DNA of 63,818 nucleotides, counting the filler, from Neolecta irregularis DAH-3 (lineage: Eukaryota): NCBI GenBank assembly GCA_001929475.1. It is 6 parts of 6 records of this genome, joined end to end, with 100 filler letters (N's around TTAATTAATTAA, not from the genome) between each part and the next. Parts side by side here need not be neighbours in the genome. Positions count along the whole stretch, not along the records: positions 29,070 to 39,085 come from LXFE01000127.1; 5 more parts are not named here. One strand, written 5' to 3'. Below are positions 1 through 63,818 of this stretch, piece by piece; the stretch's first letter is position 1, and every line of letters starts with the position of its first letter. Made by a program: the position numbers and the translations under genes. Under the pieces are notes generated by a model. The model did no database searches, was not told where the DNA came from, and was given only the letters and a program-made list of their open reading frames with translations.

Positions 1-136
1 AAGACTGTTGACCAGAGGTACCATACAAATTATGCCGAGTGAGAACCCTTTGGTCCTGCAAATCCAGCGGAATCATGTTGACTCGCTCTTTTCTAGATTG
101 GTCATTCGGAAGAGCTGATTGTATGTGATGCGACAT
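1..136 (-). CDS. Possible 5' end of a gene running off the window (MSHHIQSALPNDQSRKERVNMIPLDLQDQ...)
   Basis: ATG at 136 with an open frame to position 1; divergent from the CTNNBL1-like gene across an AT-rich spacer. No homology recognised. Confidence 0.3.
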   Translation of the reverse strand, partial: MSHHIQSALPNDQSRKERVNMIPLDLQDQRVLTRHNLYGTSGQQS

Positions 137-330
137 TTGTGTTGAAGAGGGCGTCAGGACGGTTGGCACCCTTTGCCTATATAAATATCATATCCATATA
201 TAAATTCATATCCTAAAGTAGATATATATAATTTAGTCAAATTGATTATTTGTATATAATATTAGTTGTCGCTGTACATATCTCAATATTTACGAGTATA
301 TAGATTTTGGCATACAGTTCAAACCCAATC

Positions 331-2303
331 ATGGACACAAACGCAATATTCAAAGTGTTTTTTCACTCGACGACGTATACTAACCTCTAGAAACCATCAG
401 GCATAAAACGAAAACTAGACATTCTAGATCCAAGTATCCCCCAACCCAGTCATCATCTCACTGTTCAGCTCAAGTATATAAAACCGCCCGAGTCGAGGAA
501 CATGTGCCCGAGAAACTCAACGATAGAGATGACGAAGGACGGTTTTTTGGGGGAGGATTGAGTAATACGCAGCAAGAAATCTTTGATTTAATGGATAAAA
601 ATGACGAGGAATCAGCGGGCGTATTATATCCCTTTGCACTGTTTCTAATGCCAGCCTACGGTTATGGATATACCCGCCTTGCGAAAGTTATCGACAAAGT
701 TTGAGAAAGCAATTACCAAAAATTCACAAATGAGAGCTAAATATTCTCACGATCCACAAAAGTACACGCAGATAACTATAACAGAGCTGATTCTAGATTT
801 CTCGAGTCAGAAGCTGATCTTGATGCCGAGGTTAAAAGTTTGTCTGTATTAGCGGGATATCCCGAATTGTACCCTGAATTCGCAAGATTAGGATGCGTAG
901 CTTCGTTGATTGGATTAATCACGCATGAGAATAGTGATATTGCCATTGACGCTTTGGAAATTATCGGTGAACTTACCGATGATGATGTAGAAAGCGCCGA
1001 ATCAGATTTAAAAGTATTGATAAACGCGCTGGTCTGGATCCCTTTTAAACTCTTCTGACTAGAAAGATGGAAAATGATATTCTGGAAATATTAACACAGA
1101 ATCTAAATCGTCTTGATGAATCAAATGAGAGTGATAGGCCGGGAGTATACCACACCCTGCGTAAATCCCTAGTCCAATTATATTCTGATTCTAGGCTGTT
1201 TAGAAAATCTAGCTTCGTTTGGTTCGGCTTTTGCACAAACAATCGTAGAAAATAGTACCATTTACAAATGGCTTCTCCGCAGAATACAAATTCAAGAGAG
1301 TCCTCAAATCACACAAAATAAACAATACGCCGCTGAAATTCTGTCAATTTTGTTACAGTCAAGCCGTTCTAATCGTGGCAAGTTGATTGAATTGAATGGA
1401 GTCGAAATATTGCTTGAAGCAACTAGTCCATACCGGAAGCGAGATCCCGTAAAAGGAAGCGACGAGGAAGAATTCATGGAAAACACATTCGATTGTCTTT
1501 GTGCACTAGTCGACGAACCCAGTGGACGGATCAAGTTCCTAGAAGCCGAAGGAATCGAATTATGTTTAATTATGATGAAGAACGGAAAGGCTAGTAGACC
1601 CAGGAGTCTTCAAGTCCTTGATCACTCGATGACTGGATTCGACGCAACCCATGTTTCGCAAAGATTTGTTGAAAAGGGAGGGTTAAAAATACTTTTCGCA
1701 GTGTTTATGAAAAAGGTATATCGTACTATATCAGATACTGACACCAAGCCCAATATACAAATGATTCAACACATAATCGGTATTTTCTCCTCGTTATTGC
1801 GTACTTTACCAGCGGACACGCCGCCCCGTATACGAACTCTAGCCAAATTCGTCGAAAAAGACTACCAAAAATTACATCGTTTGGTTTCTTTGTGGACTGA
1901 ATTTTACGAAAGATTCACGCGTCTAGATAAACTGCTACAAACTGAAAAAATGTCGAAAAGCCAAGAAGAACAAGATGAACGAGCGGCCGAGTTTGAATTG
2001 AGAAAAATAGAGGCAGGAGAATATAATTTATCGACCAGTTCTCTTGTTCTGTGTTGGCTTTCTGCCGAAGACGACGGGGCGAAAAGAAAGATTGAAGAGC
2101 TTTTAGATGCAAACGGACGAACCGTCGAGGATTTACGCAGAATTTTAAAAGGTTTGTGTGTGCGGTAATTTTTAGGTTCTCATGTGCTAGAATATCTCGA
2201 TAATATCGGAGATGTAAAAGAACCAGTCGACCAATCTGACCTAGATATTCAAAACGCGGTATATGAAAAGGAAATGGCATCTACACTTCTAGAATTACTC
2301 TAA
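331..2303 (+). CDS. CTNNBL1: Beta-catenin-like protein 1 (CTNNBL1 family, spliceosome-associated), about 9 exons
   Basis: Spliced model MDTNAIFK...KFEKAITKNSQMRAKYSHDPQKFLESEADLDAEVK...LITHENSDIAID...DEEEFMENTFDCLC...KFVEKDYQKLHRL; GT-AG introns of about 33-40 nt; stop TAA at 2301-2303. Confidence 0.9.
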
Positions 2304-2311
2304 AAAAATCA

Positions 2312-3778
2312 TTACTCAATATATTCCAACTCGAGCGCCGTCTCATCTATCGCATCTGCCCAAGTCGGCAACGGCGAGCGATACGACCAACTTTTGTCTT
2401 GGGCAGTATATTCCCATGCATGAAGATAAAGTTGCAATTCTCCTGAACTGGGATCTGTATATAATGGTGTATCACACTCCATGCAATTCTCGCCAGACCA
2501 TCGTTCGCCGCCCGGGGTATCGTCGTCACTAGCTGTAAACGAAACTGCAGTCTTTCCTATCTGTGATAAACGACTCACAATGTCCATGGTATCCCCCGCT
2601 CCATGTTTACCCATCTCTTCGCCCCAGACCCAAGGATCTGAATATATAGGATCATTCGAAATAGAATGTCCCAGCCATTGTCTATCCGTCAAGTATAAAA
2701 TATTAATATAACCTTACAGATGCACACGTAACTGATGAGTCCTTCCAGTCAACGGTTTGCATAGCACTATACTATATTTTCCATCAAAATGGATTCTCTT
2801 GAATACTGTTCTCGCAGTTTTACCATCGTAATGAACACGATTAAGTCCAAGTTTAGGCTCAACCGTCATCATCGGTTCATTACATTCAACATAGCCGCTA
2901 CCAATAAACGTCCAGAAAGCCAATAAAAACGCACTCTGGGAATTTCCCAACAACTTTGCAAAGATAATTCTTGAAAATAGATCGGGCTACTAATTTAAGT
3001 CGCATCTGTTCAGCTGCAATAGGCGAAAACGCAAGAAACATAAGGCCCGAAGTAAGTCGATCGAGACGATTGCATGCTAATAATAGAAATTAGTAGCGAG
3101 AATATCAAGAGGTTTTACGAAAGATTTGGGTTTCTACATATTCCTTATTCAGAATATGTACGATTGAGTTATGCCGAAATCTCCCTGCAGCATGGACCTG
3201 GATGTGGTCAGAGTTGGTATAGTTTTGATTGTCATACAGGTATCCCGCTCGGTTTGTCAATGACAAGGTAATCTTCATCTCGATGTACGATCCCAATTTG
3301 CTTGTCAGGTACAGGTGGTTCATGTCGATGCACTTTCAATATAAACTTGAAACCACAATTCAAATCTCACTTTTATGCTCAATTACATCTCCATTTCTGA
3401 CAACATGGTCAAAATCTGACTTTTGGCCGTTGACAGTAATAAATCCAGTCAAAATTGCTTTTTCCTAATAGTCAGAATTCCCCATGAGATGAATGTCAGA
3501 TACATAATAAGACTTCTCCCGATCCCGATATTCAGATGTGAAAACATCAATCAGCTTCATTCCCCGCCATCTTTCTTTGACGTTTGTAAGGTATACGTGC
3601 CAATATGGTGTCACCCTCCGAAAGCCTTGTTATGAGATCTGGCAGAAAAGAAAATACCGTTGGAGCAGGTATATTCGGCGTTGACAAGAGGGTTCGGGAG
3701 AGCTCGAGGTGGTGGAGGAGGCTTTCGATTTGGTTTTCCTTTTCGGTTTGGTAATAGGTGAGATGGCTCTTCAGTCAT
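2312..3778 (-). CDS. RluA-family pseudouridine synthase (Rib2/Pus8/Pus9-like)
   Basis: Motifs after splicing: [22 protein letters not shown] (catalytic Asp), [34 protein letters not shown]. Confidence 0.9.
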
Positions 3779-4002
3779 GTCTAATAAATCGCATGTACTG
3801 TGCAAACCAATCTTCTTGGGTGTGATATATTTATAAGAGACCAGAGGCCGAGACCAGCAGGTGTTCATGAATACATTGGAGATTAAACCGCCACAATCTT
3901 ATAAATTGACGTTGCTTTTTCTCACCCACATTTGATCCGGAGACAAGATACTGTAACCGTCCGTTGTACGTTCGATCCCACTTGGAGTCGGGTAACTTTG
4001 GA

Positions 4003-7000
4003 ATGTCTTCAATTCAGAAAATGTCTATTCAGGGTAGATATTTCTTTAATCGGTTGCACTAATGCAGACACCAGGCATCCGGGCTTTCGAGGTAATCAAT
4101 ATATGCGAAAAAGACTATTGAGAATACTAATGCAGAAATTTAGCCAACAGAACCATCATACATTGAGTTCTTTACTCCGTTGACTTTAATCTGTGGTCAT
4201 AACGGCTCCGGAAAAACTGCATAATCTCGTATAGAAATCGCTTGCTTACGATAGACAATTATCGAGTGTCTCAAGTATGCTACTACTGGAGACCTACCCC
4301 CAAATACTGGGAAAGGCGCAGCATTTGTCCATGACCCTCAGGTATCAAGATTGACCAATTATTAATTGACTCTAGATTGCCGGGGAAACCGATGTCAAGG
4401 GCCAAGTCAAGCTTTTGTTTCGCAATACCAATAACATCAAGATGATTTGTGTCCGTTCAGTCCAATGTACAATCAAGAAAGGCACACGGTCATTCAAAAG
4501 TCTGGAAAGTCAGCTTACAGCCCACCGAAGCGACAACGAACGATCTACAATCAGTAATAGATGTGCAGAGCTTGATGCGCAGATGCCAATTTCACTAGGA
4601 GTTTCTAAATCTATCCTTGAAAACGTTATATTCTGTCATCAGGAGGACAGCAGCTGGCCGTTAAGTGATCCGAGTACACTAAAGAAAAAGTTTGATGAAA
4701 TATTCGAAGCCCTACGATATACAAAAGCCCTCGACCAGATAAAATCAATTAGAAAAGAACAACAAGCTCAAGTGAAAATCGATGAAGCCACTTTATTACA
4801 TTACAAATCAGACAAAGAACGTGCCGAAAAAGTGAAAGCAGAACAAGATGAAACAAACGGAAAAATTCAAATATTTCAAGATCGAGTTGCAAAATTGGAC
4901 GAACAACTGCGCAAGATCACACAGCAGCAAGATGATCTATTTAGATTTAACCAAGAATTTCAAAAAACTATTGCAGAACTTGCGCAATACCGGCAGGAAA
5001 AAACTTCCCTGGAGAGTAATCTCGAAGAATTATTACACGGTCTTGAGATTTTGGAAGACTCGGATTCAGAGCTTGAAAGTAAACGCAAACGATTTGAAGA
5101 CCAGTTGAAAACTGGAACGGCAGAAAAGAATCGTAAAAAGGACGAAAGGAACAGACTTTCTGAAGACTTGAATTCTCTTCGATCTATATTGAGTCGCCTC
5201 TTATCAGAACAAGGAAAGTATCGCGCTGAAGCCGAGGTAATCGAATTGCTATAGTGTATGCTGAAAGTCAAGGCACATGAGCGGCATATCCAAACACGAG
5301 AAGAGTTGGTAAAATCAATCAGTGAAATTCACGGATTCAAAGGCTTTGAAATGCGCCTCGATGAACGTCGTATCAATGATTTTAGAAACCGTTTATCTCA
5401 CAATCTCAACGAACAAAAGCTATTACTGGAGAATACAAAGGTTTGTTACTATCGACAAAGTTTCTCTGATAGTACTAGTCTGAAGGAAGGAATCGAGAAT
5501 CGGAAATTACCTCAAAGCTTCAAGAAAAGATGGCGAAACAATCTTCATATGATCATGAAAAGTCCGCAGCTCGCAACCAAATTCGATCGATAGAAACCAA
5601 GCTTAACGATGTGCAATTGTCCCATGATAATATTTCAATCAACGAGGACGATGTAATCTTGGTCCAGTCGAAATTGGAGAGGGAAAAATCGGAACTGCAA
5701 AAACTCAAGGACGACTTACAAACAGTCGACTATGAGGAAAAGATCAAGACGAAGAATTCAGAGCTCCGGGAAATTGACGAAAAGCTAGAGTCCCTTAACG
5801 AGGAAACTGTCATCGAAAATCAACATGCGGAGACTCGTGCCAAGTTGACTATGATGAGAGACGAGTCCGAATCCAAGGAGGCCATTTTGCAGAGATTGTA
5901 AGTCTTTATTGTTGAATTTATTGATCACGTTATAGACTCAGCACGACCAAAATCAGGGCTGCTGATGTTTTGGGCGGCGATCCAGATATTTCAGGGCTGG
6001 ACAGTACCCTTTCACAAGTATTAAGGCAGTGTCATAACTGTTTCAAAATCTGACCCTCAGTAAAAAGAATAGACACATTGAATCTGCTGAAACCGATTAC
6101 GAGACTGCCAATCGAGGTTTAGCGGCCTTGCAAACAAGAATGACAATGGTCGAGGAGAGTGTCACTAAAATGAAGAGCCAAAAGACTGGTTCGTAATTTC
6201 TTTCCCTGTGTATATCTTAACTTTCTAGATTACAGAAATCAGCTTGATAACTTGTGCCCTGGTTATGGGCCAAATAGTTATTTGGTATATATCGACGAAT
6301 TGAAAGGTCAGGTTGCAGAGGCATCTGAGTCTGTTAAATTTACGCTCATCATTTAACATCTTAGGCAAATAAACAAGAATCAAGGCGGAATAGAAATTCT
6401 TACTCATGCCAAAAACTACCTTGAGAAACAGAATGCTTGCTTTTTGTGCCGGCGACGTTTCGAAGGGGAGGACGACAAGGGCGACTTTTTAACAGCGGTA
6501 TCTCGTTGAAAAAGTCCACTCACCGAAATACAGATCCTGTCGAGAAATGATCCGAAGAAGCTTGAAGAAGGAAAAGGGCACCTGAAGAAGCTTGAAGACA
6601 CTTTTCGAATTGCACAGAGCAAAGAAGGGATCTATCAATGGTGGAAAAATGCGGATACAGAGATCAATTTAATTCAACGTGAGTATCAAGAATTAAACGA
6701 AAGAATGGATGAGGCGGCCCAGGATGCAGAAGCAGTAAATTGGACGTTAGCAAGATTGTACTAATGAGCTAGAAAAAAGATGCCATTACAAAGGCAAGAT
6801 CAGAATACAGAAAGGCTGAAGAACTGAGGAAACCTATTGCAGAACTGGCCCGGTTACGCGAAGAAATCAAGAAGCTGAAAGTGAGTATCGAGGACCGCGA
6901 AGGCGAACTGGCAAATTCGGGTTCCACGCGTACGATCGAAGAGATCCGAAATGAAGTTACGTCATTGAATGAGAGCAGTCGACGATTAAAGCGGGAATTA

Positions 7001-8557
7001 AACACGCTTACTGCAGAGAGAGATAAGCGCAGGCAAACAATTAACACTCTTGAGAACAAGGTCCGTGACACGCGGCTTGAAATGCACGATGTTACTCAAA
7101 AGCTCGAAACACGCAAAGAACTTCAAAAGCGAATTGGCGAACTTCGAGAAGTGCTGGACAAGTTGTCAGAGGATATCACAGTGTGTTTTTAAATACTGGC
7201 AGTCTGACAGTGTAGAAAGCTGAAGAAGCTGCGAAGACTATCGCTCCCGAAATCGCTCAGCTACGTACCAAATTGACCGAACACCGTGAAGAACAGAGCC
7301 AAAGAGAGCATAAACTTCAAGACATTCTCCATCGACTGAATCAAAGTATGACCCGGTTTCACACGGCGAACCGGGAAATCCAAAACTACATCGAAACCAA
7401 TGGGCCAACTCAACTTGAAGATACTAGGGAACAAATCAAGAACACTGAAAATCAATTCGTTGAATTGGAACTTCGAATATCGAAAATATCGGACGAAATG
7501 GCACAATTCGAAAAAGAGACCAGTAGTTACCAAACATTCGAACGCCAAATTTCTGATAACTTGCGGATTAGGCGTATGCAACGAAAAATCGAGCAATTAG
7601 ACCAAGATATACGCGATCTCGAAGCCAAGAACGCTGAACGCGACCGAGATCAATATCAAGATGATTCTGAGAAACTGAAACAGAAGCATGGCCGTCTGTT
7701 TTCCGAGAGAGCTGGACTTCTCGGCGAGATAAAACAAATGGATAACCAACTTGCAAAATTCGAAAAGGAGCTTGAAACCGAGTTTAAAAACGCTCATGAA
7801 AACTATAGGAAACAATACATCAAAGTTAAAACTATAGGGGCAGCAAATGATGATCTACAAAAATATGGAAAAGCTCTTGACAAGTAAGTCATCTTTAAAA
7901 ATAACAGACCAACCTTAGTGCAATTATGAAATACCACAGTTTAAAAATGGAAGACATAAACCGAATTGTCGACGAATTATGGAAGTCAACCTATTCCGGA
8001 TCGGGTTGGCTTTTCGGCTGTCAAACGTTTGCTAAAGCTAGATGTGGATACCATAATTATCCGATCAGACAATGAAACCGCTCGCGGCAACCGGTCCTAT
8101 AATTACCGGGTAAGGCGATTATCATGAAACAATTCATTTTCTAGGTCTGCATGGTCAAAGGTACTGCAGAGCTTGATATGAGGGGTCGTTGTAGCGCAGG
8201 TCAGAAGGTGTTAGCCTGTCTCATAATACGGCTTGCTTTAGCTGAATGTTTTGGAACTAATTGTGGAATCTTGGCACTGGATGAGCCTACAACAAATCTG
8301 GACAAGGAGAATGCCGAATCTCTTGCACGAAGCTTAAACGCCATTATCAAAGCGAGACGGCAGCAAAACAATTTCCAATTGATTGTGATTACGCATGACG
8401 AAGCCTTTCTGGCAATGATGGGTTGTGCAGAATATGCCGACAAGTATTGGCGCATTAGTCGAAATGAGCGGTCAGTTTGACTAATTGCATGAAACACAAC
8501 TAACCCTTCAGTCAATGCAGCAGGATTGAGATGCAAAATATAGGAATGGTTCGATAG
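4003..8557 (+). CDS. RAD50: DNA repair ATPase Rad50 (MRN complex), many exons
   Basis: [15 protein letters not shown], Walker [31 protein letters not shown], long coiled coil, zinc hook CFLC (about 6438-6449), signature [10 protein letters not shown], Walker [17 protein letters not shown]. Confidence 0.97.
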
Positions 8558-8705
8558 AAGGACCGGCAGATATGCACACGCGTCATTCGGAAATGGCATA
8601 TATTTCTATTTTTGACTTGTGCTGCGGCCAGGCCTCTCCTATTTTTTTTACAAATATTAAATAGTGAAGACGGGCTTGGAAAGCGCAATATTTCACTCCA
8701 ACATC

Positions 8706-10337
8706 ATGTTGCTATTTGGTATGGCTACTGCCATGCTGTCGACACTCTTTGTGAATGCTATTTCTATAAACCCGGATCGAATTTCCCTGTGGAGACACCA
8801 GGAGAAGGAAAATTTCAAGGTGAAAGGAATCAAGTATGTGGGGTATACGATGATTTTTGACTTTCTAGTGCTGGTGGATGGTTGCTTCTCGAGTCTTGGA
8901 TCACACGCAGTTTGTTTGAGCAATTCACTCACATTTCCGACTTTCCTGGCGATGAATGGTCGCTCTGCGAGTATCTCGGTAAAGAGAAAGCTGCACAACT
9001 ACTACAAACCCACTGGGCAAACTTCTATACGTATATACTAATACAATCTGACTCGCACTTTCTGACCTTCAAAGTTTGGATGATTTCAAAGAGATGGCTT
9101 CCTATGGACTTAACACTGTTAGAATTCCGATAGGTTTTATCCTTGCTTTGATATCTGCTTATCAAAAAGGGTACTGGTCGTTCGACGTTAGTGAGAATGA
9201 ACCATTCGTTCAGGGTGCAGAAGAGTACCTAGACAAAGCCATTAGTTGGGCACGAATTTCTGAACTTGACGTTTGGATTGATCTTCATGGTTGGTCATTG
9301 ATTTAGGGCGATATGCTAATAGCCACAGGTGCACCTGGAGGACAAAATAGTGTGGCTTCGAGGCAAGATATAACGCTGACCTTAATCAAGTGTATGATAA
9401 CAGTGGACGCCGAGGTTACCTTTCGTGGGGAACCGGTATGATACTGCGATACTGGAATTTTGACTGTTAGGCGATACCGTGGCTCGAACTTTGACTATTA
9501 TAAACAAAATTATTGATAAGTATACTTCTGCCGAATATTCCGATGTAGTGACTGCAATTGAACTAATCAATGAACCAGATGGCAATAAAATTAATCTCGA
9601 CATGTACATTCCCTTTAGGCTATTGCTTACTCTGTAGTATCAAGGGTTACTATGAGAATTCATATTTGGCACTGCGCAGTAAGTCACAGAGTACTTACGC
9701 TGTCATGCACGATGCTTTCAAGGGACCAGCGGCCTGGAATGACTTTTTTCCGCTTTCCCAAGCTCCAGGACTCCTCCTTGATATTCATATGTACGGTTCT
9801 CTTATCAACGACTCTGAATAAAGCTATCAAGTATTCAGTAGGGATATGATTGTATTGTCTCCCGATCAACATGTCACAGCTGTCTGTAATTCCGCTCAAG
9901 GACTCGTGGATGCTAGTCTATATCATACGGTGGTCGTTGGGGAATTTTCCAACGCAATGACGGATTGTGTATGTTTCCTCAATCTCATCCATGCTAACCC
10001 GCGAGGCTACGTGGTTGAACGGCTTTCTTACTGGTTCGCGATACGATGGCTCTCTCGGAGGGCAACCTGGTGCTGGTTCTTGCTTACAAAGCTATGATCC
10101 CGGCTCATATGACGTTGCTCAGATGAGACGCTTTTTCGAAGCTCAAATTCAAGCCTATGAACAAGCTGATGGCTGGATATTCTGGACCTTCAAAACCGAG
10201 GGTTCTCCCGAGTGGGACTTTAGAATTGGTGTTCGCCTTGGATGGTAAATTTGACCTAGCATTGCGCATTTCTTATATTGTAAAGGATCCCTCAACCTTT
10301 GGATAACCTCATATACAAGCCTTGTGGTGACATATGA
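8706..10337 (+). CDS. Secreted GH5 exo-beta-1,3-glucanase (Exg1-like), about 11 exons
   Basis: Hydrophobic N-terminus; [38 protein letters not shown] (acid/base), VVGEFS (nucleophile), [10 protein letters not shown]. Confidence 0.93.
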
Positions 10338-10414
10338 TCTACAATGCCGATTCGGCCTTGTGTATTAATCTGTTAAGAGTGTTATTCTGCCCCTCATTTG
10401 TATTTGTGCTTAGA

Positions 10415-11626
10415 TTAGATATCAAGATGAATATTTGTGTCTTCTGATCGATCTAGATGCTCTTCCACCTCAGGAAGGTACTGTGAATTAGCATTATAAT
10501 TTCGGATTTCGGAATTGATACCCGAAAATCGACGAAACTGTTTTTACCATTGGAAAAGCTTATCATAAACTGAATGCTCAGAACACCATTCTCGTCCGTC
10601 CGAACACTAGCCTTCGTTGCAAGGCTCATGGCTTTGGAGGCAAGTTTGATCATCGTGAATCGATAACTACGAGTCAGAAACCGGCACTTTTTAAAGCAAC
10701 CTATTCTTTACGACATCAGGACAAATAAATGTCTCCAGTACGCTACGATCATTGGGATAATCCATTTCGGCACTACCAAGGTTTCCATAAGATCCAAGGC
10801 GAAAGTGAGGTTTCCGAGGGCTTGTTCTGATGGTTAAATGTTCCGTTTGAGGTGTTTCAAGTTCTTGGATAGCATCATGTAACCATTCACTCTATAGTTT
10901 CAGAGTCGGATTCCTCAAATTCAAACCTTCATTATAATCTTGCTAGCGAGTCCACCGTCTGATAAGGAGATATTGAACTCTTCCTCTGCTTCATACGTAG
11001 TGAGCTCACAAGTCGTGAGGACGCCGTTCTCTTCGACCCTTGATGTCAAAAAGGCTTCCGACCCAAGGCATACATTAGGATTAAGGGACATCCTTCAGCC
11101 TCGTAGAGGAATCTACAAGTTCCTCCGAGTCGCAATAATCCCATTGGGTGTTGATCTCCCCTTGCAAATCCAGGGCGCTCGCGAGCATCGGCGCCGAAAA
11201 TGTTTAGGCATTCGAGGAGAGCCGTTAGTGAGATAACAAAAGAGACTGAATCGTCATCTTCCCCATCTTCTGTGACGTTGTCGAGCTCTCTCGGCGGAAT
11301 TTTGTCGAATGTGAAGACGTATGATTGGAATAAACTGCTATTTTCCAGGAATGCATGGGCTAGACCTTAGGACACTTGGAATATTTGAAAAAACCTTGCA
11401 TTACATGGGCATTGTCTACAGTAAACTTTAGCCCTTCAGAAGAGATGCGGACTTGTGCGCGCTAGTGGACTAAGCTCGGGGAACATGTTGCTCGTTATAC
11501 GCTTGCAAAGCCGATTGAACGAAGGACGTCCAACAGCGGTTTGATCGATATGGCGATAGCATCCAGAACCTGTACTGCGTCAAACAAGACGAAAGAAGAA
11601 GTGGCTACAGGAGTGTGAGATGACAT
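10415..11626 (-). CDS. rad1: 9-1-1 checkpoint clamp subunit Rad1 (Rec1/Rad17 family)
   Basis: Spliced model with SEGLKFTVD, LLECLNIFG, LTTCELTTYE, KIIMKSEWLHDAI, ATKASVRTDENGVLSIQFM. Confidence 0.9.
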
Positions 11627-11836
11627 TCAACTGACACAAACGCAATTCAGATGCTTAGCAGGTCTGATAGTATGTATGTATATATAATCAGGTGACAAGA
11701 TGTGCCGTATGAGTATAACACGGATTCTTCACCACAACGTCTTTAACCCTAACCATATTGTTTTCCTCGGGGTTTTCATGGGCTGATCCGTTCTTTTCTC
11801 TTGTAGTAGCGGAGGTCGATATTCTAATCGCCTGTA

Positions 11837-12652
11837 TTGTTCAGGAGTTGCAGATTGCACTCAAAACTTATCACGTGGAACCAACCGCACATCTGTTTCC
11901 TGATGCCGCCATTTCACATCTCGAATCCTTGCTGTCGCGCTGACCTGGGTTTGCATCTCGCCTCCAATGCTGTCCTGCCCACTGATGTATTTTGCTTCAA
12001 TTGCAACGGGCCCCTGCGCCATTCTTATCAATTTTCAGTTGATATCTACAAGGCGTCGCGGTCGCACTCGCCCGGTCCCGACCAGGCAACTCTGGACAAA
12101 TCCACTAGCACCTCCAGAGGCGAACTTGATTCTCAAAAATTGAAGGAGATCTGTAAAAGGTCCTCCCCGAGGCCGACTGCAAAGAGTCAAAAAAGCACTT
12201 CTATTCCACAGAGTCAGACCTCTTCATCCAATCCCTCGTTGGCTACCAAGAAACCCCCAGATAAAGGGTCACCTAAACATAAAAGAAAAAATGAGAATAG
12301 TTCAAAAATCTTTGCTGAAGCATCAAGTTCGCCAGATCAGCCAAATACATTTGAAGAAAATAATAAATATCGATCTGCCCCGTCGTCGGCCCAACACTCG
12401 CCTCCCCAATCAGTGTCGAAAAGGGTAAAATTTAATATTTTCGATGTCAAGCCTTTCAAAGAGGAAAATGAAGAATCGTCTACTGTTCAAGTAAAATTGG
12501 AACCACAAGTTCATGATAATGGAAATGAAATATCCGACAAAGAATTCCTTAGACTGGCAACCGCCGGATCAGATCACCAGTATGGATTTCAAGTGGGTCG
12601 AAAAGAGCGTATATCTAGTGATCAGTCGCCTAATAGTATGATAGCCTACTAA
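11837..12652 (+). CDS. Hypothetical Ser/Lys/Pro-rich protein; 5' structure unresolved
   Basis: 271-codon ORF divergent from rad1; low-complexity composition; no recognised domain. Confidence 0.35.
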   Translation: MFRSCRLHSKLITWNQPHICFLMPPFHISNPCCRADLGLHLASNAVLPTDVFCFNCNGPLRHSYQFSVDIYKASRSHSPGPDQATLDKSTSTSRGELDSQKLKEICKRSSPRPTAKSQKSTSIPQSQTSSSNPSLATKKPPDKGSPKHKRKNENSSKIFAEASSSPDQPNTFEENNKYRSAPSSAQHSPPQSVSKRVKFNIFDVKPFKEENEESSTVQVKLEPQVHDNGNEISDKEFLRLATAGSDHQYGFQVGRKERISSDQSPNSMIAY

Positions 12653-13215
12653 GAAATAATAACTCACGCAAAAACAGGTAAAAAGAGGCTGCACCGAAAG
12701 TGATCGCCTGAGCTGTGTTACTACTGCCTGAATTTATTAAAGTTTTTTGTGTATTTTTGGAATTATAAGAGTAATATATGATTCATGATTTCGAGATGGT
12801 TGGATTAGATTTTGCTTCGTCATAGCGTTTCAGAGATTAGATAACGCTTCAATTCCTCACAGATAATAAATGTTTCAGCCTGGCTGTATTAGATTTGAAG
12901 ATGTGGTGGCCAAGTGAGGCAGGGGCCATCTAAATTTAAATAAAGTACATGTATTACCAGACATTTAGAATATTTCAATCATTCTAATGATTGAAACACA
13001 TACGGTTAAAGAGAAACGTTCAAATTAAAGTACAGCAGATGGGCTTCATTGGTCCTGTTGTATCACTCTTATGTGGCAGTTTCATTTCTAGACATATCTG
13101 AACCCTCTCTGAACCCTCTTATAATAATGTCTTACATGACAGACTGGGAGTCCCTTTCAACCATGATCTTTAGAAAAAGAGTTCTTGCCACATTTCCGAT
13201 TAATCCTCTTCAGAT

Positions 13216-13556
13216 ATGCAGTTAATATTCCTCCTAATCAGCCTTTTCACTGCAGTTCATGCTTTATTTCCTCCTCTAGGTTTCAGCACCTGGGTAAGCC
13301 CAGAAACTACCCTATGGTGTGCTGGAACGCGAGTCATGGCGGCCTCAGGAAGTGGTGGAAATAAAGGAAGATTGCCAGTCAGTATTAAAATGGGTACATT
13401 CCTTTGACATGACTGTAAATTTCTAACTATTGAGTATATGACTGTGCAACTCTGCATACAATTTGCCAGATAGATAATGAAGAAGCTCATTGTGTGCCTG
13501 GAAAATCTCTGTGGCAAAAGATCAGAAGTGGGCTGAAGGGAATGTTGTCTATGTAA
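13216..13556 (+). CDS. Small secreted 4-Cys protein (99 aa), 2 exons
   Basis: Signal-peptide-like MQLIFLLISLFTAVHA. Removing intron 13394-13434 (GTACAT...CTAAC TATTGAG) restores the frame to YDCATLHTICQIDNEEAHCVPG...SM*. Cys pattern shared with the gene at 23387-24259. Confidence 0.7.
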
Positions 13557-13611
13557 TAGTGTAAGCATTTAAGCTCACTTATGCTTACTACATTTCTATT
13601 ACTTTGTCCTT

Positions 13612-13693
13612 CATGGTGTTGCATGGTGTAACGTTGGTGTTACACGGTGTAACGTCGGTGTAACATTGTGCGACGTTGATATGACGTCGCACA
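13612..13693. repeat. Degenerate 10-bp tandem repeat (GGTGTAACGT-like) ending in a perfect 10-bp-stem inverted repeat
   Basis: catggtgttg catggtgtaa cgttggtgtt acacggtgta acgtcggtgt aaca, then TGTGCGACGT-N7-ACGTCGCACA (13667-13693). Confidence 0.7.
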
Positions 13694-14110
13694 GCACATG
13701 TCAATGAGGGACCTTCCTTTATTTAAATGTTTCTACATCAAGCCATGATATTGCTGCTGGTTGAAGGAGTTGGATCCTTCCCTAGCCAGTAGTACAATTG
13801 TTTCAACATAGTTTGAAACCCTCCTATATGTCCTAGCCTGTTTTTTCAACTTTGAACTTGAGTCATTTACTGAGTATACCTCTGGTTTCTACATGTTCTG
13901 ATACTCGGATCATTTTTATATAATAATGGGCTACTACATATCTTCGCAGAGCTTGCATCCTCGTATAGTTGTTTGTTTTCCAGTATTCTTACGATTGACA
14001 TCAAAGAATCAAAGAATCAATGAAATTGCAGAAGTATCCTGTGATACGAGAATCCTCGAATTGGCTCTTGACTATCTATTCGTCACTATTGCCACTTGGG
14101 AGATTGCTGA

Positions 14111-15017
14111 TCACCTGCGAACAACAGGACCTCCTCCTTCAGCCCTCAGCATCTCTATATCGAACTTTGTTCCACAAGTCAAACAATTCGCCATAGCTCG
14201 ACAAAAGACTTTATTGTAAGACGGAGAATGATACGGAGGGCATACTACTCAAGCATACTCCACAAACAAACCCTACATCGACAACTTTCTGATGGCAGAA
14301 ACATGCTGCCCGAAAATCAACATTTGGTTGAACAGGTGGTATCAAATGTTCTCGTAAAGATGGCGATGGCAGATGTATTTGCTAGTATTCGTTATGAAAC
14401 TGAAAAGAGTGTCATGGCCATACGATGAGATTTTGCAACAGCATACCCGGAGCTTTCAGGAGTGTGTATATACCACCCGTAGCATCTGCGGCTTGTTGCA
14501 AAAAAGTCATTTGGGCTGGTGGCGACATGTTCACAACATCAATAGGGATTCTCTAAAATTAACATTCAACGTGGTCCACTGGGCATACCTTCTTTTGAGC
14601 AGTAAATATTGCATTCATTACTCCGATATATTTTGTTCCAACATCTTCAGTAGCGCAAATCACCAGGATTTTACTTTCACCTCCCAGTTTGTTTGAATAC
14701 GCCAATGATAGACTCAGTGCCGCACTTAACCGGCAGCTCAGATCCTCCTTTTCGAGCTCGTCTTTGAGTGCTTCTAGAAGACTTTCCCGGGCAATTGCAA
14801 AAGGCGGATAGACACTAGAGCTGGGAGGAACTTCGCGAGCAGGCGGATACAGAAAATTTCCGGTTGAGGAAAATACCGATATTTGGGAATCCTTGTGCTG
14901 GGATAGATGCGCGTTCAAGAATATTTGCAGAGAAGATATAAGGGAATGAAAGGGCAGGATTTGGGATATCTGGGGGGAAACGTCCAGAATCAAGGAGAGA
15001 TGGGATGGCGTGGTCAT
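14111..15017 (-). CDS. TFB4: TFIIH subunit Tfb4/p34
   Basis: vWA-like N-terminus (SLILDVSP, FLNAHL), YIGVMNAIFTAQK, FLQQAADATGG, VDFRAACFCHQKVVDVGFVCGVCLS..FC...CLTCGT zinc finger. Confidence 0.92.
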
Positions 15018-15385
15018 TAATGTTCAAATCCTGTCACGTTAATCACTTCAGCACTTCTTAATTAGCAGGAAATATCTTTCAGAAACAAAAACAATCAGCA
15101 ACCTCTAAGCATGCTCTTCGACCATGTGCAATGGACTCGGGTGCAGAGATGGCACTAGAGTCGATATGACGAGATATATGCTCATAGTCACCACACTCAT
15201 TTAAACTATGAAGGGAGAACAATCGAATAATATTTAAAGGTTTCATAATACTTAACGCGAATTATCGAAGAAAATATGTTGATTGCCATTGCACTAGCTG
15301 CTCCCACCTTGCTTCCCATGTGACTACAAGGGATATTTGGAAACACAAAGAATGCATGGTCATATTACAGCCTTGGCTGATCATA

Positions 15386-16000
15386 TTACCCAGATCTAGA
15401 GAGTGAGCACTCCAAGGTTTCATAAAATGAACGTACTTGAACAAAAGGAAGGCGATTTGTTCTAGATAAAAGTAAATGAAGTGCTTGGTTTCTATCTGGT
15501 CAATAATGTTGTCCAAAGGCGGATTTATAAGAGGTGAAGTATACAACAGACGAAGATATCACGTACCATGTGTCACATAACTTCCAAAATTCTTTCCAAC
15601 AATGCAGTGCCAAGTCGTCCCGTATAATTTGTCAAACTACAGGTAAATTAATATAGTCGGCGTTTCTAGATTGAGATGGACTTACCTCCTTCTTCACATA
15701 AGCAGCAATATCCTAATAGATTGTGAGCACACGCTTGAGAGTTTTGCATATACCTTTTCAATTTGATATTGCGCCATCCCTTGAACAGCTGGTTCTTGTT
15801 AGGACTCCATATGATCACCATATTTTACGCACCAATTTCGATTGCCTCGGTTTGCATTTCCTCGGACTGAGAGATGTCAGTTGACCATTTGTTGTCCGTG
15901 TCTGTTTACCATATCAACTGCCTTGATTACAGCTTCCCGATTAGATTCTTTCAGGACGTTGGACCAAACCTTTGCTCGTGTCTATTTGATTATGGCTCAT
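15386..16000 (-). CDS. DYN2: Dynein light chain LC8 (Dyn2/Dlc2), 8 exons
   Basis: Spliced: MSHNQIDTSK|AVIKAVDM|SEEMQTEAIEI|AVQGMAQYQIEK|DIAAYVKKE|FDKLYGTTWHCIVGKNFGSYVTH|ETKHFIYFYLEQIAFLLFK|SG*. Confidence 0.95.
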
Positions 16001-16781
16001 AACTCGTGTAAGTCTGTCGATGGGAGTAGCTGAGGTGTCAAGGAAATAGTAGAAGCCACTAAATATGCTCTGGCCCCAAATTACCCCCATCTCATAATCT
16101 CATCCCGTCCCCTCCAATACCCCTTGATATAATAATAGAGATCCTCTCTTAAACATTATCCATGAAGCATTATTTCTCGCTATATCCAAACCTAACCTGG
16201 GATTTCTTTCCTATAATCATTGAGCAAATTCCACGTGATTTTGCGATGGCGATCTCTAAAATCCATGGCCAAAACTAGAGGACAAAGATTTGATGGTCGG
16301 GAACCTGATGGAACATCAAGAGACTTGCAAGATAATTTTTTTTAGTTCTATGGGTTGCCTCGAGATATCATCACGTTATCACAACAGATTGACTATTATT
16401 TATGCATAGACAGAATACTGACTTGTCCGACCAAAAATAGGAACATCTAGAGACGTGATTCTTGTCGTTAAGACGCATTAACTCTCTTGTGAGATCACGA
16501 AGAGTAGAACATCCTTCACATCGATGGCATGGCAATCCAATCGACCATTATTTACTATTTGTGACAAATAGAGATCACACTTTTTTACATTATTCTTATA
16601 TAATTCTAGCACATCTATAACGATTTTACTGTACTGGTAATTTGAACAAATCTCCAGGTTGCTATGGGTCTGTATTATCTGGATGCTCAAAGTTCGATGG
16701 CGTTGAATCAGATACTGGCCCAAATAAAATATTTCCCCATAACTCATCTTCCTCTCAAAAAGTCCAAAGCAGAACATCAAC

Positions 16782-19505
16782 ATGTACGCTCGCTCCACCA
16801 GTAGAGCTACCTGACTTTTAGGTCCACCCGGATTATTGTCAAAAACCTGCCCCCGCATTTGACCGACACCCGATTTCGCGAACACTTTGAAGCAAAGTAT
16901 CCAGTAACAGACTCAAAATTGATGCGAACCGCGTCAGGAAAGTCCCGCCGCTTCGGCTTCCTTGGATTTCAAAGCGTCGAGGATGCAGAAAGTGCCGTAA
17001 AATACTTTAATCGGACCTTTATCGACATGTCACGCATGGAAGTCGACTCTGCGAAACCCGTAAGAACAAGTTGTCAAATTCCGGACTCACTACTCTAGAT
17101 AGGAGATGAAAGTATTCCTCGGGCCTGGAGCAGATACACTCCTGGATCAACTGCTTTTCAACGACAAACCGAAACTCACGAATCGGAACCAACTGTGAAA
17201 AAGCGGAAAATCAAAGAAATTCGAAGAATCAAAGATTTTCGAGATCCTAAGTTCTTGGAATTTCTAGAAGTCATGAAACCGCAGAGTCAGAAGAAAACTT
17301 GGGCGAATGAAGATTTGAATGTGTTGCAGAAAGAAATTGTCCAACCGACTACACCAAGCCAAGACGATGATTGTCAGACTATACCAAAAGAAAAAAAGAA
17401 GAAACGCACAAAAATGAAGGCCGAGGAAATTTCGGAGAAAGAGATCCGAAATGCGGATCCAAGTGACCAGAAACAGTCTTTTCCAGTTGAAGAAATTACG
17501 AACGATACAACGGTCGAAGATTTAAATCACGTCGATGCAAATATGTCTGACGCTGAATGGCTACGGTCGAGGACCACGAGGACTTTAGATATTGATGATA
17601 AAAACCCCCAGATTCAACAATATCAATCGGATGAAGAACACGAGAAACATTTTGAGAAAGAGGAATTGGAATCAGAGGTTGATGAAGCAGAAAACGAAAT
17701 CAAAGGACCGGAACCTCCGTCTTTTGAAGATGACATCCTCAAACATGGCCGTTTATTCGTTCGAAACTTATCTTACACCACTACAGAAGAAGATCTCCAA
17801 TGCGAATTTGAGAAGTTTGGGATTGTCGAAGAGGTATTTCTTTTGGTCATTTCGCGCCATTCATAGGCGTACGAGACAAATCGCAGTTTTATTCTTTCAA
17901 GAGTGTGTTCTGTTTTGAGAATTAGATAATGGAACTTCTGGCACCTTTTCCCCTGTTTGTTATTATATGGTATGCTAACTACCAGGTTCACATGCCAATT
18001 GATTCTGCGACTTTAAACCCTAAAGGTTTGGCATACGTTTTATTTGCGAAGCCGGCAGATGCTTTGAAAGCCTTTCAAATCCTCGATAAACAAACTTTTC
18101 AGGGACGGTTGTTACACATCTTACCATCCTACCCCAAGAAATCAAATGAAGTCGATGAATTCTCAATACGAAAACTACCGTTGAAGAAGCAAAAAGAAGT
18201 TCGCCGAAAACTAGAAACTGGGAAGGAGATTTGGAATTGGAATAACATGTATATGAATGTATGTTCTCCGATGATCGAAGAGGCTGAAAAATAGGCAGAT
18301 GCGGTGTTAGATTCCACAGCAACACGTTTTGGTATAAAGAAGAGTGAGCTTATTGATGTTACCGACTCAGGAGCGGCAGTTACGCAAGCGTTAGCAGAAA
18401 CAAGTATCGTCAATGAAACAAAAGACTATTTCACGTCAATCGGAATCAGCTTGAATTCATTCTCGCATGCAAAGAAATCGGAGACTATTCTATGTGTGAA
18501 GAACTTTCCATATGGAACAACTGTCGAGGAACTGGCATCACTGTTTGGAGCATTTGGCGAGCTGGGAAGAGTAGTCCTTCCTCCCGCTGGAATAATTGCC
18601 CTTATTGAGTTTATGAAGAAAGAAGATTGTCGTCGTGCGTTAAAAAAACTTGGGTATGAGACTTATAAAAGTTCCATACTGTACCTGGAGCGAGCACCCA
18701 GAGCGGTATTTACTGATTTCCCGCCTACTCAGATGATCTTTTTTAACGGTCTTGGTAAGTCCAAAAACCCAGAGATGAAGGATATGGAAGAAACTGTCCA
18801 GGAAAATCCTATTTCCACATTATTTATCAAGAATCTCAATTTCCATACGTCAAACGAAACGCTCACTCGCTTATTTTCTGGTTGTGATGGGCTTGTATCG
18901 GCAAGGATCAACGTCAAACCTGACCCAAAAAATATTCGCAAAACGCTAAGCATGGGGTTCGGATTTGTCGAATTTCAAACAAAAGAACAAGCTGTGAAAG
19001 CTATGATTGAGAAGCAACGGATCGCTGTTGATGGGCATGCTTTGCAATTAAGCATGTCAAAGAAGGAGGAAGGCAAAAAGACTGTTGAAGGAAAAGGAAC
19101 AAAAGTTGTTGTTAAGAATTTACCATTCGAAGCGAACAAAAAGGATCTTCGAGCTCTTCTTAGGTATAGTATGACGCGGATTGTGACTAACAGCTGAGTG
19201 CCCAAGGTCAACTTCGGTCTCTCCGACTTCCCAAAAAGTTTGACAATTCAACTAGAGGGTTTGCTTTTGCAGAGTTTGTCACAGAGCGAGAAGCCAAGAA
19301 TGCTATTGATTCACTTCGAGACACACACTATCTCGGAAGACATCTCATCTTTGAATGGGCTGAGAAAGAAGCTACTGGAGATGAACTTGTTCAACGGGGA
19401 GTTGGCAAAACGAAGGGACAAGTAGAGAGGGAGGACCGATGGCTGGGGGTCCGCAGGAAGAGGAAGATAGACATCGATGAAAATGGGGTTGGTAACGACG
19501 GGTAG
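16782..19505 (+). CDS. MRD1: Multiple RNA-binding domain protein Mrd1 (RBM19), pre-rRNA processing
   Basis: Five RRMs: STRIIVKNLP...SRRFGFLGF, GRLFVRNLSY...FQGRLLHILP, ILCVKNFPY, TLFIKNLNF...SMGFGFVEF, KVVVKNLPF...TRGFAFAEF; WNNMYMNADAV linker motif. Confidence 0.93.
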
Positions 19506-20192
19506 TCTGGTGAGACGGTTTTGTTGGATGTGACTAGAAAGTGGGCTAGAGGACAATCCATATTTGCGCTAGGCTATAGAGGTTTTCGCTGGGCTGATGT
19601 ATATATTCACCCTGAAGGTTTGCTTCACAAGCCCTTCGTTGTAGGTGGTCCACGATCATAGTTAACCACGGTAATAGGCGTTTAGTGACAGGTAGAATTG
19701 TCACGGACTTGGCTTGATTTCTTTCTCCCTAGTAAATCCCAACAACCGCCCTCTGAAACATTCGCTTCCTGGCGCTTGCGGGCAGCCAATGCCATTTCAC
19801 GCGCAAATCGGATATTCTACTTGGGTTGAAACAGAATTGAAAGCAAGCCGAAAACTTGAAATATGCTATTTGGTTCTAGTCTGTTCCTACTTTTGTGCTC
19901 GCTTTCCAAATACCCGCCTGCGTTCACTTGCCACCTCCCATTTCCATTCTCCTCGTGATTCTACTTGCCTCTTATCTCCAATATCCGGGTGGCAAAAGCA
20001 GCAGCCGAGTGGCGGCGGCAAAACAGCCGAATGCGGCATGAAAGACAGAAGCGGTCTTAATTTTTGCGCGCCATGCCCTCCTTTATTTGATTAGCATCGC
20101 GACTTTGTTACGGATTGGAAAACTGTTCCGCACCGCACGCAATAAGTAGCTCCCTTTCCCTTGGTGGGATTCATCTTCTTGCCTAATATTCT

Positions 20193-23136
20193 ATGAGCCA
20201 TCCCCAGTTCATTGACATCCCCGGCCGTGCCATATCGTCCGGGAAGTTCAGACGACAGAGTATAGCCTCGGTGTCACCCCCAGATCCATATGGTTCCGCG
20301 AGTCTCTTGCGTTCAAACATACTCGCAGAAAACTACTTCTCCTCGCCACCTGTGATTCATAATCCTCAGATCTCACAAGCTCAACAATGGGACCTTACTC
20401 TCGAGAAGGCGATCAGGAGTATAGTGAGTATCAAGGCGAGCACACTCCGTGCTTTCGATACAGAGAGCGCTGGAAACTACACGGCTACTGGATTCATTGT
20501 CGATAAGCAGCGCGGCATTATCCTCAGCAATCGTCATGTCGTAAGCCCAGCTCCCATTTCTGCTGCAGCCGTCTTTTGCAACTATGAGGAAATTCCTCTA
20601 GTCCCACTATATCGTGATCCAGTCCATGATTTCGGGTTCTTCAAATATGATCCAGCCAAGGTATAACCTTGGATTTGAGCTAGCCTAATGGTAGGTTCGA
20701 TTCCTTGAATACGATGACATTGAACTGTGTCCCGATCTTGCCAAGGTCGGACTGGACATCAAAGTGGTAGGGAATGACGCCGGCGAGAAGCTGTCTATCC
20801 TTGGATCAACGCTTGCTCGATTGGATAGGGATTCTCCAAACTATGGATCTGGCTCATACAACGACTTCAATACCTTCTACTATCAAGCTGCGAGCGGAAC
20901 ATCGGGCGGTTCTTCAGGGAGCCCGGTCCTTAATATTCACGGGCAGGCAGTTGCACTAAATGCTGGAGGCAGCAATAAGTCTGCCAGCTCGTTCTACCTT
21001 CCCCTCAATCGGGTCATACGAGCTTTACGATGTTTGCAACAAGGATTGCCAATCACCCGCGGCACTTTGCAGACAGAGTTTCGCCATTCATCTTATGACG
21101 AACTCCGCCGTCTCGGATTACGAACTCCGATCGAAGCTGAATGCCGTAGAAAGAACCCCTCTGCGACCGGTCGGCTTACAGTCGATCGAGTTCTTTTGCA
21201 AGGTCCTGGGGATGGAGTTCTTGAGCCAGGCGATATTCTGATGTCTTGCGCGATAGGCGGAGATAACAAAGATATCACTCAGTTCTACACACTTTGGGAA
21301 ATTATCGATGATAATATCGGGAAAGAAATCACCTTCAACCTTTGCCGTGGGCAAAAATCACTTGACGTTAAAGTAATGATCCAGGATCTTCATTCCATTA
21401 CTCCGTCGCGGTTCGCTGAAATCGGAGGTGCAATTATTCATGATCTGAGTTATCAAAAGGCTCGACCATATGATCTCCCAGTTTCCGGTTCTGGGGCATT
21501 CATCGCAACATCCGGAATGTTTAATTGGAGTTCAACAACCCGGGATTTCCTGATCACTTCGATCAACGGTCATGCGACTCCCAATCTTGATAAATTCATC
21601 GAAGCAGTCAAACTAATTCCCGACGGCAAGCGAATCCCTCTGCGATATCGAGACATGGATAGGCAGGAAGAGGAATTCAGTCTTCTTGAAATAGACTGGC
21701 ACTTCCATTCCCCTTTCATCTTTACTCGCAACGATAACACTGGTGTATGGGATGTCGAAAAAATCCTACGAAACCTTGGTCCTCTCCATCCTGTTCGTGA
21801 TATTGTGTCGTCAGGAAACGCTCTGGAGAAGATTCAGTCCACGATGGTTAGCATTTCTTGTCGGCTACCATATAGTATACACGGTTATACCTCGAGTAGT
21901 CCATATAGCGGAGTCGGATTTGTTATTTCGAACAATCCGCCGCTGGTTATCTGCGACCGAGTATGCGTTCCTTCCGAGGTCGTCGATCTCAGAATAACAA
22001 TTTGTAATCGCACTGTCAAAGCTCAAGTTGTCCATCTCTGCACCGTTGCCATTCTGACGTTTGACGGAGAGTGCAATTTGGACATACCTGCCATTGATGA
22101 GGATCCAGTTTCAGTGCACGACTCGGTCATTCTGTTCACGCTCGATCATGACCAACAGCTTATAAAGAAGGAGAGCAAAGTCTCCAGTATCAGCTTGATT
22201 GAAACTCGACGGTGTTATCCACCCCGTTTCCGAGTAGTCAACACGGAAGGTATAATGTTGACAGACTCCTCAAACAACGGTGGTATTATCGTCAGACAAG
22301 TGGACGAAGAATACCGCGTGGTTGCCCTTTGGGGAAATGTCTCTTCACAAGGAAATGACAAAGCTATTACTTGGAAGACTGGAATTTCATTTTCGACTTA
22401 CATCAATCCTGTCTTGGAAATGCTCCGAAAGAAGGTTACTCCTGTTAGCAAGGACGTAGGCGTAGAGTTTTCAAGCATGCAACTCGCCACTGCAGTAGGT
22501 CTTGGATTAACGAACGAACGGACGGATCAACTAGTCGCCGCTGCAAAAGTGCATAACGGAAACCCCCGAGCATTTTATGTTTCCTCTCGCCTTCGTCCTA
22601 GTATGCCAACAGAACTTCAAGTCGGAGATGTAGTTTTTCAAATTAATGGAAAACTCGTTTCTCGAGCTTCTGATTTTGCTGTCATAAACACAAATGAAGT
22701 TGTTGATATTGGCATCCTTCGAAACGGAATTGAGCAAATACTTGCAATTTCCACGATTGTTTCACCCCCTTCGCATGCCAAAAAGATTGTGTCCTGGGCT
22801 GGAGCTCTCCTTCATGAGACTCATGCTGCTGCGTTGGAGCAAGTCTCTTCATCAGCCGTGCCAGCGGCGGGGGTGTACGTTTGCTGTTGTCACTATGGAT
22901 CCCCGTCGATCGACCAGTTTCGACCGGCTCACTGGATCATTCAAGTTGACGACGAGAAGGTCTCCTTCCTTGACGAATTGGAGCAAATTATTTCGGGGAA
23001 GACCGGCGAAGTCATGGTTAAACTCATTAATCGAAAAGGCATTACATGTGTTGTTAGTATCAAGATCGATAACCTCTTTTGGCCTTCCTGGAAATTGGAA
23101 CGCAAAGGGAGTGTTTGGCAACAATCTCTTTTATGA
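20193..23136 (+). CDS. NMA111: HtrA-like nuclear serine protease Nma111/Ynm3, 2 exons
   Basis: ATGFIVD...[41 protein letters not shown] (catalytic Ser), PDZ-like repeats; intron 20661-20694. Confidence 0.92.
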
Positions 23137-23386
23137 AATAGATGTCATTTAGTGCCATGGTTGTCTTTTGAGGTTTCCATAGTAGTTGTATTTTTTGGAT
23201 AATGTTTAGTGCTAAGGCTGTGTTTGTAAACCATATTTTTTAAATATCATGATATTATGTAATTAAGATTTTTGGAACTAATATTTGGATATTTGGATGA
23301 AAATGGTGGCTGTTGAGCACACACTGAGTGGTTCAGTATTCTTTTCTTGAGATATTTGTCATATTATCTCAAGAAAACGTTGGAAT

Positions 23387-24259
23387 TTAACTTGGTAGCC
23401 ATATCAGTTGCCTATCTTGACTTGGCGAGGTCCTTCTGAGGTCGGGCATTGTTCCAGTACCGATTACGAGATTGAGACTATCATTTTGATCATCATCTGG
23501 TTTCTTGATCTTGACTTGATTAATTGCAGGTCTTTCTTCAATGACAATAATTTCCTCTTGCGAAACTTCGTTAAGGATATTCGAACTGTCGACATCTTGC
23601 TTCAGAGATTGGGAGCTTGATAGCCCCAGAGCCTTCCCTGAAGGTATTTCCTCTCTCGGATACGAGAGGCTTGCAGAGTTTTGATCAGTGTACTCAGCGT
23701 TCAGAACGATACGCGTTACCTCCACGGTTTGAATTTCGTTGACGCGAGGATCCAAAACCAGAGCATGATTTCTTTCCTTCCTGCCATGCCAACAACGACT
23801 TTGCAACTTTTTGAATGTGGAAACTACTTTAAAATAGGTATTCTTTATGTCGTTCACAGTATAACTGTTGTACTGATGCCGAACCGAATATGGAATGCAT
23901 TGAACAATGTCTTTTTTTTCATCAACTTTGCAGATCGCGTTGAATTCTCGACAATTCAGTGCTGAAAGACTTAGATCTCATGCTAAGGAGAGCATACCAG
24001 ATGGATCGACACTCAATTTATTCTCTAATTTATTCTCTTTGGTCTTCATGTATGTCACTTTTAGTCTTGCTGAAGCGACACAATCGACGCTAAGAATTTG
24101 CAAGTCTGGATATTTTGCGCTTCGAAAGCGGGTCATCCACCAGTCTTTCCATCCTTCTACAGGCCAAGGTTTGTCATAATCGAACTGACCGTTGAATGGA
24201 TCATTGGCGAGGGCAGTAGTATAGACCACCAGATAAACAAGCGGGTGAAGAAATCTCAT
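23387..24259 (-). CDS. Secreted protein with a 4-Cys domain and a longer C-terminal tail
   Basis: Signal-like MRFLHPLVYLVVYTTALA; intron 23962-23997 joins to LNCREFNAICKVDEKKDIVQCIP; further introns possible. Confidence 0.65.
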
Positions 24260-24406
24260 TTCTATGATGAGAAGAGAAAAAAGTGGGCAGACAGTTGGTG
24301 TAAATATTTTAATAACATGTCTTACACAATCGAGAAGGAATTATCTCACCAGTCAAGTCCGTCATATAAAATATGAAATTCTACCGAGATTCATATGCCT
24401 TGCCTC

Positions 24407-25330
24407 TCATCCTTGATCCAAATTCCTATTGTAGTTAACGTGAAAGCAATATTCAAAATCAGTCCTGCGAACTGCATACGCTCTCATTTTTGAAACAGAC
24501 ATGACTCTAACACTTACACAACTCGTGAACCCCCACCGGCTGGAAACATTCAAGTTCCCTTCAAAATGCGCTGTTGTTGGTCCTTGCATTTCTTGTTCCA
24601 GTGGAATGCCTACGCCATGGTCGTTGAAGTATGTGCAAAACAATCTCCACAGTAATTATTTTGCAGAAGCAAAAATCCCTCATACAGGGACGGCATCTGA
24701 CTTGCTCGCAAGCTAACACGGGAGAATCTTATACGAAGGGTATGGTTTGCGACAGTGTGAACATAAAGCCTGCGCGCTACACGACGTACTTGGATTTTTC
24801 CGATCCACCAACGACGTGGTTTCCGTTGCGGTCAAACAGCTATCACAGATCTTTCGAATAGGTATATCTTTCGATGATGATTGCTCGACTGCTGAGGTGT
24901 TGTTGACGACACACAATAAACCTGATTGTTCATTGATACAAAGGTGACGGTTCAACTTGATATATGTTCGCGAAGCTGAAATTTCTGCGCAGGAAGCAAT
25001 TGACGATTTGAAGCCAAAACTCCGAGTAACAGCCCCCAAATTGACTGTAATCGATTGAGACGCGCGATTTAAGCACTGTTCATTGAGCATTGCAACGATT
25101 GCATTCTCCGAGACACCGATGAGACGAGATACGATGAGACATTGCAGCTCGCTGAGAATTCTCTCAATTGCCTTCACAGTAATTCGAGTTCCAGACAGGT
25201 CATTTTCCGACTCCGTCGGATTATTTGAGACAACCAAACGACTGGTTGTCAATAACTTTGCAAATTACGTCATCTGTCAGCTTCCTCAACGTCTAAGTGC
25301 GAGAAATCGACGATTTTCAGAGTCCATATA
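24407..25330 (-). CDS. Hypothetical or degenerate gene with CxxC pairs (CDSC, CSHC, YCGDC)
   Basis: 179-codon ORF plus a downstream ORF that could be joined by a short intron; no clean model obtained. Confidence 0.3.
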
Positions 25331-25719
25331 TTGGAGATGAAGGCGTAGAAAAATCGGTTTGCAGAGGAGGTTTTGAAGAGTGTAAATGTCAAGATATTTG
25401 AGGATGCCAGGCAGGGTATTATAATTGATGACTCGATAATGCATTTTTCAATAAAAAGTTAAGGCTAGGGCACAGACGTATTTTGATGAGATGGTCCGGG
25501 AGCGGCGTTGCCAATCTCCGGACTTTTTCAGTCATGAAAAAGGACTCACCTTGATATTCGCAAAGGCAAGAGATCAAGAATATATGCGCGAGTATCAAAT
25601 TTGCATAAAAGGGTTTGAGCAAAAGGTAAGGTGGAACGACGACGTCTGGTTTTAGCTTTGCATATTGCTTTCTCCGCTAGACAGGTTTGTCGCGCAGAAT
25701 CCGTCCCAAGGGTTTAAAA

Positions 25720-26080
25720 AAGGATGGAGATAGAGCGATTGTTGGTTGTTGTTAAATGGCGGATAGGGTTCTTTGGTGTTGCCTTTGATCTTTGATATAT
25801 TTCTGTTAGGAAAGGGCGGACTATTCTATATACTTGCAGAACACAACATACTTCCTTCCAGTACATGCTGTAGGTAAAAAAAGGAAAAGCTAAGCTAAGC
25901 CCCATTTACATACGGTTTAGGGTTAGTACGCCCCATACTCCCGGTACGAAGATACTCTCAAGATAGCGAGCCGATGTTGGAAGCAGAACCGTGCCAAGAT
26001 AGATAGTATAGTGAATTGTAAACGAGATTGGTGATAATAAAATTTGCGGATGGCGAGGGGAGGAGGGAGCTTGAACGAGG
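25720..26080 (-). repeat. Possible highly diverged third copy of dispersed repeat family A
   Basis: Minus strand GAGTATCTTCGTACCGGGAGTATGGGGCGTACT resembles GAGTATCCTCGCTATCGGGAGTATACGGAGCACT of family A; TTCCTTTTTTT and AACAA..CGCTC motifs occur in the same order. Confidence 0.35.
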
Positions 26081-26379
26081 AGTCCCGAGTGTGTCGTATT
26101 AGGCAAAAATCCTTAGTTTAGCATTTCTTTACGACAGGTTGCATTATTTCAAAATAGACCAGTGTTCATCCACACACATTTGAGCTAGGCAAAGTATAAC
26201 ATTGAATCCTTCCCGAAATATTCTCGATGATCTTTTTAGGTAGTAAAAAGAAAATTTATCCCGGATTCCGCGTTTTTCGTTTATCCGAGCTAACGACAAG
26301 TTATAATGCATCCTGGTTTCTTTCATCATTTCGTACAATATACTCCAGGCGGGTAATATATAAGTTTCAAGTACACTCG

Positions 26380-27130
26380 AAGGTCTTTCAGTAGGGAGAC
26401 TAGATCTCTCAGTCCACCAAACCGTTCTCTCAGTTTGAGAGTGTTTAACCCTAAGAGAAAGCTGTAAGCGAAAGCATGTGGAGTGCTAGATTCCGGAAAA
26501 CATCTGTGTTGATGATCACGGAGGCACGAGTAGGGTTGGAAGCGCCCAAGACAAGATAACCATAGAGATCAAGTGATAACAGGGAAGTGAGAGAGCTTGA
26601 GGATAGAACTGACCTCCGTCGGGATAATAAAGAGCGCTCATTCCAAGCGAATTTCTTCTAGGATTGCCGCGCCAAACCACGCTCTTATAGCACAGTCCAT
26701 ATCACATGATGCTTACGAGAACGAACCGGTTACGGGCGCGGACATATCATACAGCCAACTCCGTCATTGATTTTTGCGATCTGAACTTTGATAAAGACTG
26801 AATATGGTCCTAAACTTTCGTCAAATTTCCCCCGGTTTTGTTCAGGCTAGCGGTCGAGGGGTAATGTCTTGCTAATTTATAAACCGGGTTGATAAGATGA
26901 AAATGGACTAGAGATGTACACCAGGGCCAATTCTGGAAACAGAAAGGGAGAAGAATTCTCTCCTACGCAATATCGCGAAACGTAGTAAAATATGACACGA
27001 AAGGCCCTTCGTGAATATATCACAATATGGTCGAAATGCGCTACGATATTCCTGTCTAGATATTCTGTGAAAGCTTTGACTACGATTGGTTATGGCTCCT
27101 GATTTTAATACTTCAAAGAACTGACACTGA
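26380..27130 (+). ncRNA. Candidate telomerase RNA gene (template TAACCCTAA); ends approximate
   Basis: No ORF of 60 aa or more; TATATAA at 26357-26363; hairpin CTCTCA-GTT-TGAGAG (26427-26441) just 5' of TAACCCTAA (26446-26454); 12-bp long-range helix 26404-26416 with 26904-26915; many further 6-8 bp stems. Confidence 0.55.
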
Positions 27131-27161
27131 TAATCACTTTGTTCAGCATGTGGTGCTCATC

Positions 27162-27682
27162 ATCAAAACCACGTTCCTTCACTCATCCACGCCAAAATCG
27201 GTCAGTCATACTACAACGCTCTGTAATCCTTTTCAATTATCCACTCTCCTTCAGAATAATCATCTATAACCTGCCTGGTTTCGTTTCTCTTCATTCGCTC
27301 ATCCCGAATACGGAATGTTTATCCTCAACCCCGTCAAACCTTGCCTCCTCGCCCTCGCATATCGCTAGCCTATAGTACTGGTCGGAAGCTTCATCCTTTT
27401 GGTAATCGCGCTTCACAGAGTATCCTCGCTATCGGGAGTATACGGAGCACTGGGGAGTCGTCTTAGGTAGCTCACGGGAGCTTGGGAACTCATGTATTCC
27501 TTTTTTTATCCTTTTGCTTTTACTGATGTGGCTGCTGATGTGGCTCTTTCTCTTGTTGGGTATATAGCTGGGTACTTTTCCCCTTCGTCAGATAAAAGAC
27601 ATAATAACAATAACCCGCTCCTTTTCTTTATTACAACTATCCAAACACTACTCGAGAGTCTAGCGGATCTACCATATTTCAG
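27162..27682 (+). repeat. Dispersed repeat family A, copy 1 (about 520 bp)
   Basis: Colinear and highly similar to the reverse complement of 37744-38247. Confidence 0.9.
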
Positions 27683-28969
27683 TCATCTCTGCAATCGCTT
27701 GTCTCGAAGTAACCAATTTCTTTAGCTCATCGTTTCGGAAAAAATGATCATCATAGCTATAGTTTTAAATGTGCCCAGCTAATGGACCGATCCGGTCGAG
27801 TTCCTGCTGTTCAGCATTTTAGCCCTAAATCTAGTTGATTGATGTCCAAGCGAAAAAGCATTCCCCAAGAAGGTTGCGGAAGGAATTCTGTAATTGTCGC
27901 AAGTCGCAACGATGTGTCATTGTCTGTTCAACTAGATGACTTCATGCAAGATGTGTGCCGTTAGACATTTCTCCCATGAATCATAGAATCCCAGTTGATA
28001 GATGAAGTTTGGAAGGTCTAAAACACAAAGGGGCAGCGAGCGCTACCGATGCACCATCAAAAAGAAATTGTAGAAGACCATCGATGAACTAGATACAATT
28101 TTAGTGTGGTATTAATACTGATTTTCCCTGGACAATATTCGGGGAAGAAGGGTTCAACCAAGAAAGGAACATGTCATAAAGGAATGACAGTCTGCGAGCC
28201 TGATTGAATTTAATTCCCAAATTGATTTACATTCGCTGAGCAGTGTAAATATCTAGGATCGGAGCAACGGGGGAGATCCCCGAGTCCAAGTTTCATTCTT
28301 TCTGCCTTGGGATTAGTGTCTTGAGGATTGTAAGGGTCTGTTCTGGACCCTCTATGGCAAGGGGCTGTGATGTTGTACCAGTAATATTGAGAGCAGACAA
28401 GCTAGAAAAATCGGGTTAGGTCTAACAGAGGAACAATCACTTCGCCTCCTTTGAATAAAGGAAGTGTCATATTGTCAACGGAGATATTGGGTAGCCTGCG
28501 TTCATGAATGGCGATAGAGTCCGTATATATTAACACGATTGAGACGCAGAATATACCGAACCAATGACGGTTTTCTAAATAGGTAATCACGACTGCAAAA
28601 GCCGATTGAACCAGGCTAGAAAACATTTTATAATGGTTCACAGGGAAACTTGCATCCATTATCCAAACATAACTCGCCTTGCTAAAAACAACAAGGATAA
28701 GCAGGGCTTCATTATAGAAAAACTCAAGATCAAGTATATGCAAAGATCGTCCTCTCTACCTCTAACGTCATAGAAACCTGAATACAGAGGAACGAATAAG
28801 CTTCCTAGTGGTATTCTGTATACAAAGAAGGAAAATGTTAGTGTATTATCCCAGAAAGACGGGCACGGCATCATGGGAATGTCAATAAATGGCATTTCGG
28901 CAGAGTCCTTGGAGGCCGTGGATCATAGAAGACACTTGATTAGTCTAGTAGAGCTAGGAGAGGAACACG

Positions 28970-29069
28970 NNNNNNNNNNNNNNNNNNNNNNNNNNNNNNN
29001 NNNNNNNNNNNNNTTAATTAATTAANNNNNNNNNNNNNNNNNNNNNNNNNNNNNNNNNNNNNNNNNNNN
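28970..29069. other. Artificial assembly spacer (N44-TTAATTAATTAA-N44)
   Basis: The identical 100-bp linker, with stops in all six frames, also occurs at 39086-39185, 40577-40676, 41793-41892 and 62422-62521. Confidence 0.97.
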
Positions 29070-29519
29070 CTAAATGATTTGAAAATCGATTCATCACGCT
29101 TGCCAAATCTTCCAGCACCCTCTCAATAATGAACTAATAGAGAAGTGAAGGAGCACTATATCTCTAGCTAAAGCGGTTTCACATTCATAAATGGTCTAGC
29201 ACCTTTTCAATAATGAAAAAATATGGAGAAAGTAAATGTGTTCTATATCAAAACACCCTACCGCATTTTATCTTGGTCATCCATAAACTGAGACATTCTC
29301 TTTCCCTGATCTATATAATAGGGAAATATTTACCAGAACACTGTAGATTGCTTAGGCCAAGAACACTTGGATAAATTAAGTACTGCCTGAAACAAGCAAG
29401 TTGCAATTTGAGTAGGTTTGGTGAGACTTTGGCTTTTCTTCTCATCTGAAGATTCGATTTGCCGGAGAAGGAAGTATGGTTTTTGTCTCCTCAAGGCTGA
29501 GGTTTTGAGAGGAGGCTTC

Positions 29520-29830
29520 ATAGCTAATTAGAAGGTATTAAAGAGAATGTATTCTTTTGATTGTTCAAGAGACTGGTTCCAGGCCTGTATTTATTGCCCC
29601 ACTGTTCTCCTTTCCTGCAGAGGGGCGAGAAAGCAACTTGAAGACAAATATGAAAATATTGGGGAAGAAAAGGAGAGAAAGGAGAAAACTGACGGTTGGA
29701 TGCTTAGTGCTTGCCGTGCTGCCAAAAGGTCTCACCTCAGGGATTAGGTAGTTCCGCCGGGTTTCTTGTAGAAAGGGGATTCCAAACGAGGATTTTTGCA
29801 GGGGAGGAAAAGGGGGTGAGTATTGTAATT
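29520..29830 (-). repeat. Dispersed repeat family B, copy 1 (diverged)
   Basis: Shares ordered blocks CCCCCTTTT(T)CCTCC, AAATCCTCGTT, CCTAATCCC, CTCTGCAGGAAA and ATTCTCT with 60510-60930. Confidence 0.6.
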
Positions 29831-30227
29831 GATTACGAGAAGGACTTAAGAGAAAAAGAGGGCATAGCAGTTGTCTGTGAAAAGCAGAAAAGGGGGGAAA
29901 TGCAAAGGTTTGCAAAAAGGACCTTTGATCCCTCTGACGGCCCTGTTGTCTCGTCTATTCGTCCCTGCTTGTGCGTCTACCACTGCTAAGGCCGCTTGTA
30001 GCTGTCCCTGTGGTTGGGCTTCGAGTTGCGTTTAAGGGCTTGCATGAGTCCCTACATTTAGGCTAACACTGGAGAAACGGGCGAGATGGGAGCGCGAGGT
30101 GGAGACGGACGCGCGAGGAGGGTGGTATAGGAGAGACCGGCGAGAAGGGCTGGCGAGGCGGGCAGGTGAGGCCGTTAGGAGGAGACATAGGAGAGGGGCT
30201 GCAAAGGATTATTTAATATGACGTGAA

Positions 30228-30297
30228 AAAGCCCGTTTCGGCCCATGGGCTAAGCCCGCGGGCTTTTAATGGGCCAGGTTACTAAGCCCATGGTCCA
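30228..30297. mobile_element. GCCCATGGGC-rich palindromic cluster, probably the terminus of a DNA-transposon remnant
   Basis: Repeated AAGCCC/GGGC(T) units; a similar cluster follows CAGTGTTG at about 37665-37720; it abuts a 5'-truncated gene. Confidence 0.4.
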
Positions 30298-30620
30298 TTG
30301 AGTGCACATACGGATGCGCTTTAACCCGTCTCAGCGCGCGGAAAATACTTTACCACATTGACTATGAAAAAGCGACCGGTTCCCTTGATCTTGCTATGAT
30401 AGGGATGATTGAACATGGACAAATTAGGGGGTATACGGTCGTTCCACCAATTTTTGCAGATTTCAAGGTCGGCGATGCAAAGGAAAAATCCTACAATGTG
30501 GTCGCGACTGCCCCAAACAATGAACCCTCAGTTACAAATGACAATAGAGCCCTAGTTATGGAATACTGGAATATAAGGGATAGTGTTCGTGACCATCTAT
30601 TAGATGAAGTGATGGAGTGA
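30297..30620 (+). pseudogene. GT25-family glycosyltransferase, isolated C-terminal fragment
   Basis: ECTYGCALTRLSARKILYHI...SLDLAMIGMIEHGQIRGYTVVPPIF resembles the C-terminal motif of fungal GT25-like proteins; no upstream exons, begins at the palindromic cluster. Confidence 0.6.
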
Positions 30621-31263
30621 TTTCAGGTATCTGAGTATCACGACCGCAAGTCTTAAATAGCGTGTCACAGGAAAATAGTACACGTGGTATTTTCCGGTTA
30701 TCTGATGGGGTTTCTCTTCCTTGATTTACTATAATGACGTGGCTCATACATGTAAATCTATAAGTAGTCCTGTACCTGCACATTTAAGGATATAAATTGG
30801 TTCATAATTGTCCTGTCTATTCAGTATCCTTGCCAGTTAATCATCACAGATTACGGCAAGGCTTCTAGGTGACAAGCAATGAAAAAGATATGGCCGCCTG
30901 TTCAGGTGCAAACAGATTCTGTGATAATATATCGTGAGAATAAATTTCACACCAGGTCGACCATATTGAGATACTTCAGACATACCAAAGCAAACTTGAT
31001 ATATTTGCTGGTCTTTCCTCAATCGTGAAATATCAACTGGAACTTGCGCTGGCGTAACAAAGTATGAATCTCAGATTGCTTGCAGGAGTATCTGCTAGAG
31101 GATTTCAAAGCGAAACTGACTGGAACGAAGTGAGTAATTCTTTAGATCTTATATGACAGCACAGTCCGTAAATTGATTATCTGCTTGGACTTTTGCCCTA
31201 GCACCACCTTCTTTTGATCAAAATAAATAATCGCCAATACGCCCTGAATCCTTGGCCTTCTCT

Positions 31264-32031
31264 CTAAATGGATCTATGTCTATCCGAGATATATCTTCTC
31301 AGAGCATCGATTGTGATTATCTTAAGCTCGTGTTTCTTAGCAAATTCCGCACAATCATCTCTTCGGGCCATCGAGCCGTCATCCCTGACAATTTCACATA
31401 TTACGGCGCAAGGAGAGAGGTTTGATTGAAGGCAGAGATCTAAAGTGATTGGAATTAATCGATTCAACTTCACGTACCTATGGAAGCTTCAGTATGACCT
31501 TTTCTAGCAATTACTCCGCCTTCATGACAACGCAAGGGCAATATATGGCCTGGACGGCTGAATTGGGATGGATTGACAGACATATCGGCAAGTTTTCGTG
31601 ATGTCAACGCTCTATCATGAGCTGAGATTCCTGTAGTCGTCCCTTCAATCAGCTAGTGAATTCAGCACGCAATGCCTTCAATAAAATCTGTAGAAATAGC
31701 GTATGCTGTCTTCATTCTCTCGTTATTACTCGGAACCATCAGTGGCAACTGTAATTGATCGAGTCGTTCTCCAGTCATCGGAACACAAATATACCCACTA
31801 GCGCATGAGCAACATAACCAATATGCTCAGGCTTTCCTTGTATGCCTAATCATGAAGGCCATTTTCTCAGTTGTCATATGTTCGGCGGCAATAATCAAAT
31901 CTCCTTCATTCTCGCGATCCTCGTCATCCATGACGACAACAAATTTTCCATTTTCTACAGTTGTTAGACTATCTTGGCGAGGCGTATCGCATACGTAAGT
32001 CTTTTATTGTAGATTCAATTGAGTCGAACAT
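31264..32031 (-). CDS. RIB3: 3,4-dihydroxy-2-butanone 4-phosphate synthase (riboflavin biosynthesis), 5 coding exons
   Basis: MFDSIE...[21 protein letters not shown]...[14 protein letters not shown]...[14 protein letters not shown]...RPGHILPL...GHTEAS...[18 protein letters not shown]; two of its introns need non-GT donors. Confidence 0.95.
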
Positions 32032-32194
32032 CGGGACTGTTCTGCCTGACGAAAAAAGGGGAAATTGAATTGAAGGGTTACTTGCGAGGTCAAACGGATT
32101 CGCAAGACATTCGGCTGCTGCACACTAATCTGTAAGATGGAACAATAGAAACCATTAAAATCCTCAGATAACACTAGTTACACAGATACATTAG

Positions 32195-32258
32195 AATAAG
32201 TCATCTTCCAATATTGGGTCTCCACAAGTATACAAATAAGTCATCTTCCAATATTGGG
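32195..32258. promoter_or_regulatory. Two exact 24-bp direct repeats, each containing palindromic CCAATATTGG (CArG/CCAAT), upstream of RIB3
   Basis: AATAAGTCATCTTCCAATATTGGG at 32195-32218 and 32235-32258. Confidence 0.55.
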
Positions 32259-32569
32259 GTAAGAGGTCATTAAATCTTTTCCTCCGCGGAGTGACTGCGT
32301 CCATGAACAGATCATTGGTAGCAGATCTTGGGTATCTAAACTCCTGAAAACCATAAGCTGCCTATATTAATAACCTGGAATTCTCAAAGCCATGTGTATA
32401 ATGTGCGAGAAGATCAAAACGAATACAGTTCAATTGCTAATTCTTGGAAGAAATAGATTGAATGATATCTCATAATCCAATAAATACATTTTTCACAACC
32501 TCGTTTTAATATCAGTTTTGGCTATCGAAGCCCAACATATCTGTCATGATTTTTCGGTCCTCTCAGAGT

Positions 32570-33278
32570 CTAACCATTCTTGGATGCCTGCGCTTGTTCA
32601 TAAATCCAGTCGTTCAACCCTTCGTAATTTCTCCATATCTCAATGGCCAGAAACTAAAGTGTAAGATCGATCACGATCAGAAATAAAATACCTGCATTCG
32701 CGGCACTAGCTGATTAGATAAAACAAAAGATGGATAATGTACCAAAGATGGTGGTTTCAGGACTATATTCAGCTTTGGGACTTGATCTTAATAAAGTTCC
32801 GAAATTGAAATCCTCGATCTGACCAAAATGTCAACGAGATGGCGAAAGATGAAAATGAACCTTTTCCTGGAATAGCAACATGAATTCTCGCCAAAATTTC
32901 TTTCCATCTGGAGATTTCATTTTATCTTCATCAATCGTTTCAGCGGGCTTGAAATCTGGGAAGGCCTTCTTGAGTTCTTCCAAAATCTCTGCATCAATGC
33001 TGTCTGATCAGTTTCTTGACAATTGTCAAAAGAATTTCACTTGGTCAAAGCTAGTTCACTGCCTTTCCTCATGCTGAGAACATTCCAGTAAACTTCTACA
33101 GATGTGAGCAAGATGAAAAAATGACCTACTCACATACCCGCATGCTGAGCCGCCTTGATTGCAAATGCCTGTTCAATCTATACATAAATCGAATTTCTGG
33201 GGATCAAAGATAAAGTACGGTCTCGTCATTTTCTGCATTTTCCGGCACGGCTACTGGGTTATTTGGTGGTTGGATCAT
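32570..33278 (-). CDS. PBDC1/YPL225W-like protein (DUF757), 7 exons
   Basis: Spliced: NAENDET|IEQAFAIKAAQHA|EVYWNVL...LALTNIDAEI...MKSPDGKKFWREF...IEDFNFGTLLR...TIF|VPRMQ|FLAIEIWRNYEGLNDWI. Confidence 0.88.
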
Positions 33279-33461
33279 TGTGTCTGGTGTTGGAATATCG
33301 GCCTCTATTATTATCAAATATTTTAAGGCGGGCTATTATCACACGTGGACCCATCGGCTAGCAATTGCTAGCCCAGCATTCTCAAAGGTAGATCACGAAT
33401 AGTCAAGATATTGAGATGTACTATACACCCAAAATATAATTACTGGGGACCTTTGACAAAC

Positions 33462-35269
33462 TTATAAACACTCCTGTCGCCGCATCATCGAACTACTTTC
33501 TTCATATATCGTATCCATCGATTTGATATCTTTTTCAAAATTCATTCGTACTTGCATTTTGCGAATTGGCTGTTTGCCCTCGGAATGCAAATAAGGAGAC
33601 CTCGAAAAACTCCAGTCCTTTGGAAAGTTCACTTTCTTGAATGCTTGGGAGAGTGATTGCGATATTCGAAAGAATGGAGAAAAGAAACGATGAAATATCG
33701 GTTCGGTTGTATTTCTGTTTTCGCGCAAACGACAAAGTTCTTTAGCACCAGCACTGAGCTCTATCGGAAGCCAACTGCTCCCTCCCATATTTAAGCTTGG
33801 TCGCGCAGATGACAATGACATTTGTTCATAAGGCGCATCCAGTATTTTGAGTTCTTCGTTAAATGATTGGACCTATCCGTCAGTTGTATTTCCAGAATAT
33901 CTGCAGACAATATTATCGATGGACGTGTCTGCATACCCAATATCTTCCAGTCGATGATAAACTTGAGCTAAAAGTTTAACCTTCATTGGTTATAGCAGTA
34001 ATAACCTGCCGTGATTTGAGAATCAATCTTGGTCGTTGAATCTTTCACGGCCTCACCTTGATGAATATCCACTAGCGCTTTGGGACATGTTAAGTCGAAG
34101 TCACAGTCCGTGAACGATAAAGTTTGCAGAAGCCAGTTGGCTGTATCGACCTGTCTTATGTCATGAGATTTCATTACTACAGCCAGGGGTTCATCAGAAT
34201 GTTCTTGTGCGGTCAAAGTTTCAAACCTGTGCATAGGTTCTACATCTTGATCTTGCAATCGCGAGCTTGTCGAGGCGTCAGTTTCAAATATCTTCCTACT
34301 TGCTACCGATCTCGAACATGTTTCTGAATGATTATCTTGCGAACCAAGAACCCATTCAGATGTCCTATATGCCCTGACTGACGAAGTTGGTGTGATAATG
34401 CAAGATGACAGCGCGAAAAGTGGTTCGTCACTTTCAGATTCACTGTCGGACTCCTTCCTTGCCACGACGAGAAGACCTCCCATGACATTGCTATACGTTG
34501 CAGCTCCTCGAGTGAAGGCGCCAAACTTGGTCGCCGAGCCAGCACTGGCGATTCTAGAAGCATCCTCTGGAGCTTCTTCAGAGATCTCTGTTGATATCAT
34601 ACATTTCTTCAATGGAATTGGCGAGGAGGAAATTTCCAATGAAGTTCCTGATACACCAAAAGTCGGTGTATAAATTACTTTTCCTTGTTTTGGCGTTGAA
34701 AACGGTCTGTTGAATGCGTCATCTTCACATCCTGTATCTGGATCTTGAAGCTGATGCTGGCTTCGAAACTGCTGTTTCCTTGCATCAAGTGACTTCGTTC
34801 TACCCTTTGGCTCCGCCAGTGTATCTCGCAATTCGTCATCAAGGACCAGTGTAGTATGGTGCTCAGAAAGGTCAGAAAGTTCTTCAGGATACGATCGAAA
34901 GTGCTTTCTATGCTTGAAGCGGGGTGCACTTCCAAAAAGGAATGATATATCCTCAAACATCTTAGAGAAGCTTTGACTTTCTTCAATATTTCCCTCCAAT
35001 GAAGGTTGCAAGAACGAGGCATTTGAAAGGCCAAGTGGCAGTGAAGCTGGCCTTTTGGCCTTATTAGTTAATTACTTCCTATCCTCAAGAGGTCATACAC
35101 AAATAGTGCTTCTTTTTAGATTGAATGCATGGCCATAAGTAGTAATAGCAGATGTAGCTGCTTGTTGCCTGGACTTTAATTTTTGTATAGTAATGATGAA
35201 TTTTGGAGATAGTTTCTTGGTTTCAGTAGCTTGCTGTCCTCTTGAGGTCTGAACTTCTGTTGATTGCAT
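33462..35269 (-). CDS. Hypothetical Ser/Glu-rich protein, multi-exon
   Basis: First exon MQSTEVQTS... joins through a GTATGA...CTAATAAG intron to a 342-codon ORF, followed by further exons; no recognised domain. Confidence 0.5.
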
Positions 35270-35612
35270 CCTTGTGAATAATATAACAGAAAAGAGGTAC
35301 AAAATAGGAATAACTTTTATTCTGGAACTAGAATAAGAAGAGGGTTGAATTTTTGTTTGAAATTAGTATCTATCTCTTGAAAAATTGGGGCTATATATGT
35401 AAGGGCTAATTATCCATATCTTACATATTCAGTGTTGGCAACAATATGTCAATAAATATGATATATTGTATATCATGTGATATGATATGGGTTCTTTCAT
35501 ATTTTGCCAATATGAGATAGGATTTTTCATATTGTGACAATAGGATATAGGGTTTCCACCCTTGCCCATGCAGACATGATCACCCAGCGCGTCCCGCTAA
35601 ATCAATTGGTTC

Positions 35613-36382
35613 AAGTTACCTTACACCATTGCCAAAAATGCAGACGATTACGGAACCAAGGTCATGTATGAGGATAAGGTATATGTACCGTAGGACGATT
35701 TTACGGAGGGATTATTCATTGAATATCGACATTTTCACAAGCAAAATATTGAGCCAGGATTCGAATTTGGCTTTGGATCATGTGAGCATCTTTTTTATAT
35801 ATGGTCCACTAACACTTGAAAGCTTATTCCACATTCACCTATGCTAGCCTTTTGATAGTTAGCGATTCTCCGTATCAAGCCAATCCGACCGTACCGTTGA
35901 AACCTATCATTAGAACACCAACTCGAGGTAATGTTAGACACTTCCAAGCACATTCACCCGCGTCAAAAATCACATTTATCCGTACATCTCAGCAGATGCA
36001 AATATCGATATCGGTCCATATCCTTACCCACCTCATGCAGTAGATACCACTCCACATCTACCAAGCCCAGCTGGTGGTGGACCTGGAGGAAATCCATCTC
36101 TATATGATGTCTTGTATCAAGCATCAGCAACGATCACCAATAACGAACCACTTCCAGGGAAAGTAGTTGCTCAATTATATATCGGTTTACCGGAATGTGT
36201 AGATGCGCCCCCCAAAACAATTTCGTGGCTTTATAAAAGTGTCATTGGATGTGAATTCACCTGCTACGGTTACTTTCAACTTGACTCGATGCGACTTGAG
36301 TATCTGGGATATCAAGATCCAGAACTGGGTTATTCTTCCTGGTACTATCAAAGTCTTTGTCGGAAAGAGTTCGCGATATTAG
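35613..36382 (+). pseudogene. GH3 beta-glucosidase, 3' fragment with frameshifts
   Basis: KLPYTIAK/(fs)NADDY...[14 protein letters not shown]...FEFGFG|SYSTFTY...GGPGGNPSLYDVLY...VAQLYIGLP...PPK/(fs)QFRGF...LTRCDLSIWD...VFVGKSSR; catalytic N-terminal part absent. Confidence 0.85.
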
Positions 36383-37743
36383 ATGCTGTCCATTGCGAAT
36401 AAAACTTCCAGATCCAGTGGAGGCGGGGGAAGCGGGCAATGAAGCAGGCGTCGAGGGGCAAGGGGATGTAGCGGCAAGAGGATGTAGAGGATTGCGCTGG
36501 GTAGGGTTAGAGCCCTAAACCCTATGTGATGAAGAGAGAAGTGACCTGCAGAAAAAGGAGACAATTCCGAAAGGCTGGTGATGTGCCCATAATGCGGCAA
36601 CAATCAAGACGAGCATCTCTTTTTTTAACACTTCAAAGGTCCCCAGATCGATGGATGTAAGATTAACAACTTTTTACCTGTAAACAGATTACCAGCGTAT
36701 GGAAATATTCATATCAGGCTAGCTGGTAATCCTCGAACGAATCTACTTATGCAACCATTTGACCACATCCTCTTCACTATCATTCGAAGAAGCATATTCC
36801 CCTCTGCATTCGAATTGAAAAGTAAACCTAAGGCTGCTTCCGAAGAATGGGAACAATTTCAGGGTATCGACTAGAAAATTCGCGATGGTGAAGGAGGCTA
36901 CGTAGAGGCCGCCATTTTGTGGGTCAGATTTTAGTCCGTACAACCACCCGGGTTGCTAGCGGCTCATGCTAGTGGCTTGCATTTTTGGCCTTTTACTGTA
37001 TCTCAATGACTAATGTTCAACTGGATATCAGGTACTAAAAGGCTCGAGAACATCTAGCTTACCTGAGAATATACTTGATTTTCATAATCATCCATAGGAC
37101 CTTGAGCTGACTGAAATATAAATAGTGCCCCTTGCTGATGGAATTTATATTTCAATGAATCTTCTTCGTGACATTGCTTGCTTCGCCTTCATCATCTCTG
37201 CCACGAAAGACAATGAAGAAACAGAAGCTGACGCTTCCACTCAAACCTGGCACTTCTCACCCCTTCGGTCTCGCGAATTTTATCCTTTGTTTATTAAACA
37301 CGAAAGAAGTAAGGAATATCTTGCCTGTGGTCTAGCCCCGAAATCACATGCGGACAATATTAGATGGGATAGTTCTGGGTCTCAGAATTCCGGACATTTG
37401 TATTTTGGAACGACCAAGGCTCACTATGAAGAGAATGATGAGAGTAGAGCAGTCCTTTTTGTTGCAGCAAAATATCCTGCGGTATTTCAGTTGGAAGATT
37501 CCACGCTTATACACGATAAATCCAAGATTTGGTATAAGCCCTTTTTCGGTTGTGATAGAATATGTTCGCAAAAAACTTCAACATGTAGCATTGAAGGTAG
37601 CATAATTAGGAATTGTATGGGTCTATGTTTCACGCACAGTTGAACTGACAAGTATAGAACCGACCAGTGTTGCGATGGGCCAAAGCCCATGGGGTTTTTG
37701 TAAAACATGGCCCATGGGCATGTAACACACACGTTGATGCTGC

Positions 37744-38247
37744 CTGAAGATATGGTAGATCTGCTAGATTCTCAAGTGGTGTTTGGATAGAAGAAAAGGA
37801 GCCGGTTGTTGTTATTGTGATATCTTCTACTTGCTTATGTGACGAAGGGGAAAAGTACCCGGCTACATACCCAGCGAGAGAAAGAGCCACATCAGTAAAA
37901 GTAAAAAGATAAAAAAGGAATACATGAGTTCCCAAGCTCCCGTAAACTACCTAAGGTGACTGCCCAGTGCTCCGCATACTCCCGATAGCAAGGATACTCT
38001 GTGAAAAGCGATCACCAAAAGGATGAAGCTTCCGACCAGTACGATGGGCTAGCGATATGCGAGGGCGAGGAGGCAAGGTTTGGCGGGGTTGAGGATACAC
38101 ATTCCCTATTCAGGATGAGCGAATGAAGAGAAAACAGACCAGGCAGGTGATTATTGCGAGTGAGTGGATAATTGAAAAAGGATGAAAGAGCGTTATATTA
38201 TGACTGACCGATTTTGGCATGGATGAGTGAAGGAATGTGATTTTGAT
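37744..38247 (-). repeat. Dispersed repeat family A, copy 2
   Basis: Reverse complement aligns with 27162-27682. Confidence 0.9.
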
Positions 38248-38285
38248 CATGTGTACAACAGGCCTATATGACGCTGTTTATAGCC

Positions 38286-38738
38286 CTAATGCCAAGGTGC
38301 TGGACATTGAGATAGCATCTGAACATCTGCAGATATATATGCGATTTCATCATGTGGTTCACTAGCAGGTATGATAACATAGTGACCTGACCCAAATGAA
38401 ACGACCAATACACGAGAACAGTTGCTAGTTTCGTGCCTTTGAATGGCAAAGTAATACGAATTTGACTTATATGCATAAGAAGCTTTGGGCCCATACAACT
38501 TGAGAAAGATCAATGCATGCTGATCAAAGGAGTTTGGAGAATTAGGAACTATACGAATCCATGGTTTGAGTGCAGAAATGAGTGACTTTCGATCGAGATT
38601 ATGCGATAGCGAACCTTGTTTTAGACTACTCGAGGATTTAAGGTCGAAATCTTTCTCCGATAGTGCAGCAGCGTCCCAGAAATACTCGATAAAATTGCGG
38701 CAAATCTCTTCCTTGTTGGTATCACCGAGTGCAGTTGG
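38286..38738 (-). other. Orphan exon or gene fragment (151 open codons)
   Basis: PTALGDTNKEEICRNFIEYFWD...PWIRIVPNSPNSFDQHALIFLKLYGPK...; preceded by an acceptor-like CTAG, no start codon. Confidence 0.3.
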
Positions 38739-39038
38739 CTAGCACGTGTATCCATTCTAAGGGTTCGGGGGAGGAAAGCGGCGAGGCAGAAGTAGGGACC
38801 GGGGTGATGTAGCTGAGATTAGACTAGCGGGCAAGGAGACGGAAGGGAAGGTCGAGTGGATGCGGGTGAGTGAGGCGAGGGTGGATGGGAGGTGCGGGAG
38901 CAGGGCGTGAATGAGAGCAGGGCACTGCAGCAACTAGACGGCGAGGAGGGCCAAGCGGGTGGGGCTTTGAGGAGGCGGGCGGGTGCGGCAAGAAGAGTGA
39001 GAAGGGGAGTGTTGACCGGTCAAGGAGGGCAAGGCATA

Positions 39039-39085
39039 GTGCAGGCACTGGGAGAGAGTGCAGGCACTGGGAGAGAGTGCAGGCA
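39039..39085. repeat. 19-bp tandem repeat running into a gap
   Basis: (GTGCAGGCACTGGGAGAGA) x about 2.5. Confidence 0.8.
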
Positions 39086-39185
39086 NNNNNNNNNNNNNNN
39101 NNNNNNNNNNNNNNNNNNNNNNNNNNNNNTTAATTAATTAANNNNNNNNNNNNNNNNNNNNNNNNNNNNNNNNNNNNNNNNNNNN

Positions 39186-39755
39186 CTCGCGGTTGCCGTC
39201 CATGCGGTCGAACGGCATTTCCCAAGTGGAAACTGTGCTGTAGGAGATGCGTCTTCTAGTGTCGCCTGCGATCCAGTATGGGGCTCTCTCGTCACCGCCG
39301 CCGCTGACGTTGTCCTCGATGGGTACGACATAGTTGAGCCCATGGAAGCAGTTAAAACGAGAGGCTGCATAGAGTGTCTGTTCAGGGTCTCCACGCGGAC
39401 ATGAGCTCGCCTGATGGTAGGAGACCGCCAGAGAGTAAATCTTCGATTTGGTGTCTGATTGAGTCCGGATCGTTGGGCATTGGTTGTACTTGATGCTTTC
39501 CAGGAAGCCCGACCTTTTTAAAGAGACCATCCCATGATTGGAAATATGTCTCTTTGAATAGCGTATGTTCAAGAATACCTTTTACACTTCCAAGCGCTTG
39601 GATTATGTCGGCCCTGTATTAAGAAGGTGTCTGTTCAGTGTATACATTCATCCCATCCAAATTGTTCCCATGGAGTTGCGGACCTTGAGGTCGACCAGTT
39701 GAGAAAGGTGATAGCGTGACATAGAAAGGAAGCAATTTTAGAGAACAGGGTGAAG
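39186..39755 (-). CDS. Partial spliced gene of unknown function; 5' end abuts an LTR-like element, 3' end lost in a gap
   Basis: [20 protein letters not shown]...[23 protein letters not shown]...|[18 protein letters not shown]...; short GT-AG introns restore the frame. Confidence 0.45.
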
Positions 39756-39756
39756 T

Positions 39757-39900
39757 TGTAAGCTTAACACCAGAAGTTAGAAATAAGACCAGGTATTATT
39801 TCTAGCCTAAGTGTTGTAACTTTGTACAGGGACATACCGTACTGTAACTCAGGCTAGATATAACTATATACTCTGCTATTATCCAAGCCTGATTGGTAGG
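39757..39900 (+). mobile_element. Solo-LTR-like element, family C (3' end uncertain)
   Basis: Starts TGTAAGCTTAAC; AATAAGACC...CTAGCCTAAGT...GGACATAC blocks are shared with four other copies. Confidence 0.65.
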
Positions 39901-40022
39901 TATATCGATTGTGTATCCTTGCACAAGTCCTCGTGCACTCTCTCAAAATTGATATACTAACAAACCTTTCAAATTTAAACGTGGTCTATTTGTAATCTGA
40001 TATATCTGAATACATTTGAGAA

Positions 40023-40576
40023 TTATTTCTGGAATGACAATGAAATGTCAGAAAACTTTTTCGATTGCAATCTCGTGTTGAACGCTGAAATAATTCGACT
40101 GTTGTCCTTTTTTCCATAAATGTGGGAGAGCACAGCTGGTACAAGGTCTCGATAGAACGTCAAGCTGGATGGGCTAGGAAACCTATAGCTAACCAAACCC
40201 AATTCAGGTTTAATAAGTGACTGTAGAACGTTGACCAACACCCGTATAGCATGCAATTGCTCATCAGAGCCGGAATTGGATCGAAGGATCCCGGAATACT
40301 GCGTGGTGGTCTTCAGATTCTTTGCTTGTTGAAAGAGGTCCACGGCTGTTTTTGAGTTCGTGATATCACCAAGGCTTTCTAGTTGCGTCAAACACACCAA
40401 AACTTCTGAATTGTCTCTGGACTTTAGCTGGTCTCGTACTATTGCATAATCACCAGGCCCGAATGTAGCAACGAGTATGTGAATATCTTCGTTATCAATG
40501 AAAAGTACCCTTTCGATTGGATCGTAAATAGTTGTCGTGCCCCGACGAATATGCGGACAAAATATATCGAGAAAAG
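40023..40576 (-). CDS. 3' part of an unknown gene, truncated by a gap
   Basis: Frame is open from the gap (FLDIFCPHIRRGTTTIYDPIERVLF...) to the stop at 40023. Confidence 0.45.
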
Positions 40577-40676
40577 NNNNNNNNNNNNNNNNNNNNNNNN
40601 NNNNNNNNNNNNNNNNNNNNTTAATTAATTAANNNNNNNNNNNNNNNNNNNNNNNNNNNNNNNNNNNNNNNNNNNN

Positions 40677-41600
40677 GCTGACACCGCCAGTACCCTTGTC
40701 TTCACACAAGAGTACTGACGAGTCAGCCCAGATAAGATACACCGTATCTTACATCATTGACGAAAACTTCCTGGATATTATTCGTTTCTGCATGGTGGGT
40801 GTGTTGTGCCGTTGGTGGCGTCACTCCGACATTGGTTGCCTGCTGCAGTCTCGAAACATATCGCTCGCATCGATAAAATGGGTGAGATGGTGGTCCAAGC
40901 TGCCAAGCACATAATTTGCAAGGGATCGTGCAAGTGAGTGCATCATGGCCATCCTGGTGACAATTATTGCATCTGAGGTGTGCGGATGGCAATATAGTTG
41001 GTATCTGGACAGGGGTAATGTTTTGGATAGGGATCATAGCTGGTTGTTGTTTCTCGGATGTGAGGAATATTTGTAAATTTTTCATGCCGTTTACGAGATC
41101 TGAGACTGTACTCTGTAGTTCATCAAGTCTGGTGTCAGCAGGGTTACTTGTGGGATTCTGTTTCGCTTTGTTTGTGCATTCTTCTCTTTCTTCTTTTTCC
41201 TGGAGTTACATTTTTTAGAGTCTTCATCACTACTGTCAGTCAGTTCATCATACTTGTGCTTATTGTTCTTCTTCGTTTGTTGATGTCTTGACCTTTTATG
41301 CTTTTGACGTTTACTTGACTTCTTGTAACTACCTTCATTGTCCGAGTCTGAGTCAGTATCAGAATCTGAAGAGTCAGTATTTGTGTCAGTTTCATCATTG
41401 TCAGAAGAAATGATTCCATCAAGTTTGTGGCTTAAATCAACCACACTCCAGAGGTCCTTTAATGTTGCAGGGGTGTCTTTACCTCGGAATAGTTGAAGCT
41501 CCTTGCGGCACAATCCTTTATAAAATGCTGAGATTATATGGCTTTCAAATACCTTGGATGATCTTCCTTCTTCATCACTAGCTGTGTCTAGGCTCTGGAA
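40677..41600 (-). mobile_element. Degenerate retrotransposon gag-like region
   Basis: CCHC zinc knuckle CNNCHQDGHDALTC (40930-40971) followed by CKLC...H....C; Asp/Ser- and Lys-rich linker; frameshifted; fills most of a short contig. Confidence 0.65.
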
Positions 41601-41892
41601 GTATTTAGTAGCACGTTTTGAGAACCTTTGGAAGTAGGGCTTGAGGCCTTCATGGGGTCGCTGCTTGATGTTGAAGACTGAAGCTTGCAGACGATGCTGA
41701 TCTGATGCGGTTACCCCAAATTCTGTCCCTCCCGTTCCGCTCCAGCCTCGCCCGTCGCTCCCGTCCTGCCCATCTCACCCGCCCGACCCACCNNNNNNNN
41801 NNNNNNNNNNNNNNNNNNNNNNNNNNNNNNNNNNNNTTAATTAATTAANNNNNNNNNNNNNNNNNNNNNNNNNNNNNNNNNNNNNNNNNNNN

Positions 41893-42272
41893 ACATTCCC
41901 CACCTAGATGGAATGAGTCCATTTACAGTTGATGTTCCTGTTATAAGAAAGCTCAACCATGCAGCTTGTCTGCATGCTTACGGAGTTCGTCGTGCACTTC
42001 TTCCACAGATTCTAGAGTGGAGTAAGAATCCATCAGATGGAATTGATCTTGATATTATTTCCGGTCCACTTCAGTCAGGATCGGTTCAAGGATACACGCT
42101 GTGGCCCTTGGGGATGATTCAACGACCATTGACCGAAATTCGAAATAGCCTTATTAATAACTTTGAAGGGGCTAGAGAGGATGGATTTTTGAATGACGAT
42201 TGGAGGCGCAACGATGTATTTCGTCAGGGCGAAAGCACAGGAGAGAAGATTGGGGTTAGCTATTGGTACTGA
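41893..42272 (+). CDS. GT25-family glycosyltransferase, C-terminal part (5' part lost in a gap)
   Basis: AACLHAYGVRRALLPQIL...GIDLDII...GYTLWPLGMIQ. Confidence 0.65.
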
Positions 42273-42851
42273 GAACCACAATGATATAATGAGAAAGTGA
42301 CTGCCTCTTGGTCCGTCATTGTCTATTATAATCGGGATAAACAATTGAAAAGAGAGAATAAGCTGGGAGTCGTACCAACCGACACCTTATCTACTTTTTC
42401 AAATTTCACCACTACCGCCACCACTCCAAACGCAAAGCAGCCTACTTTACCAATAATCTTTTTGGGAGGAAGTTGCTTCCCATATTACTATTCTTGCATG
42501 ATTGGTCTATATTCCCTGGTTGATTTGGAGCACCATCCCTTGAGTATGTAATTGAGTGACTCATTAGCATACGTCTAATATACGGCTTCGTACCAAATGA
42601 AAGAGCCACCTGCGGTCGGATTAATCTCAATGACGGCTTCTGATTTATCCTCAAAAGTCGTAGGATATTCTTCTCGATAACTTTATTATCACGGACTCAA
42701 ATGCACCCTCCTCCCAGATAATGAGCCATACACAGAATAGTGAATTAACGATGTCTCAACACTGTCTAAAAGATTCTTGATGATTTTGCTCTTTCGTGCT
42801 CTCAACGCTCTACTACTTCACACGACAGGAAGTGAGCAGAGAACACCTGTC

Positions 42852-44380
42852 ATGCCAAAACTAGCGTCATTCGAATCAACCCCACTTCAGAATGTGCAAT
42901 TATTTTCTATCATTGCCCAACCTCCTCTAACAGAACCTCATGAATCCTGTTTGAACCATCCAATCCAGAGCAATTAGATCTTGGTCCCATCAGATGTATT
43001 TGTCGTATTCTATCTCTCCATCTCTCGCCTCCGCGCTCGAAGACTGTCTCTACACCTTTATTCAAGTAATAACTCTCCTGATTCTCATCTTCCCCACAGT
43101 CCTCTTCTTCCACCTATGGAATCCATTGAATGGATTTTTGGATCTGCCTATTGGAATCACGCATGCCTGGATCCTAGTTTCGGGACTTCATAAGATCGCT
43201 CAGCGCAGCAATATAGGTGAGATCTATCTGGCAGTGTTGAGACCATTTGTATATGAAGGAGGTGTCTTGGGAAGTATAATGTGTGCATTGCTGAAGTTTG
43301 CAGAGATTGACCTATCAGTCAAACATGGGAATCTCCAAATTCGAATGATATTCGATCGGAGAACAGTCCTCCCGCAATGCATAACCCGGGGCAACTGGCA
43401 GGATCCTATTATTCGCAGACAAGTAGCGATACCGAAGAGTTTATAGTCGGAACGGATCAAGATAAATCATTTGTGCAAAAAGACGTCGAATCTGGAATAT
43501 CGAAGTATCTTTGCGAAACGCCGTGCGATGAACTTGATATTTCATCGTGTGTCAAAGTAACCTACTTAAATACTACTGAAGTAATGAAAGTCGCTAGACA
43601 TTGAGATTCTTGAAGATCAGGTCCCTATGATTCTCGAATTATGGTCGAAGGCTCTCCGTCAAGATTTGGACAAATCAACGCAAGCAGCTCGCATTGAGAG
43701 CATCGGAAAATTGCTAAAACAATTCAATGTATTATATAACTACAAGTACAGCCTAATGATAGGAGGGAATTCATCAAAGTAGGCTTGAACGAAATCTACT
43801 CAGTGAACGACGAGAAATTGTGACCAGCGATCGGGAAGCAATTAGCGAGCAAAGAACTGAAGTGATGGTCGAACATGACGATATAGAAGAAAATTCAGGG
43901 CTATTTCAGTGTCTTGAAATCAAAGACGGAAAAGAGTCGAAGGACTTTACAGCGGAAGAAATACATATTCATTCAACAACAGTTTCTCATATCCAAGAAG
44001 AAAAATCTGCTGAGGAACCGCCAAAACCGATAAGAAAGTATAGCGTTTCCAAGGGACCGTTCACTACTGGTTGGGTAAGCTTTTTCTCTCTCTTATGAAA
44101 GATAAATCATTGAGAACCCGGGATATTTTGGCTGGAAACCTTCTAAAGTAGCCGAACCCTCGGGTATAATTCGTAACCCACGGACGCGCATAAGTCCCAT
44201 CCCGGTATTCCAGGTTCTCCAACATGACTTAATGAAGGAATTCAGACTTGCCAATTCAGCGTCTCTATCCTCTCCAGTTGAATGGAAGACCGAAACCCCC
44301 TCGCAGGTTGGAGTTGGAGTTGAGCAGGTGAGAGTTTTCAGCTAAGCCGACTCAGTATGTCTAGTGGTCGAATATTAAAT
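42852..44380 (+). CDS. Hypothetical multi-exon gene; ends uncertain
   Basis: Successive ORFs can be joined by short GT-AG introns (about 43280, 43550, 43730, 44075); no recognised domain. Confidence 0.4.
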
Positions 44381-44662
44381 CGGTCAAGAATGGTGGGAAG
44401 AAGAAGGGCAGTTGGTAGTAGCAATAATGTTGTGGCATTACACGATGCCATCCCTTCCCCCTTGAAACCAGCCAATTCCACCCCCCAAGTGCAGCCTCCA
44501 ATTCATCCATCAACCCTAACACGGAAAATTCCTGGTTTTCATAATTGTGTATCCCTTCTCGCTCACAAAGCTATGTTGCAGAGTAAACTCCACGACTAGA
44601 TTCGCCCTCAAAGTCTTGGACTTGCTCTTAAATGAAACAACTATTATTACTGTTTGACACAC

Positions 44663-44880
44663 TGTAAGCTATGCGCTTAGAAGTACAATAAGACCAAGTG
44701 TTATAACTAGCCCAAGTATTCGTACTTCTTACCAAGGGACATACCTACCCTAAGTATTCATACTTCTTACAAAGGGACATATCTACCCTAAGTATTCGTA
44801 CTTGCCTACTTGGCTAGGAATATCTAACTTCCGCCTTTATATACTTCACGTCAAGCCACCTTACCGTATTGGTAAGAGAT
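44663..44880 (+). mobile_element. Solo-LTR-like element, family C, with a 38-bp internal tandem repeat
   Basis: TGTAAGCT start; (CTASCCYAAGTATTCRTACTTCTTACMAAGGGACATAY) x about 2.5; CCGTATTGGTAAG block shared with the 61052-61345 copy. Confidence 0.65.
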
Positions 44881-45877
44881 ACCCCAAGGGTTTTATCCGT
44901 ACACACAAACAGGATGTTGCTGTCTGTCTGAAGAACTGGGGTTTTGTTCTTTTCTGCAGATGCTTGTTGTAGTATTAAAACGGAGCGATTTATATTCCTC
45001 TATCTTTATGGAAAAGCTGTCAAAAAGCTAAATACTCCTGCAGAGTTAAACTAAGAAACGGGAAACATGAACTCCTAAACCCTCGGGATTTACCTAGTGA
45101 CTCCTCAGCGCTCTGCATACTCCTGACTGTCGAGGACACCCTGGGGAAGACAATGGCCAAAGAATGAGACTGCCCTTCTGTCCGATTGCAGGTGTTATAA
45201 TTGAGTGGAATCGTGGGCAAGGACTTTGGTAATAACTATTTTGGATAACGATATCTGGCTTTTAAAAAGGGTTGGATTGATGTTGAGCATGTGACTGAGG
45301 CAGGTACGCATCAAGATGGAGTGACTTTTTGCATGTGTACCACCACATGCTTCTGTTAAGACTCCCGTACTCTAGATCAATCTTATTTCTTGGTTGCCGT
45401 ACGTATTGTCATAATCTTCGGGTTGAACTGATCTTTTACAGCTTTGGGGTATCTAAAAATGCGGTCAATGCTTTTGTAGATCTGAGACGTTAGAAGACAA
45501 CGCTAATGCTTGAACTAACTTGAGGCTTCAAACTACTTTTTGTAGTGAGTACCACGAAGCAGCACGGGTCAAAAGGGCATGTTAAAGGCTAGAACATTCC
45601 TGTTCTCATTTCTTTGCCCACCAAAGAGCTTTCCCAGCCTGTATTCCAACGTTATCCGTTAGAACTATCCCTCAAAGTCCCGCGGATCGTCAAATTACTA
45701 GAAAACATATTTTCCCGGGCTACCTGGCAATAAAACAAAGAGTGGTGGATTAAGAACGCTACTTCGCAAGTGAAAGGGCTCGCCGATCGACAGGTCGATT
45801 TGTTACCAGAAGTTAAGCGTTACCTTTCCGTCTATAAAGCCTACCATCTTTTCCCAAAACTGACCATATATTTTACA

Positions 45878-46663
45878 ATGTCGAAAATATCCCTTCTTCC
45901 TCCAGAGATTTTCGTCGAAATCCTACTAAACTTCTCCTCCCTAATCGACATCTACAAAATTCGTCTCGTAAACAAATACTTCCTCCTACACATCCTCGAA
46001 AATACATCAATACTTATCGAACATTATATTCCCCTTCTTCCAGCAAAACCGACCTTCGCAACTGCAATTCATCGCCCTGGGGCAAAATCCTTGGATTTCC
46101 ACCTCGCAATTCGTATTTCTGCGGAATGCTTCCTCGTAGAAGATATTGCATGGACGTTATTCAGTAATCAACCTGCACTGGACCTCAATCATAGCTTCTC
46201 CCCACTTGATTTCCACGAACCGTTGCATATACTCTGTGCGCTTTGTAGTGGATATTACGATTCTCCATCTACACCATCCCGCAACTCATTTGGAATTCGT
46301 CCGCTGTTGACAACCATTCCTCTTCTCAAGAGCAAATCTCAGGTTGAACAAGATGAATTGTTCAGTCTGATAAATTACATTTTTATTTGTTTGTTGGTGT
46401 CTCTTCATCACCGTGGGATCCCATTGGACTCTGAAGACGCAGTATTGTGCATCGCAGGGGGTCCAATAGGCTGGAAGATGCTTTTCAATGGCGAAATTTC
46501 CAACGCTGAGATCAAAGACTGGTTGTGCACTGAGAAACTTGTCTTTGGCATTCCAGGGGAAAGGATGGGTGATATCATTAGAACTGTTGTTTTGATATCA
46601 GGAAGGTTATATAGGATGAGTAGGGAAGAATTTGAGAGGGCTGGGACCTTTCTTGAGAGGTAG
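45878..46663 (+). CDS. Intronless F-box protein
   Basis: N-terminal SLLPPEIFVEILLNFSSLIDIYKIRLVNKYF fits the F-box consensus. Confidence 0.75.
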   Translation: MSKISLLPPEIFVEILLNFSSLIDIYKIRLVNKYFLLHILENTSILIEHYIPLLPAKPTFATAIHRPGAKSLDFHLAIRISAECFLVEDIAWTLFSNQPALDLNHSFSPLDFHEPLHILCALCSGYYDSPSTPSRNSFGIRPLLTTIPLLKSKSQVEQDELFSLINYIFICLLVSLHHRGIPLDSEDAVLCIAGGPIGWKMLFNGEISNAEIKDWLCTEKLVFGIPGERMGDIIRTVVLISGRLYRMSREEFERAGTFLER

Positions 46664-46799
46664 GCAAGCTGGGATTTTATTGGGTTCAATGTCTAATGTA
46701 TAATTAATTGAGTGGACCATGGTTACCTAGACTTTTGGTGTCTCAAAACAAGTGCTTCATTGTATTGGCTAACACATCTACGATGTGTAGGATGAATTT

Positions 46800-48374
46800 A
46801 ATTTAAATAATACAATCTAATGATGCCGGGTCTGTCGTTGTGAATAAACAGTGCCTCCAAAGAAATATATCCTGTTCTGATGTTCAGTACTTCGAAACTC
46901 CGTTGTCTCCGAAAGAGCTGCTCCTGCGACTTGTCCCTTTCGCGAATATATCTAGAAGAAACCTTTCTTTAACTTCATCTTTTTCTTTTTCCCTAGAACA
47001 TTTGGCCGTTGATTCTCTGTTTCCTTGATAATCAGCATCTTTTAGTTCAATAATGTACTGGATCTAGGCTTACTTTCCCGTCGGACTTAGTCTCTTCAAC
47101 AGCATCGTCGACGTCACGGTCTCCTGATTTCTGAGATCCTCCCGTTCTCGCAATGCTGTTCTAATCGTAAAACCACAAATCACGAAGACCGGTACCCATA
47201 ACGACCCTGTAGCACCTGAAACAGGCAACTTCGAATTCCATCCTGTTCCCCAAGTCGTACCCGCCCCCTATGATTATTTCTTCGCTGAATAAAAGGCCTT
47301 ACCCAACCACCAGTAGAAGTAGCTTTTGATGCCAAAGCTTCTGCTGCCCTCTTAGCAGCTTCTGCCGCAGTAATCTTATCAGCCTCGGCTTTGGCAGCAT
47401 CACTCAATCGCTCTGTTTGCTCACTTGCTGTGGCTTCCTCCTCTTCCACAAGAAGACGCTTTTCTGCAGCCTTCTTTTCTGCGGCAAGTGCTTCTTCCTG
47501 TAACCTTGCAGCCTCTTTCTCCCTTTTAACTCTCTCTTCCTCGGCCAGTTTCTGTTCTTTCTCTTCTACTTTGCGATCTTCGTCAAAAACTTCGCTTTCA
47601 ACACGTGTTACGTCTAGTCCCCTCTAACCTCCGTGAGATCAAATACTACTAAGAAGGAAGATACCCAGTATTGATTCAACAATTTACCGCACCTCTCAGC
47701 CCGAGTACTTTCAGGTGTAGTTTTCAAATTGTCCAGTAAGATTGCACTCCACATTTGAAGGGAAGCAACTTGATGTTTCACTGGAACTCTGAGACCTAGC
47801 GACTATGCGATCAGCTGTGACGTTTACTTACTGAAGCGACCTTGTAACATTGGACAATATCAAGTTTATATGTTGTTGCTTTCAATACATATGAACGCAT
47901 TCCTTCATCGATTTCTCCTAAAATTCCATCGTCCTCCTCGTCCTCCTCGTCTTCGAATGGGGAGGATTCTGAAATAGGCTCCGGAGGCGATTTCGTTAAT
48001 TTCGTTCGAGGTGGTTCTCCTGTCAAAGGATGGTCTGGCTCTGGGGGCAATAGAGGGCTTTCAGTATAAATATTTGTCGGGAACGATAGGTATACGAATG
48101 ATCGTGAAGCGAATTAACAGCATCTTCGTGGTCAATGGCGAAAAGTGCTTTGAGTTTTAGACCCCGCTGTAGACCAAATAAGGGTCTATGAATCAGAGAA
48201 GTTGGAGCTAGTGATGACACTTGGATTTGGCAGTTTTCACTGGAGACCCACGGTTTTTTGCCAACCGTGCTGGTTTCCGAAGTTTTGAGGGACCGCGATC
48301 TTCAAGGATCTGCTGGTCGTCATTTTCTGGAAAGGAGTCAGCCGAGTTCGATTGGCAGATGACACACCTGGCAT
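46800..48374 (-). CDS. Hypothetical multi-exon protein with an acidic stretch and an E/K/A-rich coiled coil; ends uncertain
   Basis: EDEEDEEDDG and VEEKEQKLAEEERVKREKEAARLQEEALAAEKKAAEKR segments separated by short introns. Confidence 0.45.
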
Positions 48375-49812
48375 GTATTAAGTGGATCGAAGAAGAGTGA
48401 GATGGTAGGTAAGGGTCTACTGCTCGAACTCAATGAATCTTGGCAGAGAGGCTGGTTTTGCTTGTGGAACGACACTAACCATCAAAGCCTTTATAATAGT
48501 ATAATAGGACAAGCGTGGGATACCGATACACCATGTTTGAGGGAGCGTGTTCCCACAAGAATTGTGACAGAAGATAACCATATAATTATTTCCACATCTC
48601 TCTGAAAGTAATAGTAAAAACTAAAACATGCATGAGAGAGCTTAGGAAATTCTATAGAGGGAGTCCTTTGGACTGACTAAGCAGCAGGTTGAAATAACCC
48701 AAAGGTACATTATTTTCTTAGTCTGGCTCTAACTTCGTAAAAGAAATGTATTTAGCGATGTTATGCGCAGCTCGGGATCGCTAATTGAACACCATGATAT
48801 TGCGAGCCAGGGCACTTGAAATACAATCCCACACAAAAAAAGAAGATAGCAAAAGCCTTAGACAAAAATCTCACAAAGCAAAGATATCTCAGTGAAATAT
48901 CCTTAGGTATAAAGGAATCAGAACCAAAATTCCCATGAAGCAAAGATACTTGTTATATCTTTAGGTGATACAAAAGACTTGGAGGACAGGCTCAAGGTAC
49001 TATTCGATCTCCAATTATTTTTCGATACGAGAGTGTAAACATACATGCTTACCACTTCATTTATTTATCTTTCTCTATTCCGATTAAATGGTTACGATAT
49101 ATTGGAGTTCAAGTGCTGAGATTAATAAAGGGCTTTTCACTAGTACCTTTCGTATTAGTGATATCTCACCTTTACTTTGTATTTACTGGATCGAGGAATG
49201 ATTTTTCGGCTGCTTCATGAGCTGTTTGACTGAATTCTGAGAAGAATGCAATGCCGAACAACTCTGTTGTCAACAATCTTTCAAGGAAGCAAACTGGGAC
49301 ACAAAGCCTGCTACTTCACCTGCTGAATATCCAGATAAACTAGGTAAATTTCCTAAACACTCGCGGGGTTATCCTGTCCAGGAGCAAAAGGTTGTTAGGG
49401 ACGTACTTTTTAGTAGTTCAATTCTGCTCGGTATCAAGTCTGAGACAATGATAAAACCCATGTGTGAAATTGCTCTGCCCGCTGCAAAGCTTTGATCACG
49501 CTCACAATATACTTACACTGGGAGGGGCATCATACTGTTAGATACATTATAGAGCGAGAAGTCCAATGCACGATATTCAAGAATGTGGCTTTACTGCTGA
49601 ACGCATAAAATGCCTTTCCCCGAAAAGTAAGCTCGGTCATATGCAAAATGTTCCGGCATTCAAAACTACAATTTATTTACCATTGTATCGTCTGCTGACT
49701 AAACTGGACCAAATATCTAAGAAGAATCGCATTAAGCAGTTGCGCTATGAACCTTCTCTCCTTATGGATGAAGAACAATATCACATGAGATTAAACAGGG
49801 TCCATTATTTCT

Positions 49813-51606
49813 TTAGTCTACTCGTCTAGATTTCGAACGCTGACTCGTGACATTTGTTTCGCTGCTCTGTTCATCTATGATCTCGTCCACCTTTTCAATT
49901 TTGGGTTCTTCGGATTTCTTAGGCTTCACGACTGTTACTTGAGGTTGTGACTAGGTCGAGTCAGCGAAAAAAAGTACTGGGAACCTACAGGTGTGAACAG
50001 GGAGACGGCAAGGAAGGTCGATCCGAATATAGCGAGAAGGAGTGTTAATACGTGGTATTTCATGCTTCGGATAGTGCCCACTGGGTTCGCTTTTAATTTT
50101 TCAACAAAGGATCCAAACTCGCGTTTTATAAATCCGACTGGATCACTCTTGATCTGTGCAATCCAATCCTCATCGGAATCCAGGTCATCTGCAGTTTTTT
50201 TAGAGGCGTCTTCTTCGGCCTTTTCAATGGCATATTTAACTTCCCAAGTCTCTTTGGCGAATTTTTCTGCATCGGCAATAGAATCACCGATGAAGATGTT
50301 GTCAAATAGGATGTCACTTTGCATAGTCCAAAGCTCGAAGCCGAGACCTGTCATTCTTTCGAAATTGGCTGGTGAAAGATCTTCATAGTGATTTGGATTG
50401 GGGATTTTTCGAGGTGTCCACGATCCTTTGTAGTTGGGATTAGGAATAGTTGGGGGTTCCCATTTTCCTTTGTAATTGGGATTTGCTTTCATGGGTCGTT
50501 TCCAGGGTCCACAGCCTGAAATGGATCCGCATTTGGGGTTATGAATTTTTGCCGGGGTCCATTCTCCATCTTCTTCGTCATTCCATTCTTCTGGTTTTTC
50601 CGCATCTAGACTTAGGAATGACTAAACCTAGAAGAATACCTGGATCAGAGATATCGAGTGGTTCGTCTTCCAGCCAATCTTCAGGCTTTTCGGCCTCCTC
50701 GTCCAGTATTGTTGCTGGGGCAGTTTCATCCCAATCATCTGGTTTCGCCGCTTCAGGATCGGGGATTTTTGCTTCATCAACCCAGGCCTCTGGTTTTAAG
50801 TCCTCTGGGTCGTCTATTTCCTTTTGTGGATTTACGGGAGGTTTGAAATTTTCCAGAAGCGAACCTTTCTTTATACTTTCGTTGTTGATTTTGATCTCAA
50901 AGGATTGATCAGGATCGATAATTAATGTGTAGAGAGTGGAAAGCTTTGTGATTCTGGCTGCTGGTGGGGATTCGAGATGTTTCTCTTCATATTCTCCGTT
51001 AAGTGGGTTCTTGTGACGAAAGATGAAGTGCACAACATTGTGCCTAGAGTGAATACATTTTCAGCGGAGGGAATACCCGCATCGATCCGGCCCAAACATA
51101 ATTTGCCAGGCTGTCTTGTCATGGAATTCCTCACCAGGGATCTCCTTCAGCAATTTGAGATAGGCGCCACCGCATTCGAGGCCGTTTTGAAGTTTGACTT
51201 CATACTGAACCACCAGGGTCTTTCCAGCATTGTCAATGGGTTGCGGAAACTCGGCAGATATGGCATGATGGGCGGCTGCGTCTTTGACAACAAGACCTTT
51301 ATCGCCGACAAAGCCCTTAAAGACGGTTGGCTCCTCCACAGCCCATTTGCCGATGTAGCTAAACTCTTGCTCCTTGCCAGGCTCGGGAGCCTTTTTAGCC
51401 TTGGATACAATCCAGCGAAATTCCCAGCCGGGGGTGAACTGCTCGAGCAAATAGGCGGCCTTTAGTCGGGAGGGGACGAAGCGGGGCTTTGCTGCATCGG
51501 CGGAGGTATTGGCGGGAGAATCGGCATCAGGATGCGCTGGATCTGCCGCGACCAAGAGAGGGCATAGCAAGAGGAAGAGGGCGGAACGGAAAAGGTAAGG
51601 GTGCAT
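49813..51606 (-). CDS. CNE1: Calnexin (ER lectin chaperone), 4 exons
   Basis: Signal peptide, [35 protein letters not shown]-domain repeats [12 protein letters not shown] / [25 protein letters not shown]-terminal TM helix. Confidence 0.96.
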
Positions 51607-51958
51607 GGCTGAAAGAACAGAACGGACAGGCGGACAGGGCGGGGCAGGCGTCCTTTTAACCGCGTGCCTATGAAGAACACTTGAGAAGGCTGACGTGGCC
51701 GCTGCAGGCTGCGGCCCCAAGAGCTGCTAGTTTACTTGTTTACGTGAGATTTGCACTTGCAGAGTATCCAGATGTATATATATATATAGGCATGATGGTT
51801 AGTCCCGCGCAGAGCTCTGTATGCCCGTTGTATACATGGTGGTTGGTCTCGCTGTATGCTTGCTTAGGGTTTAGGGTTATAACCATATGCTCATCTCGTC
51901 ATCGTGCACCCCTTCCACTTCCAGCATCTAACCTCCAAATCCATCCTTATACCTTCGC

Positions 51959-53879
51959 ATGTACACCGCCAGTCTCCCGGAACGCAGATGGGTTGGCCAT
52001 CCTGCTATCCGCGCTGGCTCTGCAGAGTGGATGCAGATGGCCCTGCTGACCGTGGGCCTCGCAGGGTATGTCATCCATTGCTTCCACACGCCTGTTCAAT
52101 CTTGCCAGCCTCCAGTTTACCTGTATCACTCACTTCTCACTCGCAAACTGATTTCCCGCTCTCAGGGTCAATTGAGATGACCTATGGTACTCTCGCATCC
52201 GTCCACCTGCAGAGCTGAATACAGGAACCCCGTATCTGCTCTCTCTCGGGCTCTCCAAATCGCTCATGTCTCTCGTCTGGTTGGCGGGCCCTATGTCCGG
52301 ATTGGTCACACAGCCTCTTGTTGGCATTATTTCAGACCGGAGCAGGCTCCGTTGGGGCAGGCCCCCCAGTCTTGCTTTCTCTGATCGCAGGTCGCCGGAG
52401 ACCGTTCATTATCGCCGGTGCCGTCATCACTTCGGTGGCTCTCATTGTTCTTGGCTGGACTAGAGAGCTCGTGGGCGTGTTTACTTCCAACGAAGAACGA
52501 TTGGCGAGATGGACTGCTGTGTGCGCCGTACTATCCATCTACGCTATCGACTTTGCAATTAACGCTGGTGTGCTCATCGGCCATCCGTAGTTGATATGTC
52601 TAGTTCAAGGAGCTTCTCGTGCAATTATCGTAGACACCTTGCCTCAACAAAAACAACACCTCGGGAATGCCTGGGCTGGGAAAATGATGGGATTTGGTCA
52701 AATTATCGGGTGCTTCATGTATCCATTTCTCTCTCTCCGTATATTAATTTGTAGGGGCTACGTTAAGTTAACCAGTTTCCTGTCGTTCCTTGGGAATACT
52801 CAATTGAAAATAATTTGTGTCCTCGGTGCACTCTCATTATTGAGTTCTGTCTCAATTACCTGCTACTATGTTCAAGAACGCGTCCTTATTGAGAAATCGT
52901 ATCTTTCCTCATCTGCCATTGCTAACCAGAGAACATCTCTCGACTCCTCCTTACAAGTCTTTAGTTCCTTGTGGTACACCCTCCGAAATCTCCCTCCTCG
53001 GATAAAAGCTATTTGTCACATCACCGTACCTTTCGCCGGCTTCGTCCTCTAGTCTAACAAACACAGTTTGCAAGCTGGATAGGTTGGTTCCCGTTCCTGT
53101 CTTATTCGAGTACGTGGGTCGGTGAGATTTATGTCCGATCACAAAATTTCTCAAAGGCTCATCTGGATGATGACAAGGTCGCTCAAATCGCTCGGTCAGG
53201 GAGTTCGGCGCTGCTTATTTATAGTTGTGTTTCATTTGCTTCGTCTTTGCTACTTCCCTATGTCATTGTTCCGACAACACAAAAATTCTCTCGACTAGCA
53301 CCTTATCAGCCAAATTTGCTCACTGGTTGGATCATCAGCATATTTATTTTTTCAGCAGCGATGTTGACTGCTCCATGGGTGAAGAGCGTCTATTTGTCTA
53401 CATTACTTGTCTCAATTTGTGGACCAAGTTGGGCGATGACCATTTTCGCCCCTTTTGCTCTCTTAAGCCTTGAGATTCATCGATTGGGACAGGACAATAT
53501 CCCTTTGTCACGGATTCCTCAGGAAGAGCCTCTTGATAATTCCGAAGACAGCGATGATACCGATACTCTTTATTTACGACATTCACTAGATGACCATCGT
53601 CCTGTTTCCAAATTTAGTACCTCTGCTTCAGATTTAAGCGGCTCTTTTCTGGGAATATTCAATATTTTTGTTGTTTCCCCTCAGTTTGTTATTACTTTTA
53701 TTAGTTCAATTGTTTTTGCAATCTTGGAACCTGGTCAGAGTGCTGAATTAACGGAAGGTACGATTGAGGAAAATGGATTAAACGCAATTGCTGTTATACT
53801 GGGGATTGGTGGATGTGCTTCTTTTGGCGCCGGGGTATTTGGATGGAATGTACGAAAATGGTGGTTCATTGAGGAATAG
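51959..53879 (+). CDS. GPH-family sucrose/alpha-glucoside:H+ symporter (S. pombe Sut1-like)
   Basis: [43 protein letters not shown]...[41 protein letters not shown]; includes a 14-nt micro-exon. Confidence 0.9.
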
Positions 53880-53909
53880 TTTCGACAATTTAGTAGTCTT
53901 GGTATCTGT

Positions 53910-55194
53910 TTAGTTTGCTAAAATTGTCCGAAACTGGCTGATGAGATCCAGAGCCTGTAAATGTTCGTCTGCACCGTCTGTTAGTCGCTTATCTGTTTCG
54001 GCGAGTTCTTGAATCATTCTACATTTTTTGAATTCCGTATAGTCACTCGACTGGATGATTTTATCATGTAACTTTTGGTTAATCCAATGCTGTCAGCATT
54101 CATACCTGACTAATGAGTTGTCCGCAACTATAACTCTCCATAACTACTTCCTCGACCATTGTCTGTGCCTCAACAATCCCTTTTCCCTTGCTACAAACCT
54201 CCAGTAGCCTCCTCAATACGGATTCTGGAATTACACCGGCGATATCAATAATTTCAGCAGAAGTGATATCTACTTCCATATCTCCTTTCATTGCCTTCTG
54301 TAATTTTGTAGCAGACTGAAGATACGTAATGCTCTTCCGTAAATCTCCCTCAGAGACTCGAACCAATGTTTCGAGCGTATCCTTTCCAACGCCTACATGC
54401 TCCTCATTGGCAATATACGATAATCTCGACAAGCTATTTTCCGAATCAAGCGGCTTAAAGCGAAATTTCGAACATCGCGAGGCCAATGGCTCAATAATCC
54501 TGCCCTCCCGTCTCAGCACTCACGGATGCTTCTTCATCAGAGACATACCTAGTAACATAATTACAAATGAGACAGAATCTAGTTATTTTAGAGTATGTTT
54601 CCATAGTCCTCCGTAATGCAGATTGTGCATCCTGAGTCATCGAATCAGCTTCATCTAAAATAATAATTTTAAAAGGAGGACAAGGATATTCATTCCCCAA
54701 TTTATTTGATACTGCCATCTTTGCAAAATCTTTGACTTTTTCGCGGACGATGCTGATTCCTCGTTCATCTGACGCGTTTAGTTCCAAGACTCGCGATTTC
54801 ATTTGTTCAGGTCTAGCATTTGTTAAATTTTGTTACAAAGGCCCGGAAGATGGCCCAGAGGGAAGGAAACCCATAAAGTTCTTTTGCTAATGCGAGAATT
54901 GTTGATGTTTTTCCGGTCCCGGGGGGTCCATAGAATAACATATGTGGCAACTAATCGCTTTAGAGTCTATTTTCTATCGGGATATTAATACATTTGACGA
55001 GTTCAAAGTTCGTTTGAGGACATTGATTGTATGTTCTTGAGCGGAGATTTCTGAGAGATTTTTGGGGCGGCTGGCATAAATAAGCTTTTCGGATAATTGA
55101 TTGGTTAAAAGTACTATTTCTCAACCCATGGGACTTGAGTTGGTTGAGAATATTTTGTTGGTTTGGTTCGAGCTTTGGTGTCAAAGAAGGACAT
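53910..55194 (-). CDS. RFC2: Replication factor C subunit 2
   Basis: [86 protein letters not shown]. Confidence 0.96.
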
Positions 55195-55646
55195 TTGAGG
55201 TGGAAGTAAAGATTACCTTAAAAATGTCGTTTACCAGCCAGACCCGTCATCTGAATGTCCCTTAGTTAACTCAGAATCTCTAGCAATGGAAAGCTGCTAC
55301 TTTGCAATGGTGACTCTTTGAAATACTCATTACTGGTAGAGACAATTACCAGCTAATAGAATAATAAGATTTCTTACTGCCCACGACAGAAAAAGTTTAT
55401 AGAATAAGAACTGGACAGAACATTTTCGTTGTTTGTGATCTTAAGACATGTTTACAAGTAGAACAATGCAGATGAAGATGCTGAGCTGACAGCTATTTCG
55501 GGGACCTAGGTTAATATTCCTCAATTGTTCCAAATCTCCACATAAAACAAATTTAAATCAAAGTCATAACCATACCGTAACATTCGATGCAGCAAGAACA
55601 TTTGAAAACATGCCAAAATTTAATCGATTGGCATAAACCTTGATGA

Positions 55647-57336
55647 TTAGAGACTAACTTTGAGAAATAAGGATTCGCACGCCCAAATGGTTCCTAAACC
55701 AGCAGATATCGTACCCCAAACGATAACAATCCACATGACGATTCGCTTAAACAGACTTATTTGACCTTCGAATATCTTCATATAGAAAAGAAGAGGGAAA
55801 ACAACACATATACTAAAACATAGAAATGCGCCGGCGAACCCCTGTATCATCACTATCTATGTTCAACAGCAGACATACCACGACCCGCTCAAATTTGGGA
55901 AACAGGATAGACAAAAGAACAGGAACCGCATTTGCCAAAACTCGATTGACACTCTTCCCAAATATTCCATTTACTTTAAAAATTCCATCGAGGGTTACAC
56001 AAATGGGACGAACACTCAAGGGCATCTTACTCACTGGAACGATCGCAATCACAGCAACTAGAATCGCATTCAGCCATACCACTCGACCTGTATCCAGCAC
56101 GCTTTGCGTGACCTCTGGGAGAATAGCACGACCAAACATGAGATATCCAATAATGCCCATCGAAAACTCGAGACCCGTTGCTATAGCGTAGGATATCGAT
56201 GCTGCTCGAGGGAATTTCACGGGCTGTCGCATATCTCGATATATGCTAGGAAAAACAGGAAGGCCTCCGAATGGGGACATGAACAGACCTATAGATAGGG
56301 GTAGATAGTTGAGATTTGTGGGGAACAAAGTGGTCGAGGCTGGATGGAGTAAGGAACCAGGCGATGTGCAGTTGTAAAGACCGTTGAATACTGTGATTAG
56401 GAGGACTTGGTTGATAAACGGAGGTGTTTATGAGACATACGCAGCGAAGTCCCAAAGATACCAATAACACTCGTAAAACTTAGAAATTTCAATGAAACGA
56501 ACGACAGTGGTGATATCGTTACGAATCCAATAAGTTTGAAAGAGACAACCGAAATCGACGGAAACAAGGCATTCAGCGAATCCGAAAATAAACAGATTAA
56601 TGCTACGCTATGCAAAATGAATACTGTGACAATCAGAGGCAGCATACTTCGCAGCAGTAAGATCGAGAAAGAAGAACATGGACGTGATATAACGTGCTTT
56701 CAAGCCATAAGCCCTATCGGCAACATCGACATATGTGACCAGCTGGTGGTCTGAATCGAGGCAATTTGCCAACAGTAAAGTTCTAAGAGTCGTCAGTCCA
56801 TGGCGGACCGATAAGATCATTCGCACGTCCAAAGAGTGGCCGATCCGGATGCAAAAAGAAATATTACTCCCAAAACCCATCCAGATAAGCGAAATGCAAG
56901 TGGTAAGCTCAAGATACCGATGCCAACAAGGAAATTGACACTGTTGAAGACAGATTGTGGTACATTGCTCTATCCATCTCAGTCTGATGCCATTGCGCTG
57001 AATTATGCACCTGATAGTTTATACACAGAGTTTCCTCCTTCCTTCCAACAAGCGGAGTAGTCTCTTGTGCAGAGGACAGTTTCCCTTGTGACACTGTCTC
57101 AACTGAATTCTCATCATCGAATCTGGATTCAGAGTCAGAATGGCCCGAGCATATGCTTTGTTGAACATCTATATCGCGGAAAGTCTGCGCTCGGGAGAAC
57201 GATTCAGCAAACTGAGACAAAGAATTCCATCCTCCGGGGGGTGGAGATTGTGGCTTCTAATTGATTATAACAGAGAAATACTGACAGATGTTACTGAACA
57301 CGGCCCTGGGATTGGGATTCCTCTGGAAGATGTCAT
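55647..57336 (-). CDS. Vacuolar amino acid transporter (AAAP family, Avt1-like)
   Basis: SNVPQSVFNSVNFLVGIGILSLPLAF..SGW, TYVDVADRAYG, VFPSIYRDMRQP.KF, GYLMFG; multiple TM segments. Confidence 0.88.
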
Positions 57337-58299
57337 CTTCACAATATCGTCGGTGGGGATTATGCCTGAGATGGTGATCTGTGGATGGTTATTTTAAGAA
57401 TGTTGAACAATGATATCATTAGGGATGTTCCTCGCATTACATATGACAGGCTTGTGCAAAATCTTTATTTTAAGGCGCGTTTTGCAGCCACGTTTGTAGC
57501 CCGAATTTCATGAAATTGGAATTTGACAAGCGCTGCTTGCAACCAGAAACTAGCAACTTTGTTTTACAAAATCACCTCGAATTTCATGGAATTCATTAGC
57601 ATACATTGACCTAGCGATATGCGTAGGGCATGCGTGTGTCTAAAGCAAACCTAAATAATTCGAGAAACAAATAATTTTCACATGGTCTCGGGATCATGGC
57701 TGGCTACCCCGATAATACCTTTAAAAGTTAGGGTTCCCATCAATGTTTTCTGCACTGCATAGGCTTCTTTTTCTCTTGAGCTAATAATTGTTTTTGGGAG
57801 GTTGATGATGGTAAAAAATGAATCATGTGAATCTTAGGGACTTTCCATCCCCGCAATGTTTGTGTTGCCGTGAACTCCACTAGAGTCGAACTAGGCTATA
57901 GGGGACCTCCGTACAACGGATTCCTCCTTCTAACGAACCAAACTAGTTTCCAAAGTTAATTAGTATGTTGTATTTTTCTATCCTGATAGAACCAATACGC
58001 CTTATAACGAACTCAACAACCTTGAAGGCCACATTCTTATAAGTAGGTTCGACTGTAATTTTCATTCCATTAAATAGAAATTTTGTCGAAAATAGGGCTT
58101 TCCACAACTTGCACAGCTGTTTCGGATTATGCAAGATGCTAGTAATGATTTGTCCAATCTATCTTGCTATATCTCTAGAAGCTGAGAAATATATAACCAC
58201 ATTGAGTAATTTGACATCACAAAATCATTGTCCAGTTTTCATTATTGCACAATTGATATCAACAAACCAAACAAGACTGGAACAATTTCTTTGCTGAAA

Positions 58300-58409
58300 G
58301 TTATAGCCTGAGTTACATCACTTAGGCTAGGTATGTCCTGTACGGAGTTACAACACTTAGGCTAGAAATATATCCTGGTTTATTTGTAACTTCTGGCGTT
58401 AAGCTTACA
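58300..58409 (-). mobile_element. Solo-LTR-like element, family C
   Basis: Reverse complement TGTAAGCTTAACGCCAGAAGTTACAAATAAACCAGG...TTTCTAGCCTAAGTGTTGTAAC closely matches the copy at 39757. Confidence 0.65.
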
Positions 58410-58533
58410 CGTCGTGTTTAGTGCGGGTTACATGATTTGAAAGTGCAAGCCAGATTTGCCTCTGCACGTAATCTACCAAAGCAGACAAAACATGTTGAGT
58501 AAACATAGCGCAAGATGCAACCTCAAATTTATA

Positions 58534-59473
58534 TCAGGCGGTCGAATGCTTTTTGTGATCTTTATCCATACTCGCCAGTTCAGGAGCCTTCCTCTTTGGT
58601 ATCACATCCATAAATGCCTTGTCCCAATCTCGGCATTGCATCCAACCACTCAAAATTTCGAAGACTTGGTTTACGGTTAGAACTTTCCGTGAACTCATCT
58701 TGATATGTTGCTCGATCGGCAAACGAGCAGTTGCTATTCCCTGCATAACGGCCTTATCGAAACACATACTCTACTATGAATAAAAAAAAGTCGTAGACAG
58801 GATTAATACCTTGTGACGATTTTTGTCTACTAGACCTCCTATAATATAGGTCTTCGACTCCTCAAGTTCGGAAATTACGTTCTCTGAATCGGCTGTTAAA
58901 TAGACAAAGTCCAGCTTTTGTTCAGGAACCATATATGGCTCTTCCGTTATTATTACATGTGTCCAATTCGTGTGCTGGCCCCGCAAGGCGTTCAAAAAGC
59001 GGATTTTTAGTTGACCGGTGAAAGAAGTTATCTGAAGATGGACCCGAACAGGCGCTGATTTGTTTATTGAATACAACCGCGTTATTTGACTTTGAAGACT
59101 AATAATCTCCTGTATGAAGTCAAGCAATGCTATTGAGCGTACGGCGTACTTTTTCAGTCATTTGATTATCAAAGCCGCAATCGATTATTACGCCCATATT
59201 ACTAAAGATCCGAGGCTTTAACCTTTTCGCAGGAGGAGCTTCTCTCTCTTCGATCTCCTTCCTTTTCTCGACCTTCTTTGCTCTGCGCTTTTCTTTCTCG
59301 GCTTTCCGTCGTGCTGGTTTAGCCTCTTCCCAAATTTTCTTTTGTAATTCTTTTTTTAGCCTTCGGCGTTCGCATGCTGGTAGGCGCCGAGTCTCTGCTC
59401 CCTTCTCTTCATCTGCAGGGTTCAATAATGAGGCATCTGGCATCGATTCAAGCGCATCTAGTGACTCACGCAT
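58534..59473 (-). CDS. TRM10: tRNA m1G9 methyltransferase Trm10, 3 exons
   Basis: IIDCGFDNQMTEK|EIISLQSQITRLYS, VYLTADS, YIIGGLVDKNRHK, TARLPI, RKVLTVNQVFEI, VIPKRK. Confidence 0.95.
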
Positions 59474-59576
59474 TTCTGAGCGTTGAAATTTTATCGGCAA
59501 GGTTCGTCCGGGGGTGATAAGGGCCCTTAAATAACTCAACGGCGTTTTAAAAATTACTGGAGCTTCACCCCTCAGG

Positions 59577-60323
59577 ATGACAGTGATCACTGATCTTCCT
59601 AACGAAGTCATTCGCACTGTAGCTCTATATATCCAGGACCCAGTTTCTATTGCTCGGTTTAGGCAGGTCAATCGCAAATTCAATCGATCGGTCGAACTTA
59701 ATAAAAATGTCATTTCCATACAATGCCTTCTTGCCATGCACAGAGATGCTATCTACACTAGCATGTTCGTCGCTTACCAAAATGAGAAAATGGATCAACT
59801 GGAATGCGTATATCGCACAAGGTTGCGTGGTGATCTTGTCAGGTCAATTATCATCGAAAATCCTGATTGGTGGGTGGAAGACGAAGATGGAGATGATCGA
59901 AGTCAATGGGCAGTCTGCATTGCAGGGTGTTGGGCTTTGGCCCGGAAATCATGGAATCAACGTGAAGACGATAGATCCATCGAGTACTCCAAACTCACAA
60001 TATTTCGCTACTTTGAAAAAGTTATGGGCCTACATTATGTTAAAGAATCCTCGTTTAACACCCTGATGTGGAAAATTGCAATTCCTATGGTTCGAATATT
60101 TAATCCGGATGATACAGATAAAACCAAGGCTGAAATGTTGAAGCTGTTTGCCCTAGGTCCAGAAGTTTGGAGGTCTTTCATCAATAACACTGTTACAAAT
60201 CCAAAGGATCTGCTTTGGTCGGTAAACCAAAAACCTGTTCCCGGCGGACCGTTAGTCAGACTCTTTGATGCTTGCTTTCGAGAAACAAGAAGATTTAGGT
60301 ATACCGAACAACCAGAGGAGTGA
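59577..60323 (+). CDS. Intronless F-box protein
   Basis: ITDLPNEVIRTVALYIQDPVSIARFRQVNRKF fits the F-box consensus. Confidence 0.75.
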   Translation: MTVITDLPNEVIRTVALYIQDPVSIARFRQVNRKFNRSVELNKNVISIQCLLAMHRDAIYTSMFVAYQNEKMDQLECVYRTRLRGDLVRSIIIENPDWWVEDEDGDDRSQWAVCIAGCWALARKSWNQREDDRSIEYSKLTIFRYFEKVMGLHYVKESSFNTLMWKIAIPMVRIFNPDDTDKTKAEMLKLFALGPEVWRSFINNTVTNPKDLLWSVNQKPVPGGPLVRLFDACFRETRRFRYTEQPEE

Positions 60324-60509
60324 AATATCTATGTACAAGTTATCATCGGTTTAATCGGGTTTGATATTCAATATAATCGAGATTGAGGCCGTCTAAGGCT
60401 TAAACCTTGGTTTGCTGACTCTCCTAGCAGTTCCCTTTCCCAAAACTTTAGTATTTGTAGTTTATTGCTTTGATGAGCAAAAACAGCTGACTCTGGAAAC
60501 CATCAGCTA

Positions 60510-60930
60510 TTCACAACCCCCTTTTTCCTCCGTCTCAAACCCCTTTTAATCATCATCTCCTTTTCTCTCGTTTGCCCTCTCCTTACTCAAACTCAACACA
60601 TTCGAAATCCTCGTTCTCACCTAATTAATCAAAACAACAACACAAATATTTACCTCCACAAATGCCTGTCCACCACCGAAGTCAAGAATATGGCCTAATC
60701 CCAGATATGACCGTCATCAAGGATATGATGAGCGTTAGGCGTCAAGGTCACCATTTTCTACTTTCTCCTTTATATAGTCTCTCTCTAATATTTGTTTCTT
60801 TCTATAAGTAGCTCACAATTCTCTGCAGGAAAAAGGGGGATGATTATCTCTTCTATAAGTAAGGGCCAGGAGCAAATCTTTTGCAGCAGCGAAAATATTA
60901 TCTTTTAATTCTCTCTTTACCCCATCCTAC
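60510..60930 (+). repeat. Dispersed repeat family B, copy 2
   Basis: Ordered blocks shared with the reverse complement of 29520-29830. Confidence 0.6.
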
Positions 60931-61051
60931 CTGATCGTTCAATCTTCAATACACCTTCACTCCCCCCCCCATATCGCTCAAGCTATCTCTGAAATTACAA
61001 AGCTCAAAGTTACCCGGATTTCCCTCGAACCTCCCCGACTTGCAGCCTTCG

Positions 61052-61345
61052 TGTCACATGCTGATGTGGACTTAGATTGGATATGCCAGCATAGATACTA
61101 TGAGTAAGAGTAACTTACATATATTGAATTTGTATGCGTATACATCTGTACACACTTACCAATACGGAAGGAAGGCTTGCATTAATATTGCGGCAATTAA
61201 ATTGTAGTATATGATATAGAAAGGGGGTTCATACCTAGCCAAGACGCCAATACTTAGGCTAGGTATGTCCTGCTGCAAGTCGCCAATACTTAGGCTAGAA
61301 ACAATGCAACCTAGTCTTATTCGTATCTGGGCGTCAATACTTACA
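61052..61345 (-). mobile_element. Solo-LTR-like element, family C (TGTAAG...GTGACA)
   Basis: TG...CA ends, internal duplicated CTAGCCTAAGTATTGGCG, TATA-like segment; no clear target-site duplication. Confidence 0.6.
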
Positions 61346-61751
61346 GAATATCAGGTGAAAGCCTAGCAAGTTAGTCCGGCTGGGCGCGACTTATATTCAG
61401 GTTCGCCACTTGGGCTGCTGCCGTCATCTGCCTTCCCGTTGCCTTGCAGGGTGGCGATGTTTGTGGATGAGCTGCGACCCTTGCTGCTCTCTGTGCTCCT
61501 TCCGATGATTGGGCGGTGGCGGTGGCAAGCTAGTGGGAGTTGCGACGGTGGGGTAAAGATTTGTCCCCACAACGACCCAAGAGATTGAAAGCCCATACAA
61601 CCGCGCTCACAAATCAACAATCTAATAATTCTATAAACGCCTACAACAACTAGCTCCGCCCTAAGAACGATAGTTCCTACCATGCACGTGAAGATGTTAT
61701 CTTATTTACCGACATTAATAATGGGAGTATAAACACTTGTATGATTACGCG

Positions 61752-61818
61752 TACCTAACCAAGTTCACATACTTAGGTTGGCAACCGAGTCGTATTGTGT
61801 GCCCGCCAAGTACTTACA
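61752..61818 (-). mobile_element. Diverged family C element (5' part)
   Basis: TGTAAGTAC...AATACGAC...CCTAAGTAT...CTTGGTTAGGTA. Confidence 0.5.
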
Positions 61819-61865
61819 GTAAGCGAAGTTTCAAACCAGTGGCCAAAATATTCGGTCTCTCAACC

Positions 61866-62421
61866 ATGCGTTTCCTTTCACGTCCACTGAGTTTGTCAAT
61901 TTTTGCACCTTACAGCCGACTAAGAGGCTCAACGAGCGGAAATGGCTCTCTTACTGCTGAACAACCATTATTTTTATACATCATTCGCTTTATTGGACCC
62001 GCTCTCTTCATTTTCATTGCAATATTTAAGTACAGTCATCATTGAAGCAGTCTATTCTGAATAACTAGTTCGTTTTTCGTATTTCGGCGAACCTTCTCCG
62101 ATTCTAACTTTATATCCACATTAAATTCCACCCTAGGATTTTCTCACATCTATGTCATCGTAGCAAATCCAGATCGAGGCAAATATGCAGATAAAATATT
62201 ACAATATCACAATCTCAAATATGAAGTATTTCCTGCTTTCACAAGGGACAGCGATTTTGTCAACGCCACTGTCTCCTCCATGTGGGAAAGAAATGAAGGA
62301 AACGAAGATATAAGGATTTGGGGAAAAATTGGATGTTGGGCTTCGCATCGAGCAATATGGACGGACGCTCTTGAGAAGAAACACTCAACGTTCTTGGTGC
62401 TAGAAGATGACATTGATGTGC
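61866..62421 (+). CDS. GT25-family glycosyltransferase, N-terminal part (3' part lost in a gap)
   Basis: Type II membrane anchor, then LNSTLGFSHIYVI, GKIGCWASHRAIW, FLVLEDDIDV (DxD motif). Confidence 0.8.
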
Positions 62422-62521
62422 NNNNNNNNNNNNNNNNNNNNNNNNNNNNNNNNNNNNNNNNNNNNTTAATTAATTAANNNNNNNNNNNNNNNNNNNNNNN
62501 NNNNNNNNNNNNNNNNNNNNN

Positions 62522-63768
62522 TGCGGGCGTCGCCGCTGTTTGAGTCGCTGCTGATCATCGGGCGCGACGCGGACGTGGTGTCGCCGATGCTGACGCCGCT
62601 GACGTATGCGGGGCTTTTGGGGGAATTGTCTCTGACGGACACTCCTCTCTCCTCGGACACGCTTCCCTCGATCTCCTCCGACACGCCTCCCTCGGACAAA
62701 CTGTTTGCCCAGCTGGGCGACTCGCACTTTGCGGTGGTCGGCGCGCTGCTGCACCGCGTTGCGCGCAGCCTGCACGACGACTACGCCGCGCGCCACCGCG
62801 CCACAACCGTCGCGCAGCTCAAACACTTTGTCGCGTCGCTCGGCGCGCTGCAGGCGCGGCACAGCTCGCTGCGCCTGCGTACTTTGTCTCCGCCGCCGCG
62901 CTGACCGCAGACACCGCCCTCGCGGAACACATCGCGGCCCGCACCGCCACGCCGCTCTTCGCCGCGCTGCTCGACGCGCAGCAGCGTATCGCTCCCCCGC
63001 GGCGCCGCTGACCGCTGACCGCAGTCATGCTCGCCGCAGACCCCGCCGCGCACACAGCCCCGATCCTCGATCTCGTCGCCCGCCACCCGCCGCTCCCGCT
63101 CCCGCTCGTCCTGCGCCTGCTCGTCCTGCACTCCGCCGTCGCAAACGGCATCCGCCCCAAGGACCTGCTGCTCTTCAAAAAAGAGGTCCTGCACACCTAC
63201 GGCTACCACCACCTGCTCACCTTTGCCAATCTCGAGAAAGCGGGCCTCCTCAAACCGCGATCCCCGAATGCGAAATCCGCCTGGCCCCTCCTCCGCAAGG
63301 CCCTCCGCCTCATCGTAGACGACGTCGACGACCACGACCCGCAGGACATCGCCTACGTCTACAGCGGCTACGCCCCCCTCAGCGTCCGTCTCGTGCAAGC
63401 CGTCCTCCAGAAACACCTCTTCCAGAAACTGCCCCCCGCCGCCGCCGGCTGGAAAGGCTTCGAAGACATCCTCCGCCACGTCCCCGGAAAGACATTCGAC
63501 GAGTTCCAGAAGGCTGACTCGCTCAGTAGTGGCTCCCGTCTGCTGACCCTAGATCCCTCCCAGCCCAAGCCCAAAATCACAGTCGTCTTTTTCCTCGGCG
63601 GCATCACCTGGGCCGAAATCGCTGCCCTGAGGTTTATGATGGCCAAAGAAAATAGTACGCTTTCCTCGAAATTTCTCTGATCTAGGTGATCGTCGCATTT
63701 TGATCGCAACAACTGGCATTATCGATGGCAATTCCATGATAGAGAGTTTGATTTATTGTCCTGATTAA
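62522..63768 (+). CDS. VPS33: Sec1/Munc18-family protein Vps33, 3' part
   Basis: LLIIGRDADVVSPMLTPLTYAGLL, LFAQLGDSHFAVVG, LRLHTALAE, TYGYHHLLTFANLEKAGLL, DIAYVYSGYAPLSVRLVQ, VVFFLGGITWAEIAALRF. Confidence 0.93.
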
Positions 63769-63818
63769 ATTTATTGTGATTTGATTTGTCCTGATTTGAT
63801 TTGTCCTGATTTGATTTG
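63747..63818. repeat. Minisatellite (GATTTGTCCTGATTT-like) overlapping the VPS33 stop
   Basis: ...gatttgatttgtcctgatttgatttgtcctgatttgatttg to the window end. Confidence 0.7.

What the first reader, a model, noticed from the sequence alone, without database searches (positions are those of the whole stretch)
31798..31836. Apparent GA-AG intron in RIB3
Keeping the conserved [16 protein letters not shown] requires the 39-nt intron to start at AAG|GAAAGC (minus strand) and end at GCTAG. Read-through hits TGA, and no GT in the right phase precedes that stop. GAAAGC is the GTAAGY consensus with +2 T changed to A. The only alternative is a GC donor 9 nt upstream (31845), which would delete the conserved RHT. 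GA-AG introns are very rare. The next intron of the same gene is GC-AG, so two of four coding introns in one riboflavin gene are non-GT. This could reflect a relaxed spliceosome or rate-limiting regulatory splicing (inference).
Basis: partly seen in the sequence, partly recalled or inferred. Interest (0 to 1): 0.8.

Follow-up and report, generated by a model that had tools for sequence, protein, structure and literature searches.

The report
Real GA-AG intron in fungal RIB3
A 39-base intron in the vitamin-B2 gene RIB3 of the fungus Neolecta irregularis starts with GA instead of the near-universal GT yet is cleanly removed from the transcript, a rare but already known kind of exception that gene-prediction software tends to miss.

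Summary
On the minus strand, 31836-31798 is a 39-nt segment, AAG|GAAAGC...GCTAG|T, inside a DHBP synthase (RIB3) gene. A protein in the window is 100% identical to one that NCBI labels Neolecta irregularis DAH-3.

A contig of coded run X2 skips exactly this segment and three other stretches of 40, 33 and 38 nt. Its exons match the window perfectly. The DNA-run contig X1 keeps all four segments and has the A at +2.

Removing the four segments gives an intact 205-aa protein. All 120 homologues score higher with the GA-AG splice than with the rival GC donor at 31845. The nearest upstream GT is 98 nt away.

Apart from +2A the intron looks typical of this window in length, branch-like motif and acceptor. 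Its donor flanks rank at about the 90th percentile. Four homologues carry apparent unspliced introns at the same position, with T at +2 in at least three. The GA is therefore probably a derived T-to-A change in an old intron.

A noisy window survey shows no excess of non-GT introns. The ideas of a relaxed spliceosome or regulatory splicing remain untested. This is a new member of a known rare class.

The parts
31264..32031 (-). RIB3 / DHBP synthase coding region: ATG at 32031-32029, stop codon at 31266-31264, five exons, 618-nt CDS, 205 aa
   Evidence: Pfam PF00926 at 4.4e-51. The spliced CDS starts with M, ends with a stop and has no internal stop. It is 62% identical on average to 120 fungal homologues.
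31995..32031 (-). Exon 1 (coding part)
31955..31994 (-). Intron 1, 40 nt, GT-AG (GTATGC...CTAAC...TGTAG)
   Evidence: the X2 contig skips 40 nt, ends CT..AC on the + strand
31837..31954 (-). Exon 2, 118 nt, ending ...ATT AGG CAT ACA AG
31798..31836 (-). Intron 2, 39 nt, GA-AG: the finding
   Evidence: the X2 contig joins 31797 to 31837, and the cut can slide by 2; a 13-residue gap in the PDB alignments; 120 of 120 homologues prefer this splice.
31831..31839 (-). 5' splice site, positions -3 to +6: AAG|GAAAGC, with A at +2 (31835)
   Evidence: 5 of the 7 flank positions match CAG|..AAGT, which only 12 of 106 predicted GT donors equal or exceed; the flank PWM score is at the 91st percentile.
31827..31829 (-). 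In-frame TGA met if the intron is read through
31805..31809 (-). Branch-like motif CTCAT. The putative branch A at 31806 lies 8 nt from the 3' end of the intron.
   Evidence: in the 61 of 106 predicted introns with a YTRAY motif, the most common distance is 7-8 nt. The branch point itself is inferred, not mapped.
31845..31846 (-). Rival GC donor, 9 nt upstream. It would delete RHT. It is not the junction seen.
31676..31797 (-). Exon 3, 122 nt
31643..31675 (-). Intron 3, 33 nt, GC-AG, bounded by an 8-nt direct repeat (ATTGAAGG)
   Evidence: skips 33 nt, and the cut can slide by 8; an 11-residue gap. Read-through contains in-frame TGA and TAG.
31478..31642 (-). Exon 4, 165 nt
31440..31477 (-). 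Intron 4, 38 nt, GT-AG (GTACGT...TTTAG)
31264..31439 (-). Exon 5 (coding part, including the stop codon)

Best explanation
This is a genuine U2-type spliceosomal intron with a GA-AG border in the RIB3 (3,4-dihydroxy-2-butanone-4-phosphate synthase) gene of Neolecta irregularis. It is removed precisely from the mature transcript, and its removal is required to make the enzyme.

Inferred origin. The intron sits at an old, shared fungal intron position. The GA arose from GT by a T-to-A change at +2.

Inferred mechanism. The site is still recognised because everything else about it is good for this organism.
- The flanks AAG|G.AAG give six U1-complementary positions, three on each side of the single mismatch.
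- The length of 39 nt is typical for the window.
- A branch-like CTCAT lies 8 nt from a YAG acceptor.
- There is no competing GT within 98 nt upstream.

The A at +2 should cost one base pair with U1 during recognition. It should cost the U(+2)-U6 A51 pair during catalysis. Splicing may therefore be slower than at a GT site, but it is productive.
For: Shown by calls:
- one X2 contig (1256 nt, depth 142, 0 mismatches in the exons) skips exactly 31798-31836 and the three other introns. The DNA-run contig X1 retains all four and shows no joined form. The joined form is therefore not seen as DNA in that run.
- X1 has the A at +2 at depth about 387.
- the gene belongs to PF00926. Two solved fungal enzymes align with a gap of exactly 13 residues over the 39 nt.
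- the five exons give a 205-aa ORF with no internal stop. 120 of 120 homologues score higher with GA-AG than with the GC-donor splice (mean 260.6 against 250.8 bits).
- no GT lies between 98 nt upstream and the in-frame TGA. Of 14 frame-preserving splices that start with G and end with AG, none starts with GT, and only GA at 31836 restores RHT-SGY.
- the donor flank score is at the 90th-91st percentile of 112 and 106 predicted GT donors. Length is 39 against a median of 37. The branch-like A is 8 nt from the 3' end, where the mode is 7-8.
- 4 of 120 homologues carry 12-26 extra residues exactly at this junction, and 3 of 120 do so at the GC-AG junction. None do at the other two junctions. At the GA position the first inserted residues are R-F, R-Y, S-Y and R-L. 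By the genetic code this means G at +1, and T at +2 in at least three of the four.

From papers (passages read):
- PMC7072748: GA donors supported by RNA-seq are flanked by an upstream AG and a downstream A, as here.
- bioRxiv 10.1101/212811: U(+2) pairs with U6 A51 in the C* and P complexes.
Against: - X2's record kind is only a guess ('DNA?'). That it is a transcript assembly is my inference from its make-up (20,248 contigs, 11.1 Mb) and from the clean loss of all four introns.
- X1 may be the same data from which the window was assembled, so it is not independent proof of the A.
- X2 carries a different organism label (B) from X1 (A). A GT allele in the RNA source cannot be formally excluded, because the spliced contig no longer contains the donor.
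- Contigs hide rare variants and give no splicing efficiency.
- No lariat or branch point is mapped.
- U1 and U6 of this species could not be inspected, because no genome is held.
- The intron set used for the percentiles is ab initio and noisy. In the one gene I could check against a public protein, 1 of 2 predicted introns was false.
- The 'unspliced intron' reading of the homologues' insertions is inferred from protein sequence only, and those homologues are unnamed.
Confidence: 0.85

Rival explanations
1. The donor is really GT. The A at 31835 is an assembly error, or the major allele of a mixed field sample, and the transcript comes from a GT allele.
For: The window is built from short draft contigs of about 1-29 kb joined by linkers. 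X1 may be the assembly's own reads. X2 has another organism label. The spliced contig cannot show the donor base.
Against: An independent re-assembly of the DNA run has the A at depth about 387 in an unbranched 3218-nt contig, and no other letters are listed. The exons of X2 and the window are identical at all 701 exonic bases laid, which argues for the same strain.
Confidence: 0.06
2. The joined form is not a splicing product. It is an intronless DNA copy (a retrogene) or a reverse-transcriptase template-switching artefact.
For: X2 is labelled 'DNA?'. The 33-nt neighbour is flanked by an 8-nt direct repeat, which is typical of template switching.
Against: The DNA run X1 shows no joined form at any of the four joints. 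The GA intron shares only 2 nt between its two ends. All four removals are exactly those needed to restore a conserved, stop-free 205-aa enzyme, which artefacts would not achieve four times. The unspliced gene has in-frame stops.
Confidence: 0.03
3. The GA and GC donors are a regulatory device or a symptom. Either Neolecta's spliceosome is generally relaxed about +2, or the two weak donors throttle riboflavin synthesis through slow or conditional splicing.
For: Two of the four introns in one gene are non-GT. Both lie at old intron positions. +2A removes a U6 A51 pair used in catalysis, so slower splicing is plausible.
Against: - With all 16 donor dinucleotides allowed at an equal penalty, the window model chose GT 114 times and GA 3 times. 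One of the three GA picks was the verified intron, one was wrong inside RIB3, and one was unverified. It chose GC twice and the other nine dinucleotides it picked 1-3 times each, which is noise level.
- Two further GAAAG candidates proved false on inspection.
- There is no structure signal and no riboswitch-like match.
- About 1.3% of annotated fungal splice-site combinations are not GT-AG (PMC7072748, section 3.1 read). By my arithmetic, a few four-intron genes with two such introns are expected per genome by chance.
- The spliced contig is well covered (depth 142).
Confidence: 0.06

Closest known systems
GA-AG introns of the human FGFR genes (cited in PMC7072748 and PMC4176328; passages read; the primary paper was not seen)
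   Same: A U2-type intron with a GA 5' splice site that is removed efficiently and is evolutionarily conserved.
   Different: According to those passages, the FGFR GA site depends on a canonical GT 6 nt upstream and on downstream intronic elements. Here the nearest upstream GT is 98 nt away and the whole intron is only 39 nt.
Abundant GA-AG introns of Eurytemora affinis and Oikopleura dioica (PMC7072748, passages read)
   Same: The GA donor is flanked by an upstream AG and a downstream A. The junctions are supported by RNA-seq.
   Different: In those animals GA-AG outnumbers GC-AG; the paper gives 3.2% of supported junctions in one of them. A variant U1 was proposed there. Here it is one verified case beside about 106-120 predicted GT introns in 64 kb, and U1 could not be examined.
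Constitutive GA-AG intron of human ITPR1 (PMC4176328, passages read)
   Same: A single constitutive GA-AG junction that standard mappers and annotation get wrong.
   Different: It is an animal gene with a long intron. In Neolecta I could only show that no DHBP synthase model labelled Neolecta appears among the proteins listed in the 30-85 and 86-277 aa searches. I could not see how the locus is annotated.
GC-AG introns, the major non-canonical class
   Same: They also differ from GT at the +2 position of the donor. The neighbouring 33-nt intron of the same gene belongs to this class.
   Different: C at +2 is widely tolerated and accepted by gene finders. A at +2 is far rarer.
5' splice site U2A mutants in budding yeast (recalled from memory; not read here)
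   Same: The same base change at +2.
   Different: As I recall, such mutants stall before exon ligation. Here ligated mRNA is the assembled form.

Membership tests
U2-type spliceosomal intron, GA-AG subclass | Precise excision from the mature transcript at GA...AG borders | tested here: met
   the X2 contig joins 31797 to 31837. The cut can slide by 2 nt, but only the GA..AG register has G at +1 and an AG acceptor. X2's record kind is only guessed.
U2-type spliceosomal intron, GA-AG subclass | U2-type 5' splice-site flanks complementary to the U1 5' end | tested here: met
   AAG|GAAAGC matches CAG|GTAAGT at -2, -1, +1, +3, +4 and +5. The consensus is recalled general knowledge. The U1 of this species was not seen.
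U2-type spliceosomal intron, GA-AG subclass | Branch site a short distance upstream of a YAG acceptor | tested here: inconclusive
   CTCAT with its A 8 nt from the 3' end, and acceptor TAG. This fits the window's modal distance of 7-8 nt, but no lariat was mapped.
U2-type spliceosomal intron, GA-AG subclass | Spliceosome-dependent two-step removal (lariat intermediate) | not testable with these tools
   Needs lariat sequencing or in vitro splicing.
U12-type (minor spliceosome) intron | 5' splice site /RTATCCTT and branch site TCCTTRAY (recalled consensus) | tested here: not met
   The intron starts GAAAGCCT and has no TCCTT motif.
FGFR-type GA site that depends on a nearby canonical donor | A canonical GT a few nucleotides upstream that recruits U1 | tested here: not met
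   the nearest upstream GT is at -98. Only a weak GC lies at -9 (TAG|GCATAC).
DHBP synthase (RibB / Rib3, Pfam PF00926) | Full-length match to the family profile and to solved enzymes | tested here: met
   4.4e-51, profile positions 9-141 of 191, for exons 2-4; 1tks at 2.2e-40; a 205-aa product, about 62% identical on average to 120 homologues.
DHBP synthase (RibB / Rib3, Pfam PF00926) | Enzymatic activity | not testable with these tools
   Needs an assay or complementation.

The most novel reading that the evidence does not exclude
Neolecta, whose introns are squeezed to about 35-40 nt, recognises introns mainly by their length and flanks. It therefore tolerates changes at +2 that are dead ends elsewhere. 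In RIB3 the GA and GC donors at two ancient intron positions are kept as a slow-splicing throttle on riboflavin synthesis.
Probability: 0.06. Interest if true: 0.7.

Novelty: new member of a known kind. Interest (0 to 1): 0.4.

Why it matters
It is a natural example, backed by a spliced contig, of a productive GA 5' splice site in a fungus, inside a 39-nt intron, with no helper GT nearby. The published helper-GT explanation for the FGFR sites cannot apply to it. That makes it a compact substrate for asking how the U1 and U6 contacts at +2 can be dispensed with.

In practice, gene finders restricted to GT or GC donors will truncate this essential vitamin-pathway gene at the in-frame TGA. My own model did so under a stiff penalty on non-GT donors. 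Such a truncation can create false 'riboflavin auxotrophy' calls in comparative genomics. I found no DHBP synthase model labelled Neolecta among the proteins listed for the two length bands searched (proteins over 277 aa not searched).

Tried and rejected
- Whole genome: none is held. There was therefore no genome-wide GA-AG count and no look at U1 or U6.
- Sequencing runs: no RNA holder is listed. Only two coded runs were available, both as contigs, so there are no read-level ratios, start points or intron-retention estimates.
- ORF-joining screen of all 16 donor dinucleotides: it does not discriminate. Background dinucleotides pass at a ratio of about 0.08 and GT at only 0.14. The short RIB3 exons fail its thresholds.
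- Self-trained Viterbi gene finder: useful for the consensus and the length peak, but noisy. It merged genes, and in the one gene I could check it added a false intron.
- Other GAAAG-type candidates: 36159-36202 lies in sequence that continues the protein domain reading, and 35818-35858 sits beside a plain GTGAGC...AG intron. Both were rejected.
- Intron gain by tandem duplication: no intron resembles its flanking 60 nt of exon more than shuffles do (all p > 0.1). Only the 8-nt border repeat of the 33-nt intron remains unexplained.
- Read-through or stop-codon recoding of the in-frame 39 nt: rejected by the 13-residue gap in the PDB alignments and by the joint.
- Relatives' DNA: the metagenome scan returned 80 loci. 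The best was 56% identical, and all those I saw were uninterrupted matches of about 400 nt, so no close relative was found.
- Earlier scan notes: none exist for this genome. The three sequence look-alikes concern unrelated riboflavin topics.
- RNA structure and riboswitch: z = -0.33. No Rfam match at the gathering score in the whole window. One sub-threshold archaeal snoRNA model hit lies inside exon 5 and is taken as chance.
- Public annotation: no protein labelled Neolecta appears among the best 120 of 5389 hits of 86-277 aa or among the 71 hits of 30-85 aa.
- Neolecta genome paper PMC5309816: a term search of the main text found no occurrence of intron, splice, RNA-seq, transcriptome, gene prediction or riboflavin. 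Its methods are in supplements that I could not see.

Full report
**What is there.** On the minus strand the window carries a five-exon gene. Its ATG is at 32031-32029 and its stop codon at 31266-31264. Exons 2-4 can be read in one frame, because two of the intervening segments are multiples of three. That read-through translation matches Pfam PF00926, DHBP synthase, at 4.4e-51. It aligns to the solved Candida and Magnaporthe enzymes (1tks at 2.2e-40, 1k49 at 6.1e-37) with gaps of exactly 13 and 11 residues over the 39-nt and 33-nt segments. The 39-nt segment is 31836-31798: AAG|GAAAGC...GCTAG|T. Reading through it meets a TGA at 31829-31827.

**Organism and make-up of the window.** The 813-codon ORF at 20695-23133 is 100% identical to a protein that NCBI labels Neolecta irregularis DAH-3. 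The window is six draft contigs joined by artificial spacers of 44 N, TTAATTAATTAA and 44 N. RIB3 lies on the piece 29070-39085. The genome paper, of which I read main-text passages, reports a 14.5-Mb assembly with 44% GC and says that DNA and RNA from fruiting bodies were sequenced (PMC5309816). A term search of its main text found no occurrence of intron or splice.

**Is the segment removed?** Two coded public runs hold the locus.
- Run X1 has one contig, 3218 nt long at k-mer depth about 387. It is identical to the window across 31250-32100, so the A at +2 stands. X1 may be the assembly's own data.
- Run X2 has one contig, 1256 nt long at depth 142, on the gene strand. It skips 38, 33, 39 and 40 nt and has no mismatch in the 701 exonic bases laid.
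- The joint 31797 to 31837 has skipped ends CT..TC on the + strand, which is GA..AG on the gene strand. It can slide by 2 nt to GG..TA or AG..CT. Only the GA..AG register has G at +1 and an AG acceptor.
- X1 shows none of the four joints, so the joined form is not seen as DNA in that run.
- X2's kind is only guessed as 'DNA?'. Its make-up (20,248 contigs, 11.1 Mb) and the clean loss of all four introns make a transcript assembly by far the likeliest reading. That is my inference.

**Does the splice make sense?** Joining the five exons gives 618 nt and 205 aa, from M to a stop, with no internal stop.
- All 120 homologues score higher with the GA-AG splice than with the GC donor at 31845 (mean 260.6 against 250.8 bits).
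- The residues RHT-SG align with R/K, H/Y, S/T, S and G in those homologues.
- The nearest upstream GT is 98 nt away. The next GTs lie inside the intron, after the TGA.
- Of 14 frame-preserving splices that start with G and end with AG, none starts with GT. Only GA at 31836 restores the conserved motif.

**How it compares with the organism's other introns.** No genome or annotation is held, so I trained a small gene finder on the window itself.
- It predicts about 112-122 GT-AG introns, with a sharp length peak at 34-41 nt and a donor consensus near AG|GTATGY.
- Of the 112 short introns in the final model, 106 are required, meaning that reading through them would hit a stop or shift the frame.
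- The set is noisy. In the one gene I could check against a public protein, it found the real 34-nt GT-AG intron and added a false one.
- Within that limit the GA intron is ordinary except at +2. It is 39 nt long against a median of 37. It has a CTCAT whose A lies 8 nt from the 3' end, where the mode is 7-8. Its acceptor is TAG.
- Its donor flanks are unusually good, at the 90th-91st percentile by PWM score. Five of the seven flank positions match CAG|..AAGT, which only 12 of 106 predicted GT donors equal or exceed. Only 1 of 106 combines -2A and -1G with +3A, +4A and +5G.

**Is non-GT splicing common here?** I let all 16 donor dinucleotides compete under one penalty.
- The model chose GT 114 times.
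- It chose GA 3 times: the verified intron, a wrong call inside RIB3, and one unverified 93-nt candidate.
- It chose GC twice, and the other nine dinucleotides it picked 1-3 times each. That is noise level.
- Under a stiffer penalty the model truncated RIB3 at the TGA, as a standard annotator would.
- Two other GAAAG-type candidates proved false on inspection.
- The survey has low power, but it gives no hint of a generally relaxed spliceosome.
- Fungal annotations average 98.7% GT-AG (PMC7072748, section 3.1 read). By my arithmetic, a handful of four-intron genes with two non-GT introns are expected per genome by chance.

**Age of the intron.** In a MAFFT alignment of the spliced protein with the 120 homologues, four unnamed contig-derived models (P0011, P0016, P0052, P0113) carry 12-26 extra residues exactly at junction 2. 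Three (P0011, P0016 and the Serendipita indica model P0026) carry 15-19 extra residues at junction 3. None do at junctions 1 and 4.
- The insertions differ in length and sequence, and they look like in-frame introns that were translated through.
- At junction 2 the first two inserted residues are R-F, R-Y, S-Y and R-L. For a phase-2 intron this fixes +1 as G. It fixes +2 as T in at least three of the four, since L allows T or C.
- Neolecta's own read-through is R-K (AGG AAA), which puts A at +2.
- I infer that both non-GT introns sit at old fungal intron positions, and that the GA arose by a T-to-A change. DNA of relatives could not be obtained: the metagenome scan gave only distant, uninterrupted matches.

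**Mechanism (inferred).**
- U1 normally pairs with -3 to +6 of the donor. Here six positions pair around a single A-A mismatch.
- In the catalytic spliceosome, U(+2) stays paired to U6 A51 while G(+1) and the branch adenosine recognise the 3' AG (bioRxiv 10.1101/212811, passages read). An A at +2 loses that pair, so some kinetic cost is likely.
- Strong flanks, a standard intron length and the lack of any competing donor would let the site be used anyway.
- The known FGFR GA sites are said to rely on a GT 6 nt upstream (PMC4176328 and PMC7072748, passages read). That cannot apply here.
- The flanks do resemble those of the RNA-seq-supported GA donors of Eurytemora and Oikopleura, which have an upstream AG and a downstream A.

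**Regulation.** The donor region shows no structure signal (z = -0.33). No RNA family matches at the gathering score in the window. Around the gene there is only one sub-threshold match to an archaeal snoRNA model, which I take as chance. A role as a splicing throttle is not excluded, but nothing supports it.

**Verdict.** The observation and the core interpretation are right. This is a real GA-AG intron that is removed from the transcript, next to a GC-AG intron, in an intact RIB3 gene. GA-AG introns are a documented rare class, so this is a new member of a known kind. Its interest lies in three features: it occurs in a fungus, it sits in an ultra-short intron, and it has no helper GT. It also shows how such a site can hide an essential gene from annotation. 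I found no DHBP synthase model labelled Neolecta among the proteins listed for the two length bands searched, but proteins over 277 aa were not searched.

Noticed in passing
window 28970-29069, 39086-39185, 40577-40676, 41793-41892, 62422-62521: Five identical artificial spacers (44 N, TTAATTAATTAA, 44 N). The window is therefore six separate contigs laid end to end, and features should not be read across these joins.
   Followed up: yes
window 62522-63818: The last 1.3-kb piece is 62.5% GC, against 42-45% for the other five. It encodes a Sec1-family fragment (PF00995, 7.3e-30). It probably comes from another eukaryote in the sample.
   Followed up: partly
window 31643-31675 (minus strand): The 33-nt GC-AG intron is bounded by an 8-nt direct repeat (ATTGAAGG), so the cut can slide by 8 nt. 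The intron shows no wider similarity to its flanking exons (p = 0.14 and 0.43). Homologues carry insertions at the same position.
   Followed up: partly
window 32235-32258 and 32195-32218 (minus strand): A perfect 24-nt direct repeat, with copies starting 40 nt apart, lies about 165-230 nt upstream of the RIB3 ATG. If the upstream 102 nt of the X2 contig are collinear with the window, the contig would reach to about 32202, into the downstream copy. It could be a promoter or 5'-UTR element.
   Followed up: no
window about 36150-36382 (+ strand): The tail of a glycoside-hydrolase-like gene. Positions 36203-36379 match the Fn3-like domain PF14310 at profile positions 16-71 (6e-17). By eye, the start of the domain lies upstream in another frame, across a C/A homopolymer run near 36205-36216. 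This suggests a frameshifted pseudogene or a homopolymer assembly error.
   Followed up: partly
window 6026-6060 (+) and 15076-15114 (-): Two further candidate GC-AG introns, of 35 and 39 nt (AAG|GCAGTG... and AGA|GCATGC...). The ab initio model picked them only under the light penalty on non-GT donors. They are unverified.
   Followed up: no
whole window: Introns are extremely short and uniform: the predicted length peak is 34-41 nt and the median is 37. The donor consensus is near AG|GTATGY, and a branch-like A lies 7-8 nt from the 3' end. The four RIB3 introns confirmed by the X2 contig are 33-40 nt long.
   Followed up: partly
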